A DNA stretch of 60,200 nt, the filler included, from Circinaria calcarea (lineage: Eukaryota), in assembly GCA_051942165.1 (NCBI GenBank). It is 9 parts of 9 records of this genome, joined end to end, with 100 filler letters (N's around TTAATTAATTAA, not from the genome) between each part and the next. Parts side by side here need not be neighbours in the genome. Positions count along the whole stretch, not along the records: positions 53,610 to 60,200 come from JAVECS010001546.1; 8 more parts are not named here. One strand, written 5' to 3'. Position 1 is the first letter of the stretch. Each line of letters starts with the position of its first letter. Shown piece after piece: positions 1 through 60,200 of this stretch. The notes beneath the pieces are model-generated. The model worked only from the letters and a program-made list of their open reading frames with translations. It was not told the DNA's origin and did not search any database. Both the position numbers and the translations under genes were made by a program.

Positions 1-869
1 CTTTTTGGTTGGTTTCTTCAGCTCGTCGTCGCCTATACGGTTATTGATATCCCCAGCGTCATCACTTCCGACCTTGGGCAGCCTTGGGCAGCGTATCTAC
101 TTCAGGTGATGCCCCAGAAAACTGCTCTTGCCATCCTCGCCCTTACGATCATGGGCGCATTTTCTATGGGCCAGGGCTGCATGGTGGCTGCCTCCCGGGT
201 CACCTTTGCCTACGCTCGTGATGGTTGCTTTCCCTGCTCCTGGTGGATCAAGCGTGTCGATCGGCATACACAGACTCCTGTCAATGCAGTCTGGTTCAAT
301 ACGGCCATTGGCATTTGCATGACTCTATTGATATTTGGTGGTACTGTTGCAATTGGCGCCATCTTTTCCATTGGGGCTGTTGCTGCTTTCGTTGCATTCG
401 CCATCCCTATCTTCATTCGAGTTTTCTTCGTGGGAGATAGGTTCAGACCTGGACCATGGAATCTGGGAAGGTTCAGTATCCCTATTGGAGTCATTGCCTG
501 TGCGTTTGTGCTTGTCATGATGCCCGTACTGTGCTTGCCCAGTCTTACAGGCGCAAACCTTGAGTACGTCCTCATTCTAATGTTCTTCAGATACAAATTT
601 ACTGACCAAGACTCGCTAGCCCATCGACGATGAATTGGACATGTCTCGTATACGGGACGCCCATGCTATGTGCCGTGGTGTGGTGGGTTTTAAGCGCACG
701 CCACTGGTTCAAGGGGCCGAAAGTCAACATCGAGCATCAGATGCTTGGAAAGGAGGAAAATATTGTGTATGGCAAAGATAGGAGTGACAAGAGTGGAGGG
801 TCAAGCGCCAATAGTCTCACTAAGGACATGCGCGATCTATCCGATCGGAAAGCTGCAGATTTGGCTTGA
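1..869 (+). CDS. APC-family amino acid/GABA/choline permease, 3' part (5' end outside window)
   Basis: Motifs ASRVTFAYARDG, TPVNAVW, FRPGPWNLGRFS and MNWTCLVYG..W...ARHWFKGP. Intron 564..619 (GTACGT..CTGAC..TAG) joins the ORFs at 106-633 and 630-869 as NLD|PSTMNW. Confidence 0.92.
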
Positions 870-1052
870 TCAAAGGGCTCTCATTGTACAGTTGCAACTC
901 TGCATAGCCATAGGACGGTCCATCGTACCCTTTCTATTTCATATACATAAATGTATTCATTGTTCCAAATTGAAAAGCATCAAGGGTATCCTGGATTAGG
1001 GTCTGACCTGAGATCCAGTTTGACAGCGGCTTCTTTCCCCATGCCCGAAAAT

Positions 1053-1069
1053 CCTAACCCTAACCCTAA
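1053..1069 (+). repeat. Short interstitial telomere-like repeat, about 3 x CCCTAA
   Basis: CCTAACCCTAACCCTAA read directly in the sequence. Confidence 0.6.
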
Positions 1070-1796
1070 GATGTTTTGCTCAGGTGGCTCCCATGGCCAA
1101 GCCCCTTGAGCACCCTGAGCATCGCATGCTCAGACGGTTCTAATGCCAAGCTCTCTGAGCATTCTGAGCATCGGCGGTGTAGTTCCCCCCGCCTCCGGTG
1201 TCACACATGTCAGAAGTATGGCGTAACGCCCATAATATTGCATTATTACTAGCCACGAGATCAGCCTATTCTTGACGATAAGTCGTTTTTCGCCCCTACG
1301 TCCTGCTGTGAAAAGAGCCTGTTTCCTTCCTTCGACAGCAGGTATATTTACACTTCGTGCCTAGGCATTTTGGGTCGACGTAACCTCTATAGAAAAGGGA
1401 CTTGTATGATGAGTTATAGTTCGAGCATCTTTGGAGCGTATAGGCAAAGTAGCTTCAGTTCTAAATAGTAAGAGAATATAGTTAAAGGAATACTTTTTCA
1501 GTTACTGATCGGTTGTCCAAAACGAATCGCTTTGAGTACGTGATTCCATGGGCAAATTATACTCCAGTAAGGAGTTTACTATTCGAAACTACTATGTATT
1601 TCGCGAAGCCTATGCCAATTATCTAATCTAGGTGCTAATAGTTCTAATAATTCTACCAAACGTCCTTATATACATACTTTATAAATTATGGCTCCCTCTA
1701 TTTTAGGTATTCTAACATAGGACTCTCAACCGAGATTCCTTTCTCTGTGATTAAACTCAACCCATCTCCATAAAAGGTTATTCATCTCAGATTCAT

Positions 1797-4414
1797 TTAT
1801 TTTACCTCACCGCCCTCTTTCTTCCCAATCCTATTCAATCCCATCGGAAATGCGAGGAAGAAAGTTGCGGCGGAAGCCGCTGCCACCAAATAGAAGTTAT
1901 CATTAATACCCCGCTGATAAGCCTTGACAATGCCAGGAAGGTCTTGTGGGTCCACCACTTGACGAATTGCAGCTGCACCAGCCTCCTGAACGGTATGCAC
2001 CTGAACGTGAAGTATGGAAGTCAGTATTGTTCTTATTTAACTTGAAGTGTTAATATGATCTTGGGTGAGTCTGATTGTACAGAGAGAGAGACGAAGCTAT
2101 GAGACATGGATTTTTGCTATACATACACTGACTGTTGGTGCATATTTAGCCAAACTAGTTACAAGACTGTGACTGAAGATTGCCTGGGCGAAAGCGAGGA
2201 AGATTGATCCCCCCAGGGTCTGGGAAAAGACTACGAGGGCAATGCCTAGAGGTTGACGAGTCAGCATATATAGAGTCATTGGCAAATTCTCGACCGAATA
2301 GCTAATGGTGGAAACCTCAAATTCTTGAAACGACGTCGCACAATGTTCTGATCGAGCATATCAAAAGCTCGTAGCAATGTTTGGATCTGAATTTGCCGGG
2401 AGCTTTCGAATATGCTCAACAGCGCTGAAGTTCTCGTCTCTGACTTATATGGCAGCGCCTGTGCTTTATGGTCACCTACCAATCGGATTTTGTTGGGGCG
2501 GCAGAATGTTTTGGACCGCAACAATGGGCTACATTAATAGATTAGTACAAAGACTGTTTGAACAAGTTCTCACAAGGGCGACTTACCATTTGAATGCCAA
2601 ATCCACGTCCAATACCCAATAGTATCTGGTAGCCTATCCACTTGGAAGAGGGCGTACTTGGATTTAGCATTGATAGTAAGCCGCCGCCGATAGCAACAAG
2701 TATCCCGCTACCTATGCTGAAAGGAAAGTAATAGTGTATCTTGCCCGCTACGATGATATTAGTGTCATCATAATAGCATCGACTTCCAAACTCACCCATA
2801 ACGCCTGACAGGGCTGCGGCAATCATCTGGCTCAGGATGCTTGGTAGCATGTATACGCCACTTAACGAAGGAGAAACTCCTCTTACGGCTTGGAAATATA
2901 TCGGCATGTAGTATGTGAAGGTCATTACTGCACCAAGGAAGAAGGCCGCATAAATACAGCCGGACCAGACCACTCGATGGCGGACGACTGAGACGGGGAA
3001 CATGGCGTTGTCACCCACATGGTACTCCCAGATTACGAAAGGTATCAATGTAGCACCCGCTCCACAGAAGAGCCCGATAATTGTCGGACTGTTCCATGGG
3101 TGTTCCGCCCCACCCCACTGAAGAGCCATGAGCAGCATAACTGTTGCAGGCGCGAATATTAGGAATCCTGCAATGTCGAGTTTCTTTGCGAGACCGAGAA
3201 TGGTGAGACGAGTAGCGTTATGGGTACGATCAATTCGATCGGGTATTTTGATTAGGAGGAGGAAGAGGGCGGCCACGCCACCTATTGGTAAGTTGAGGTA
3301 AAAGCCTAAAAAATTAGTACTATTGTATGTCATATTGATGTAAGGAACATACACCATCTCCAAGTTGAGTATTGCGTCAAGGCCCCTCCGAGCAATGGAG
3401 CAATAACTATACCAATCTGTGATATTGATATCACAATCCCCAGCATCGCCGGCCGTTTCTCCATAGGAACAGCAGCTCCGATAATTGTCAATGCTCCATT
3501 TGTTAAACCAGATCCTCCCATCCCGGCTACTGCCCGGCCAATTATGAGCATGGCAGAAGAACGGGCAGCGCCGCATAGAACCGAACCTAGTTCGAAGACG
3601 GCTAGGAAACACAAGAACGAGTACTATGAAAAGTTAGCAAAATCCGAAACAATAACAGTTTCCCCAAAACAGTCTTAGGCTAGAAAAATACCGAAACTTC
3701 GAACAGCCGACGGTATTGAGGGCTTGGAACACTTGATAACATCACCTATGAATATGAAGGGAAACACTAACTCAACGTTCAACAAGTTATAGACGTGTCA
3801 ACAGGATTCCAAGCCCATATATCCATTTGAATTGCTTGAGGTCTTAGCGACGCATAGAGTCGTCAAGCAGCTATGGGAATTATTAAATTGGACCAATTGA
3901 CTGACCTTGGAGCTGAATTGAGAATACATTTTACCTGCGAGCGGCTGAATAGCACAACTAATCTTGCAGTTAGTCAAGCAAGCGCTGAGATTTGAAGCCT
4001 GAATTTACATTGAGAGTAGGTATGCATTACCATACCATCCAACATCAGTCAAGGCATGAAAATCACTAGTGATTTTTGGAATGGCCTAGACATGAGTTAG
4101 CACACCCTAAATGCAATAGTGCAGCTCCGGTATCCCGCATTTGTGCGAAATGGCTCAAGACCCCGAAACATCCAGTTATTCTCACAGATTGAACTCACGG
4201 TGACGATGATGCTCTCATCTAACATCATGAGGAACACAGTAAGCGTGACCGATATTAACACGAGCCAGAGCTTCACGCCGGTAATATATTCATACTCAGG
4301 TGCAGGTTGCCCGGGATCGGTCAAGGTTGAAGAATCTAGTTGCTTCTCAGGATCGACTTCCACCACTACCTCATTTTGTGGATGACTCCCTTCAACCTTT
4401 TCTGTTTTCGTCAT
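1797..4414 (-). CDS. MFS drug:H+ antiporter (DHA2/14-TMS, toxin-efflux type), multi-exon
   Basis: Spliced motifs FLMMLDESIIVT|AIPKITSDFH..DVGWYGNAYLL, QPLAGKMYSQF, FELGSVLCGAA..MLIIGRAVAGMGGSG, TWRW|FYLNLPIGG, YYMPIYFQAVRG and FSQTLGGSIFL. Introns include 4086..4198, 3624..3905 and 2246..2479. Confidence 0.93.
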
Positions 4415-4634
4415 TCTTGTTTGGTCGTGCAGGTAAAAGTAAGGAGCGAGAAAACCTCATCTCTGCCAGGTATCGAACAAGACCTCACGGGCGGCGTATC
4501 GACTTGATGGGGAGTGACGTGGACCAATCAGTGAACGGAGTTGCCTTATCAGCAGGCCATTGGATCACTTAATGCAGTCAGAGCCCATAGGGGTGGTTGT
4601 TCCTAACTATAATACGGTCAAGGATCTGCCATAG

Positions 4635-4734
4635 TAACTACCTCTTCTCCTTTATAACTACCCTTTCTCCTTTATAACTACCTCTTCTCCTTTATAACTA
4701 CCCCTTCTCTTTTATAACTACCCCTTCTCCTTTA
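4635..4734 (+). repeat. 20-bp minisatellite, 5 copies (TAACTACCYYTTCTCYTTTA)
   Basis: Five consecutive near-identical 20-nt units are visible. Confidence 0.95.
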
Positions 4735-4792
4735 CGTTTATTTCAGTCAACTCTAAATTCCTTCCCAAGACTCTAACACCCACTCACACCAG

Positions 4793-5257
4793 CCTCCAAC
4801 AAGTTATCTCCAAAACCCTTCGCATCCACTCCACCTGCTCCCTTGGCCTCCCGCGTGTCGTTCCTCCCGGTCCTCCCATCATCATCGCTTCGCACTCCTT
4901 CCCTCCAGAAACTGTCCTCTCCGTGCCGACTTACACCATCCACCACTCTTTTGATATCCTCCCGACGCCGACAGCTTCAATCCTTCACGCTGGCCACCCG
5001 ACCGATTAACAGAGAAGCAGAAACAGGCTTTCATTCCTTTTAGTACGGGGCCGCGGGCTTGCGTGGGACGGAACGTGGCGGAGATGGAGTTGGCGCTGAT
5101 TGTGGCGATAGTAGTGAGAGGGTGGGAATGGACGCTTAGGGAGGAGGATATGAAAGGGGGAGGGTTCGTGGATGGAGAAGGGGGCTTGGCGACAAGAGAG
5201 GGGTTTCTGCCGAAGCCGTTAAGGTGCTTGGTCGGGATGAGAATGAGGCAGAGGTAA
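4793..5257 (+). pseudogene. CYP53 (benzoate 4-monooxygenase-like) P450 3' exon, frameshifted and lacking upstream exons
   Basis: Translation KTLRIHSTCSLGLPRVVPPG..TVLSVPTYTIHHS, then a frame change near 4957, then PDADSFNPSRW..AFIPFSTGPRACVGRNVAEMEL..TREGFLPKPL. The ExxR motif reads KxxR. It is preceded by a CTAAC..CAG acceptor, but no upstream exons fit before the MFS start. Confidence 0.85.
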
Positions 5258-6609
5258 GAGAACTGGGGCGATCTTTAGCACTTTGGCCTTTGGTATTTGA
5301 AGCCCTTTCGACCCACTCATCTATTCCAGAGTTTGATGAAGGATTAATGAGGGAAAGGGGTCCGAAGCGATTAGATAAGCGCGACACCTTTACGAGTTAG
5401 GCTAGATGATTTATCGCTCAGATACATCTACCATCCATCCTCCGTCTTGCTACTCCAACTCATCTCTAACACAGGCATCATACCTTAGCCACAAACCAAT
5501 CGTCAGTTCATCTTGGGGAGCCTCAACCCCATACTCACGCCCCTCCCACTTCGCCCATTTCGTGATACTCCATCTGAGACATCCGCCCTAACGCAGGCAC
5601 GCGCACCTGGCACGATCTCCGATCATGCAATATCTCTCTCCCATCTCCGCCCCCATCTTGTCCTCTCTCAACATCGTCCTCTCCTTCATGCTTCTTATCA
5701 CTCGCACAGACTCTGGAAGAGTAACGCCCTTTGTCCAACGGAAAAGGTGTCGGGTGAGTCCTTTGGTTACAATGTGACACCGGAACCTGATGTTCATGTC
5801 GCCCACGTCTGTCTCGGATTTCCTAGAATGGAAGAGTGAAAGAAGGCCTTTGTCCAGATCTGGGGGGACCTCTTGCGAGCGATGCTTGTCTGGCTTCCGG
5901 TCCTGTTTCTCTCGCACGAGTAACAAAAGTCGTTACTTATCATCACTGAAGCTGTTGTCTTGATGGCTGACACCCGTGCCTTGTACCCACCCTTTCTCCC
6001 TGTGCACTACAGAATTTCACACAAGGCATGTCTCAAAAATCATATGGGAACAATAGGGAAACCATGTTGCTCCTTTATACACACGCACGCACGATGCGCA
6101 TTTTCCTTTGCAAGTGACCATTCCATGTCTGACACTGATTCAACGCTGAGATTGACTCGGATGCTGGAAGCGTGATGTTTATGATCATTTTTGGCATTCT
6201 ACAAAAATGACCACATCGCGCGTGCTTTCTTTTCCGCCCCATCACCATCATCATCGCCCTCGCCTCCGCCCTTCGCCCTCATCCGCGCCCGTTCTATCTT
6301 TACTTTCAATCTAGAGCTTGAGTTCTCCTCATCCGTCGCCCTTTTCTTTCTAGTTTCGCGCCTTTTTTGCCTGAAGATACTATACAAGCTCCATACCGTC
6401 ATTGCCTTCCCCTTCGCATCTCCACTTCCAAAACTCCACAAGCCCCATCGCCATCCGCCATCCGCCTCCATCTCACCTCATCTCAACTCTAATCCTCCCA
6501 GGTCGTCTATACGCATAAGCAAAAAAGATGTGTCTCCCTTACCTCATAATCGAAGAGCTCTCCCCGCGGAAACCCAAACCTAAACAAAAATGTCCCCCCT
6601 GTCCCCCTC

Positions 6610-6709
6610 NNNNNNNNNNNNNNNNNNNNNNNNNNNNNNNNNNNNNNNNNNNNTTAATTAATTAANNNNNNNNNNNNNNNNNNNNNNNNNNNNNNNNNNN
6701 NNNNNNNNN
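6610..6709. other. Artificial contig spacer (N44-TTAATTAATTAA-N44)
   Basis: Identical 100-nt linker with stops in all six frames, recurring about every 6.7 kb. Confidence 0.99.
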
Positions 6710-7820
6710 TCTCCTTCACCTTCTCTACCCTTCCGCTTCCTGCCCTTTTGGCTAGCCAAAGCTTTAGCCTCTACCGCCTCTTCCGCTTCCAAGATATCCT
6801 TCTCATCAACCCATAACTCACTTGCAAGCCAAACCGGCAAGGCCATTGTATTCGGTCCCTTGATATGTAATGCCCGTATATTTCTCCAACCCTTTGGCAC
6901 GTATTTCTCCACCATCCCATTGACCACTGCCTCGATATTCTCCGTCAGCTGAGCAGCCGTAAAGCTCGATGAGCCCACATGAACGGATAGCGTTGCACTA
7001 GGCGATAGGTTAATCTGTGCGCATCTAGTTGTCTTTTCTATCTCGTGTGCAATTTGAGTTGGTGAGGCGACTGGCTTTGCGTTCGCATCGTTTGGCGACT
7101 TTAATCTCTTTGGGGTGGTGCCTCTCTGCCTATACGACCCAGCACTGAACGGAATAGGACGCTTCGTTCCTTTGTAAAATATCTTTCCCAGTGACTTGGG
7201 AAGCTCGGTAACTATCCGATCGTCCGCCAGAAAGATATCATGTTCGCTAATGAGTTGTCGTCTGCTTTCGTAGCTGTTGTACCTAGCTTTTAGTTTCGAA
7301 AGTCCTATAATGCGCTGAATGCGAGATTTCAGAGAAGGGGGGAATGAGGGATGCGCGATGGTGTCTTTCATAGATCGTTGGGGGTCGGCGGTGATTAGGC
7401 AGATTGATGTGTGGGGAGAGTCATATAGGGAATGTGGTAGCGAGATCTTTCCGGGTTTCAGTCGTCTCTTGTCAATAATATGTTTCTGCATGTGGGGTCA
7501 CTATTATGCCTAAAGACCATCTGGGAACCCCTGTACCTTCATAGTGAAGCACAGCCAAACAGGCTCATTTGCGGTTCCGGCAGCATCATCCGAACTGTCA
7601 CTGCCGGCTGCCAAAAGATTCTTCGTCGTCGAAGCTGCTTCTTTGCGTTTCGTTTCGGACTGGATATGTTTCAAGAGTGCGGTTGAAGCCTTCAACGTCT
7701 AGGTTATTTTCAGCTTCAAGCGGTCCACACTTGAGGGGGAAAGCCCACTTGCGGTCTATCCAATTGATAAGGCGATTCAGATTGAGGCTCACTCGTCAGA
7801 GCGTTATCAGCCGGTGCCAT
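6710..7820 (-). CDS. Ribosomal protein L1-domain nucleolar protein (UTP30/CIC1/RSL1D1-like), 3' truncated
   Basis: Spliced as MAPADN..PYQLDRPQ|TLKASTALLKH..EPVWLCFTMK|KHIIDKRRLKPGKISLPH. Motifs ICLITADPQR, DIFLADDRI..LPKSLGKIFYK and GWRNIRALHIKGP..ALPVW. Confidence 0.9.
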
Positions 7821-7939
7821 GATACTTGATAGTGATGGTAAAGTTTCCAGTATTCACAATGCACACTTGACATCTGGAGGTTGATATTTTCTGTTGTTCA
7901 GGGTCCAAGGATTAGATCGGCGACCTCAGATCCCGACAG

Positions 7940-7948
7940 GCTAAGCCC
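7940..7948. promoter_or_regulatory. Candidate ribosome-biogenesis promoter motif GCTAAGCCC
   Basis: Lies about 120 bp upstream of the UTP30-like ATG. The same 9-mer lies about 130 bp upstream of NOC2 on another contig. Confidence 0.4.
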
Positions 7949-8603
7949 AAAGTGTCCCTAGCTAGGGCAAGCTCACAACCGAGGTGAATCCGCCCCATCA
8001 TAACCTCTAATTATTGGACTATCAAGCTATGAACAATCTCCTCCCTAAGATACGCACAAACTTCCAGTACTCTGTTCCCGCGGAGGCTCACGGGTCCAGC
8101 TTTATATATGAGTGATATAAAGTCTCACCTTTCTCCAAAATCAGGAAATGTTCTATGCTTTACATGCTCACTTTGGACCACAACTATCCGAGGTTAACTA
8201 TCAACTGTCAAGCGGAAGAGCAAGTTGAGGCGTTATTAATCTACGGTTCTCCCATGTCACCGCTGGACTATGTGGATACTCGACGCGTACCTAGATTGAG
8301 AATACTTTGTATCTGGCGAGAGGGCACTAGCCTTGATGGGGGGGATGTCCAAGGAAGCTGATATCAGGGAACTAAGCACTACTATGTATATTCAGCTAAA
8401 TCAGACCAATGACACGTTTACGCTGGACCTATACAAAATAAAAGGCGTGGAAGACAATATAGTGAGGACGCCTGAGCATTGCTACCTACTCCGTGTGGTG
8501 TACAAGATAAGTTTCATGACGTCTTTCGCCTATCGTACAGGGTCCCTAGCACGAACCGGGCCGAAATATGGACGGAGATAATCCGGCGCTAGTAGTTCCG
8601 TAA

Positions 8604-8609
8604 ACGCGT
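8604..8609. promoter_or_regulatory. MCB element (ACGCGT) upstream of the Tos4-like gene
   Basis: Exact ACGCGT at 8604 and 8283, plus CGCGT at about 8714. TOS4 is an established G1/S (MBF) target in yeasts. Confidence 0.55.
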
Positions 8610-8924
8610 AGGTAAACCTACTTAGTCCTAACACGCCCAAATTTGTGCTCTTGTGCACATTCACCCATTCCTTGTAATGAGTTATCACAAAAAGGTGTTG
8701 GATAAAGCGTGACCGCGTTCGTGACCGCTCTTATTTCAGGTCTCCAACTCTCAGCCTTCTCCGTGCTGCAACATCCAAATCCCCAACTCTACCCCCGATC
8801 CCCAAGAACACTTGATATGGTCCTTGGTCTCTAACACTGAAAGGGAACGAGTATCTGCTATCTGCTTGTGTGTATTGACCCCGCCGAAAAGGTGCCCTGC
8901 TCGCGTTGATCTTCCCCGAGGCAT

Positions 8925-10536
8925 ATGGCGGGCACAATGACTTCGTCGCCATGCAAGACGAGGACCTATGTGTCACCAGTTGCGGGCGTCAAACGTCCTG
9001 CACCTGCTCCCTCGCTGCTCCCCGCCTTTGAGGCATCTTCCTCGTCACCTACCCTACCCCGACCCGTTAAACGTATTGCTCTCGAATCTCCAACACATGG
9101 CACCGACATCCGGAAATACCCCACGCCAGTTCCGACCTCTTCAACTGGTGTTATGTCCTCCTCTCCGCCTCAATTGCTCTTCCCACGTCGTCCATGTTTT
9201 CAACGTACTGTCTCGACCCTGTCGGAACGAGTTCCGTTGTCGACCGTACCCATAATTGAATTAGATGAAGGTGGAGAACCAACACTCATGGGTCGCTCCA
9301 GCAATTCGTCTCACTATCAACTCTCTACCCACAAGATGATCTCTCGAGTCCATGTGCGACTTGTCTATGTGGCTGGTCAACCTCCTAGCACGGGTGAAGT
9401 AACAATTGAGTGCACGGGATGGAATGGGATTAAGGTTCATACTCAGACAAAAGTATTCGAGCTTGCAAAGGGTGATATCTTCACAAACGATGTGGTGGGT
9501 ACAGACATCATGATCGATGTGCAAGATGCTCGAGTAATTGTGCCCTGGCCGAAGTCGGGCAGGAAACTTTCTACTCCAGACACCGAGTCGTCCTTCGATA
9601 GCGAGAATTCTCCTCGTCAGGCGCTTTCTGCTGCGCGCCGTCAGTCTCCATTCTCGAGTCCTCTCAAACAACATGCGCGGTTGCAGTCACCTGTATCGCC
9701 TTCTCCTGCTGTTCGAAATTCTTTTGCAGCTTCGTCCTCCCTCCTTACGCCAGATCACCCGTCAGATGGCCCTGTTCAAATCTATGAAGATATCCTCTCT
9801 GATGACGATGGTCAGGGGAAGCCCACTCTTGCAGAAGAAGCAACACAGTCGACACAGTATCTTTCACAACCCCTAGACACTACTATTGAAGCGTCTCAGC
9901 TTACCGGATCAAGCGATGCAAACGAATTTTCTGACCAAGATGAAGAAAATGATCCGATCATACATTCTTTCGGTCCCTCCGGTAGTAATCTCCTACCACG
10001 TATGGCACAGATCACAGCTGGCGATAGTCCAGTACGTCGTCGTCGTCTTAGTACGCTAAGGGAGACAACTGCCTCGCCTCAACGCCCTGCCCAACCTAGA
10101 TTGACTGAAGAGAGTGAGATTAACCCGGTTGTGAACCATGTGGTGAATCAACTCGCATTTTCTCGTCTATCGTCTACACCCCTCTCAACCTTAGTCGGTA
10201 ACCTACCGACTTCTCTTAAATGCGACATTCTAGGATTAGGGGAAAACCATCAGTCGAGCATGGAGGCATTGAAGTTACTTCTACGTGAGACTCCATGCAT
10301 TGGTGAGGTAAGCCGCGAAGGAAAGGATGCGGCAGGGCGGCGGTTGGAGAGTGAGTACCACTACATGGCACACTTAGATTCAGATGAAGGAAGACGGGAC
10401 GCAGTGGAGGACCTGAAAAAGCCAGGTTTGAGGGCATGTCGGAAACAACACAAGGTTGGCATATTTTGTTGACCAGACGACTTGATATTAGTAGCTGACA
10501 TGGTGGCAGCAATACTACTGGAGAAAGCCAAAATGA
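8925..10536 (+). CDS. TOS4: Tos4/Plm2-like FHA-domain protein
   Basis: KYPTPVPTSSTG..SSSPP; FHA core MGRSSNSSHYQLS..ISRVHV..GWNG; NHVVNQLAFSRLSSTPLS; IGEVSREGKDAAG..LESEYHY. Intron 10455..10509 gives C-terminal RACRKQHK|QYYWRKPK*. Confidence 0.88.
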
Positions 10537-12136
10537 GGCAGCAAACCCAATTGAGTCGAACCAAATTGAAATCTCATAGTGTGTTGGGGCTAGGAAGATG
10601 TGGATAGGTGTTTGTGTTTGGCATGTCTTGTCTTTTTTGCACCATACCCTTCGCCATGCTTATTCATCCCAACGACTGCATAGCGGGGTGAATTCACATT
10701 GGTTTTCACGAGATTACCACATTACGAGTTAGTTAGTGTCACGCAATGCTTCCAAAACGGAAATGTCTATGAGACTTGTTGTACGAGGATTTGATGTGTC
10801 AGATGGAGGTCATCAGTGCGATGGTCTGTTATCTTGCATCGCCTTGAGGTACTTGGTTCTGTCACCAGATAGTATGAGACTTGTCTTGTTTTACATAGCG
10901 GGAGCATGCTTGCTCCAATTGAGTCGGCAGATTTTAGTTTACTTGCACCTTGGAAAAACTCAGAGACTCATCACACTATTTCTTCCTGTTCCTATGCTCT
11001 AGTTCCCTTGGTCCAAACCTTGACTTTCCAACTGCGTTCTAACCATGATGAATACCTGATGTTAGTCGACTGCCCGCCATCGAATGTCTCTAATAGTGCT
11101 CAAGTTCCCGGTGGATAGATTACAATTCCCTATTTTAGAACTTCGTCAGGGGTATCTTCAGCAGAGCAACCGAGCCCTCGGTACGGCGAAACTATTCACC
11201 GTAGACTCGTCCGTGGGTACGCTAGTGTGTAGTAGCGCGGTCGGCCTCGAAACTTTTACCAACTTCCATTTCACTGCAGTAAATGATTTGGCTATAACCA
11301 GGTGCAGAGTACAAAATTCAGCGAGTCATGAAAAGGACTAACTTTATACACGCCATCTTTGGGATTAGCGTTACCTTACGCGCGTACTCGCCTGCTGTCA
11401 AGCATAATATACGCATACGACCTCGTCTTATTACTTTATACATGCTTGTATATATGAATATATACCTTTCCTATAACGAGCTCCTCAAACCTTATCAAAT
11501 TTACCAACGAGGCTCGTAGATTAAGGGGGTTCTCATTTTTTCACATACCGTAATCTCGGATAGTCTTCCAGCTATACCCAAGGTCCTCCTTACATCCCCA
11601 CTCGCCACAGGCGGGGTCAACTGTTACTTTTAGAGGTAGCCAGTCAATATCAAAACCCCAGATACCGGAATTATGGGTGGGGTTCAGTTAGATATATCAG
11701 TGATGGGGCCTCTTGCCGCATGCTTCCCAGAACCTCGTGTATATTATAAAGAATAACGAAACGTCCTCAGATATCCACGAAGTAGAGAATTACTTCCTAT
11801 TCATTCATTTACATAACTTGATAAGACATCCTTCTCCTTAAACTGCCGCAACTGTTATTAGACTTCTTTTGCGGAGCTTCTTTCACTTTTTATGATAGCC
11901 AAAAGGGAGCAGAGAGCCTTTGGGTAGAAAAAAGAATTTCTAGAGACTGGCACTTACCACCAACTAAGGTGTCCATAAGGTAAGGAAGAGCATATCCAAC
12001 TCTGCTATTACTGATAACTACTTGGGTGATGGCCGGTTTGAACTTTCAGACCCAGACATCAATGCGGCCCCTCCGTATGAAAATCTTCCAGACTCGGGAA
12101 AGTCGGATCTACTAATGCTTACGCCTGTGCTGGTGT

Positions 12137-13314
12137 TTGCATTGGCATATCAACAACAATCGATTGACATGGGCCAACGAACATGGGAATATATCTATTC
12201 GTGATCTGAGCCACGAGAGACAGGGTACTATTGTGGAGGTTGAGCTTCGAGAGATACTGCGGTCTTCCATCAAACTTAAGTCAATCCTAATCACCGAAGA
12301 GGGCAATATTATCGTGGGGGTGGCTGCGTGGGATGACGAGATTGGCCTTGACGGGCAGAAGTTCTTATACTAAGTGAAAGTTTCCCCAAGAGGCGATTAT
12401 TTTGTGGAAAGTTCTCTACGAAATTGTCCTCCCTCACAAGGAGCACATGTATGTTGGTAGAGCTGCCTTGGGTAAAGGGGTACTCTACAACATCGAGTCC
12501 GTCAAGACGGTATTTTGCAATGGGGATCATGGAGAAATCCCTGGCTTCGCTTTCACCGCGCGGAGTTTAGAAGACGGCTCAATCCTGTTGCGGAAAGACT
12601 TCTGCCTGGATATGAAGCGGCAACTCATTCGGAACCCCGGAAGCCTAGAGCTTCAATTCCACGGCACGCTGGCTCTTCTCACTCCCAACGACACCCACTC
12701 AAGCCGCAGTTCTTCCACCCGCGCATACGTCTTCGACTCCAGCGTCGGAGAAGTGTTAGACTTCTTCGACAAGCGCAAACTCAGCACCATATACCTCAGC
12801 TGCGAAGGAGACGGCGTCTGTGCCATCGACTATACCACGCGCTTCCCCGAACCAACTCTGCTGGGTTCTTGGGACTGCTAGACCGCCCAATATCTCGGCT
12901 CTGGTTCTTTCTGCCTTGAACAATACTACCAATCTCCCCTCTTTATACTACCAGCACTCTTCCCCCGCTGTTCGCTTCGGCCTCGACCCCAATCGGCGAC
13001 TCTTCTTTCGCACTGGCCACCCCGGAGGCTCGCCCGTTCCCCCTGGGATGAGCGATGACCCATTTACGTACTTTACCGTCAGCAGAATCATCGATGGCCC
13101 TCGTGACCAGCAATCTTTTGAACCAGCCCAACGCACCATTGCGCGGGAAAAAGAAACCCGGATAGTGACTTTACCGCTGTCGGGGACGCATGCTCATTAT
13201 ACAAGTACGATTGATGACAAGCGGAGGGTGTTGGAGACTTGGGCGCCGTGGGTGATGGGCGAGAAGGATTTCTTGGGCATGGGCGGGGATTATCTGGTGT
13301 ACCATGCTTTCGAT
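12137..13314 (+). pseudogene. Fragmented gene of unknown function (possibly beta-rich/propeller-like), runs into contig end
   Basis: Three consecutive protein-like ORFs (12137-12373, 12402-12881, 12820-13314) in different frames, separated by stops without obvious introns. Confidence 0.4.
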
Positions 13315-13414
13315 NNNNNNNNNNNNNNNNNNNNNNNNNNNNNNNNNNNNNNNNNNNNTTAATTAATTAANNNNNNNNNNNNNNNNNNNNNNNNNNNNNN
13401 NNNNNNNNNNNNNN
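13315..13414. other. Artificial contig spacer
   Basis: N44-TTAATTAATTAA-N44. Confidence 0.99.
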
Positions 13415-14158
13415 GAGAAAAGGGAAAAGGAATTTTACAAGAGAATGAATGGCCGAGAAACGGGGAAATATGTGGTCACTTTTGCATTACTCCCGAGGAA
13501 TTTATAAGGTCTTAGTTGTGCTTTTTCTGGTGGTCGGGGGCTGGAAATATGTACATGTACATGTACATGTGTTAATGTATTATACATATGTATATCCTGC
13601 GACCTTTTTCTCATCGAGTCGAGTGCACCGTGCACGACAGAACCGTCTCATCTCTGTCTCCATTATTTTCTTTTTCTTTTATCTTCCCTTCTCTTTCCCC
13701 TCTTTCCTCTCTTCCATCCCTACCGTTATGCTCAACCTCTAACTCTTGCAAAAATCTCCCCGCTCCACTCTTGCGACCTTCGCTCTCGTCCTTGTAAACT
13801 TTACGCTCCTTTCCTCTTCCTGCGTCTTTTGCCCCTCATTTGATAAAGAATATCTTTCCCCGTCCCCCCCCCTCCCGACACCCAACCCTTTGTACCATTC
13901 CTAGTCGGCCGGAAGGAGTGCCGAAGAGGAACGGCAGAAGAGATGGGGATGGGGTTACGAACAGGGAGGCGAAATGAAAAGTTGGTGGGGGGTGGGGTAG
14001 TGTTTGGGACCAAGATTACTTCCGTGGACGGAATCTTTTGTGGTAGAGGAGGGGGAGGAATATTCCCTTTGCATCAAACTGCCTCTCAGGGTACAATTTC
14101 TGTAATACAATAGAGATCCCGGTAAACACGATTTCAAGACTCCATATTGTTATTCGGT

Positions 14159-15617
14159 TCAAGCAGACAGTTCAGCGGCATTATTGCGGTAACCCCGGGA
14201 ATGGCCGGTATTGTTCAGCCACGATACCTGGTTTTTGACTCGGGAGGCATTCGCTGGTATATCCCTCTGATCCAGCTCAATCTCATCAGCATAATCACTT
14301 CTCCGATGCGTAGCATAGATCGAGACGTGGTTACCCCAGGGAAGTTCGGGTTCTGCCGAGAGTTCATTGAGGTGACTATGACTGGTGTAGCTTCCAACGT
14401 CCTTGTCGGTCGGCCGTGATGAATGCATCGATGTAGCAGATTTCATAGACTTTCTTGTACTTCTGACGGTTGTGTTTGATAGCCGACTCCTTATCCATAA
14501 GGATCGAAGTATAGGTAAGCAGGCAGAAGCTACAGCGATGCATGGTTCAACACTAGTCCATATACCCGCATCAACAAATGACCCTATTGGCATTAGAATC
14601 GTCGCGGTTCCACTGTAGCTGAGGGACGAAACTAACAAGTGATATCTACAAGCTCCAGTTGTTCCAGGACAACTATACGAATAATTGATACAACAACGAC
14701 ACTAAGGCGCACAGTCAGCAGCATCCTTCAGGTTATATAACGAAATTCCTTCATACAAGCTACCGAGTAAAAACACACAAGAAAGTGCAGCCCTTTGTGA
14801 CCGGTCGATTTTCAAGGTCCAGATCATCGGTAGTGGCAAAAGGAGTATGATTACATTCAAGACGATGTTTGGTATGCCAGATCCAAGGAAGAATTTTGGG
14901 AGATCGATACAGCGTCCTGGACCAAAGTCCCATAATGCTTGGATTGGAACACATTCAGTAAGAACCGCTAATTCTATGGCGATGAACCAGGCAGTGACCA
15001 GGCCTGCCGTAATCCAAAGAGAAAGGCGGAAATAATACGTCTTAAAGATGCGAGAATAGAATAATAGTATCGAGTATTTGGTGAGGGCAAGTGCCACCGT
15101 ATAGAATGTTTCAAAGGCATAGCTAGAGTAGTGTCAGCGCTATTACTTATACGTCTACTTTGGTGCCCGTACAATATCTTGAACCATTGACTCGCCGCTT
15201 GTAGACGGGCGGGCATCTCCCCTTCGGCTTCGATATGTCTTCCAAATCCGTAATAGGTAGCTATGTGAATAGGGTGGTTAGTACATGGATAAAGCAGAGG
15301 CTTGGTTCAAGTGGGGATACTCACCAGCAATTCCCAGAATCGGGCAGCCCCAACATACAAGCTACAGCAGTAAGCCCATACTCCAGTCCGTCAGCGGCAA
15401 TTTTTGGCCATACCATCGCTGCAAGAATCATCCAGTCGTCCCACCACATGCCTGCTTTCGACACCCATCGTGAGACGAATCGCAGAGTGACTGTGACAGC
15501 GGTGATAACGATCAAGACAGCGGAGACGGCAATGATCCTCGGCGAAGCATTGGCGTTGATATCAAGACCCGGCGTAGGAGGGGTTAAAAGAGCTCCGGAT
15601 ACTCTGGTTTGGGACAT
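14159..15617 (-). CDS. PTH11-like integral membrane protein (fungal rhodopsin domain, no CFEM seen)
   Basis: LRFVSRW..MWWDDWMILAAM, GFGRH, LTKYSILLFYSRIF, ECVPIQALWD..C, ILLLPLPMIWTL, WTSVEPCIAVASACLPILRSL. Canonical introns join the frames. Confidence 0.92.
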
Positions 15618-18054
15618 GACGGTAGGAGTATCCAAGAGCTGGTACGCAAAGACATCTATCTACCTTTGTATGGAGGAGGATGGCTGGAAGACGGGCAGAG
15701 TATTCTTCTCGAAAGGAGGAGGAAGACGAAGAGGAGGAAGGTGGTGTGTGTTCGGTAGAGAGGTTCCGTCCCGACGAGTACCATAGAGGAGCGAGAGCAT
15801 GGCAATTCAGGTTTGTAGCCATTGCCCCGGTCTCGAGAGTGATACTAGGATTCCGACTAGCCGATCTGCGCCGTATCTTACATGTACAGTAGATAGGAAT
15901 GCCCGTGTTTCTTTCCAACGCGACACTAAACGGAGCGACGGATCGAATTGAGGTTAGTCATCTGGCAGATGACAGAGCTGCATGTCGAGCAGCAGGCGCT
16001 GAACCCCTGGCGATCATGTCGAACACTCTCTGCCCCCGCCATCCCAACCGGGAAGCTGAATTGGTACCTGGGCTGGCATGGTTCAACGGCGGTGCTGGAG
16101 GCGTTGCATGAGGCTCTGGCGATGAGCACAAGTAGTACAGTAACGATTCTTTCCAGGTCACCCATGAAACAACCGCAAAACAGTCCCGATCAGCGGCGAA
16201 TCAACTGAATCAGAAATACAATTAGGGACCACGGCCATCATCCAAATGCAGGGCGATGGCCGTTCAGGTACCAAGGCCAAAGGGGGCCATCATCCGATAT
16301 GGCATTCCCCATTGACCAAAGGTCGGGCGGCTAACCGATAGATGAAAGTTAGCTGCCACGGGCCCTCGGCAGGGAGGTCCTGATTAGGCAAGGTGGGAAT
16401 AAAAGGTTCATTGGACTGGAAGGAAATTAATTGGATTTCTACATCTCCGGTCATCTATCCAATCGCTGCCCTTTCCTCTCGACAACCAACCACTCACGGG
16501 GAGCCCCAAAGTCGGTCCTCGGCCGTTACGGGGTAGCGTTGCGGCACGGACCTTCCAATGAAGCCTACTGCCGACAAAAATAGTCAAACCACGTGGGTCT
16601 CAGGGATCGGGTCAAACACTAGTCCCATTTGACCATTCAAACACCTCCGCCGGCCTTTACGTATTTGTGTAAGCATATCCAACAGCTCCCACCAGATTTT
16701 CTACGGCATGTTGAATTGCGGGTTGGGAGATTTGGTTGATGGACTTGAGTCGAGATCGAGCTTGTTTCAGTCCAGCGTCACCGTCTGCCTTTCCTTGAAC
16801 CCTCGGTTGATTCAACGTCTACTATAGTATGAATTAGTAAGACCTAACACTGGTCGTTGTTGTTCTCTCCGAGTCCTTGACGGTTGTATCTTCTTCGATC
16901 GTCATCTTCATATCATCGTCCCTCACGCAGTTGATTAATGATGGTCAGCGCCGGAAGCTGAACACTGGGCTGAATGTCAAGGCATCCGATAGGCTTCGAA
17001 GATGAACTCGAGGCTGACGACTTGAAATGAGTATCCTTGCCAAGAAGGGTCGACATTCTTTCATCTCGCTCGCATTATCACATGGACCTGTCGGTCTCAT
17101 CCCTGGCTCTTTCCATCAGCTCGAATTATGCCGTTATATATAGCATCACAGTGATTGTCATTTCCAGAGTACGGGAGTACAGAGTAAGCTTCAAGTCTCT
17201 CGGTAATGTCTCCGGAGCATCGTGTTCCACCGCATAACGTGGTGTGATGACCGCCAGTCTCATCCCAACGGCGCCTCAGAATGAGGTCCTCCAATCAGAT
17301 CACATCCCCAGGTATGCCAAGCTTTGTACCTCCATCGCAACCACCGAATCACTTTTCCTTTTTATGAGGCACACCTCGAGGCATACTCAGATCAGCCACC
17401 TTGATCGCAGTTGGCATTTGACTGACGATATCAGCCGCACTCTCTCCTGATCACCATGCTTTTTAAAAGCTCGAGCTCGTCTGCTACATTTCCGCACTTG
17501 TGCAAACAGACGCTGAACCCGGAAGAACAGCTCGAAGACTCCATAGTGAATCTACTAGACATTCACATAATCTTGCCAGCTGGATGCTGGGGGGTGTTTT
17601 CTTTTATGCTCGGAAGATATTAGGTAGGCCCGAAATAACAGTTGCTCCCAGCCAATCGATATCTCGTCTGCAAGGCCACCCCCGCCTGGCTTTACATAGC
17701 TCTATTGTACATCCACAACGGAGCTATGTTATGCTAGTGGAGCCCTTCTGGCCAATATACCGGCTCAAAGTCTGCGCCAACAAGGTAGGCCTGCCACCTG
17801 GGCTTTACGACATCTGGCTTAGAGTATCGGTGCCGGGCTACCGTGCATAACATTGTTCTTATTAGAAAAAACAAACCCCCCCCCCATGTATAATCGAGGA
17901 AGACAACAGTGGCCGTATGGAAACATTCACCCTATGCTGGAAGAAGCTAGCTGGCTTTTTACTGTGGTCTCAATCATCACCCACATCAGTGTTAAGAGGT
18001 AATTAAATATGCTCTCTTTTGCTTTTCGCAACTCGCTCATCGCATTCCCATGCA

Positions 18055-20017
18055 TTATCCCCTCCCCACATTCAGACATTTTAGTCCCTCTTCCATGACA
18101 TCCTTTGGGTCCTCCTCCTGGAGATTAGGCCTATAGTCCCCAAGGACCTTCTCAAAACTCTCTCGTTCCCCAATGCAAATCTCGTAGGCCAGCTTGGCAT
18201 TCTCCTCTGCCCGTCCACACAGCCCAACTTTTCCCTCACGCTCCCCATATGCCTCCCATAGAGACGCCAATGCTTCCACAACATAACTATTCACTAGTCC
18301 CCATGTCTTAATCCGCGCGTTCGTGGTGTCATAGTCGAATCCGAGTGCGATAAGGATTTGAACAGCGGAAGAGATGGTACCAACCGGACGATTCTTGGCC
18401 CGGCTGACGGTTAGGAGGCCCTGGAGTGAGGGAAGGAGCTGGACCCTCGGTTGCCGGGACGAAATTGCGGTGTAGGTGCCGTTGATAAGGTCAAGACGAG
18501 CGGTAACGGCTCGGTAAAGCCGCTCGGTGAGTGCTTCATCTGGATCTGAAGCCTCGAATGCAGCGAATATCGAATGCATCTCCTCCAACAACATCTCTCT
18601 TAGCCCGATTTGCCTCTTCGGCGTAGCCGTCTCTGCAACACAGAATTTACAGCTACAGCCCCCTTTCCAATAATCCCCTGCGTGCTCTTGCCTCTGCGCA
18701 TACTCGAGTGTCGCAGGGAAATACGAAAATGTCAACTCTTCGCCCTTTGCAATATCTCGAGCGGCGCGCACGACGATAATATCGCCGAAATGCGCGCGGC
18801 TGGCGTTGGGAATACAGGAGTGATTTACCAAGGAGGCGGTTTTCCAGATGCCGACGCAGGTACCGTGAGATCGTTGGAGGGGGTCGAGGGAAAACCATTC
18901 TTGAAAGCGCCCGAGGGTGGTTATGTGGAAGCCAAAGCAATTGTACGGGAGGATACTGCCGACGAGGAATCTGAGTTTGGAAATAGTGTTAGGTGGCTTC
19001 ACACTCGACCAAGGGGAGGAGTTGAACGTACGTATCTACAATTGGTCCGACATCTTTAGAAGGAGAGGGACCGAGAGGGTAGCCGCCACGGTGGAGATCC
19101 AGGAATCCCGAGGATAAAGATGGGTTGTGGAAGAGTTTTGTCACTATGTCGTCAGTAAGACTGATCTTGGCTTCCTCAGATAGTCTCAACTTCTCCGCAG
19201 CGTACTCGTCCGTAAATAACTTCGGGTAAGACTTTGGGTCTTCGAATATGGCTGAAAAGGCTTTCTCGCAGAGGAGCAGTTCACCGGCCTTGACATCTCT
19301 GGTAAGGAACAGACCTCGGCCACGCTCTTCACTCTGGCGTGTCTCAATCGGGCCTTTGAAGTCTGCGTGGTCCAGAAACGGAGAGTCATAAGTAGGTTCC
19401 TTCCTTATGCTGTCAAAATCGTATTTTCCGACTGCTTCGTCTTGCCGCGCTTTGACCCGGTCGATGCAGGACTGGTCTCTGTTGTTGATTGAGCTGGGCT
19501 GCAGTTGCCGGAGGTGAGTGTCACACTCGGCGAATCGTCCGAGTTCGTACAGAGCTCGAGCTGCGCGAGAGTGCGCTTTCTGATTATTGGGATCTGCCAA
19601 TAGTATGAGGGCGAGGTCGGCTAGGGCATCGTCGTAGCATTTGACCCGGAGGTATGCCTGAGCCCGGTTTATTAAGATGGTGGAGACGTCGTCGTTGTCG
19701 GCTGAAACCTCTAATGCCTTGGTGTAGCTATCACAATGAATTAGCGTGTCCGGTCATTGCTTTTATAATGGAGATATCCATACCTGAAAATCGCATCCTG
19801 ACTTGCCCCCGCCTTAAAGGCCTTGTTCCCCCTCGCTGTCCAAGACAATGCCGTATTCTCGCCCTCGGGAATCTGATCTCGCCATTGCACGGGAATCATA
19901 CTCTCGGGTACCTTGACCAGCGGAACCACATCGGAGATATGATCGACCCTCACAGCACAGGTCCCATCATCCATGACCTTATACAACGGCTCCTTGATCA
20001 CAAACACAGTCCCTACC
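18055..20017 (-). CDS. TPR + SET-domain protein (SMYD-like lysine methyltransferase), 5' truncated
   Basis: VIKEPLYKVMDDG..VRVDH.SD; TPR ARGNKAFK..KAHSRAARALYELGRF; SET GRGLFLTRDVKAGELLLCEKAF, SLVNHSCIPNA..FGDIIVVRAARDIAKGEELTFSY; post-SET CSCKFC. Confidence 0.9.
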
Positions 20018-20117
20018 NNNNNNNNNNNNNNNNNNNNNNNNNNNNNNNNNNNNNNNNNNNNTTAATTAATTAANNNNNNNNNNNNNNNNNNNNNNNNNNN
20101 NNNNNNNNNNNNNNNNN
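20018..20117. other. Artificial contig spacer
   Basis: N44-TTAATTAATTAA-N44. Confidence 0.99.
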
Positions 20118-20157
20118 ACTCGTTATTATAATTATTATAATAATTATAATAACGAGT
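20118..20157. repeat. Perfect 40-bp AT-rich palindrome at contig start
   Basis: ACTCGTTATTATAATTATTATAATAATTATAATAACGAGT equals its own reverse complement. Confidence 0.9.
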
Positions 20158-21414
20158 TTTCACGTTCTTTTAAACGACGTATTTATATTATTTCTTCGAT
20201 TCTTGCCTATTTTTATAGATATATCAGAATCAGAAAGGAAAAGAAGAGGAAGGGAATAGAAATGCTGCGTATTAAGAGCAGCTGGATATTTTTAGACCCT
20301 ATTATAAAAATATTATAATTAGAAGGTAGTTTTCATTGCAGATCAAGACGCTGATACCACCGTATTCTTCGAGATTAAGAAACCTATATCGAGTGAGGCT
20401 AACAGACTCACTTCATTAACGTATCAGCACAAGGCTCTTTCTGTTCAGAAGCTGTTGTACATTTCCATTCCTGGGGACCTTGAGATTGGGTCAGAATAAG
20501 GGTAAGACCTTCTACTGGTCGCAGGGGAAATAGTGGTTGGTACGCCCTTCAATACCTCCTGTATAACCACAAAAGAACATATGGTAATATACAAACAAAG
20601 CCGGACTACGTTAAATCGATCTTCTAATAGATATTCCGACTTCTGTGCATGCTGCAATTATTCCGAAAAAAGCGTATTAACAACTGTTTCCCTTGCGACC
20701 ACAGTATGCGCAATTCGTTCAATAATCCCAGTACGTTCTTCCAGTTTCGAGTCAGCCTCTTTTCATGTTCATCGATACTTGCTAATGCTTCTGATATAAG
20801 AGCACCTATGGTAAAAGACCTGAAGTGCAAATAGCGTGGATTCCTTGCAAGGTTGCGTTTGACCTACATAAAGGCGTCAAGTATGCCGGACTCCGGCTAA
20901 CTCGGCCTGCCCCTTGAAGGTGTCAGCAAGGCTCCCTGAAGGCACATTTACGATAGAACTAAATCTCCCACACATCATCATCTATCCTGTCTTTCTAAAA
21001 ACCCTTGAATGGGGCCCACTTTTAAAATGGAGGTGCATAGTCCTTCAGCTTAATGCAACTCGTGGTCTATTGTGATAGGGCTACAATAACAGTCCAGGTG
21101 ATGGGAAGTACTGTGGTATCCCCGCGCAAGGCTACAGGAACATGCCACAAAACATATTCGCGCACCTGCATGATGCAGAATAGAGATCCATGGCTATCTG
21201 AGAAACGCGAAAGTCTTGGTCATTCACATCCGTGGGAAGCCTATCTTTCCTAGGGTTGACTAGTGTCTACAGTAGATAAAATAATATAAATATACGTGAG
21301 CTTAACATTCCAACCATTTATTGTTTTTCTTCCTTCTAAGAGAGTCACTCCCTAAACTCTCTCTGCAAAGACTTTTTAAGCACCAATTTATTTCAACCAC
21401 GTAATCACTTAATT

Positions 21415-22606
21415 ATGGCAGGCAAAGAATATTCTGTGCAAGAGGAGTATATGCTCAGCCGAGGATTTCGAGAATCAGCACGGTAAGCTCGCTTCTTTGT
21501 CGCATTATGCTAGATAACTGCATACTCGACCGGATATCGCTGAATTGAAATAGATTACATCTTCAGCACTGGATGTGGAATACCCGTCTCGGCTATCTCC
21601 TCCATCCCTCTATTGTATTGTCGAACCCTCAATGTCGAATCGCTGATGTTGGGACGGGCAATGCGTAAGCTGTGCTTTCCTCTCCTCAAGGTCTTCACAT
21701 GCTTACATGCATCTCTACTCTTAGGTGCTGGTTGCTTGAGCTTGCTCGTCATGTCCCTACGAGCTGGACATTGGATGGCTTTGATGTTTCTTCGGAGCAG
21801 TATCCTGCTATGGAATATCTCCCAGAAAACATATCGCTGCAAACGTTAGACGCCTTTGACGATCTGCCAGCCGAGCTCATAGGCCAATTCGACGTGGTTC
21901 ATATCCGCGCGTTCGCAGTAGTGGTGAAACAGGGAGATCCGGGCCCACTGCTCATGAACATGATTGCGCTGCTGAGTATGCCTGACCCCTTAGATCCTCG
22001 AGGATGGATGTGTATGTAGTTGGTACTGTTCAGTGAAGCTGAAGATGGACCCGGGACGATCAAACACCTGAAGCTAACCTTTACGTCTGAATGGCAGAAC
22101 CAGGCGGAATACTTCAATGGGATGAATTGGATACGGCCTCCTTCAACTCGCATGCACCTAATGCTTCTATCTCCAAACGATCTGCCGATGAGCTTCTCGA
22201 CTTATGGCAGGGTATGTGCGTGAAATCGGGCCTGAAGTTTGAGTAGATCTCCCCTCCCTTCCTGTTCCTTTCCTTTGTACTTTACCCTGGGTAGCTCATT
22301 TCTCTGATCCTCCGCTGCCGTAGCTGGATCTCCGAGCTAGCCAGCATCTTCACCGCACACGGGCTTGCTTTGTTGGACTCGTCCCGTCTTCCGATTAGCA
22401 ATGACCTACGAAAGGCGTCAACAGATGATTGGCTCTCGGGACTAGAAGATATTGGTTACGTAGTTACATCTCGCGGAGGTATAGCAAACCCTCTGGGTAC
22501 GTTGAAAGAGTTTAGAGAGCTGTTTAACAAGATGGTGAAGGAGACTCAACAAGGCGTGAGTATATCCATGGACATGATTGTTGTGGTCGGGAGAAAGGAA
22601 GTTTAG
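21415..22606 (+). CDS. Class I SAM-dependent methyltransferase (LaeA/UMTA-like superfamily), 5 exons
   Basis: YMLSRGFRESAR|LHLQHWMW..LGYLLHPSI..RIADVGTGN|WLLEL..LDGFDVS..FDVVHIR..L|PGGILQWDELD. Confidence 0.88.
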
Positions 22607-22758
22607 AGCGCATATTTGTGTTCAACCCACATTTAACATACATTCCATTCCTATCAAATCTTATCTCTATGCTACTTCTTGTTGGACTTACTAGAGTATT
22701 ATGTAGAAATCACCACTATGCCTGAATAACCCTAGAATATTAGACTAGCTGCGCTGTT

Positions 22759-24142
22759 CTATATTGTTTCCTCAATCCTCTGCTCCAGATCCGTTATCAC
22801 CTTAATCTCGTTGGTTGGCACTCTTTGCTCCCTTACCCGTACCGGATCCACCCTACTCAACGCAATATCATCTTGCCAGTTCCTCTCCAGCTTGTTGTTC
22901 ATGCGCGCAAATGGATACGAGTCGCTCGTTGCATCAAGATGTTGTTCCGGCAGAGCTTCCACACGAGAAAATAGTCCCAACCCATGACTGTCTGTATCTC
23001 CTGGCTCTGCGCTTCTCTGGATCCGATAAATCTTTCCGGTGGGGGAGGTGGCTTGACGGATGGAGATTTTATTGCCGCGGCGAAGGGCTTTGCTGAATAG
23101 CGGTCGGAATGTTGGCACACATGCGCTGAGAGTGGCGATGCTGCATTCCAACACAGACCAGATTGCGCTTCCGACATCAGACCCTGTTCGCCGTCAGGCA
23201 TGTGTTTGAATCGAGGGGTGAAGGTTCTACATACAGCTTGTATCAACCTGTGATATATCCTTCAACTTAGTTTGGCGAATAATACTAATAATGCAAACGC
23301 TAGACAGTATCTTAGCGAATTGGACTCTCCCTAATAAACGCAATACTTACAAGCCACCGAGTAGGAAGATAGCGGTGAGTTGGATCTTTTGCTTAGTCAA
23401 AATTTTCAATGCCCAAAGTTTAGGCATGGGTAGTGCTAGGATGATAACATCCGTAGCAATGTTGAATGAGCTACAGACAATGAAAACATCGTCAAGATTA
23501 ATACAACGTCCGACGATAGACTTGTTCCAGATTGCGTTGATAGGCACGCATTGAAGTACCACGCAGAAAAACTGCGTGACAGTATAAGCTGCAATAATAG
23601 CGCTGACCACCCAGAGCTTTAGCATGAAACTCCGTCCTGGAAAGAGCCGGCGGAGGAGAGAAAGGATTGAGATTTTTATGATAGAAATTGAAAGAACGTA
23701 AAAAACTTCGGCAATGGTTATCCCCTGACGTTATCCAGTTAGCTAGTCAGTAATTACAGTGGATATAAGGTAATAGATACCTTGACCAAGGCCTGGGGAT
23801 TCGTTACCGTCACCGCGTGACGCCCAAGCCCGTAGGGAATAATCGCAAGATCAAGCCCAATGAATATTGTCGTAAAGGGCTTAATGAAACTCAGGTTAGC
23901 TGTGGTAAATCCTTGTGGATTCAACGATGAAGCTCGGATATTGAACATACCAGTGAAGCTATAACCAACCAGTCATCTGCGCCTAAACAAGTCTTGTTCA
24001 GGCGCCGGGAAACAAGTCGCAGAATGACAGCAGCATAAGGGATAAATAAGCAAGTGGCGAATGCTGCGACTAACTTAGGTACTTGAGTCTCATAGCTATG
24101 ATCAATTTGGTACTGAGTATTAGGATCTATTGCTGTCGCCAT
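22759..24142 (-). CDS. PTH11-like rhodopsin-domain membrane protein
   Basis: LRLVSRRL..LGADDWLVIASL, YGLGRH, IKISIL, QCVPINAIW..C, NIATDVIILALPMP, WSVLECSIATLSACVPTFRPLF. Confidence 0.92.
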
Positions 24143-25031
24143 GGTAAAATAGGAAGTACGTGTCTTTGGGTGTCGACAGTGAAGCTAAATAATATGATCG
24201 AAAAGCGATAATTTAGGAGAAATGTATCAACTTGACAAATGCTATAATATCTAGTCTTTATTAGGTCCGTACTCTCTGAGTAATTGGAAAGGACCAGCTG
24301 TTCATAGTAGTAATAGAAATACTGCAATGGCGATTATTCGGGAGATTTACACTTCACAAATCCAGCAGCAACGCCCAATAATGCCATTGGGTGTTTCGCA
24401 AAGTTTAGTACGGAGTAGGTAGGAATACTATCATTGGCTACTGTTTCCCCTGCAACCACAGTAGTTATCTTGAGGTGGGAGGATATGCCAACTACGGTAG
24501 GGCTGCACACTTAGTGCCGGAGAGCCCGGATTGACGGTACAGTACAGTGCAGGAAAAAGAATGCGTCGCACTGGCGCACTACTGGCGGCGCTGCGGCTGA
24601 AGACTCGCGCTCGAGTCAGTTTCGCTGACGCCGTGAGCCATGGCCAATGCCCTCGTCCTGCATAGGAAAACAGTTTTCATAGAGCCTCAGGCCTCACTGC
24701 AGGGTGTGCCACAACCAAAAGAATGCGCGCGGGAGGCGGAATTGTTCCCTGTAAATGCAATGGAGATCCAGCCATGATGACAGTTTGACTGCAGCGGTAC
24801 GCCGCGAGCCGTTTCAACGCTAATGTAGGGAATCCTTTTTCTTGATTGCTACATCGATAAGGTCCACTATGATACCTGTGTTTTCTTGGTACGGAGTTAA
24901 AAAAGCGCCCGTAGATCTAGCCAGATTGAGAAATCTATCCGATGGGTAACTCTGCCACGCCTCATGCTGCTCAGTGGATGCAAGCATTGCGCCCTCTTAT
25001 TCCTGAGACCAGCGTCGCTAGCCTTCGAATA

Positions 25032-26672
25032 TTAGACGTTCCCTGTCTCCCTTGATTTGAACTCGATAACCGGTCCATAGACTTTAGACACAAACTTGTC
25101 CACAGTCTGGCAATCTCTCCGCTTTAGTAAATCGATAGAATGAAGTTCTCCGCTAGCTGAATCATGTGTGGCCCAGCGGATGTCGTATAACCACACTAAA
25201 TTTGCAAGCACTATAGTCATCTCCAAATAAGCCATTCCTTTGCCAATGCAGCTGCGAGGCCCCAAGCTAAACGGACAGAAAGCCGATTTAGCAAGATCAA
25301 TGCTTTCCTGGGTGACATCACCTTCCAAAATCCATCGCGATGGGTTGTAGCTGAATGAACCCTGGAAATACGCCTCGCTATGGTGTATAGCGTAATGAGG
25401 GGTTCCGATATCCGTGCGTGCAGGAAAGTAGTGTCCTTCAATATGGATCCCGCCAGGAAGAACCTCACGAGGCATCAAGCCTCCTACTGGAGGAGAGAGT
25501 CGAAGAGATTCGTCAATGCACGCTCGAAGATACTGACACTTACGTAGTTTCTCGGAGGCTCTGACCTCGTAGAGATCGTAAAAGGTAAGACGGATCTCGG
25601 TGGTCAATCTCTTCAGAGTATATGGGTTATTGAGCAGATGGAAAATAGTATTGGCAAGCGCACTAGCGGTTGAGTCTGAACCTAAAAAGTTTTACTAATA
25701 AGCACATCGGAATAATTACAAAAGGGAATTCATTTACCTGCAACAATGAGAAGACTGCTCTCGCTCACCAATTCAGGCAAGGAAAAAGCTTCATGTTCTG
25801 CGTGATTGCTGCCTTCGGATAAGAGACTGAAGACGTCCCGGGCCTCTGTGGGTCCTTTGGTGCCTCTACTTTCTAAGCACTTCTGCGCTTGCAGCTGGCT
25901 GTAAGCTTTGTAGCTTTGTAGCCCCTGGACTAACCTGGGGAACACGAGATTATGAAGCCGAAAATAAAGGAGCCCAGGCATGTGCCCTACCTATGGAGAA
26001 TTCAGTATAGCAACATAATATTAGAGGTTTTGATATTGACGAACAATATTTAGAGCCTGAACCCCATCAGATATAATCTCTGGAAAACGTCGTTTATCAA
26101 CATTCTTTACAGTATCGAAAGACTGTCCGAAACAGATGTCACCCATAATATCGAAAGATAGAGCGTTGAATAGTTCAGCGATGTCGATGCTCGTAGACCA
26201 GCTGGTATGAGATAGAGTGCCATTAGTTTTCCCAACCAACTGAGCTGATATTCGATCACAGAACTTTCTTATATTAAGAATAAGAGAGTCTTCCATAACC
26301 TCGAGTGCTCCCTTAGATAATGCTTGAGACAGGACACGTCGTTTTCGACTGTGTTGTTCTCGGTCGATAACACTTTCGGTGCTCGGAATCTGGAAGAAGT
26401 GGTTGAAGACACTATAGAAGCTCGACTTCTGGACATTTGCCTTTGGGCCGTAAATCTCTTTAAGAGCCGCCGAGGAGTTTACTGAGATTCGATTCGGCCC
26501 AAAGCGAACGATTGTACCTAAATCAATCAGTGTACACTGCTACAGATCAAGAGCTCCCTACTTCTTAGCAAGATGTATTACCATATCGCTGGTGAGCTCT
26601 GTAGAAGTCCAAGGAACGGTCTCCTCTCCATGCATGATATACAGAATACCAATCCGTAATACGTCCAAGAAT
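25032..26672 (-). CDS. Cytochrome P450; 5' end interrupted by a repeat/TE end
   Basis: ILGRITDWYSVYHAWRGD..HQRYG|TIVRFGPNRISVNS; SFDIMGDICFG; LIVAG|SDST; YLRACIDESLRLSPP; heme motif PFSLGPRSCIG. Confidence 0.93.
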
Positions 26673-26720
26673 CAGTGTTCTCAATACCCCACCCCACTTA
26701 CCCCGGGGTGGGGTGGGGTG
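26673..26720 (+). mobile_element. Putative hAT-type transposon/MITE terminus
   Basis: CAGTGTTCTCAA start (hAT-like TIR) followed by self-complementary ACCCCACCCCAC..GTGGGGTGGGGT. It abuts P450 coding sequence with no splice acceptor, and the contig breaks here. Confidence 0.55.
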
Positions 26721-26820
26721 NNNNNNNNNNNNNNNNNNNNNNNNNNNNNNNNNNNNNNNNNNNNTTAATTAATTAANNNNNNNNNNNNNNNNNNNNNNNN
26801 NNNNNNNNNNNNNNNNNNNN
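26721..26820. other. Artificial contig spacer
   Basis: N44-TTAATTAATTAA-N44. Confidence 0.99.
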
Positions 26821-27077
26821 GAGGGTGTAGGGACTGGAGGGGGTGGAAAAAGGAGGTGATTCGGGGAAAGTAGGGGAGAGGGAGAGGGAGAGGGAGAGAA
26901 GCAGTGGGCGCCGGAGGACGTGACGAAGGGAGGGTTGATGGAGTTGTGAGGGTGGTTTGAGGTGGGTGGCTTTGAAATGCGACATTGATGGTTTGCGGCG
27001 TTGGCGTTTACGCAGGAGTAAAGGGGATGCGGAAGAGCGTGGCTGGTAGATCTTGGGACGGTTTTCGGGATCCCCAT
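26821..27077 (-). CDS. Possible N-terminus of a Pro/Ser-rich protein, truncated
   Basis: ATG-initiated ORF open to the contig end; low complexity, no domain recognised. Confidence 0.3.
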
Positions 27078-27799
27078 GCCAAGGGGGTGGGCTTTATCGG
27101 AAACATTTAGAGCGCCACAGAGTCGTGGCCGGCTCCTTGAGGGGATGGACGTGAGGAAGGATTAGTGGGAGGGGTTTGGGAGATGTCCGGCACTTTATAG
27201 GATATACGAAGGGGGTTTCGATAACAGATTCATACCGTTCTCGCTAGAAATCTGACAGGATGTGTCGGTGCCAGCTTTGATATAGATTAGTTTGCGTGAC
27301 TGTTGGGCCTTTTTTTTTGGCTCAGGGAGATCCGTAGATATGGTTGGACCGGTAGACTTCAGCTGTGTGGTGATTGCGTGCTCTGAACTGCACTAGGGTG
27401 TCAAGGAGACCTATGTGGATTGCTTCTGTAGAGGGCCATAAAGCGTCGCAGAGTTTGAGACGATGGTTAAATTCCCCGAAAGGAAGGAAGGAAAAAAGAA
27501 AGAAAGGGTTTGAGTTTTGGTATGCAAAGGAGTACGAGTGACTTTGGCACTCTGACGCAAGAGATATAGACGGGGAGGATCATTATCATGCAGAGTTTTT
27601 TGTAAGCTGAACGACTCGTTCTTCGTGGTGACTAAGCTTGCGAATGGAGATAGTGATGATGTATTGTATGCGGATTCACTGGACGATAATAGTCATCTGG
27701 CATTTGGCTTAGTGTAGATAGCTTGAAAGAAGTTTAACCCCGTAACATGAGACTTATCCAGTTGCGCTGCCCTATGCTGCCACCAACATTTACCGGACC

Positions 27800-28762
27800 C
27801 TATTCCCGCCCTTGTTTTGGATACTGCTGTGCTTCGTTTTCTTTATCACTTGTTCTTCCCTTCTTCCGCTTGCCAGCTTTGCTAGTCTCCTCTTTCAATG
27901 CCTTCTTCTCCTTTCTCCCTTCCTTCGATTCGCGGTCTCTTTTTCGGCGCTGTTTTTCTGCCTTATGTGCTGTTCCGTCAGCCTCTTCTTTCAATTTGGT
28001 CTCCTCTGCGAATGAAATATTCCAGGGTTTGGACAGGATAGATTTTCGAAACTGGGAAAGCTCAGCCCATGCTTTGGCTTCGTCTGTTGTGTCCCTCATA
28101 ACGCCTGGTAGATGTAAAAATTTAGCAGTCGTTGACAGACCTTCTACCAGTACTTAGGAGACATCAGACGTTCTGGGATAGAGGTAAAAGACGGCATAGA
28201 AATTCATACTTATCCGTTCCAGAGTAATCTGCCTCTCCCCTCTAAACTCGCCGATCCCACCCTTGACCTTGACGACATTTCCGAGATCAATACCGCTCAT
28301 ATCAATTGTATTTCCTGTAATGGTGGTTCCAGTAGAGGAACCTCTTGATGATCCGTTCTCTCCAATGGCATCGCCGGTGATCGCATGAGGTCCCGTATCA
28401 ACGGGCGTAGGATTTCGAGGGCATGTGACCTCTATCGTAGCTCCACTGCTGTCATCGATGATGATTATCCACCGAAAGCGAGATTCCTCATAAGCAACGA
28501 TTACACCAACAAGCCGGATCCATTTGATCGGGTGATTGAGGTAGAAGTAGATGTTCTGTCCTACTATACCGTCAGCTAAATGCTTGCAGATATCGTAAAG
28601 TAGTGCAATATAAGGACTAGTAAGTGTACCTTCAAATCCTTTTCTCTTATTCAACCCATGTACATCTTTCGCGGTGAGCTTGACCCACGTATTGAAGGTC
28701 GAGGAAGCCGGAAAGCAGTAAGCTGGATAGAACTTCAAAGCGTCGGAGACTGACTTTGGCAT
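27800..28762 (-). CDS. STN1: Telomere-capping CST complex subunit Stn1 (OB fold)
   Basis: FYPAYCF..S.TFNTWVKLTA.DV; GQNIYFYLNHPIKWIRLVGVIVA; IDDSSGATIEV; GNVVKVKGGIGEFRGERQITLERI; DTTDEAKAW..LSKPW. Two introns. Confidence 0.88.
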
Positions 28763-29358
28763 AGCATCTTTAGCAACTCATATGGATCCAATTCCTGGAA
28801 ATCTAACAGAAACAGGGGCTGATTAAACGCAATTACAGCCCAAAAAGATAAAGAACATAGAAATAGTTGGTGGATTGCCTGAGAGCGATACTGCCGCGGC
28901 TTTCTCAAGCAGAATCGCAGATTATGATAAGGCAGGGAGAGGGTCCCGGGGCCTTTCGGCAATCCATCACCAACCCACACACTTCAAAAATCAAACCAGC
29001 TACGATGACAGAGTGTTGTGTCATTTTTGGAGTCATGTCAGGTCTGCCAACTCCATTCTCTCATATGGCAGAGTGTAAAGCGGAGCCAAGCACAAGTTTG
29101 TTCAATCTCATGTCAAACATCCTATGAATGTCTGCAATCAGTCAGCGGTTATCGGAGGGAGATCTACTGAAAACATGTCTGGACTGCAACAATCAGAAGT
29201 TCTCAGATCCGGACATCTCATCTTCCTGTACGAACAGCTGGCATTTTTCTAGCAGCATGGGCTATTTTAATGCGTCTTCAGCCATACTCTTCGCCCTTCT
29301 CCTTTATTGCTCTTACTATTCTACCCCTATACTGTGGAGTGCTGCAGTTGCCCTCACC

Positions 29359-30018
29359 ATGTCGTTCAGCTCCATCACATCCTTGCTCTTTCCTTACACT
29401 TTTCTCGTTTTACTTTTTCTCCTACTTTCTCCCCATCCCACCACCGCCTCTACCTACTACATCTCATTCTCTCCTGCAATTTACATCGCCGACAATAGCA
29501 ATTCCAACCCCACAGCTCCCGTTGCTCCCGCTCAAAGACCTTCATCCTCAACAACCTCACCGCCAGCCCCTCCCTCATCTACCACTAATTCTTACAATTC
29601 TTCCCCATCCTACCCATACAACCCTCAAACGCCTTCTCCATCTCCCCAAGCCCAACCAGCCGCCGCTACACTACTAAATTTAGATCCGGCGCCTTCTGGC
29701 CTCCCATTCACCCTTCTTCCTCCCTCCTCGGCTCCGATAAACTATGATCCCGCAACCCCTCTAACCGGTGAATCTACCGTGTCCTGCGCCACGATAGGCG
29801 AGCCCTGGTGGGTATGCACTTCAACACAACGCTGCGCATTCGATGAGGCTGGCGATGTGGCATGCTGTCCGGTTGGACAGTTTTGTCGTGGGGTTGTGAG
29901 CTATGGGGCTGGGGCTGGGCCAATGCAGGCAGGACGTACATCTGAAGGAGAGAAGAGGAGTGGGAGGGAGTGCATGTGGGCGGTAGCGGGAGTGCTTGGT
30001 TGGGTAATTCTGGGCTAG
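29359..30018 (+). CDS. Secreted, probably GPI-anchored Ser/Pro-rich protein with a small Cys-rich domain
   Basis: Hydrophobic N-terminus (MSFSS..LVLLFLLLSPHPTTA), S/P/T-rich linker, CATIG..VC...RCAFDEAGDVACCPVGQFCRG, hydrophobic C-terminus WAVAGVLGWVILG. Confidence 0.65.
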   Translation: MSFSSITSLLFPYTFLVLLFLLLSPHPTTASTYYISFSPAIYIADNSNSNPTAPVAPAQRPSSSTTSPPAPPSSTTNSYNSSPSYPYNPQTPSPSPQAQPAAATLLNLDPAPSGLPFTLLPPSSAPINYDPATPLTGESTVSCATIGEPWWVCTSTQRCAFDEAGDVACCPVGQFCRGVVSYGAGAGPMQAGRTSEGEKRSGRECMWAVAGVLGWVILG

Positions 30019-31087
30019 GGCTGGACAGCAGGGACTTTTTTTATTATTTCATGCCAGCAGGATGTGTCGCCCATGTGAGGGAGTCCAGAGGCTTATGGGT
30101 GTGACCATGGGATTACAGGGAATCGCGGATTGCAGGGAGTGTCTACACCTCTATCCAGCTGTTTGCCCATGTTGCTGCAATATCGGGTCTGATAAGGGTC
30201 TAATAAGTGACTATAATTTGAACATGGACAAGGCAGATGATTAGACGATACACCACGAGCGTGAAAAGTTCGCTGACACAGCCTCCTGACCCCTCTAAAA
30301 ATGGCTGGCTGGGTCGACAGAACCTGATAGATTTCTTTTCGTGGCAGTTCTAAAGCAGATCTGTTTCCAAAATCATCATTCATGTCGCATGAATTAGAAA
30401 CATATACGTAACAGCAAAGACTGTTTTTAGGTAATAATACTCCGTAGATCCCAACAGCTCCTCGTACATGACAGCAAAGGCCGGCACACCCCGTGATCAT
30501 GCAGCAAGGTCACAGAAAAGAGGTTACCGTAGTTGTAGAGAGTGGGAGAGTGGCTACACTACCATACCACACAGGTCCATCCCGCCCGGCGTAATAATAA
30601 AGAAACGGCGCTAGCACAAGACAGAAATTCAAGCCAGTTGACACTGTTCCGGAAATTTTCTTTTAGAAAGCAAGTCGATACCTCATCCTCCTTGTTGTGG
30701 ACCTGCCTAAAGTCTGCATACCTTTGCCCCCTCCCCTACTAGAAAACCTCGTAACCGTATCAAAAAAATTTGAAAAACACACGAAAAACCGTACAGTGTG
30801 AGGAGTAAGCACTGCCTCACTGATATCAGAATAATTTCAGGCGCCAGACAACCTCCAAGCTCGCGCGTGGTCCTGGGTCTCTCACATCAAACGTTTTCTT
30901 TAAGCCATCAACAAGGACGGTTGCGGTTACAGAGACACAAGTTCTGACTGATTCTTTCATCCAGCTTCTACACTAACCTTGGTGGGTTCTTAGACGTCCT
31001 TTGTGTTGACTTGCACATTCTAGAAGAAAGCCAGCACAGAGTATAGAATACCAAGCTGACGTCCAACGATATCACAGATTCATCACC

Positions 31088-33423
31088 ATGTCTTCCGAAC
31101 CTGCTGCAACCAGTGCGGCGTCCCCGTCCCTAGAGAAATTATCCCTTGAAGACAAGCCTACGTCTCCTACCGATGCAGCTGCTGTCAATGGAACTACCAT
31201 CAATACCAACGTCAGCTCTGCCCCAGCTTCAAGCGACCCTGACAATGTTCAAACACCCAACTCTGCAGCACCTGGTGGTTCCAACCAGCCCCACTCCGCT
31301 TCTCTGTACGTTGGAGAGCTAGATCCTGCAGTCACCGAGGCGATGCTCTTCGAACTATTTTCTTCGATGGGACAAGTGGCATCGATTCGTGTGTGCCGTG
31401 ACGCCGTTACTCGTCGCTCTCTTGGGTACGCTTACGTGAACTACAACAACACCGCAGATGGAGAACATGCATTGGAGGAGCTCAATTACACTGTGATCAA
31501 GGGTCGCCCTTGCCGTATCATGTGGTCTCAGCGCGATCCCGCTCTTCGCAAGACTGGCCAAGGAAACGTCTTCATCAAGAACCTAGATACTGCCATTGAT
31601 AACAAAGCTTTGCACGACACATTTGCAGCATTCGGGAACATTTTGAGCTGTAAGGTTGCTCAAGACGAATTTGGTAATTCGAAAGGCTATGGCTTTGTGC
31701 ACTATGAGACTGGGGAATCAGCCACTCAAGCAATCAAGCACGTGAACGGTATGCTTCTTAACGAGAAGAAGGTCTTTGTCGGGCACCACGTTGCGAGAAA
31801 AGACCGTGAGAGCAAGTTCGAGGAAATGAAGGCCAATTTTACCAACATCTACGTCAAGAACATAGAGCCCGATGTGACGGACGAGGAGTTCCGAGCTTTG
31901 TTTGAAAAATATGGCGAAATCACCTCTGCATCCATCACTAGGGACTCAGAGACAGGCAAGAGCCGTGGGTTTGGATTCGTCAATTACGTCAACCACGAGA
32001 ATGCAGCTACTGCCGTTGAAGCTTTGCACGACAAAGATTTCAAGGGGCAGGTACTTTACGTAGGTCGCGCACAAAAGAAGTATGAGAGGGAAGAAGAGCT
32101 ACGAAAGCAGCATGAGGCAGCTCGTGTAGAGAAGGCTTCTAAGTATCAAGGTGTCAACCTGTATGTTAAGAATCTCCATGACGATATTGATGACGAGAAG
32201 CTCCGTGATATCTTTGCTGGCGCGGGTACTATTACTTCTGCCAAGGTCATGCGTGATACAGGGACTGAACGTAGCGAATCGCCAGATAAGGAGACAGACA
32301 AGGAGAATAAGAAAATTTCTAGCAAAGAGACCAGCGAGGAGGATGACGGGAACAAAGCTGGGGACAAGGAGGACAGCGTCAAGAAAGAGACAGAGAAGCC
32401 AGCGAAGAAGACTCTTGGAAAGAGCAAAGGTTTTGGTTTTGTCTGCTTCAGTAATGCTGACGAAGCTACTAAAGCTGTCACGGAGTTGAATGGGAGGATG
32501 ATTAAAGATAAGCCACTCTATGTCGCCTTGGCTCAGCGTAAAGATGTTCGCAAGAACGCTGTAGGTATTCAGTCTCCAACCCATTTGTCAGGATACTAAC
32601 GTTGGGTTTCAGTTGGAACAGAGCATACAAGCTCGCAACCAGGTCCGTGCACAGCAAGCTGCAGCTGCAGCTGGTATGCCGCAACAGGTATGACACACTT
32701 ATCAACTCAACGCTTGTAGAAAGCTTGGCTAACACATGTATAGCCGTTTATGCAGCCTGCTATGTTCTTCGGGCCAGGTCAGCAGCCAGGCTTTATGCCA
32801 CCTAATGCTGCTGCTGGTCGGGCCGGATTACCTTTTGCGGCTCAGCAGGTAATGATACCTGGGATGCAACCCGGACGAGCTGGTCAATTCCCTGGCATGT
32901 CGGCTCAGCAAGCTGGTCGTGGTGGGCCGAACGGCGCTCAACAGATTCCATCAAATGCTTTCAGTATGGCTGGTCAGGCACTTCCCTTTGGGGCGATACC
33001 TCAGGGTGGTCCCGCCGTCTTCCCTAACAACATGGCCTTTAATCAGGCAATGGCTCAAGTATCACAACAGTTTGGTAGAGGCGGACCGGCTGGCCGTGGG
33101 CAGATGCAAGGCATGCAGGGTATGCAAGGTATACCTCCGCAGATGTTGGGTGCCCAGGTTATGCGCGGTAGGGACGGTCGTCCCCAGTATCCTACTCAAC
33201 AAGGCCGTGGAGGTGTCGGGATGGGAATACCACCAGCGCAAATGGGTGGTTTCCCTCAACAAAGTCGTGGTCCAATGGCTCCATCCATGGGCCCGGGAGC
33301 TACGGTACCACCGAGTGCAGCTGGCGGTGCAATGAATCTCCCAAACCTTGAAGCATTGACGTCCGCGCCCCCTCATCAACAGAAGCAATTGCTCGGTGAA
33401 GCCCTGTACCCCAAGATTCAAAA
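31088..33423 (+). CDS. PAB1: Poly(A)-binding protein, 3' truncated in the PABC domain
   Basis: Four RRMs ([56 protein letters not shown]), a Q/G/M-rich linker, and PABC start [15 protein letters not shown]. Introns about 32560..32611 and 32688..32743. Confidence 0.98.
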
Positions 33424-33523
33424 NNNNNNNNNNNNNNNNNNNNNNNNNNNNNNNNNNNNNNNNNNNNTTAATTAATTAANNNNNNNNNNNNNNNNNNNNN
33501 NNNNNNNNNNNNNNNNNNNNNNN
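33424..33523. other. Artificial contig spacer
   Basis: N44-TTAATTAATTAA-N44. Confidence 0.99.
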
Positions 33524-35010
33524 ATCATGCGAGGACTCATGAAGCCAATGCATTTCCCGCAAGTACAGCCGTATCTGATCCTTGAGACCTCGTCCATGGG
33601 CGGATTGGTTAGCCCTTTCATCTTCACAAGACATTTTACCTCATCGTGGTAATAACCTTGAAAGTTGTCAGAGATATGTACAGTCAACATCCTCCAATCC
33701 AGTTTCACCCTTTTGGATTCAAGTGCTGATTGTAAGGCCTCGAGTGCGGTTTCTCCGTCATCATTTCGGTTGGCTAATAGACTTGTAATGAAGGGCTTGT
33801 CTAGCATCCACATAAGGGTGTTCGATTTGGCAGCTTGTGCTGCTCGATGAAGGATAGTATTCCGATATCGGTCAACGCTACGCCAGGAGAGATCTGTAGA
33901 GGCGTGAATAGTAAGATGTTCGCCTAGGAATGTTACAACAGCCGCGTCCTCGAGCTCAGACACGGTATCGTGTATTGGGAGAGTCGGGACTATCGGTACC
34001 CCATCAGGAATGTTGTAATCTTCTTGGATACTGAGACTGTGTGCTGAATGATTGGGGTCTTCCATTAGGCAAAGCCATTCCGATGAACCAATTCGACGAA
34101 ACCCCAAAGCCCTCCAGAATGCCACATTGGCCGCTACAATTCCACTATAGTGCTTGTAGCGATCATCTTTGGACATATCTTTTGTCTTTTCTTCGTCATC
34201 TCTTGTGTTGAGGTTAGTACCCCAAGCTAGGGCAAACTTACAGCCTTTGGCTTTGGCCTCTTGCCAAAGTTCTTCGACAAGCTTCCTAGCAATGCCCTGC
34301 CTCCTGAAGTCTTCTTTGACTGAGAGATATTCGATCTCCAAAAACTTTCCGCGATCCAGTTCATTTCCCCAGACGCCAGAGCCTCTCTTAACGCAATGAT
34401 GTTGCAGCTCAGACTTCAGACAGCCCCAGCGGTCGAACAAGGTAAAAGCAAGCGCTGATAGCTCTTGAGCGGGCTCTTCCATTTCCGTATAGAAGTTATC
34501 CCTGATAGGACCTCGATCAATGACGAAAGTGTTGCACCAAGCGACATCCTGCTCCTTCCCATCATCCAGAACCCGTTTAGAAGTAGACCTTAGTGTTTCT
34601 AACCAGGGCCATTCGGCAAACTCGTCAAAGTGGTCATCTTCGTTCTCGTCGCTATCAAGCCCTTCAAGGTTCAAGCTGCGCTCGTCGTCCATCTCATGAC
34701 TCTCTGAATCCTCCGGATCCTCCATTTCGTCACTATCATTCTCTTCGTCATCATCAATCTCATCTTCGTCATTGCGGTCCTTTATACGGTCATCTTCGTC
34801 ACTGTCATAGGAGGCTGCCTTTCTTTTCTTGCTGATCCTAGGCGAGTCTATATTATCTTCCTCGCTGGCGTGAGATGCCACTTTCCTCTTTTTGGGACTC
34901 AAGCACTGCACTTCTCCATCCGCTTCGTTATCTTCGTGGGAGGCTCGATTGGTTTGGGCAATTGTTTCTTGACCAACAAGACTGGGATTGGTAGTCTCTA
35001 TTCCGTCCAT
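33524..35010 (-). CDS. GNAT acetyltransferase-like + ankyrin-repeat protein with acidic N-terminus and NLS-like motifs, 3' truncated
   Basis: GNAT motif A IEYLSVKEDFRRQGIARKLV and motif B FWRALGFRRIG; ankyrin DRYRNTILHRAA..NDDGETALE; YGCTCGKC; PKKRKV. Likely start M at 35010. Confidence 0.8.
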
Positions 35011-35721
35011 GTCTTCTTTCTTAACCTTGTAACCGAAGAATGTAGAGTGATATCTTGACGCGAACAACTTCTTGCAGAGTGAGCTTGAGGAGGTAGTGAG
35101 GTGAGAAAGAGGTGTGCCACTGATTGATCTTAATAAGAAAGCACAAGTGGACGTTTTTGAGTGGATATTCGATACACTTCGGATAATAAAGAAATATGGA
35201 ACTGGGGAGTAAAGTTGCAGGAGTGGGTCGATATTTAAGGTGTGAAAGTTCATAACGGGTAGCAGCAGAATGTTTAGCCGGGGTGCGGGCTAAACCTACT
35301 AACTCTTAGCCAATCAGCGTACGTCACTTCAGATTATCGTGGGACTCGACAATTTACGAAATTATCGTAACGAGCTAGAAACATGCATACCGAGCATAGT
35401 AGCGGTTATGCAGTTGGGTTGGGAGTGCATTGAGAGAGTATGAAACGTATAAGGTGACAATCTGTCTTCTCTAATGCCAAGCACAGAGTGCATCAATTTC
35501 CCGAGCTGTCGAGTGGCTACCATGGAGAGGTAATATGAAGGAGTACTATGATAAGAATCAGATAAACTTAGCACGCTGATTATACATCATCGCGGGGTCT
35601 GAATTCGAACGCCCGCTAAAGTAACAGCAAGATAGAACATGCTCAAAGGGCTGTTGAAAACCAAGGCAAACGCCTAACCTGTAACCTCCCACTGCTGTTC
35701 AGTCCAACCCCTTCGATCATC

Positions 35722-36305
35722 CTATATGCCCTTCACAACCATAGTCCTTTCCGAATTCAACTTTATCGCATTCCTCTCATGACTTTCTTTTTTGCAGTCC
35801 TCGAGGCCGCTGCACTTGTGATCTTCGAGCATACGATGCTTGCCACAGAAATGGCCCGAACAAAACCCGCAGTCTCCGACGATGCGCTGTGCCGGATCCT
35901 TGCAGTCTTTGAATGTGCAACGAACCTTCTTGGGTGGCATGCCGCCCAGGATAGGTAGTGACAGGGTGAGGGTCGAGTTTGGGAGGATGTTGAGCGAAGA
36001 CAACGTCGGATCCGGAGAAGACGACGAACTTGCTAGATGACGGCCGACGTGGGTGATGCGAAGAGAGGAAGCCGGAAGGGATGTGCGGAGAGAGAGAAGG
36101 TGGCGGAGAGTGGTGATAGAAGTTGACGGGGGAACGGAGAGGGGGATGACTGCATAAGGTAAGCCAGCTGATGCGAGATAAGGGCGTTTAATTAAGTAGA
36201 GAACTTACTTTCGCCAGAGAGTAGTTTGACGAAGATGGAGAGATTCTCTTCCTGTTCAAAGATCGAGCGCACGGAGGCGTCAGACGAGGATCGTGATGAG
36301 CGCAT
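35722..36305 (-). CDS. Ubiquitin-like domain + AN1 zinc finger protein (Tmc1/Cuz1/ZFAND-like)
   Basis: Spliced (intron about 36151..36207): LSIFVKLLSGE|IIPLSV..LRITHVGRHL..TLSSLNILPNSTLTLSLPILGG-MPPKKVRC..C..CGFC..HFCGKHRMLEDHKC. Confidence 0.9.
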
Positions 36306-36540
36306 GACAAGGGGGTAGGGTCTCTGATATGAAAGCCGGTTTAGGGAAGGGAGGGGATGTAGCTTTATTGTGTATGGTCGAAGCTTGTGTATGGAAGAGA
36401 GGCTATCAAAGAATGTTGTGTCGCTGGTTCAGGATGTAGTTGTAGAGAAAAAGAGTGTTGGAGGAGGGTTTTGTGTCCAGAATCAGGTTGCAGCTGCAGC
36501 ACTCACGATGGCGAAAGAAGAGGTCATCGAGCCAAGGACG

Positions 36541-36549
36541 TTTGCCACC
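36541..36549 (-). promoter_or_regulatory. PACE / Rpn4 site GGTGGCAAA
   Basis: Plus-strand TTTGCCACC is an exact PACE, about 235 bp upstream of the Ubl-AN1 gene. Confidence 0.7.
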
Positions 36550-37275
36550 ACCCCCGGCGCTGAGATTAGTGGTGAGATTGCCTAGTGAAGTGGCTTCACC
36601 GGGAATCTGGCCTCTTTTTGCCTCTTCCGGTGCTTAGCGAGCTCTTGACCGGGTCACGTTCTTTATTTTACTTTGCATCTTCTCGACCTCCTGGAAATTG
36701 CTCGACCCGTCGCATTAGGCAGGTACTTTATGCACCGTCAGATTGTCCAATAATCGGAGCATTGGCAACAATATCAGAGCTCGATACTTACCATGGGACG
36801 GAGTAAATGGCGGGTGGAAGGATCCCAGCAGCAGTCGGCGGGGCCGAGTAAAGGAATCGAGTAAACGGACTTGGTTCTAGACCGGAGTCGTATGTGTGCG
36901 CTCGTGTGATGTGACTACCGCTTGCATGAGGTACCTTACACAGTACCCTCGTATGATGCAGCATGGATGTGTTGAGGAACTTTGAGGATTCCTCCATGTT
37001 CCTCGATCAACAACAGTTGGGAGCTATCCTAGAAAAGCCATCTTCAACACATCAAAAGTCTGCGTGTTTGAAGGCTCACCTTGAGATTTGTGGGGACTCC
37101 TCTAAGCGATTCTGTATCACTCGAATACTTCCGGTCCGGTAGCTGAAGAAAACGAAGCCCAAAGTGGTTAGACATCTTTACTCCTCAACTTCCAGCCTTC
37201 ACACCTCGAGCTCGATGCTCAACCAAAATTCTCCAATTCACTTTCCAGGCGTGAGAAGTTACGCATATATCAACA

Positions 37276-38170
37276 ATGACATCCATTGATGCAAAACGTC
37301 GCAAAGCAGCACCTACTACGCAACCAATCTCTATCATACCCACCGATGCGGCCCGTACCTTTACCCATGCTCACCCAGTCCTCCTTTTGGTCTATTACTA
37401 CTTTCGCTTTCCTTCTCTGGTAGCCAATCCAGTTGCTACCCTCTTTAGTGACCTTTTACCTATCTCGCTGATACAAATCGCCTACGTGACAATCTGTCTC
37501 CCACCCCTCAAACCCTCTGATGTGCCCCAACCGGTCTCCAAATCTCTCAAATCCGGGAAGCGGAAGCGATCCACCGCCCCTGCCAAATCAATTGATGGCA
37601 TTTCGAATAAGATCATCGTATGTTTCTTTGAAATGGGAAGCTGGACATCTCGAGTCCCTGGAGGCTGATTATTATTACAGCCTGCTTTGCTAGCGCTTAC
37701 TTTAACCGTCTTTCCCAGCACCCCTCTCCTGACTATTATCCTGATTCTCTTTGGCGCTCCGTTGACAACTCATCATGCGCAAACCATTCTCTGCGCTGCC
37801 CATCTGTCACTTCTTGCCGTCTTGCCACTTTTTTACACCTATGGCGTCTCGAGCGCTATCTGGAGGGAAATAGTAGGGGCCATGCTAGCTTTTGATGAGG
37901 TGTGGGGTGCCAGTGTGGGGTGTCTTGTAGGTGCTTGGCTAGGAGCAGTGCCCATTCCTCTGGATTGGTACGTGAAGACCAAACAACCGCCGAGGATGAA
38001 CAAGCCGAAAGATTAGCAGACAAGTGTATCGCTAACATCGTTCGCAATACAGGGATCGAGAATGGCAGAAATGGCCAGTTACAATTGTTACCGGAGCTTA
38101 CGGAGGCTATGTTCTTGGGAAATTAGCCGGAAAGTATTTACTGAAAGGAAAGAGGATCGAATTCGATTGA
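37276..38170 (+). CDS. GPI11: GPI anchor biosynthesis protein 11 (PIG-F)
   Basis: ILFGAPLTTH..T.LCAAHLSLL; GCLVGAWLGAVPIPLDW|DREWQKWPVTIVTGAYGGY. Introns about 37618..37680 and 37968..38052. Confidence 0.95.
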
Positions 38171-39903
38171 ACCAGGAGAAGTCAGGAGCTTGCAGATATC
38201 GTGTTCCCTGATGTGCCGTGAAAATAACCCAGAAAAACACTAGGACGGTAGTCTCCTAGCCATTGATCGTTGAAAACACATTCTAATTGAAACTGATCAG
38301 CGGCACAGGGTGATAATATGGACAACGGTCCTCTGTTGGAACACGTTGCCTATCACACCCGTTAACATACAAGGATCCCATTGTCAGAAATCTCGTCACA
38401 GGGGGTGGCATAAGTCATCAGGGTCCGGAGGCGTTACCGAATACTAAACAATAGTCTCTATACATTGAAATAATCACTATAGTACCGTCTCTCCGAATTA
38501 GCTGTTTATATCTCGGAGAAATATGCGGAGGTTCATGGCTGATTACCTGACTACTTGTTGAATTGTTTACTCTATATATATACATACGTCGGTAGTACCC
38601 CGGAACCCCCATGACTTCTGCCGCCGTACCTATAAACAATTTGACGGCTGTGGTGTTCCATAGCCACATGCTTCGAGAAAATATTGGGCAAGGACTATTT
38701 GCCTCGGTCTACGCCCACCACTCGGTCAATAGAGCGGAATAGGACTCCAGAACCGATGTATGTTACGAAGTATCTGAGTCTGATTGTCATTATCAATTCG
38801 TCTTTCCCTAAGGTAGCCAGTCGTGTACTCCTATAGTAGATCCATCCATCCCCGACTGCATACTCCGGTCTCGGTATCGAGCAGCTGTGAATTTTAAGCT
38901 GTAGCTATGTTATAGGTAGGTATTTAGGGAAATGATCCTTGGCAAGTGTAGCTTATGCGCGATGCACGCTATCATCCGCAGTAGCCCTCATCTTATTTCG
39001 CCGCCCTAAGCCAATCTTTGGCACTCCCGTGGTGTTTCGGCGCGACGCTAAAGGTACTCTATCTCCGCCACCGACGTTACTTCTACATGTCAGACAACCG
39101 GATTGAGGACCCTAGCTCTGGCGTCAAGCCTGATTCAGCAGGGTTGGCAGGCTAGCGCCTTCGTTTCTGTCAGCTAAGACGAATTCGATGGCAGGAGGGC
39201 ATCGTGGCTGTTTCTGCCAATCTCAGGGAATGCGTGACAGTAGTTCAACATGCAGTTGGATGGAGCAGAGATGCTCGAACGCGAGCTTCATATCATACAC
39301 CGCTCTTGTGTCAGCATCGACCTTGCCGAGTGTTCGAGTCACCGTTGAAGAAAGAAGAAGCATGACACACCGTTCCCAGTAATACGGATCCCAGGTCCTC
39401 GTCGTTATCTTTTCAACCACCTCGAGTACTGTGGTGTGTGTGTGTCCACACATCGGATGATGATCCTCCCGCAAGAACCAAAGGGAACATGGGTCCTAGA
39501 CCCCTGCCAACTTTCGTCGAATGATGCACCGGGACATGATCCTTTGAAGCGCTTCTACTTTGCGACTGCGCACCATCAATGATCAGGACAGATCAGCAGC
39601 AACGCTGTCTGGGCCGACAATGGCTCGTGCAGCGGCTCCTTCCCCCACACTGAATGGCCTGGGCCCAACCTCAGTCAGAGCGTTACTTCGTTCTGCAGCT
39701 ATTTAGAACAACAGCCCTTAGCTCCTTCCCATGGCATTCTTTACCAATCGAGTCTAGACGGATATCTATTTCTCAACACACCTTCCATCACTCACCCCTA
39801 CTCCTTCTCTGCCTCATCTTGCATTGCGCATGCCAGCCGCTTTCCCGTCTTCAGCCTTGGTCTCTTAGGGCGAAAAGGAACTTGAAGTACCAGCCATCTC
39901 ACT

Positions 39904-40120
39904 ATGGATACTATCAGACTTTTTTGGAAGAAGCACATACCGCCGGTTCTTCTGAATACCAAAGTCCACGACGAGCTCGCCGAGACTCCAGCCAACATGA
40001 GCTATGATTTCCCACCACGTACGCTTGTCCAGACCACTCTCCCCTCATGTTCTGATCAAGAGACCTAGCCACTTGGACTTTTGCGAAGAAGAGTAAGGAT
40101 GGCAGGACCATGCCTCAAGC
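39904..40120 (+). CDS. Possible 5' end of an unknown gene (not in ORF track), truncated
   Basis: MDTIRLFWKKHIPPVLLNTKVHDELAETPANMSYDFPP, then a frame-preserving intron 40019..40068 (GTACGC..CTGAT..TAG), then PTWTFAKKSKDGRTMPQ to the contig end. Confidence 0.4.
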
Positions 40121-40220
40121 NNNNNNNNNNNNNNNNNNNNNNNNNNNNNNNNNNNNNNNNNNNNTTAATTAATTAANNNNNNNNNNNNNNNNNNNNNNNN
40201 NNNNNNNNNNNNNNNNNNNN
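40121..40220. other. Artificial contig spacer
   Basis: N44-TTAATTAATTAA-N44. Confidence 0.99.
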
Positions 40221-41267
40221 TCTTCTATTAAAATTGGTGCTCTTATATTCTACAAACGTGTCTTCCGTGTAAAGAGTCACTGGAATGCACTCGACATCGC
40301 GCGATCTATAACAATGGTTATAGTTATACTGTGGGCGATCGCGATGATTCTCATGAATTCATTGCAGTGTGGTACAGAGATTGCCGCTCTCTGGACCGGC
40401 TTTGATCGGTTCATGGTCTACTGCAACTATGTGGTAGCTTATGAACAAACATTTGCCATAACAAACTTTTTATTAGATCTATGGATTATTCTTCTCCCTT
40501 TGCCAAAGGTATAAAATAACATTTTCAGGATGTACCTAGTTCTTGTTAGGGTTCCAGCTAATGCGAGTAATGAAGATCTTTGGTCTGCAGGTAACGACGT
40601 ATCGTAAATTTGCCGTTGCTGGTGTTTTTCTGTTAGCGTTGGTGTGGGTAGCACTTGGTGAACTTTGGTCACATCAACGCTGATATTCGGGCAGTGGCCT
40701 AGCATCTTCAATTGCACGCATGGTCAAATATATTCAGATTAATAGAGGTGAGATTTCACTGTACAAAGAGCTAATCTAGATACGCGCTAATATATGGATC
40801 GTTTGCAGTCATAAATGACCCAACGATCGATTATCGCCGTAAGTCCCGTTTGATGAGCGGTCATTCGCGGGACAGCGGCTGATGATATTATAGTTGCCGA
40901 TACATTACAGACCTTCTGGTCTATTCTTGAAGCTGGCATGAGTTTACTTGCCGTTAATTTGCCCTCCCTCTGGTTTTATAGAACAATGTTCTCACTCGAG
41001 AGTGTTCTTGCAAGTATCCGAACTGTCATCTCTCTACGCTCCCTCCGCTCCAGCAACCATCAGAACTCGTGCTTGCAAAGGTCGCGCACAGTTCCCCTGC
41101 CTGCTGAAGGCCTGTCTACACACTCGGAATCCTCGAATGCTATGATTTTTCCTATAGAGCGAAACGAGGTCTATGCGATGCATGATGTGGAAGCACAGCT
41201 AGGTGCATCCCCCGTGCCAAAGGGCGTCATTATGGTGAATTCAACCATACACCAAGACAAGGAGTAA
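40221..41267 (+). CDS. PTH11-like rhodopsin-domain membrane protein, 5' truncated
   Basis: IKIGALIFYKRVF, LQCGTEIAALW, TNFLLDLWIILLPLPK|IFGLQ..KFAVAGVFLL|GLASSIARM, FWSILEAGMSLLAVNLPSLW. Confidence 0.9.
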
Positions 41268-42428
41268 GGATCTCGAGAAGAAAGGAACCAGACCGCTATG
41301 GCGATTACAGTGCGAGAAATGAGAGAAAACAAATATTAGAGTAACAAACAGCGTCCTTATGCCATACACATTCAACCAATAGAAAAAGCATCTTCTTTAG
41401 TTACTAAAGAGCCCTAGTATCGAAGCTCCATATGTCGTTCATGAAAAATAGCACACGACTTGGATTTGTGTTATGGGAAGGAGCAGGCGGGCCTGCGGGG
41501 CTATATAGCCCCAGAATAGACAGTCATAGAATCAATCAATTCTATTCCTTGATGCATACTCTGCCGTGACAATTTGTCCCTATCCAAGGCAAGCTAGAAT
41601 TTGGGAAATCATTCCCAAACGCCAAGAGTACTGCAAAACACCCAAACATATCCTTTTATTCACGTCCTAGAAGCCCCTGAGTTTCCACAACCTAAAGGAA
41701 ATAACAGAGCTATTGTTACAACAAATAGCACTTTCCTATCAAAACCCTCACTGTTAACTCACAGGAAGCAAAACGAGTGTTCCGTTCACCTTCGTTTGTA
41801 TATGCTTGCAAAATCGATGTTATACTTTTTATATCTTCGCCGTACATGAGTTTCAAATCACATTGGACGGAGAGTAATGACGAGATTGATGAAGGAGGAG
41901 CGTTACAGGGAGGGCACTCCGTCTTCAATAATTTACACGGTATAACCGGAATATATGTACTGATAAATGCTACTGAAATAGTATGAGATATTATGAGTAT
42001 GCTGCTTCTGTGTGGTGTGTGCGTCATGGGTAATACATATGGAATGCATGTGGAGAAAAGATTTGGGTATCGCTGAGATAGAGAGTGAAAAGTGCGCCCA
42101 ATTAGCACTGTTTCCCCGCTTTCTTCCCTGCGCGTTGCAACCGTAACATTGCCCCTTTTCGCTATTTCGGGCACAGCCGGTTTTCAGCCTACATTCTCAG
42201 CCTTCTATAGCGCCCGAGTAACGTCTGTCTTTCTAGAATCAGCCATGCTATCTTATATATTATAACAAAGTCGGAGTGGATTCTAGCGGTAGGATATAGT
42301 TATCTACCAGATTCTCCACCTCTAATTTCTCTGCTGCGAATAACGCACTTTTGTAACCAAGGCCTCAAAATTAGATAAGGCTGACATACCAGGTCAAATC
42401 TAGTCTTTAAGACAAATTCGGAGGCAAA

Positions 42429-44723
42429 ATGACGGGTAGAGCGATCCAGGCGCAATGGGAACTGAGCCATACCGTGTTCAAGACCGCTGGTATGTTGTGG
42501 GACTTGATACGAGCTGCAGGACAAGACAACGTACAAAGTCAGGCCGTCATCGCCCTGGAAACTCTTGGTGCTGGGATATTGGTCTCTCCCGTCAGGATTA
42601 GTGAAGGATACGAGGCTCTCCGACGAAACAATGCTCAGGTTTTCGAACGACTCGGTATTTCGATTGGCCTGAACGGTGGTGGTATCGTACGTCTTCTGCG
42701 GAAATCAACACCATGCATCGCTGGATTTCTATTTATTACTGCTTGTAAACCTTGCTATACCGACTCGGAAATTGGTGCTATTCTATTCGAATTAATGGCA
42801 GCCACCGGTCTATTGAACAAAATTCCGATTTCCCCTCTTCAACTGGGTCAGTTGGTAGGCTCTCTTTCCGGATACTGTGACAAGATTTGTCCGAAGGAGC
42901 TCTACGTCGACATAGCCCAGAAGGTGGCGCAGGGCATTGTGCTTGATGAAATTAGAAATCCTCTATACCACCAGCTTGAGAAAGGGACAATTGCTAGTGT
43001 ATTCACGAGATTGTTTGACGCATTGAGAGATGAGGAGATCTCTAAGATAACATTAAAAGGCCGCCAAAGTGGAATATGGCTCGTGACTGCTTTGGTCTGG
43101 TTACTACCTCCAGACGATGTTCAGGTTATTCTATATGGCAAGACAATCTTCGGAGGTAATAAAAGTAGGTTAAAGATATCCTTGGAGGATTCGACATCGC
43201 GAGAATGGGAGATCCAGGAATGGAGAGCTCAAGAGGACGTGATTTCAGTTATTAAGTCAGCCAAGCCTGTTAATAGTTTAATCCGCACACGCGGGATGGA
43301 TCTTCAACCCTTGAAGCTAGTAAGAATGTCTATCGCATTTGAATGGGCGATGGAAGAAAAGGAATTAGAAGCCACTGGGCTTTTGGCTGGAGCCTTAGTT
43401 ACTATTGCAGTTGAAGACGGCATTCTGGGATCAGATCGAAGGAAGCCTAAACATTCCATAAATTCCACGGTCCCGTTATTTGAACTGTGTCAGCCAAGGT
43501 TTTTGTCTACTTACGGCGACATGATGGCTGAATTTGGATGGCAGGTGGATGATACCTTTCGCAAGTTCCAAGCAGAATTTGTCGCTCACTTTCGCATGTG
43601 GAAAGAAGCTGGGCATGATCATGAGAGCTTAAGAAAAGGGATAGGAAGCCGATTTGAAAGATTGGGAATGATTGAGATCCTAAACCACGCATTTTCGCGC
43701 ATGGAGTTCCAAAGCGAGGCTTGGCCAACGTCTGACTCCAATCATTCTTCCTTGGTACAGGCCTCAGTGCGCCTTGCCGGAGAAGCACTACTGCGTTGCT
43801 TGTGTTCCGAAACTTCAAAAGCTGATTACTTACAGCCTGCCGAGTACCAAGAGATACAGACGAGCAGCATTATGCTGTATCAGATTGTCTTCGGATGTAA
43901 GGTTGATACAGTGTTACCCTTTACAATCACGGCTTTCCGATCAGAGGCTATGCGAGCAACCGTGCCAGGATCCGCAACAGTTAAAGCAGGCCAGCTTGCC
44001 TTTAGTAACAATGGATATGTTGTTTTCTCCTCCGTCCTCCAAGAACGATCCACCTTACGACGAGACGTTTGCTCCCTTTCAATGCTACCCGGAATAATTC
44101 GCTGGGGAGTAGATCAGATGCAGTACCAAGCGATTCAAGAGTCACCGTCCCAGTCCCACCCTCTAGAGAGTGGTAAATTAAAGCCCATCGTCCTTTTTGA
44201 TCAAGGAAAATATCTCGGCTTTGAAGCTCGAGGCTCGCCTCAGGGAAACAATATTGAGATACTGCTGAGCCCCTCGATGAACAAACTGTTGATGAGCACT
44301 TGCCTTTCTAGCAAGCCCGAAGACATACCCGTCGAGCTGTGCTGGAACGACTCGATTGAAGCTCTTGCGGTGGCAACAGTCGTGCAAGGGCCCTCAATGA
44401 CTGCTATTGGTGAAAGACGTCTTGCTCAAACCTGGCAAGACCAAGGGGTCTGCAACAGGATAGCCTGGCTATCAGCCGATAGCACAATTATGGATCATTC
44501 AATGTCACTTTATATTACCATGACGGCACGTGATGAAGAATTAAGATTCTTTGTTGCAGGACCTTTTAGCTCACGTTGGCGGATTATCCTTCGAAACGGT
44601 GCACCCACTATCCAGTGCGTGCAACGTGCCATGAACCTGCATGAGGATGAAAGCTCTCTACCGTCCTTTCAATCTATATGGCCGAGTGAACGACATATCA
44701 TGGACTGGATTATTATTGCTTAA
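42429..44723 (+). CDS. Uncharacterised 764-aa intronless protein
   Basis: Long uninterrupted ORF with globular composition. The N-terminal IQAQWELS..LIRAAGQDNVQSQAVIALETLG resembles, from memory, a recurrent unannotated ascomycete family. Confidence 0.85.
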   Translation: MTGRAIQAQWELSHTVFKTAGMLWDLIRAAGQDNVQSQAVIALETLGAGILVSPVRISEGYEALRRNNAQVFERLGISIGLNGGGIVRLLRKSTPCIAGFLFITACKPCYTDSEIGAILFELMAATGLLNKIPISPLQLGQLVGSLSGYCDKICPKELYVDIAQKVAQGIVLDEIRNPLYHQLEKGTIASVFTRLFDALRDEEISKITLKGRQSGIWLVTALVWLLPPDDVQVILYGKTIFGGNKSRLKISLEDSTSREWEIQEWRAQEDVISVIKSAKPVNSLIRTRGMDLQPLKLVRMSIAFEWAMEEKELEATGLLAGALVTIAVEDGILGSDRRKPKHSINSTVPLFELCQPRFLSTYGDMMAEFGWQVDDTFRKFQAEFVAHFRMWKEAGHDHESLRKGIGSRFERLGMIEILNHAFSRMEFQSEAWPTSDSNHSSLVQASVRLAGEALLRCLCSETSKADYLQPAEYQEIQTSSIMLYQIVFGCKVDTVLPFTITAFRSEAMRATVPGSATVKAGQLAFSNNGYVVFSSVLQERSTLRRDVCSLSMLPGIIRWGVDQMQYQAIQESPSQSHPLESGKLKPIVLFDQGKYLGFEARGSPQGNNIEILLSPSMNKLLMSTCLSSKPEDIPVELCWNDSIEALAVATVVQGPSMTAIGERRLAQTWQDQGVCNRIAWLSADSTIMDHSMSLYITMTARDEELRFFVAGPFSSRWRIILRNGAPTIQCVQRAMNLHEDESSLPSFQSIWPSERHIMDWIIIA

Positions 44724-45754
44724 CCGTCATTAGATAAGTACCATTTACGCAGCGATAGCTATAGCATGGATATATTTTTCCACTGCTTTTGGAAGACATA
44801 ATATATAATTGCGGTACTTATGGGAAGATGCAATCGCCTTGGTATTGTAAAGGCTTTAAGTGAGACGTATTGTTAAATATAGAGCCAAGCTTACTATATA
44901 CCGAACTCGCTGTGAACCGCCCATCTTCCATATACTTCACACATATAGTTGACACACACCCTGCATAGTATATACAAATAGCATATATATAATACTGCTT
45001 CATTGCATTGCCTAGATCCCACCACATTATATATTTACCACGTATTAGTCTTTGACCTACTCCAAACCTTCCACTTAAGACATGCTGGGCAGGGGCAGAA
45101 ATTGGATTTTTTGGGCTATAATCACCGTAGAAATCCAAAAAACTATACTCATCATAGATTATTTCTTTCTCCATCTCATACTTCTTAGTATCAGCCATAC
45201 ACTACCTCGCGCAATACGCCCAACAATTTATTCAAGCTTGCCATTGCGGACCCAGAGTAAATTGCTTCGATTAGGGGGGTTTGCGAACGGAATCGAGGCA
45301 GGTGAGCAAAAAAGTCGTTGCCGAAAAACGATATGATACTGGAGGACTCCTCGCATATATATTATAGCCGGGTTGATTGATACAAGACCTTGAGTGTCAA
45401 GAATTCTTATTATGGAGTAAAAGACTCGCGCCATAGGTAGTGGGAATTTTTAGCGGCAACGGCTTTTTTGCGCAACTGGCTTCGAATATGGCCGTATACT
45501 AGTACCATAAAGGTTTTCTTTGCTAACAAACAAACGCGATATATCCTTGACCATTTCCCAGACATAATGCCATCAATTATGGTATGATAAACTGATGATT
45601 CTTATTGAATTTCATATCAGTAAGCCTTCTTTCCCACGGCTGCTATGTGAAACCTATTCCGTAGGGGCTTATCAAGCCCCTAAAAGTCATCCAACCAAAT
45701 ATTTGCCTCAAGGTGTCCAGACACCTTTTCCAACCCCCGAAAAAAATCCTACCC

Positions 45755-46358
45755 TCACAACTTCCCCGCCCCCCGGCCTACCGCCTCCGTAGTAAGTTCC
45801 TCCTCGGGCGGACTAACCAACCTATACCCCTCCCTCCCCATCCCCTCATCCAAATTCGCCGTATAGTACTCATCCACGCGCTCGATCCGGCCCTCGCCAT
45901 CAATGCCCAGCACAATCAGCACGTGCGCCCGAAACGCCCTTCCGGACGCTGGCCGCCCGGGCAACGGCCCCACCATTCTGCCTTTGTACACGCAGCGGAT
46001 CACGGTGCCGCCGCGCACGACGTCGATGCCTTCGATCTCGGTGCCGAAGTCGGCGATCGAGCGAAGCCAGGCGGTGCGGAAGCGCGCGAGGCCGGCGGGT
46101 CCGCGGTGCTGGATGAAGAAGGCGTGGTCGTGCCAGGTGGCGGTGGGGCTGAATTGGGCGAGGAAGGGGGCCAGGGGCGCGCCGAGGCCGGTGCAGAAGG
46201 AGTCGATGAAGGTGGTGGAGATGCGGGTGTGGAGGTCGGAGAGGGTGGCTGTGTGCCGGGGGGAAATTGGGGGTATTAGTGGAGCTTTTTTCCTCTTTTT
46301 GTTTTTTTTTGGCGATAGCTGGTGTGACAGGGGGGAAACTTCACGTACGGTCTGCCAT
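45755..46358 (-). CDS. SnoaL/NTF2-like (ester/polyketide cyclase-like) small protein
   Basis: MAD|(intron 46249..46348)PTLSDLHTRISTTFIDSF..FSPTATWHDHAF..HRGPAGLARF..W..SIADF..YKGRMVGPLPGRPASGRAF..GRIERVDEYY. Confidence 0.8.
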
Positions 46359-46815
46359 CTTTGGGAGCCTTTTGTCTGGCTTATGTTCCGGTTTTAGGTA
46401 TTGGGGTTTTAAAAGAGTGGGAATTGTAATTGTCGGTGGAGAGATGGGAGGAGGGAGTCCAAGTTGTAATAGGAGTAATAGGAGTAATAGGAGTAAGTAT
46501 GAGTAGTTCGTTATGCAATCCCACTCGGGCATACATAAATGTAAGATGTTTCCCTGGCATTCTAATAGGTTTACCTACGCGGAGTCATTCGGGCTCCTTT
46601 CTCCAGCCCACTTGAGTATGGTGGCGCTCTCCACCAGCCGCGCATGCATCAATCAACCCCTCACTGGAAAAGCTACAAAAATAACCCGTTAGAAAGTTAA
46701 CAAGTCTTTACGGTATTGATTGAGAGAGGGAAAGATTGCACACCCAATCTTATCCCCCTAATACTCCTCACTGCTTTCCTCAAATTTCCAGTCACCACCC
46801 CCAAGTACCCGGGCC

Positions 46816-46915
46816 NNNNNNNNNNNNNNNNNNNNNNNNNNNNNNNNNNNNNNNNNNNNTTAATTAATTAANNNNNNNNNNNNNNNNNNNNNNNNNNNNN
46901 NNNNNNNNNNNNNNN
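46816..46915. other. Artificial contig spacer
   Basis: N44-TTAATTAATTAA-N44. Confidence 0.99.
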
Positions 46916-47462
46916 CACGGTCTGGTCTTCCCCCGCATCCCCGTCCCCGTCCCTAAGCTGCGTGCGTGCCTTCCCTACCATATATCTTGGTTAGCTAGCT
47001 GTCAAGCGGCCGCCCCCGGTATACGAACAACAAATGTAAGATGTAAGTTGGATATCTATCTATTCACGAGAGCCCTGCGGCTTTTTTTTAAATTAATAAT
47101 CGACGAGGAAAAGGGGGGGATACTCTACGGGTATAGAAAGGGAGGGGGGGTAAAAGGAAGGGATCTCATGGGCTTATGGTAAGTTTCTGCATATTGGAGC
47201 CCATTTCGCTACCAAACGCATTTTTCGGAAGCGGTAGCTCTCGGCGTATACATACATGTATTACAATATGGTAGACTACCGCGAATTTATTTTTCACGTG
47301 CAAGAAGATAATCACAAAAGATAGATCAAAGAAACTAACTGGACCTTTGCTTTGCTGCCCAAGTATAGAAAAAAACTACTACCTACTGAACATCACACAG
47401 AAAACCTAGGATTCTAAACTCTAGAAGACTATCTGAAAATACCCCCATGGGCTTCTACCCGT

Positions 47463-48636
47463 CTAAGTATCCACCTCACTCTGGATCTGCACCTTAATGG
47501 CTCCCGTCTTCGGATCCGCCGCCGTCTCAAACGCCTTGACCGCATCCTCGATATCAAACCGATGCGTCACCAGCCTCTTCATATCAATTACTCCACTCTC
47601 CACCAATCTGATCGCCTTGGGCCACGTATTGCAATACCGGTACTGAAACGCGAGATCGATTTCCTGAGTGCTCAGCCGCATAAAGGGCATATTCATCTCG
47701 TTTTTGCCTACGCCGGTGACGAAGACTTTACCGCCGAAAGTGACGCTCCAGATGGCGGTAGCGACGCTGCTCTCGACGCCCGTGCATTCGATGGCGACTT
47801 TGAGCCTGATGCCGCCTGCAGCGGCGATGATGTCCTTGGCGCATTGCTCCGGGCTGACGCCACGCTCGACCTTGTAGGTTTTCGCGCTGGGGACGAGCTC
47901 ATTGGCGAACTTGAGTCTTCCTTCGTCAATGTCGGTGATGACGATCGGTTGGGCGCCTGCTGCTCTGCAGCAGAGTAGTGTGATCAGACCGATTGGTCCG
48001 GCTCCGCATATGAGGACTGGATCCCCCAACTTGGCTCCACTTCTCTCCATGGCTGCAAGGGCAACGCTCAAGGGCTCTAGGAGCGAGCCGTTCTCATAGC
48101 TCATATCGCCAATCTTATGGCACCATACTGCAGGATGATTGAGATACCGTCTCAGCAACCCATCAAAAGGAGGCGTGGAGGAGAATTTGACTTTGTCGCA
48201 ACCGTTGTAGCGGCCGGTAAGACATTGATCGCAGACGCCACAGATGATGTTCGGCTCAATTGCAACGCGGTCACCAGGCTTGAGATGGGTCACCGAGGGA
48301 TGAACGGCTAGGATAACACCAGCAGATTCATGACCGAGGATGTGGGTGTTCTCCACCACCATGGGACCAATCGCGCCGGCACGCCAAAAGTGAACATCGG
48401 AGCTGTGGAGATAAGTCGTGTCAGACGATGCAGGACGAAGACTTGGCGCTGGGAGAGTCTCACCCGCATATCCCCGTGCTCTTGACTCCGATGGTAACCT
48501 CGCCCTCCTTGAGGCTTTCGCCCTTCTTCACCTCTTCCAAGCTAGGCTGCGATTCCGCGACCCATAGCTCATGGGCTGGGTTGGTGAAAACTCCAACATT
48601 GGGCTTGGTGATGGTGGAAGTGGTGGTAGTTGACAT
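47463..48636 (-). CDS. ladA: L-arabinitol 4-dehydrogenase (Zn MDR family)
   Basis: [94 protein letters not shown]. One intron, about 48404..48463. Confidence 0.93.
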
Positions 48637-49178
48637 GGCGAGCGTGTGTAGGAAAATGTGTATAATGTCAAGCCCGTTAGCCTTGTAGGAAGGGGGAGCG
48701 GGGCAGTAATGTAGGGGAAGCAGGAAGGCCAAGGAGGGGTATTGCCAGGATAGAAGCGCGGAAGCGCACCAGTAGAAGGGAAACGGGCCGTATAGACTAA
48801 GAGGCAGATGAAGTTCAATGGTGTGCTTTAAGGTAAGGTGCTATGGTTCACTGTGGGCAGCCGCGTCAATGGTGAGGTTAGGGATGGTTATAGTAGAGAA
48901 ATAAGCATAAAACTTCTTCCGCCGTTGGGTAAAAGCGCGTCACTCGATCGACAAAGATCAACAGGGTCCTACCGATGGCGGGGCATCTGTACAGACGGAT
49001 TCAGACCTCGGCCATGGGGTTCGTGGGGGATAATGCAAAAACATAAGATAAGGGACTTCGGTATCATTCGGCGACCAGTATAGTAAATAAAGAAGTTTGA
49101 CTCGATGTTCAGACGACACGTGATAGAAGACAGTCATCATTTTGTTGCCAGATTAGGCAAATTAAAAATTCCAGGTCA

Positions 49179-50525
49179 CTACGGAAAGAAGAAGCACAGC
49201 CAACAATTAAGATCCGGTCCAAACATCGGATTGCAGCAGAGGGATCCATTCTTACCCGAAATCCGGTCATTCAAATTCGCTGTGCATTGCTCGCCTTTCG
49301 CAAGTAGGGCGATGATACAGTCTGCGCTTCGTGGATACCGAGCTCTAAGAGTCTTGTGTTGCGGAAGACGAGACACTATGCTCCGCGAAACATGTGTGAT
49401 GTCGTAGTCCTGAGCGGTCGAGGCCAAAGGAGAAATGACAAAACAGCATTCGTACGATTGTCTGACCAAGGCAACGTCGGTAGAGGACTCGAGATCAGCC
49501 GGCAAAGACGACCTCACCGTATTAGGAGGACTGGTTTGATCTAACTTGGCGGATATGGGTGTTCGGCTGCTCCGATTTGCTTCCATTTCTTCACGGGCAA
49601 TAATCATCCAGACGTCGTCCTCCTCATCCGTTTTGACATTCTCAGCTGTGGCCTCTACCTGCTTTAGTGGTGTTCGTAGAGCAAGCTCAGTGATATTGAC
49701 TTGGGCAATGAAGCGATGTGTTGCTAGCTGGGTACTGCACTCGACTAGGTCGCCTTTTATGATTAAATGATAAGTAACTCCAAAGCTCGATTCATTGATA
49801 CAAATCTGCCCAGATTTACCAAGATACTGTTCTTCGAGAAATAATGCCTCATCACCTTGTAATTCTTCTTCAGGAACTAAATCACTGGAGACTACACCGA
49901 CCGGATAGCCAGGGAGTTGCAAGTCAACGATGCAAAAGGACCCAGCTAGATGGTGAGGCTGGTGTTTGGGATCAGAGATAACTTGGACAGTGTCTTCGCC
50001 CGGGGTAGCAGATGCAACTTCTGCCAAAGCCCTCATCCTGAAGGAGGACTTGTCATATTGCTTCCTGCTATTGGGACCGCCTGGAACAGACTCGGGCTCG
50101 AAATACGTCGGTTGCCTCTCTAGCACAGAAATATCTTCCTTGTTATGTTTCGTCGAAAGTTGGCGTGTAGGTGCTTTTAAGCTGTCTTGACCGGCAACCT
50201 TGCGTAGGCTGGGGTGGCCTTTCGAGTCCCGGGCGTTACTTGTTTCGTCTTCTGTTCCCAATAGACTATACTGAATCAAACGGTCCACGGGCCTTGGGGG
50301 AGTAGTTGTGGCTGCTGGAAGCTTTACATCCAAAATATAAGAATGGCGTTGAATGGAAGTAAAGTCAGGAAGCAAAGACAGGCAGGATATATTTGGCAAT
50401 AATGGTGCAGAAGATATGGATCTTCTAATTGCAGCAGATGAAATATCTTCTAGACTATATTGCCTTCTGCATAATAATTTCAAGAAGGTATCCTTGATAC
50501 TTGCACGTCGTCCACGGTTTGGCAT
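49179..50525 (-). CDS. Degenerate LOV/PAS protein related to fungal RGS-LOV-DUF photoreceptors
   Basis: LAGSFCIVDLQLPGYPVGVVS resembles LOV beta-A/B; HLIIKGDL..HRFIAQVNITEL resembles the LOV C-terminal strands; SYECCFVISP..ITHVS and LAKGEQCTA..LCCNPMFG..CWLCFF resemble the C-terminal DUF. No NCRFLQ. Confidence 0.6.
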   Translation of the reverse strand: MPNRGRRASIKDTFLKLLCRRQYSLEDISSAAIRRSISSAPLLPNISCLSLLPDFTSIQRHSYILDVKLPAATTTPPRPVDRLIQYSLLGTEDETSNARDSKGHPSLRKVAGQDSLKAPTRQLSTKHNKEDISVLERQPTYFEPESVPGGPNSRKQYDKSSFRMRALAEVASATPGEDTVQVISDPKHQPHHLAGSFCIVDLQLPGYPVGVVSSDLVPEEELQGDEALFLEEQYLGKSGQICINESSFGVTYHLIIKGDLVECSTQLATHRFIAQVNITELALRTPLKQVEATAENVKTDEEDDVWMIIAREEMEANRSSRTPISAKLDQTSPPNTVRSSLPADLESSTDVALVRQSYECCFVISPLASTAQDYDITHVSRSIVSRLPQHKTLRARYPRSADCIIALLAKGEQCTANLNDRISGKNGSLCCNPMFGPDLNCWLCFFFP

Positions 50526-51049
50526 CCTTACTTGAATAAAGAGACGGGATTATTACATTCAATTTGATGGCATAAGACAGCAAGTAACGATGAAGGTCAT
50601 CGAAGCAGGATAGCAGCAGGAGGTTTGTTTAATAGTATGAGACTAATATAATGCAAAAGGGACAAAGGCAGATGCTGCTGTTTCACATCGGTATCCTTTG
50701 TATGGAGACCTCACCGTTGAGTTTTCAGGGTGGATATTGCGGATTGAACTCATGGTGCTTTGCTCGTGTACTTACTGGACAGCGCAGGATAAAGAGCGTT
50801 CAGGAGAAGCCTCCTAATCAGATATTGCTGTAGTTGATGACTAGCAAGGCGGCATTTAACACCGCATTCCAGGACGTACTCGAACATGTATCCAGAGGAG
50901 ATAGTAAAAACAACACCGGCGGATTACCGTCCGTTTGCATATTGAGCAGAAGTTCCATTGTTGGTATAAGATCTCTTTATCACATGTATACTACTGAGAC
51001 GACATGTGGAAAAGAAGAGGGAACCAGAATAGTGCTAGTCTATAGTAGC

Positions 51050-51058
51050 GCTAAGCCC
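51050..51058. promoter_or_regulatory. Candidate ribosome-biogenesis promoter motif GCTAAGCCC
   Basis: About 130 bp upstream of the NOC2 ATG; shared with the UTP30-like promoter. Confidence 0.4.
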
Positions 51059-51186
51059 TGTGCTCACAGCCAACTCTTGGCAATATCAATTTTCAAAACT
51101 CGTTATCAAGAGAGGATTGACATCCCATTTGTGCCCTGTTATTTACCGCACCCAGTTCTCTATTGCTCTACAGCTTACCGTACGCC

Positions 51187-53509
51187 ATGGTCAGCCGTAC
51201 TAAGAAGTCGACGAAGAAATTCGAGAAAAATCATCTAAAGGATACCATTGACCGGCGCAAGGAATTTGCAAAGATCAAGCAAAGACAGCAGATTAAGGTG
51301 AAGAAGAGGGCTAGACATGCAAGCGATTATGCCAAAGCCTCGGACGATGAGGAAAAGGAGGAAGTCGCGAAAGCCAATGGCCGAGAGGAGAAAAGGAATA
51401 CCTTGAAGGACATGACGGTGGACGAGTTCTTTCAGGGTGGATTCGAGATCCCCGAACCGAAGAAGCAATCGGAAAAGTCACGTAAGGCGAAGGACGTTCA
51501 ATCGATGCCGGGGAAGCGCAAACGAGAGATGTTACATGCGGAGGATATGGAGGAGTCTGAGTCTGAATCCAGTGTCAACATGAAGGAATTTGGAGAAAGC
51601 CTTGCATCGGGATCTGAAGCAGAGGAAGACACAGCTGCACACAAAGAGGACCTAGACGCTTTGGCGGTAAAGGATCCGGAATTCTACAAATATCTGCAGG
51701 AGAATGATGCAGAATTACTGGATTTCGCAGAAGATGGTGATCTGGCTGAAGTTGATGATTTGGGTGAGGCGGAAGAGTTACCCAAGAAGAAACGGAAGAA
51801 GTCCAAGGCTGCCGAAGAAGCCAAGATTGAAACTGAGGATGAGACGGATGTTACGATGGCTACTTTGACCAAATGGAAGGTTGCAATGGTGGAGCAGCAT
51901 TCGTTACGAGCTATGCGACAAGTTGTTCTGGCATTCAGGGCAGCTGCCCACGTCAACGAGGAAGATGGAAAAGAATACAGGTATTCTATCTCCAGCCCCG
52001 AAGTCTACCATCAGCTACTAGTTACTGCACTTCAACACGTACCGAAAGTTTTGGGGCATCATCTTCCTGTCAAAGAATCAGCTTCGGGCAAGGTACGGGT
52101 CTCTACGGAATCAAAAAAGTACCGAACTCTGACACCATTGCTCAAATCTCACGCCGCATCTGTACAACACCTTCTCGAGAATCTTTCGGATGCTCCAACC
52201 TTGAAGTTAACCCTCTCATCCATACTGCCTTTACTTCCCTACCTTTTGTCCTTCAAAAAGGCCTTGAAGAATCTTCTCAAAGCCATCGTCGGTATCTGGT
52301 CAGATCCATCCAGCACTGAAGCCACCCGCATCACGGCTTTCCTTCTGATCCGTCGTCTGGCCATCATCAGTGACTCTTCTCTTCGTGAAGCCGTGCTCAA
52401 AACCGCCTATCAAGGTCTAATCAAAGGCTCTCGCTCAACGACCATTCACACATCTCCCGGTATTAATTTAATGAAAAACTCTGCCGCGGAACTCTGGGGC
52501 ATCGACCCTTCCATCGGCTACACAACTGGCTTTGGCTACATTCGCCAATTGGCCATTCATCTCCGCACCACCATCACCCAACCAACAAAGGATTCTTACA
52601 AAGCAATCTACAATTGGCAATACACGCACTCCCTCGACTTTTGGTCCCGCGTCCTCTCAACCCATTGCTCGACCGCTACCAATCCCCTCTTAAAATCTCC
52701 TACCGATTCTCCCCTCCACCCTCTCATCTACCCCCTCGTACAAATCACCTTGGGCTCTCTCCGACTTATACCAACACCAATATACTTTCCTCTCCGCTTC
52801 CACCTCACCCGTTCCCTTCTCCGCATTTCACGATCCACAACTACCTATATCCCTCTCGCGCCTTCTCTCCTGGAAGTACTCCAAAGTGCCGAGATGAAAA
52901 AGGTCCCAAAACCCAGTACGCTTCGGCCTCTCGACTTTCGAACCATCCTCCATACCCCGAAATCCTATCTCCGAACACGTGTCTACCAAGATGGCGTTGG
53001 CGAACAAGTTTCAGAACTCCTGGCGGAATTCTTCGGTGTCTGGGCCAAAAATATCGCATTCCCAGAACTCATCATCCCGCCCTCCGTCATGCTAAAACGC
53101 TGGCTGAAAACTCAATCTCACCCCTCTGCTCTTTCCGCATCCTCTTCCTTCAAAGGCAAAGGTAAAAAACGCCACCGCACACCCAACACCCGCCTTCACA
53201 CCTCTCTCACGCTCCTCCTTTCCAAACTCAACGCCAATGCAGCGTTTGTGGAATCCCATCGCCGGAAGGTTGACTTTGCGGTTAGTAATCGTGCAGGCGT
53301 GGAGGGGTTTCTAAAGGAGATTCAGGGGGAGGATATGCCGCTTGGGGCGTTTTTGGTCGGGGTGAGGAAGTTGAGGGAGGAGCGGGAGAGGCTGTTGGAG
53401 GAGGGGAGGAGAGAGGAGCGGGAACGGAGATATGATGGGCAAGGGAGTGAAGAGGGGGAGGAGATGGATGAGGATGAGGATGGGAATGAAGACGAATGGG
53501 ATAGTGAAG
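51187..53509 (+). CDS. NOC2: Nucleolar complex protein 2, 3' truncated in the acidic tail
   Basis: KKSTKKFEKNHLK; MTVDEFFQGGFE; KDPEFYKYLQENDAELLDF; INLMKNSAAEL; FGYIRQLAIHLR; YNWQYTHSLDFWSRVL; YFPLRFH; IAFPEL. Confidence 0.97.
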
Positions 53510-53609
53510 NNNNNNNNNNNNNNNNNNNNNNNNNNNNNNNNNNNNNNNNNNNNTTAATTAATTAANNNNNNNNNNNNNNNNNNNNNNNNNNNNNNNNNNN
53601 NNNNNNNNN
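53510..53609. other. Artificial contig spacer
   Basis: N44-TTAATTAATTAA-N44. Confidence 0.99.
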
Positions 53610-55615
53610 GGTGCCTTTGGGTGAGGGGGTGGATTCGGTGGGTGGGGTTTCTGTTTGCTCCTTTGGGCGGGATTCTTCGCGTGGAAGACTTCTTTTGCGG
53701 AAAGGCCCTGGGGGGGTTGGAGGGCCTTTTACAGTTGGGAGCTTTTCGTCCTGTAAAGGGCTCTCCGGACGTCGGCGAGACTCTTCGCGTATTCCACGTG
53801 CTAATGTTATAGGTACTCCCTTGCCTACAATACTTTCTCTATGTGGACGGAATTCCTCACTTGCGTCGCCTTTGATGGCTGCGGGCTCTCTTTTGTCTCT
53901 GGTGTCTTCTGTGCGTGTAGTGTCTGCTTTGGGGTTACGGCCTTCTCTGCCGGGGCGGCTCTCCTCGCGTAGACGGCCTCCTTCCCTCATGGTATCTTCT
54001 TCATCTGGGGTTCTTTCTTTGGCAGAAAGGCCCTCTTTGGGTTTACGATCTTCTGCGGCTGTACGGTCTTCTCTGCGTGGACGACTTTCTTTGGTTGTGA
54101 TGCTTTCCATGCTCGTAGATGCCTCTTTGCTCAGGACTGGTTCTATGCTCGGACCCCCTTCTATTACGCCGATCGCTGCTTTACTTGGAGTTGCTTTTTC
54201 GCTCGCGGTCCCTTTCTTGGGTGAAGCTGCCTTTGCAGGGGCTTCCTTCGTTGGAGTTTCCTTTCTAGGGGCTCCTTTGCTTATGGCCTCTTGTCCGCTC
54301 GTGGGTCCTTCTTGAGGTGTCTTTCCTTTACTTTCAGCACTGTCGGCTCGTTCCTGCAACTTCTTTTTTGCCGCAATAATCAGTGGAGGATCCGGAATGC
54401 CTCGAGCAAAGGGGGATATTCCTGGGGCCGTATTCTTTAACAAGTTTGGGGTGAATGATTCCCTTACAGATGTCTCCTTTGCAGATTTCCCCTCCGTGGA
54501 TGTTTCCTTTGCAGTTGTCGTCTTCACCGGGACTTCCTTTGCGAGGGTTTCCTTGGAAGGGTCTTCTTCAATGAAGACTTCCTTGGAGGGAGCTCTCTTC
54601 ACCGCATCGGCTTGTTCTTTCAGTCTGTTCTTTGCTGCTACAATCAACGGGGGATCTGGAATGCCTCGAGCAAAGGGTGATATTCGTGGGATAAGATTTT
54701 GCTGTTCCTCGGAAGCAGGAGGATCATTCACAGATACCTTCTTTGTGGTGGCATCCTTCGCAGGACCTTCATCCGCCGGGGCTTCTTTTGCATTGCCTGG
54801 AGCTGCGACGCCACGTCTCGTTGGAGCACGCTTAGCCCTTCGAGTGCCGCTGATTCCGAACTTTTCGGTAGCTCCATTTCCTTCCAGGTCGAATCGAACC
54901 TTTGGATTAGTGGGTTTCTCCGAAAGTTCAAGACCGGCGTTCCTAGCTATTGCGATGGCTCGCTCTCTCCTCGCGGTAGCTCGCTCCATCCTCGCTGCGG
55001 CTTCGTCTTCTGCCGCGGTTGTCTCCTCCGCAGCGCCTCGAATTCCTCTCATAGAATCTTTCCGCTGCACGTCGCGCAGAGCTTGAATTACATCGGCACT
55101 TCCTTCGGCATCGATTGCGTCTTGTATCAACTTCGCGCGTGCTCTTTCTGCAACCGATCTTCTGGCAATCTTCTCTCTGTCGTTCATACCCTCCTCGACA
55201 GCTTCCCTGGCGGGTTTGTACACTGGGGCTGTGTGCTGGATAATGGTGCTGGAAACGGCGAATTTATATTTCATGGGATCTTTGGTATCATTTTTCAGGT
55301 CCTCCAGGATCAACTCCTGTTTCTGGAGTTAGGTTTTTCTTCCGGTTGAGACGGAAAGGAAACAAAGCATACAATAACCTGGTCATTCCATCCCTGGCAC
55401 TTATCGTGCAAGTATCCCGGCACGAGTTCAAAAGTCGCCTCGCATGCCTGGTAACGGATTCGAGTTAGAAAGGATCCATCAAAGCGCAATCTACTCTAGT
55501 CTGGGGAACATACATTAGAAACAATCTCGTACAGACGCCCTGAGTCAAGTGGTAGGGTGTCCCGCCGAGGACCCTTACGATTAGAGGGCGGATACCACGT
55601 ACGATAGGGTATCAT
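53610..55615 (-). CDS. Tctex-1-type dynein light chain homologue followed by a very long low-complexity insertion/extension, 3' truncated
   Basis: Exons 55615-55514, 55447-55373 and 55322-53610 are joined in frame by canonical introns. They give PLDSGRLYEIVSN|ACEATFELVPGYLHDKCQGWNDQVI|..LILEDLK..KYKFAVSSTIIQH, which matches the N-terminal half of fungal Tctex-1. Confidence 0.72.
54340..54683 (-). repeat. Internal duplicated coding segment (ISPFARGIPDPPLI.AAK..L.E.AD), 2 copies 88 aa apart
   Basis: Near-identical peptides at about 54604-54683 and 54340-54419. Confidence 0.9.
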
Positions 55616-56254
55616 AGTATCGGATTGGATAAAGGATTTGAGAGTACAAGTACGCCCAAAAGCACGAAACAGTACGGAGAATATCGTATGTATATTCTCA
55701 CAGCTTTCTTTGTTCACCGGATGTGAGTCTTGCTCCTAATTTTCATTCCGGACTTGCGAACAGCTTTGTCTCTTTGTTCGCCGGATCCGGAAATCAACGC
55801 CAAGATCGATTCGGAGCAAGGTACCTTTTTCTAGAAGTCGAGAGTTGAAAGTAGACTGCTCGATGTAACCGCTAGAATCAGATGGCAGCCTCGTGAAGAA
55901 TGTCAGGATAGGGGGTGATAGCAGCATTTTTGAACTTCCCAGAGTGCTCCTCCTGCATACCATGGAAAAGAGTTCATTTGTATACCTACCAGTGAAGCCG
56001 ACCGCAAAATTCTGAATGACAAGTTTGAGCCTTGCTTGGGCTGTATATGGCTGCAGGTCAAAGGAAGTTTCGGTTTCCAAGTCCTCGCATTTCAAGGGGA
56101 TTGTTCAAACGGCCATTACGGTCGCCTCAAGTGGCCTATTGCCCTTATCGCCTTCCACATGCGACCATCCACCTTTCGGTGAACACCTTCAGTTTTATAG
56201 ATCGGAGACAATCGTTCGATTGCGCGGCTCTAGACTCCATGTAATTATCATTGA

Positions 56255-58216
56255 CTATACGTACACGTTTCCGTTCTCGTCTATATAATAACCCTCTTTG
56301 GTGATATATGAGGATTGAAAACGCTCGTTCCCACTTTCCTCATCAGAACTCTCACTCCCATTTTCCTCAACAGAACCATCATTCATGTGTGAAAGAGGAT
56401 ACCCCGTACCATCATCTCCGTCATGACTCGCCTCTGTAAACGAAATCAGACGCCCCGTCTGATCTTCCTCGTAGTCCATGGCGTCCGAATCGCTCTCCTC
56501 GATCAGAATCGGCTGCTCCCTTGATCCAAGGTCATCGCCGGTATCCATTGGCATCGTCTCATCTTCTTCGTAGTCCCTGCCGACGTAAATCGGACTGTCT
56601 TCCACATTATATCGCATGCCGACAAAGAGAGGACTGTCTTCTCCATCACTAATCGGCTCAGTTGATCCTCGTCGAGAGCCCGGTGAGCCCGGAACTACCG
56701 CTTGGATTTCCTCTTCAGGTGGACCCGTTATCCCAAGGCTATTGTTCTCTATGTCGGTCATTGATGCAGTTAAGCCCTGGCCATGGCCCGGAGATGCTGC
56801 GCAACTCTGCAGTTCAGGTGCACCGCTTACCTCGGGACTTTTCCCTTCTTTATCTGTTGACTCTTCACTTGACCCTTGATAGCCACCCGTGCTCTCTATC
56901 ACTTCTTGTATCGGATCTTGACCATCGTCCGGATCGGACACTGAGCTATCTTCTTTTTCGACTTTTTGATAAAGTCGCCCGGTCATGTCCCCTGGCAAGT
57001 CTTCCTCGCTCCAGTTGTACTGGTCCCACATGTCTGTCCAGCTGAGAATATCTTCTCCGGTATAATCCGTATCGTTCCTTAGCTTTTCGGGGAAAAAGGT
57101 GAATCTGGAGTATTCTCGTTGTACTCCTACTGTCTTTGGGATATGTAATAGCTTTGGGTCCTCGGATGAGCTCCATCGATCCCAGGTATTTTGTCGGACC
57201 AGTCGGGAGAGCCACTTCATTGGGACGTAGTAAAGTCTAAGGCTTAGCGGTGCAGCATCTCTGGCAAAATTCATTTGATTCTGTGGATCGTATTCGTCCT
57301 CTTGTGTCCACACATATGTGTAGTGATAGGGTCTAGGGAAACGACTCACGTCAAGTGGCCATTCCAACTTCTTATCCAACTCGGATACAATGCCACCAAA
57401 TACCTCGTCTTCCCAGGCGTAGCCGAGTTCATTAACCCCTTGGTGTTTGTAGAAGGGTTCAACGGTATCCAGCGGTGTAACAGCATAATGTACGGCATGG
57501 ATCAATTCGTGGCATATAGTCGTGGCCAAAACCAACTGTAAGCGAAGCATCTGGTTGCGAACTTGACAACTCTGAGGCTTCCCGTGAACTTTTAAAAGGG
57601 GACGGTAATGAACATCGCTGATTACAATGCTAGAGCTACTGCCCATATTGATTCCGTTGGTTCCATTGAATTGCATATCTGGCTTACCCTTGGCATAAGT
57701 CTGCCCGTAGGATCCTTGGCTTTTCCAGAGCGGATCCCTAATATTCCCCCAATTAAAACGGACGTGAGGGACAAGTTCGGATAACCCTTTCTCGAACTCT
57801 TCCCTTATTCGTGCCGTTGGAGGCTGAGAGTCCCGTAGAACAGATATGTGTTTCTTGTGACGTTGAGAAAGCTCGCTCTGGTAATCCTGACGTCCATACA
57901 TGAGAGCATGGACGAAGGCGACACTTCCAGGGCTTAGCAGTAATGCTGTGGCTAGTCGGAGAATTGGTACCATCGCTTCATCGTCCTCTTTAGTCCAGGG
58001 TCCTCGAACAACCTTGGAAAACGGTTGGCGCCACTTGGGTATGTCTAGAATGGAATGGATTGGACCCTTCAGATTATTGGGGCGTGCCTTGGCGTACTCT
58101 ACAAGCCCTAGATCGTAAAGATCCTCGATAGAGTACCCGCCGGGAAACTTGAACCCTTCAGCTTTATATCGAGCGGCGAGATTACTCTCGGAACTTGATT
58201 CGTTAGTTGACATCAT
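56255..58216 (-). CDS. Uncharacterised intronless protein with a HExxH (zincin-like) motif and acidic disordered C-terminus
   Basis: LATTICHELIHAVH..EPFY...ELGYAWEDEVFGG; PILRLATALL; the last about 230 aa are D/E/S-rich. Confidence 0.8.
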   Translation of the reverse strand: MMSTNESSSESNLAARYKAEGFKFPGGYSIEDLYDLGLVEYAKARPNNLKGPIHSILDIPKWRQPFSKVVRGPWTKEDDEAMVPILRLATALLLSPGSVAFVHALMYGRQDYQSELSQRHKKHISVLRDSQPPTARIREEFEKGLSELVPHVRFNWGNIRDPLWKSQGSYGQTYAKGKPDMQFNGTNGINMGSSSSIVISDVHYRPLLKVHGKPQSCQVRNQMLRLQLVLATTICHELIHAVHYAVTPLDTVEPFYKHQGVNELGYAWEDEVFGGIVSELDKKLEWPLDVSRFPRPYHYTYVWTQEDEYDPQNQMNFARDAAPLSLRLYYVPMKWLSRLVRQNTWDRWSSSEDPKLLHIPKTVGVQREYSRFTFFPEKLRNDTDYTGEDILSWTDMWDQYNWSEEDLPGDMTGRLYQKVEKEDSSVSDPDDGQDPIQEVIESTGGYQGSSEESTDKEGKSPEVSGAPELQSCAASPGHGQGLTASMTDIENNSLGITGPPEEEIQAVVPGSPGSRRGSTEPISDGEDSPLFVGMRYNVEDSPIYVGRDYEEDETMPMDTGDDLGSREQPILIEESDSDAMDYEEDQTGRLISFTEASHDGDDGTGYPLSHMNDGSVEENGSESSDEESGNERFQSSYITKEGYYIDENGNVYV

Positions 58217-58882
58217 ATTTAATGAGTATATGGGGTCCGAGAAGAACTATATTCAAGCATATTGCAGGTCTACATATTTATGCAACAGGGAACAAAGACT
58301 ACCATTATTGAAACGGCATTTTTCTTTATCAATGGCGAGACTGAATGATAGTTTGCACAAAGAATGAAACACATCGGCAAGATGTTTTTGATAGCATAAA
58401 CTCGTACGGTATCTAAAGAGAAGGCGATCATTAGCCCGCGCATCTGGTGGGCAACCTTCCTCATGATAAGTAGCCGTCTGCTCGGACAGCTGCGCCTTTT
58501 GGCATTCCACCATCTCACGACGAGGCTCTCTTATCACATGTTATGAAACATGCTTGCAATTGATCCTTTTGACTATTCAATGCTCTGCGTTACCAGGCGA
58601 GCTCAGTAAGCGTGGAACCTTCTGACAGGCTCTCACCCTTTCTAGATATGAACTTTCTGCCATCCGGATAAGCCCTGTTGTGACCGAACAGCAAAGGTGT
58701 ACCTGAGTAGACTATAGCGGTTGTCAGTTCTCAGCGGTAACAGTAATTCAGACTTTGTGGAGTTTTCATCTATGCGGTAAATCCCACGCCCTAAATATAA
58801 GACATTCAAAGATAACAAACCAGCCGTGAAGGCTAGCTACCCGAAGGCTTTTTCTTGTGTACCACCAGCGCTTTCATTGTTC

Positions 58883-60200
58883 TCATTTCCGCTTCCGCTT
58901 CTCCTCTCTGATAGCATCAATCCATTGTCCAACGCTCTTAATTGCGCCATCGGGGTCTTTCTTGTGCCCAAGTAAATACCCTTGGATCTCTGCAGGCGTG
59001 AACTCCCCCGATGGCAAAAGATCAGCAAAGTTTGTCGCCAATCTGTGAATGTCTTCCTCTGATTTTCCATGGGTACGCTGACGAATCCTGCCCTGATTTG
59101 ATGAGACGGTTTGCTTTAGGGGGTTTGCGGTTCTGTTAGCTTGATGCGAAACTGTGGTGCCATTCATCTTGACGTCTTTTAAAGAGCTGTCTGCGTCGAG
59201 ACTAACGTAGACCGCTTTGTATAGCCCGCGGATGGTTGTATGATCTGCATAGCCAAAATCTATGGTCATGTCAACGCGGCCTGGTCGCAAAAGAGCAGTG
59301 TCCAGTCGCTCAATGTGGTTAGTGGTCATGACGAGGATCCGCCCCTCGCCAGACGCAACGCCATCGATGATGTTTAGAAATGCGGATAGAGATATGCCAC
59401 TGGGGACAGGTGGCGGGCTGATAGCACCAACAGGTGGCGTAGTATCTTTGTTGACTTGGTCGCGTGACGTTTCGATTTTGTCCTGGGGCTCGTCGTTTCT
59501 CTTGTTCGTCAGGCCTGCAGCATCGATATCTTCAAGCAAGACAATGCATCTCCAGGGAAGGTATCGAAAGAGTGACGCGAGACTGTCTTCAGTAAGGCTG
59601 CGGGAATTCAAGCTCACCACGTAAATGCTTAGTCTCAGTAGACCGGCTACCGCGAAGCAAAGCGACGTCTTGCCTGTGCCTGGTGGACCACACAGCAAGT
59701 ATCCTCGACGGTAAGGGATGCCTCGGTTAGAATACCAGCGGCGAGTGAGGGGATGGAGGTATTCCTTGATATCGGTGATGAATGACTGCTTTTGTGCCTC
59801 GTCCAGCACAACCGTGGACAGGGGCCTTGGAGGCCGCGACAAACATCGAATCCATTCCACGTTGTCGCTGCCCGCCAGTCCGTTTCCTCGATATATCAGA
59901 GTTTTGTTCCCATCCCTCTTCACATACAACCTCTGTGCTTCTGCCAGTAGGTCTTTGATAATCTGCGGATTGCGACCGAGGCAAGAAATGTAGATGCGCT
60001 CCGAATTTGAAACGCGAAAGTTGGCCTGTTTGTCGTCTTTGACCCGGCTAAAGGTTAAGAAGTGGCCCTTGTAGCGGAAATTATGGTTTCCGTCGGATGG
60101 CGTGTAACGAAGGGGCTTCAGTCTATCCGAATTCATCAACTCGGTCCAGTACTTTTCGAAGTCCTCGCTGAGACCCGTTTCGACACTGTCATCTATCATG
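58883..60200 (-). CDS. BCS1-like AAA ATPase, 5' truncated
   Basis: LRYTPS.G.H.F.YKG; ISCLGRNP; RPLSTVVLD; WYSNRGIPYRRGYLLCGPPGTGKTS; IVLLEDID; ISLSAFLNIIDGV; MTTNH..LDTALLRPGRVD; FTPAEIQGYLL. Confidence 0.95.
   Translation of the reverse strand, partial: MIDDSVETGLSEDFEKYWTELMNSDRLKPLRYTPSDGNHNFRYKGHFLTFSRVKDDKQANFRVSNSERIYISCLGRNPQIIKDLLAEAQRLYVKRDGNKTLIYRGNGLAGSDNVEWIRCLSRPPRPLSTVVLDEAQKQSFITDIKEYLHPLTRRWYSNRGIPYRRGYLLCGPPGTGKTSLCFAVAGLLRLSIYVVSLNSRSLTEDSLASLFRYLPWRCIVLLEDIDAAGLTNKRNDEPQDKIETSRDQVNKDTTPPVGAISPPPVPSGISLSAFLNIIDGVASGEGRILVMTTNHIERLDTALLRPGRVDMTIDFGYADHTTIRGLYKAVYVSLDADSSLKDVKMNGTTVSHQANRTANPLKQTVSSNQGRIRQRTHGKSEEDIHRLATNFADLLPSGEFTPAEIQGYLLGHKKDPDGAIKSVGQWIDAIREEKRKRK

Follow-up and report, generated by a model that had tools for sequence, protein, structure and literature searches.

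Tctex-1 light chains of dynein are small proteins, 111–184 aa in the examples compared here, and the gene at the end of one Circinaria calcarea contig begins like one of them and then runs on in frame for hundreds of codons. The question raised by this locus is whether the long stretch is a giant loop that splits the Tctex fold or a new tail fused to its N-terminal half, and whether the protein may still serve dynein. The window analysed is a stretch of 60,200 nucleotides in which nine contigs are joined by artificial spacers. The gene lies on the minus strand of the contig at 53610..60200 (6591 bases) and is cut by the contig end at 53610. Its parts, in the order of transcription and followed by the adjoining spacer, are:

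55514..55615, minus strand: exon 1 (34 aa), with the start codon and an N-terminal extension; Tctex helix 1 begins here, with the signature's R-L-x-E-I-V part
55448..55513, minus strand: intron 1, 66 nt, with a GTATGT donor, a CTAAC branch site and a CAG acceptor
55373..55447, minus strand: exon 2 (25 aa), in which helix 1 ends, the Y-x-H and W-N signatures occur and helix 2 begins
55317..55372, minus strand: intron 2, with a GTATGC donor, a CTAAC branch site and two in-frame acceptors (AG ending 55323 or 55317)
55233..55316, minus strand: first part of exon 3, with the rest of helix 2 and beta strand 1 (K-Y-K-F-A-V-S-S-T-I-I-Q-H)
53610..55232, minus strand: insert after strand 1, at least 540 aa, in frame and open as far as the contig's last base
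53510..53609, no strand: artificial spacer between contigs, N's around TTAATTAATTAA, which is not genome and marks the contig end

Two canonical fungal introns splice the 102-nt and 75-nt exons in frame to the long open reading frame (ORF), and the coordinates and junctions proposed in the initial annotation can be read in the sequence as claimed. Exon 1 as read is the same as exon 1 of the public NCBI model from the C. calcarea metagenome-assembled genome (MAG), P0004. A 39-aa fragment from a relative, P0006, is 70% identical over residues 1–37 and then reads into the intron at the same place. Joining exon 1 to exon 2 restores the R-L-x-E-I-x-x-x-A-C signature and gives a gapless alignment to the fungal profile. 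For intron 2, the acceptor at 55323 was the choice of both NCBI and the initial annotation. Against profile A2, made from eight short fungal Tctex-1 proteins, the acceptor at 55317 scores 77.9 bits with no gap, and that at 55323 reaches 73.8 bits and inserts 2 residues into helix 2; the AlphaFold2 model, which is built on the NCBI junction, has helix 2 broken at residues 60–63. The acceptor is probably misplaced by 6 nt in the public model, and 55317 is favoured.

Exon 3 is open from 55322 to the last contig base at 53610, giving 570 translated aa, or 571 with the last codon. Shuffling these 1712 nt 500 times gave longest ORFs of 148 aa on average and 277 at most, so the observed frame is well beyond chance; the other two sense frames hold 27 and 18 stops. 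The frame had been described as a 583-aa third exon of a spliced gene. It is indeed the third exon, but the length was only approximate, since the listed 588-aa ORF includes intron-derived codons and X's from the spacer. Likewise, the more than 550 aa said to follow the STIIQH strand come down, on counting, to at least 540 (541 with the last codon). The public model is itself partial: it breaks off at a weak GTAGGC site, leaving 73 codons up to the contig end uncovered, from which it appears that gene predictors are unsure at this locus. The TTAATTAATTAA linker occurs in eight copies in the window and in none of 100 shuffles, and with the spacer at 53510–53609 the DNA beyond 53610 is that of an unrelated contig. 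The contig end falls within the insert, so the C-terminal half of the gene is out of view.

The N-terminal half carries the signatures of fungal Tctex-1 proteins, R-L-x-E-I, A-C, Y-x-H, W-N and K-(F/Y)-x-V-x-S-T-I-I-Q-H, which cover two helices and strand 1, and AlphaFold2 places helices at P0004 residues 25–40, 48–59 and 64–71 with a pLDDT of about 80. Its assignment to Tctex-1/DYNLT, made in the initial annotation, is supported. The spliced P0004 matches Pfam family PF03645 with 24.0 bits (E 4.8e-5; residues 28–90 to profile positions 2–59 of 95), just 1.2 bits above the gathering cut-off of 22.8, so that the Pfam check suggested with the assignment came out positive for the spliced protein. 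None of the three exons taken singly matched any Pfam family at E up to 10. The A2 profile gives 73.8–77.9 bits for the spliced N-terminus across the two splice models, and in a six-frame scan it finds exon 2 alone with 25.0 bits and the first part of exon 3 alone with 29.8 bits. A protein search against 1.84 billion representatives returned 10 matches, eight of them fungal Tctex-1 proteins of 134–184 aa, five of these from lichen fungi or lichen MAGs. Among structures, 5hxl_A (E 5.4e-9) and 5hyc_A (E 6.5e-9) were matched, both over P0004 residues 21–99.

These two structures are of Magnaporthe oryzae MGG_01005, a DYNLT1/3 orthologue (5HXL, 5HYC) and the best solved match, with P0004 21–99 corresponding to residues 10–91 of the chain. 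The M. oryzae study (PMC5834530) describes a protein with the same helix-helix-strand signature and with a fungal-specific disordered loop in the same place, between strands 1 and 2, flanking the bound intermediate-chain peptide. According to that study, residues 80–112 are invisible in the density, both ends of this segment contact the peptide, and deleting the loop leaves wild-type binding as measured by ITC; H34 and H115 are needed for intermediate-chain binding in yeast two-hybrid (Y2H) assays (PMC5834530). The region is described there as present only in fungal orthologues and absent from the yeast, mammalian and fruit-fly ones (PMC5834530). The differences from the present gene are nonetheless large. 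In MGG_01005 the loop has 33 residues as against at least 540, and a helical module, a conserved repeated motif and the N-terminal M-I-P-Y-R extension are all lacking. Experiments have established the C-terminal half of MGG_01005 and its binding to the intermediate chain, which sets it apart from the present gene.

The short fungal proteins, for example those of Lasallia pustulata (KAA6410571.1), Pleopsidium flavum (KAI9872782.1), Peltula sp. (KAI9787800.1) and Trichodelitschia bisporula (KAF2399104.1), share with P0004 the invariant R, A, Y-x-H, W-N, K and S-x-I-x-Q-H columns, and the three that were tested (P0007, P0009 and P0015) score 65–66 bits against Pfam Tctex-1. They differ from it in total length, 134–184 aa, and in the loop after strand 1, which is 16–78 aa long in the six of nine short relatives where both flanks could be located. 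A short variable loop after STIIQH had been described in the initial annotation, and it is found both in these relatives and, as 33 disordered residues, in the M. oryzae protein (PMC5834530). The 78-aa loop of Pleopsidium, though 7 times shorter than the insert here, indicates that this site can grow. Animal Tctex-1/DYNLT1 proteins (Drosophila 1YGT, 2PG1 and 3FM7) belong to the same Pfam family and have about 111 aa; the Drosophila protein is a weak match (P0004 34–90 to chain residues 21–71, E 2.1).

Family membership does not by itself place the protein in dynein. The gene could be a paralogue working outside dynein, with an ordinary short Tctex-1 also in the genome and the Tctex dimer fold merely dimerising a long charged protein. 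This is unlikely, but it is made possible by the divergence of the N-terminal half, which is 35–44% identical to the eight fungal Tctex-1 proteins when those are 38–54% identical to P0007. The unusual N-terminal extension, conserved in P0006, and the existence of short forms in other lichen fungi (Lasallia, Pleopsidium, Physcia and Peltula) point the same way. Against this, no second Tctex-like piece was found in the 60 kb of genome scanned: in the A2 six-frame scan of the whole window (nine contigs), nothing else scored above 5.1 bits. The histidines may also point to retention in dynein. The Y-x-H histidine of P0004 is identical in the alignment with 5hxl_A, and a G-R-x-G-x-H-S histidine is seen only in P0005, a relative with a homologous insert; judged from a 3-residue tag offset, the two would correspond to H34 and H115 of MGG_01005. 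On balance, a light chain that is still a dynein subunit is somewhat more probable than one that has left the complex.

The insert itself is charged (106 K/R and 91 D/E). Among the commonest residues in the exon-3 frame of 570 aa, A leads with 12.3%, followed by E (11.9%), R and P (9.8% each) and K (9.6%). The following features were located in it:

54939..55181, minus strand: charged helical module, about 80 residues long, at the insert's start (P0004 107–187, AlphaFold2)
54607..54690, minus strand: motif copy 1, 28 residues, with the core S-P-F-A-R-G-I-P-D-P-P-L-I and then a short helix
54343..54426, minus strand: motif copy 2, 28 residues, in a stretch of about 88 aa that is tandemly duplicated in comparison with P0005
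54200..54789, minus strand: 15-nt (5-residue) periodic stretches of the K-E-x-x-x type, flanking the motif copies (repeat family D1)

The helices of the module are predicted at 107–132, 135–149 and 160–187, the block having a pLDDT mostly of 64–85 with a dip to 42–57 at 141–160. A further helix, that of motif copy 1 at P0004 284–300, has a pLDDT of 66–74. The description of the insertion as disordered is thus right in part, given that AlphaFold2 assigns a pLDDT below 50 to 337 of the 557 residues and most of the insert is low-complexity, but the predicted helices at 107–187 and 284–300 mean that it does not hold throughout. The D1 family comprises 11 copies spaced 15 nt apart, at 54200–54294, 54476–54570 and 54740–54789. 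A search of the ESM Atlas with P0004 90–320 gave no usable match. Reading the insert by eye, we recognise no T-Q-T (LC8) site, and the 28-residue unit holds no other named short linear motif known to us.

In the databases searched, the only long-form relatives were P0005, which is full, and the P0006 fragment. P0005 is an unspliced 369-aa ORF from an independent ENA metagenome assembly. It has S-T-I-L-Q-H at residues 2–7, a 317-aa insert and then G-R-L-G-R-H-S ... W-N ... D-G-L-W ... G-F-D-V. The two inserts are collinear and homologous: P0004 84–300 aligns to P0005 with 35% identity (E 8e-22 in BLASTP; E 1.1e-24 in the protein search), and P0004 301–493 aligns a second time, to P0005 139–290. 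Helices predicted in P0005 at 15–47 (pLDDT 80–95) and 75–122 occupy the same relative place as the P0004 module. P0005 thus resembles the present gene in strand 1, in the 28-residue motif and in a homologous insert that opens with helices. It differs in having a 317-aa insert with one motif copy in place of at least 540 aa with two; its gene call is without the spliced N-terminal exons, and the C-terminal Tctex half, unseen here, is present in it. Other searches for such proteins added nothing. Word-indexed protein searches returned only the window's own NCBI protein for a P0001 query and only P0005 and P0004 for a P0005 query, and among JGI metagenome contigs alignment A1 gave 250 pattern matches, of which tblastn confirmed none.

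The duplication of a motif, claimed in the initial annotation, is present as two 84-nt copies with 80% nucleotide identity (repeat family D2). The motif is near-identical in P0005, while the inserts overall are only about 35% identical. The two copies are separated by 12 synonymous and 6 non-synonymous differences over 28 codons, a dN/dS of 0.11, and in the 13-codon core by 5 synonymous and 0 non-synonymous differences. On this pattern of substitutions, the duplicated 28-residue motif is under purifying selection. A degenerate pattern for its core had no matches in JGI metagenome contigs.

These results bear on whether the insert does anything at all. Much of it could be functionless, since it is mostly low-complexity with a pLDDT below 50, and in the extreme case the whole would be an inert expansion, produced by repeat slippage in a tolerant loop, of a protein that works as plain Tctex-1. 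Several facts suit such an origin: the loop already varies from 16 to 78 aa and is dispensable for intermediate-chain binding in M. oryzae (PMC5834530), repeats with a 15-nt period and a tandem duplication occur within the insert, and the assembly broke within it. We nevertheless consider inertness of the entire insert distinctly improbable. It does not account for a motif that has stayed near-identical in two relatives whose inserts have otherwise diverged, for copies that differ mainly at synonymous sites, or for a helical module predicted with fair confidence in the same relative place in P0004 and P0005.

A third possibility concerns the fold. If the N-terminal Tctex half were simply followed by a new tail without strands 2–4, whose family signature is G-R-R-G-M-H-S ... 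W ... D-G-M-W ... G-F-D-V, the gene would be decayed or re-purposed. The C-terminal half is indeed not visible: a strand-2 motif was sought in P0004 and P0001, over the 540 residues after strand 1, and was not found, the A2 scan located the half in none of the other eight contigs of the window, and these 540 residues are already more than P0005 has in its entire insert of 317. A comparison of P0005 300–369 with shorter proteins gave no candidate for a Circinaria C-terminal fragment or short paralogue. In a MAFFT alignment the R/E-rich end of P0004 fell opposite the C-terminal strands of P0005; this match was rejected as spurious, being absent from BLASTP and lacking a strand-2 motif in P0004 or P0001. 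In P0005, however, the C-terminal half is kept. With A2, the final 70 residues of P0005 give 36.2 bits (maximum in 1000 shuffles, 5.5), and strands are predicted at 342–348 and 358–364 with a pLDDT of about 80; Pfam finds no family in P0005, so that this assignment rests on our own eight-sequence profile. Moreover, no stop closes the frame here before the contig ends, and two helices and one strand would be unlikely to fold alone. A truncated fold is therefore very unlikely.

Since P0005 has strand 1, a homologous 317-aa insert and the C-terminal half in one frame, a split fold with a giant loop is favoured over an N-terminal half with a new tail. The initial annotation had offered both, and the choice is made here through the relative rather than at this locus, where the C-terminal half lies beyond the contig end. 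We regard the split fold with a giant loop as the likely architecture, and it is fairly likely that the gene as a whole is the 5' part of a Tctex-1/DYNLT dynein light chain whose fungal loop, between strand 1 and the swapped strand 2, has grown from 16–78 to at least 540 residues. That the long frame is instead an artefact of the gene model or assembly (a large intron or exitron, or two genes misjoined) is suggested by the NCBI model ending 73 codons early but is extremely unlikely given 570 open codons where shuffles reach 277, an insert homologous to an independent assembly with insert and both Tctex flanks in one unspliced frame, the synonymous excess between the motif copies and introns of just 50–66 nt in this gene.

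For the split fold with a giant loop, a simple picture of the protein can be drawn. The missing strands 2–4 would lie just beyond the contig end. The core may still dimerise and sit on the dynein intermediate chain, a property we take it to keep because the M. oryzae loop is disordered and its deletion is harmless to binding (PMC5834530). With a dimerising core on the intermediate chain, two long flexible arms would then be held beside the binding site. A charged helical module would sit near the base of each arm, and the motif, present once or twice per arm, could dock a partner: a cargo, a regulator or the microtubule surface. The 28-residue motif is, on present evidence, a tentative candidate for such a docking site. 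The initial annotation had suggested a possible cargo adaptor or tether. Going further, a lichen-fungal lineage might have made a dispensable Tctex-1 loop into a built-in adaptor, so that each dynein would have two arms of at least 540 residues, with a helical module and one or two copies of a new, selected docking motif; this we put forward as a doubtful proposal.

Large disordered inserts in surface loops are common among fungal proteins. In the accessible parts of the literature on Tctex-1 and dynein light chains of fungi and lichens, no account of a long-loop Tctex-1 was found. The value of the finding is limited in that only two long-form proteins are known, both from uncultured or hard-to-handle lichen material. 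For annotation, it indicates that Tctex-1 gene models tend to break at the loop, as in the partial public model of this gene, and the motif, if selected as proposed, would provide a concrete peptide for partner fishing.

Apart from its stabilising effect on the intermediate chain, the contribution of Tctex-1 to dynein is a matter of debate. If the present reading is true, a loop enlarged more than tenfold and carrying a selected motif would mean that the fungal loop can evolve a function of its own. If the adaptor proposal is also true, recruitment of cargo or regulators would be hard-wired in the light chain and not left to separate adaptor proteins.

The following features were read on the contig that carries the Tctex-1-like gene and on the contig adjoining it.

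53610..60200, contig with the Tctex-1-like gene at its low end, 6591 bases
From the ATG at 55615, minus strand, exon 1, 102 nt, 34 aa
55513..55448, minus strand, intron 1, 66 nt, with GTATGT, CTAAC and CAG
Minus strand, exon 2, 75 nt, 25 aa
Minus strand, intron 2, GTATGC donor at 55372 and two candidate in-frame AG ends, 55323 and 55317
Minus strand, exon 3, open up to the final contig base, 570 aa translated (571 including the last codon)
56255-58246, minus strand, upstream neighbour ORF of 653-663 aa, carrying an HExxH-like motif (H-E-L-I-H) and ending in a long acidic tail rich in S, D and E
58886-60199, minus strand, BCS1-like mitochondrial AAA ATPase (BCS1_N 113 bits, AAA 65 bits, AAA_lid_BCS1 49 bits)
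51187-53511, plus strand, adjoining contig, Noc2p-family protein (397 bits), unrelated to the Tctex-1-like gene

Directly below 53610 the window shows the TTAATTAATTAA linker inside ∼100 N's. This linker occurs eight times in the window with ∼6.7-kb spacing (at 6654, 13359, 20062, 26765, 33468, 40165, 46860 and 53554) and in none of 100 shuffles. Because it recurs between N runs, the window is a chain of nine contigs of ∼6.6-6.7 kb each, and anything seeming to cross a linker point is artificial. Sequence past 53610 belongs to an unrelated contig, coding on the opposite strand for the Noc2-family protein, whose acidic C-terminus continues into the spacer. The BCS1-like frame reaches the high end of the gene's own contig still open, and the upstream ORF matched no Pfam family at E ≤ 0.001. 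Circinaria calcarea is a lichen-forming ascomycete (Lecanoromycetes, Pertusariales, Megasporaceae).

The initial annotation had proposed a three-exon gene with a long open frame, and both elements hold: the two introns could be read, and the longest ORF in 500 shuffles of the exon 3 stretch averaged 148 aa, with a maximum of 277, against the 570 observed. The other two sense frames of this stretch contain 27 and 18 stops. The proposed junctions are identical to those in P0004, a public model recovered by protein search ('MAG: hypothetical protein Q9187_006052, partial [Circinaria calcarea]', 557 aa, from a 6591-base contig). On the antisense of 53611-55322, one frame has just 2 stops across 1.7 kb and there are ORFs of 256 aa and 249 aa; these are attributed to the purine-rich, repetitive make-up of the sense strand and not to a gene.

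Homology supports both predicted introns. Against A2, a profile of eight short fungal Tctex-1 proteins, the spliced N-terminus scored 77.9 bits, without a gap, using acceptor 55317, and 73.8 bits using acceptor 55323, which adds K-Q as a two-residue insertion within helix 2 of the alignment. AlphaFold2 modelled P0004 with helix 2 split into 48-59 and 64-71, exactly where K-Q is added. These alignments mildly favour 55317 over 55323, the acceptor in the public model and the initial annotation. A relative, the 39-aa fragment P0006 of a Logan assembly, shares 70% identity with exon 1 before continuing into an intron at the same position.

Sequence comparison places the protein, by its N-terminal half, in the Tctex-1/DYNLT family. 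None of the three exons taken singly gave any Pfam match; spliced, as P0004, they matched the Tctex-1 profile, as the initial annotation had anticipated (PF03645, 24.0 bits at E 4.8e-5, the cut-off being 22.8). The match aligns residues 28-90 with just profile positions 2-59 of 95. A HMMER search of 1.84 billion representatives (E ≤ 0.001) returned 10 matches, eight of them fungal Tctex-1 proteins of 134-184 aa that align only to P0004 residues 16-120; five of these eight belong to lichen fungi or to MAGs from lichens (Lasallia, Pleopsidium, Physcia, Peltula and Watsoniomyces). A six-frame scan of the window with A2 picked up exon 2 at 25.0 bits and, separately, exon 3 at 29.8 bits; no other segment scored above 5.1 bits. 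The closest solved structures over P0004 21-99 were 5hxl_A (E 5.4e-9) and 5hyc_A (E 6.5e-9), both of the DYNLT1/3 orthologue MGG_01005 of Magnaporthe oryzae (PMC5834530).

The extra sequence begins directly past strand 1 (S-S-T-I-I-Q-H); the C. calcarea insert occupies the site of the disordered MGG_01005 loop, residues 80-112. In PMC5834530, this loop is confined to fungal orthologues and is not visible in electron density; only its two ends touch the intermediate-chain peptide, its deletion left peptide binding intact by ITC, and the strand that follows it, strand 2, packs onto the other subunit's sheet. The short variable loop expected after strand 1 was found in the six of nine short relatives where both flanks were located (16, 19, 21, 30, 46 and 78 residues), the other three being partial or mis-modelled past the loop. 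In the C. calcarea gene, 540 residues lie between strand 1 and the contig end, and the strand-2 motif is absent from them. Short Tctex-1 genes of lichens often have public models that are wrong past the loop; Lasallia P0008 has an R/A/G-rich stretch there without the strand-2 motif, the Pleopsidium P0010 model is partial, and Physcia P0012 is without strands 2-3 and bears the source name 'chondroitin AC/alginate lyase' despite its Tctex-like N-terminal half.

By analogy with the M. oryzae work (PMC5834530), the core would still make a strand-swapped dimer and, since the loop is dispensable for binding there, would still bind the dynein intermediate chain; the two loops would exit the core beside the intermediate-chain peptides. 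We lean slightly towards a protein that still resides in the dynein complex, and a paralogue no longer in dynein is a less probable rival.

The insert has recognizable parts.

P0004 107-187, helical module, three predicted helices, block pLDDT mostly 64-85 with a dip to 42-57 at 141-160 (AlphaFold2)
54607-54690 and 54343-54426, minus strand, two copies of a 28-residue motif (repeat family D2), 80% nt identity
Flanks of the motif copies, K-E-x-x-x repeats (repeat family D1), 15-nt period

The exon 3 frame is rich in A (12.3%), E (11.9%), R (9.8%), P (9.8%), K (9.6%), T (7.7%) and S (7.0%) and lacks W and C; the 540-residue insert carries 106 K/R and 91 D/E. The disorder initially proposed applies to much of it, 337 of the 557 P0004 residues having pLDDT <50, but is not uniform, given the predicted helical module. 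The distal insert, K/P/T/A-rich and then R/E/D-rich, has pLDDT <50. P0005, a 369-aa metagenome relative, has predicted helices at the equivalent relative place (15-47, pLDDT 80-95, and 75-122), and the 28-residue motif is nearly identical between P0004 and P0005. Its core is S-P-F-(A/V)-R-G-I-P-D-P-P-L-I, after which a short helix is predicted (P0004 284-300, pLDDT 66-74). The duplication noted initially was confirmed, the copies belonging to a tandem duplication of ∼88 residues (BLASTP of P0004 against P0005). Comparison of the copies gives 12 synonymous against 6 non-synonymous differences (dN/dS 0.11), and 5 against 0 in the 13-codon core; from this small sample, the synonymous excess implies that the frame is translated and the motif selected. 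Neutral low-complexity expansion, the next rival, is opposed by this conservation and by the dN/dS. By eye, a putative third, degenerate core lies near the contig end at 53800-53830 (minus strand; ∼500-512 of P0001, the sequence derived from the long frame), with I-T-L-A-R-G-I-R-E-E in place of S-P-F-A-R-G-I-P-D-P.

Whether the insert is an arm within a split fold or a new tail on a truncated one had been left between two options, and the C. calcarea locus itself does not discriminate. P0005, the only full relative, comes from an ENA metagenome assembly as an unspliced gene call on two contigs of up to 19.9 kb. It starts with M-S-T-I-L-Q-H, followed by 317 residues homologous to the C. calcarea insert (35% identity to P0004 84-300, E 8e-22 by BLASTP; E 1.1e-24 by HMMER), and ends with G-R-L-G-R-H-S ... 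H-W-N ... D-G-L-W ... G-F-D-V. Pfam by itself left this end undetected; its last 70 residues scored 36.2 bits against A2 (best of 1000 shuffles, 5.5), and AlphaFold2 predicted the final two strands with pLDDT ∼80. Since both fold halves bound the insert in a single frame, a split Tctex fold with a giant loop is favoured and probably describes the C. calcarea protein also; a truncated fold that ends in a new tail is the unlikely alternative there. An artefact, or a long region that is spliced out, is opposed by the open frame, the synonymous excess and the unspliced frame of P0005, which speaks against an intron or misassembly.

Conservation suggests that the helical module and motif may have a function, the simplest being to serve as docking sites carried on long flexible arms; for the 28-residue motif we propose such a role only tentatively. 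Basic K/P-rich parts could also contact the acidic microtubule surface.

PMC5834530 already describes a disordered loop, specific to fungi, that lies between strands 1 and 2, and expanded disordered loops are common among fungi. A loop grown to 317 or at least 540 residues that includes a helical module and a duplicated conserved motif was not found in the literature searched on fungal or lichen Tctex proteins, and the protein databases searched held no long-loop form beyond P0004 and P0005. The long form rests on these two sequences from uncultured organisms, one of them truncated; the architecture is real and unusual, and offers a testable motif.
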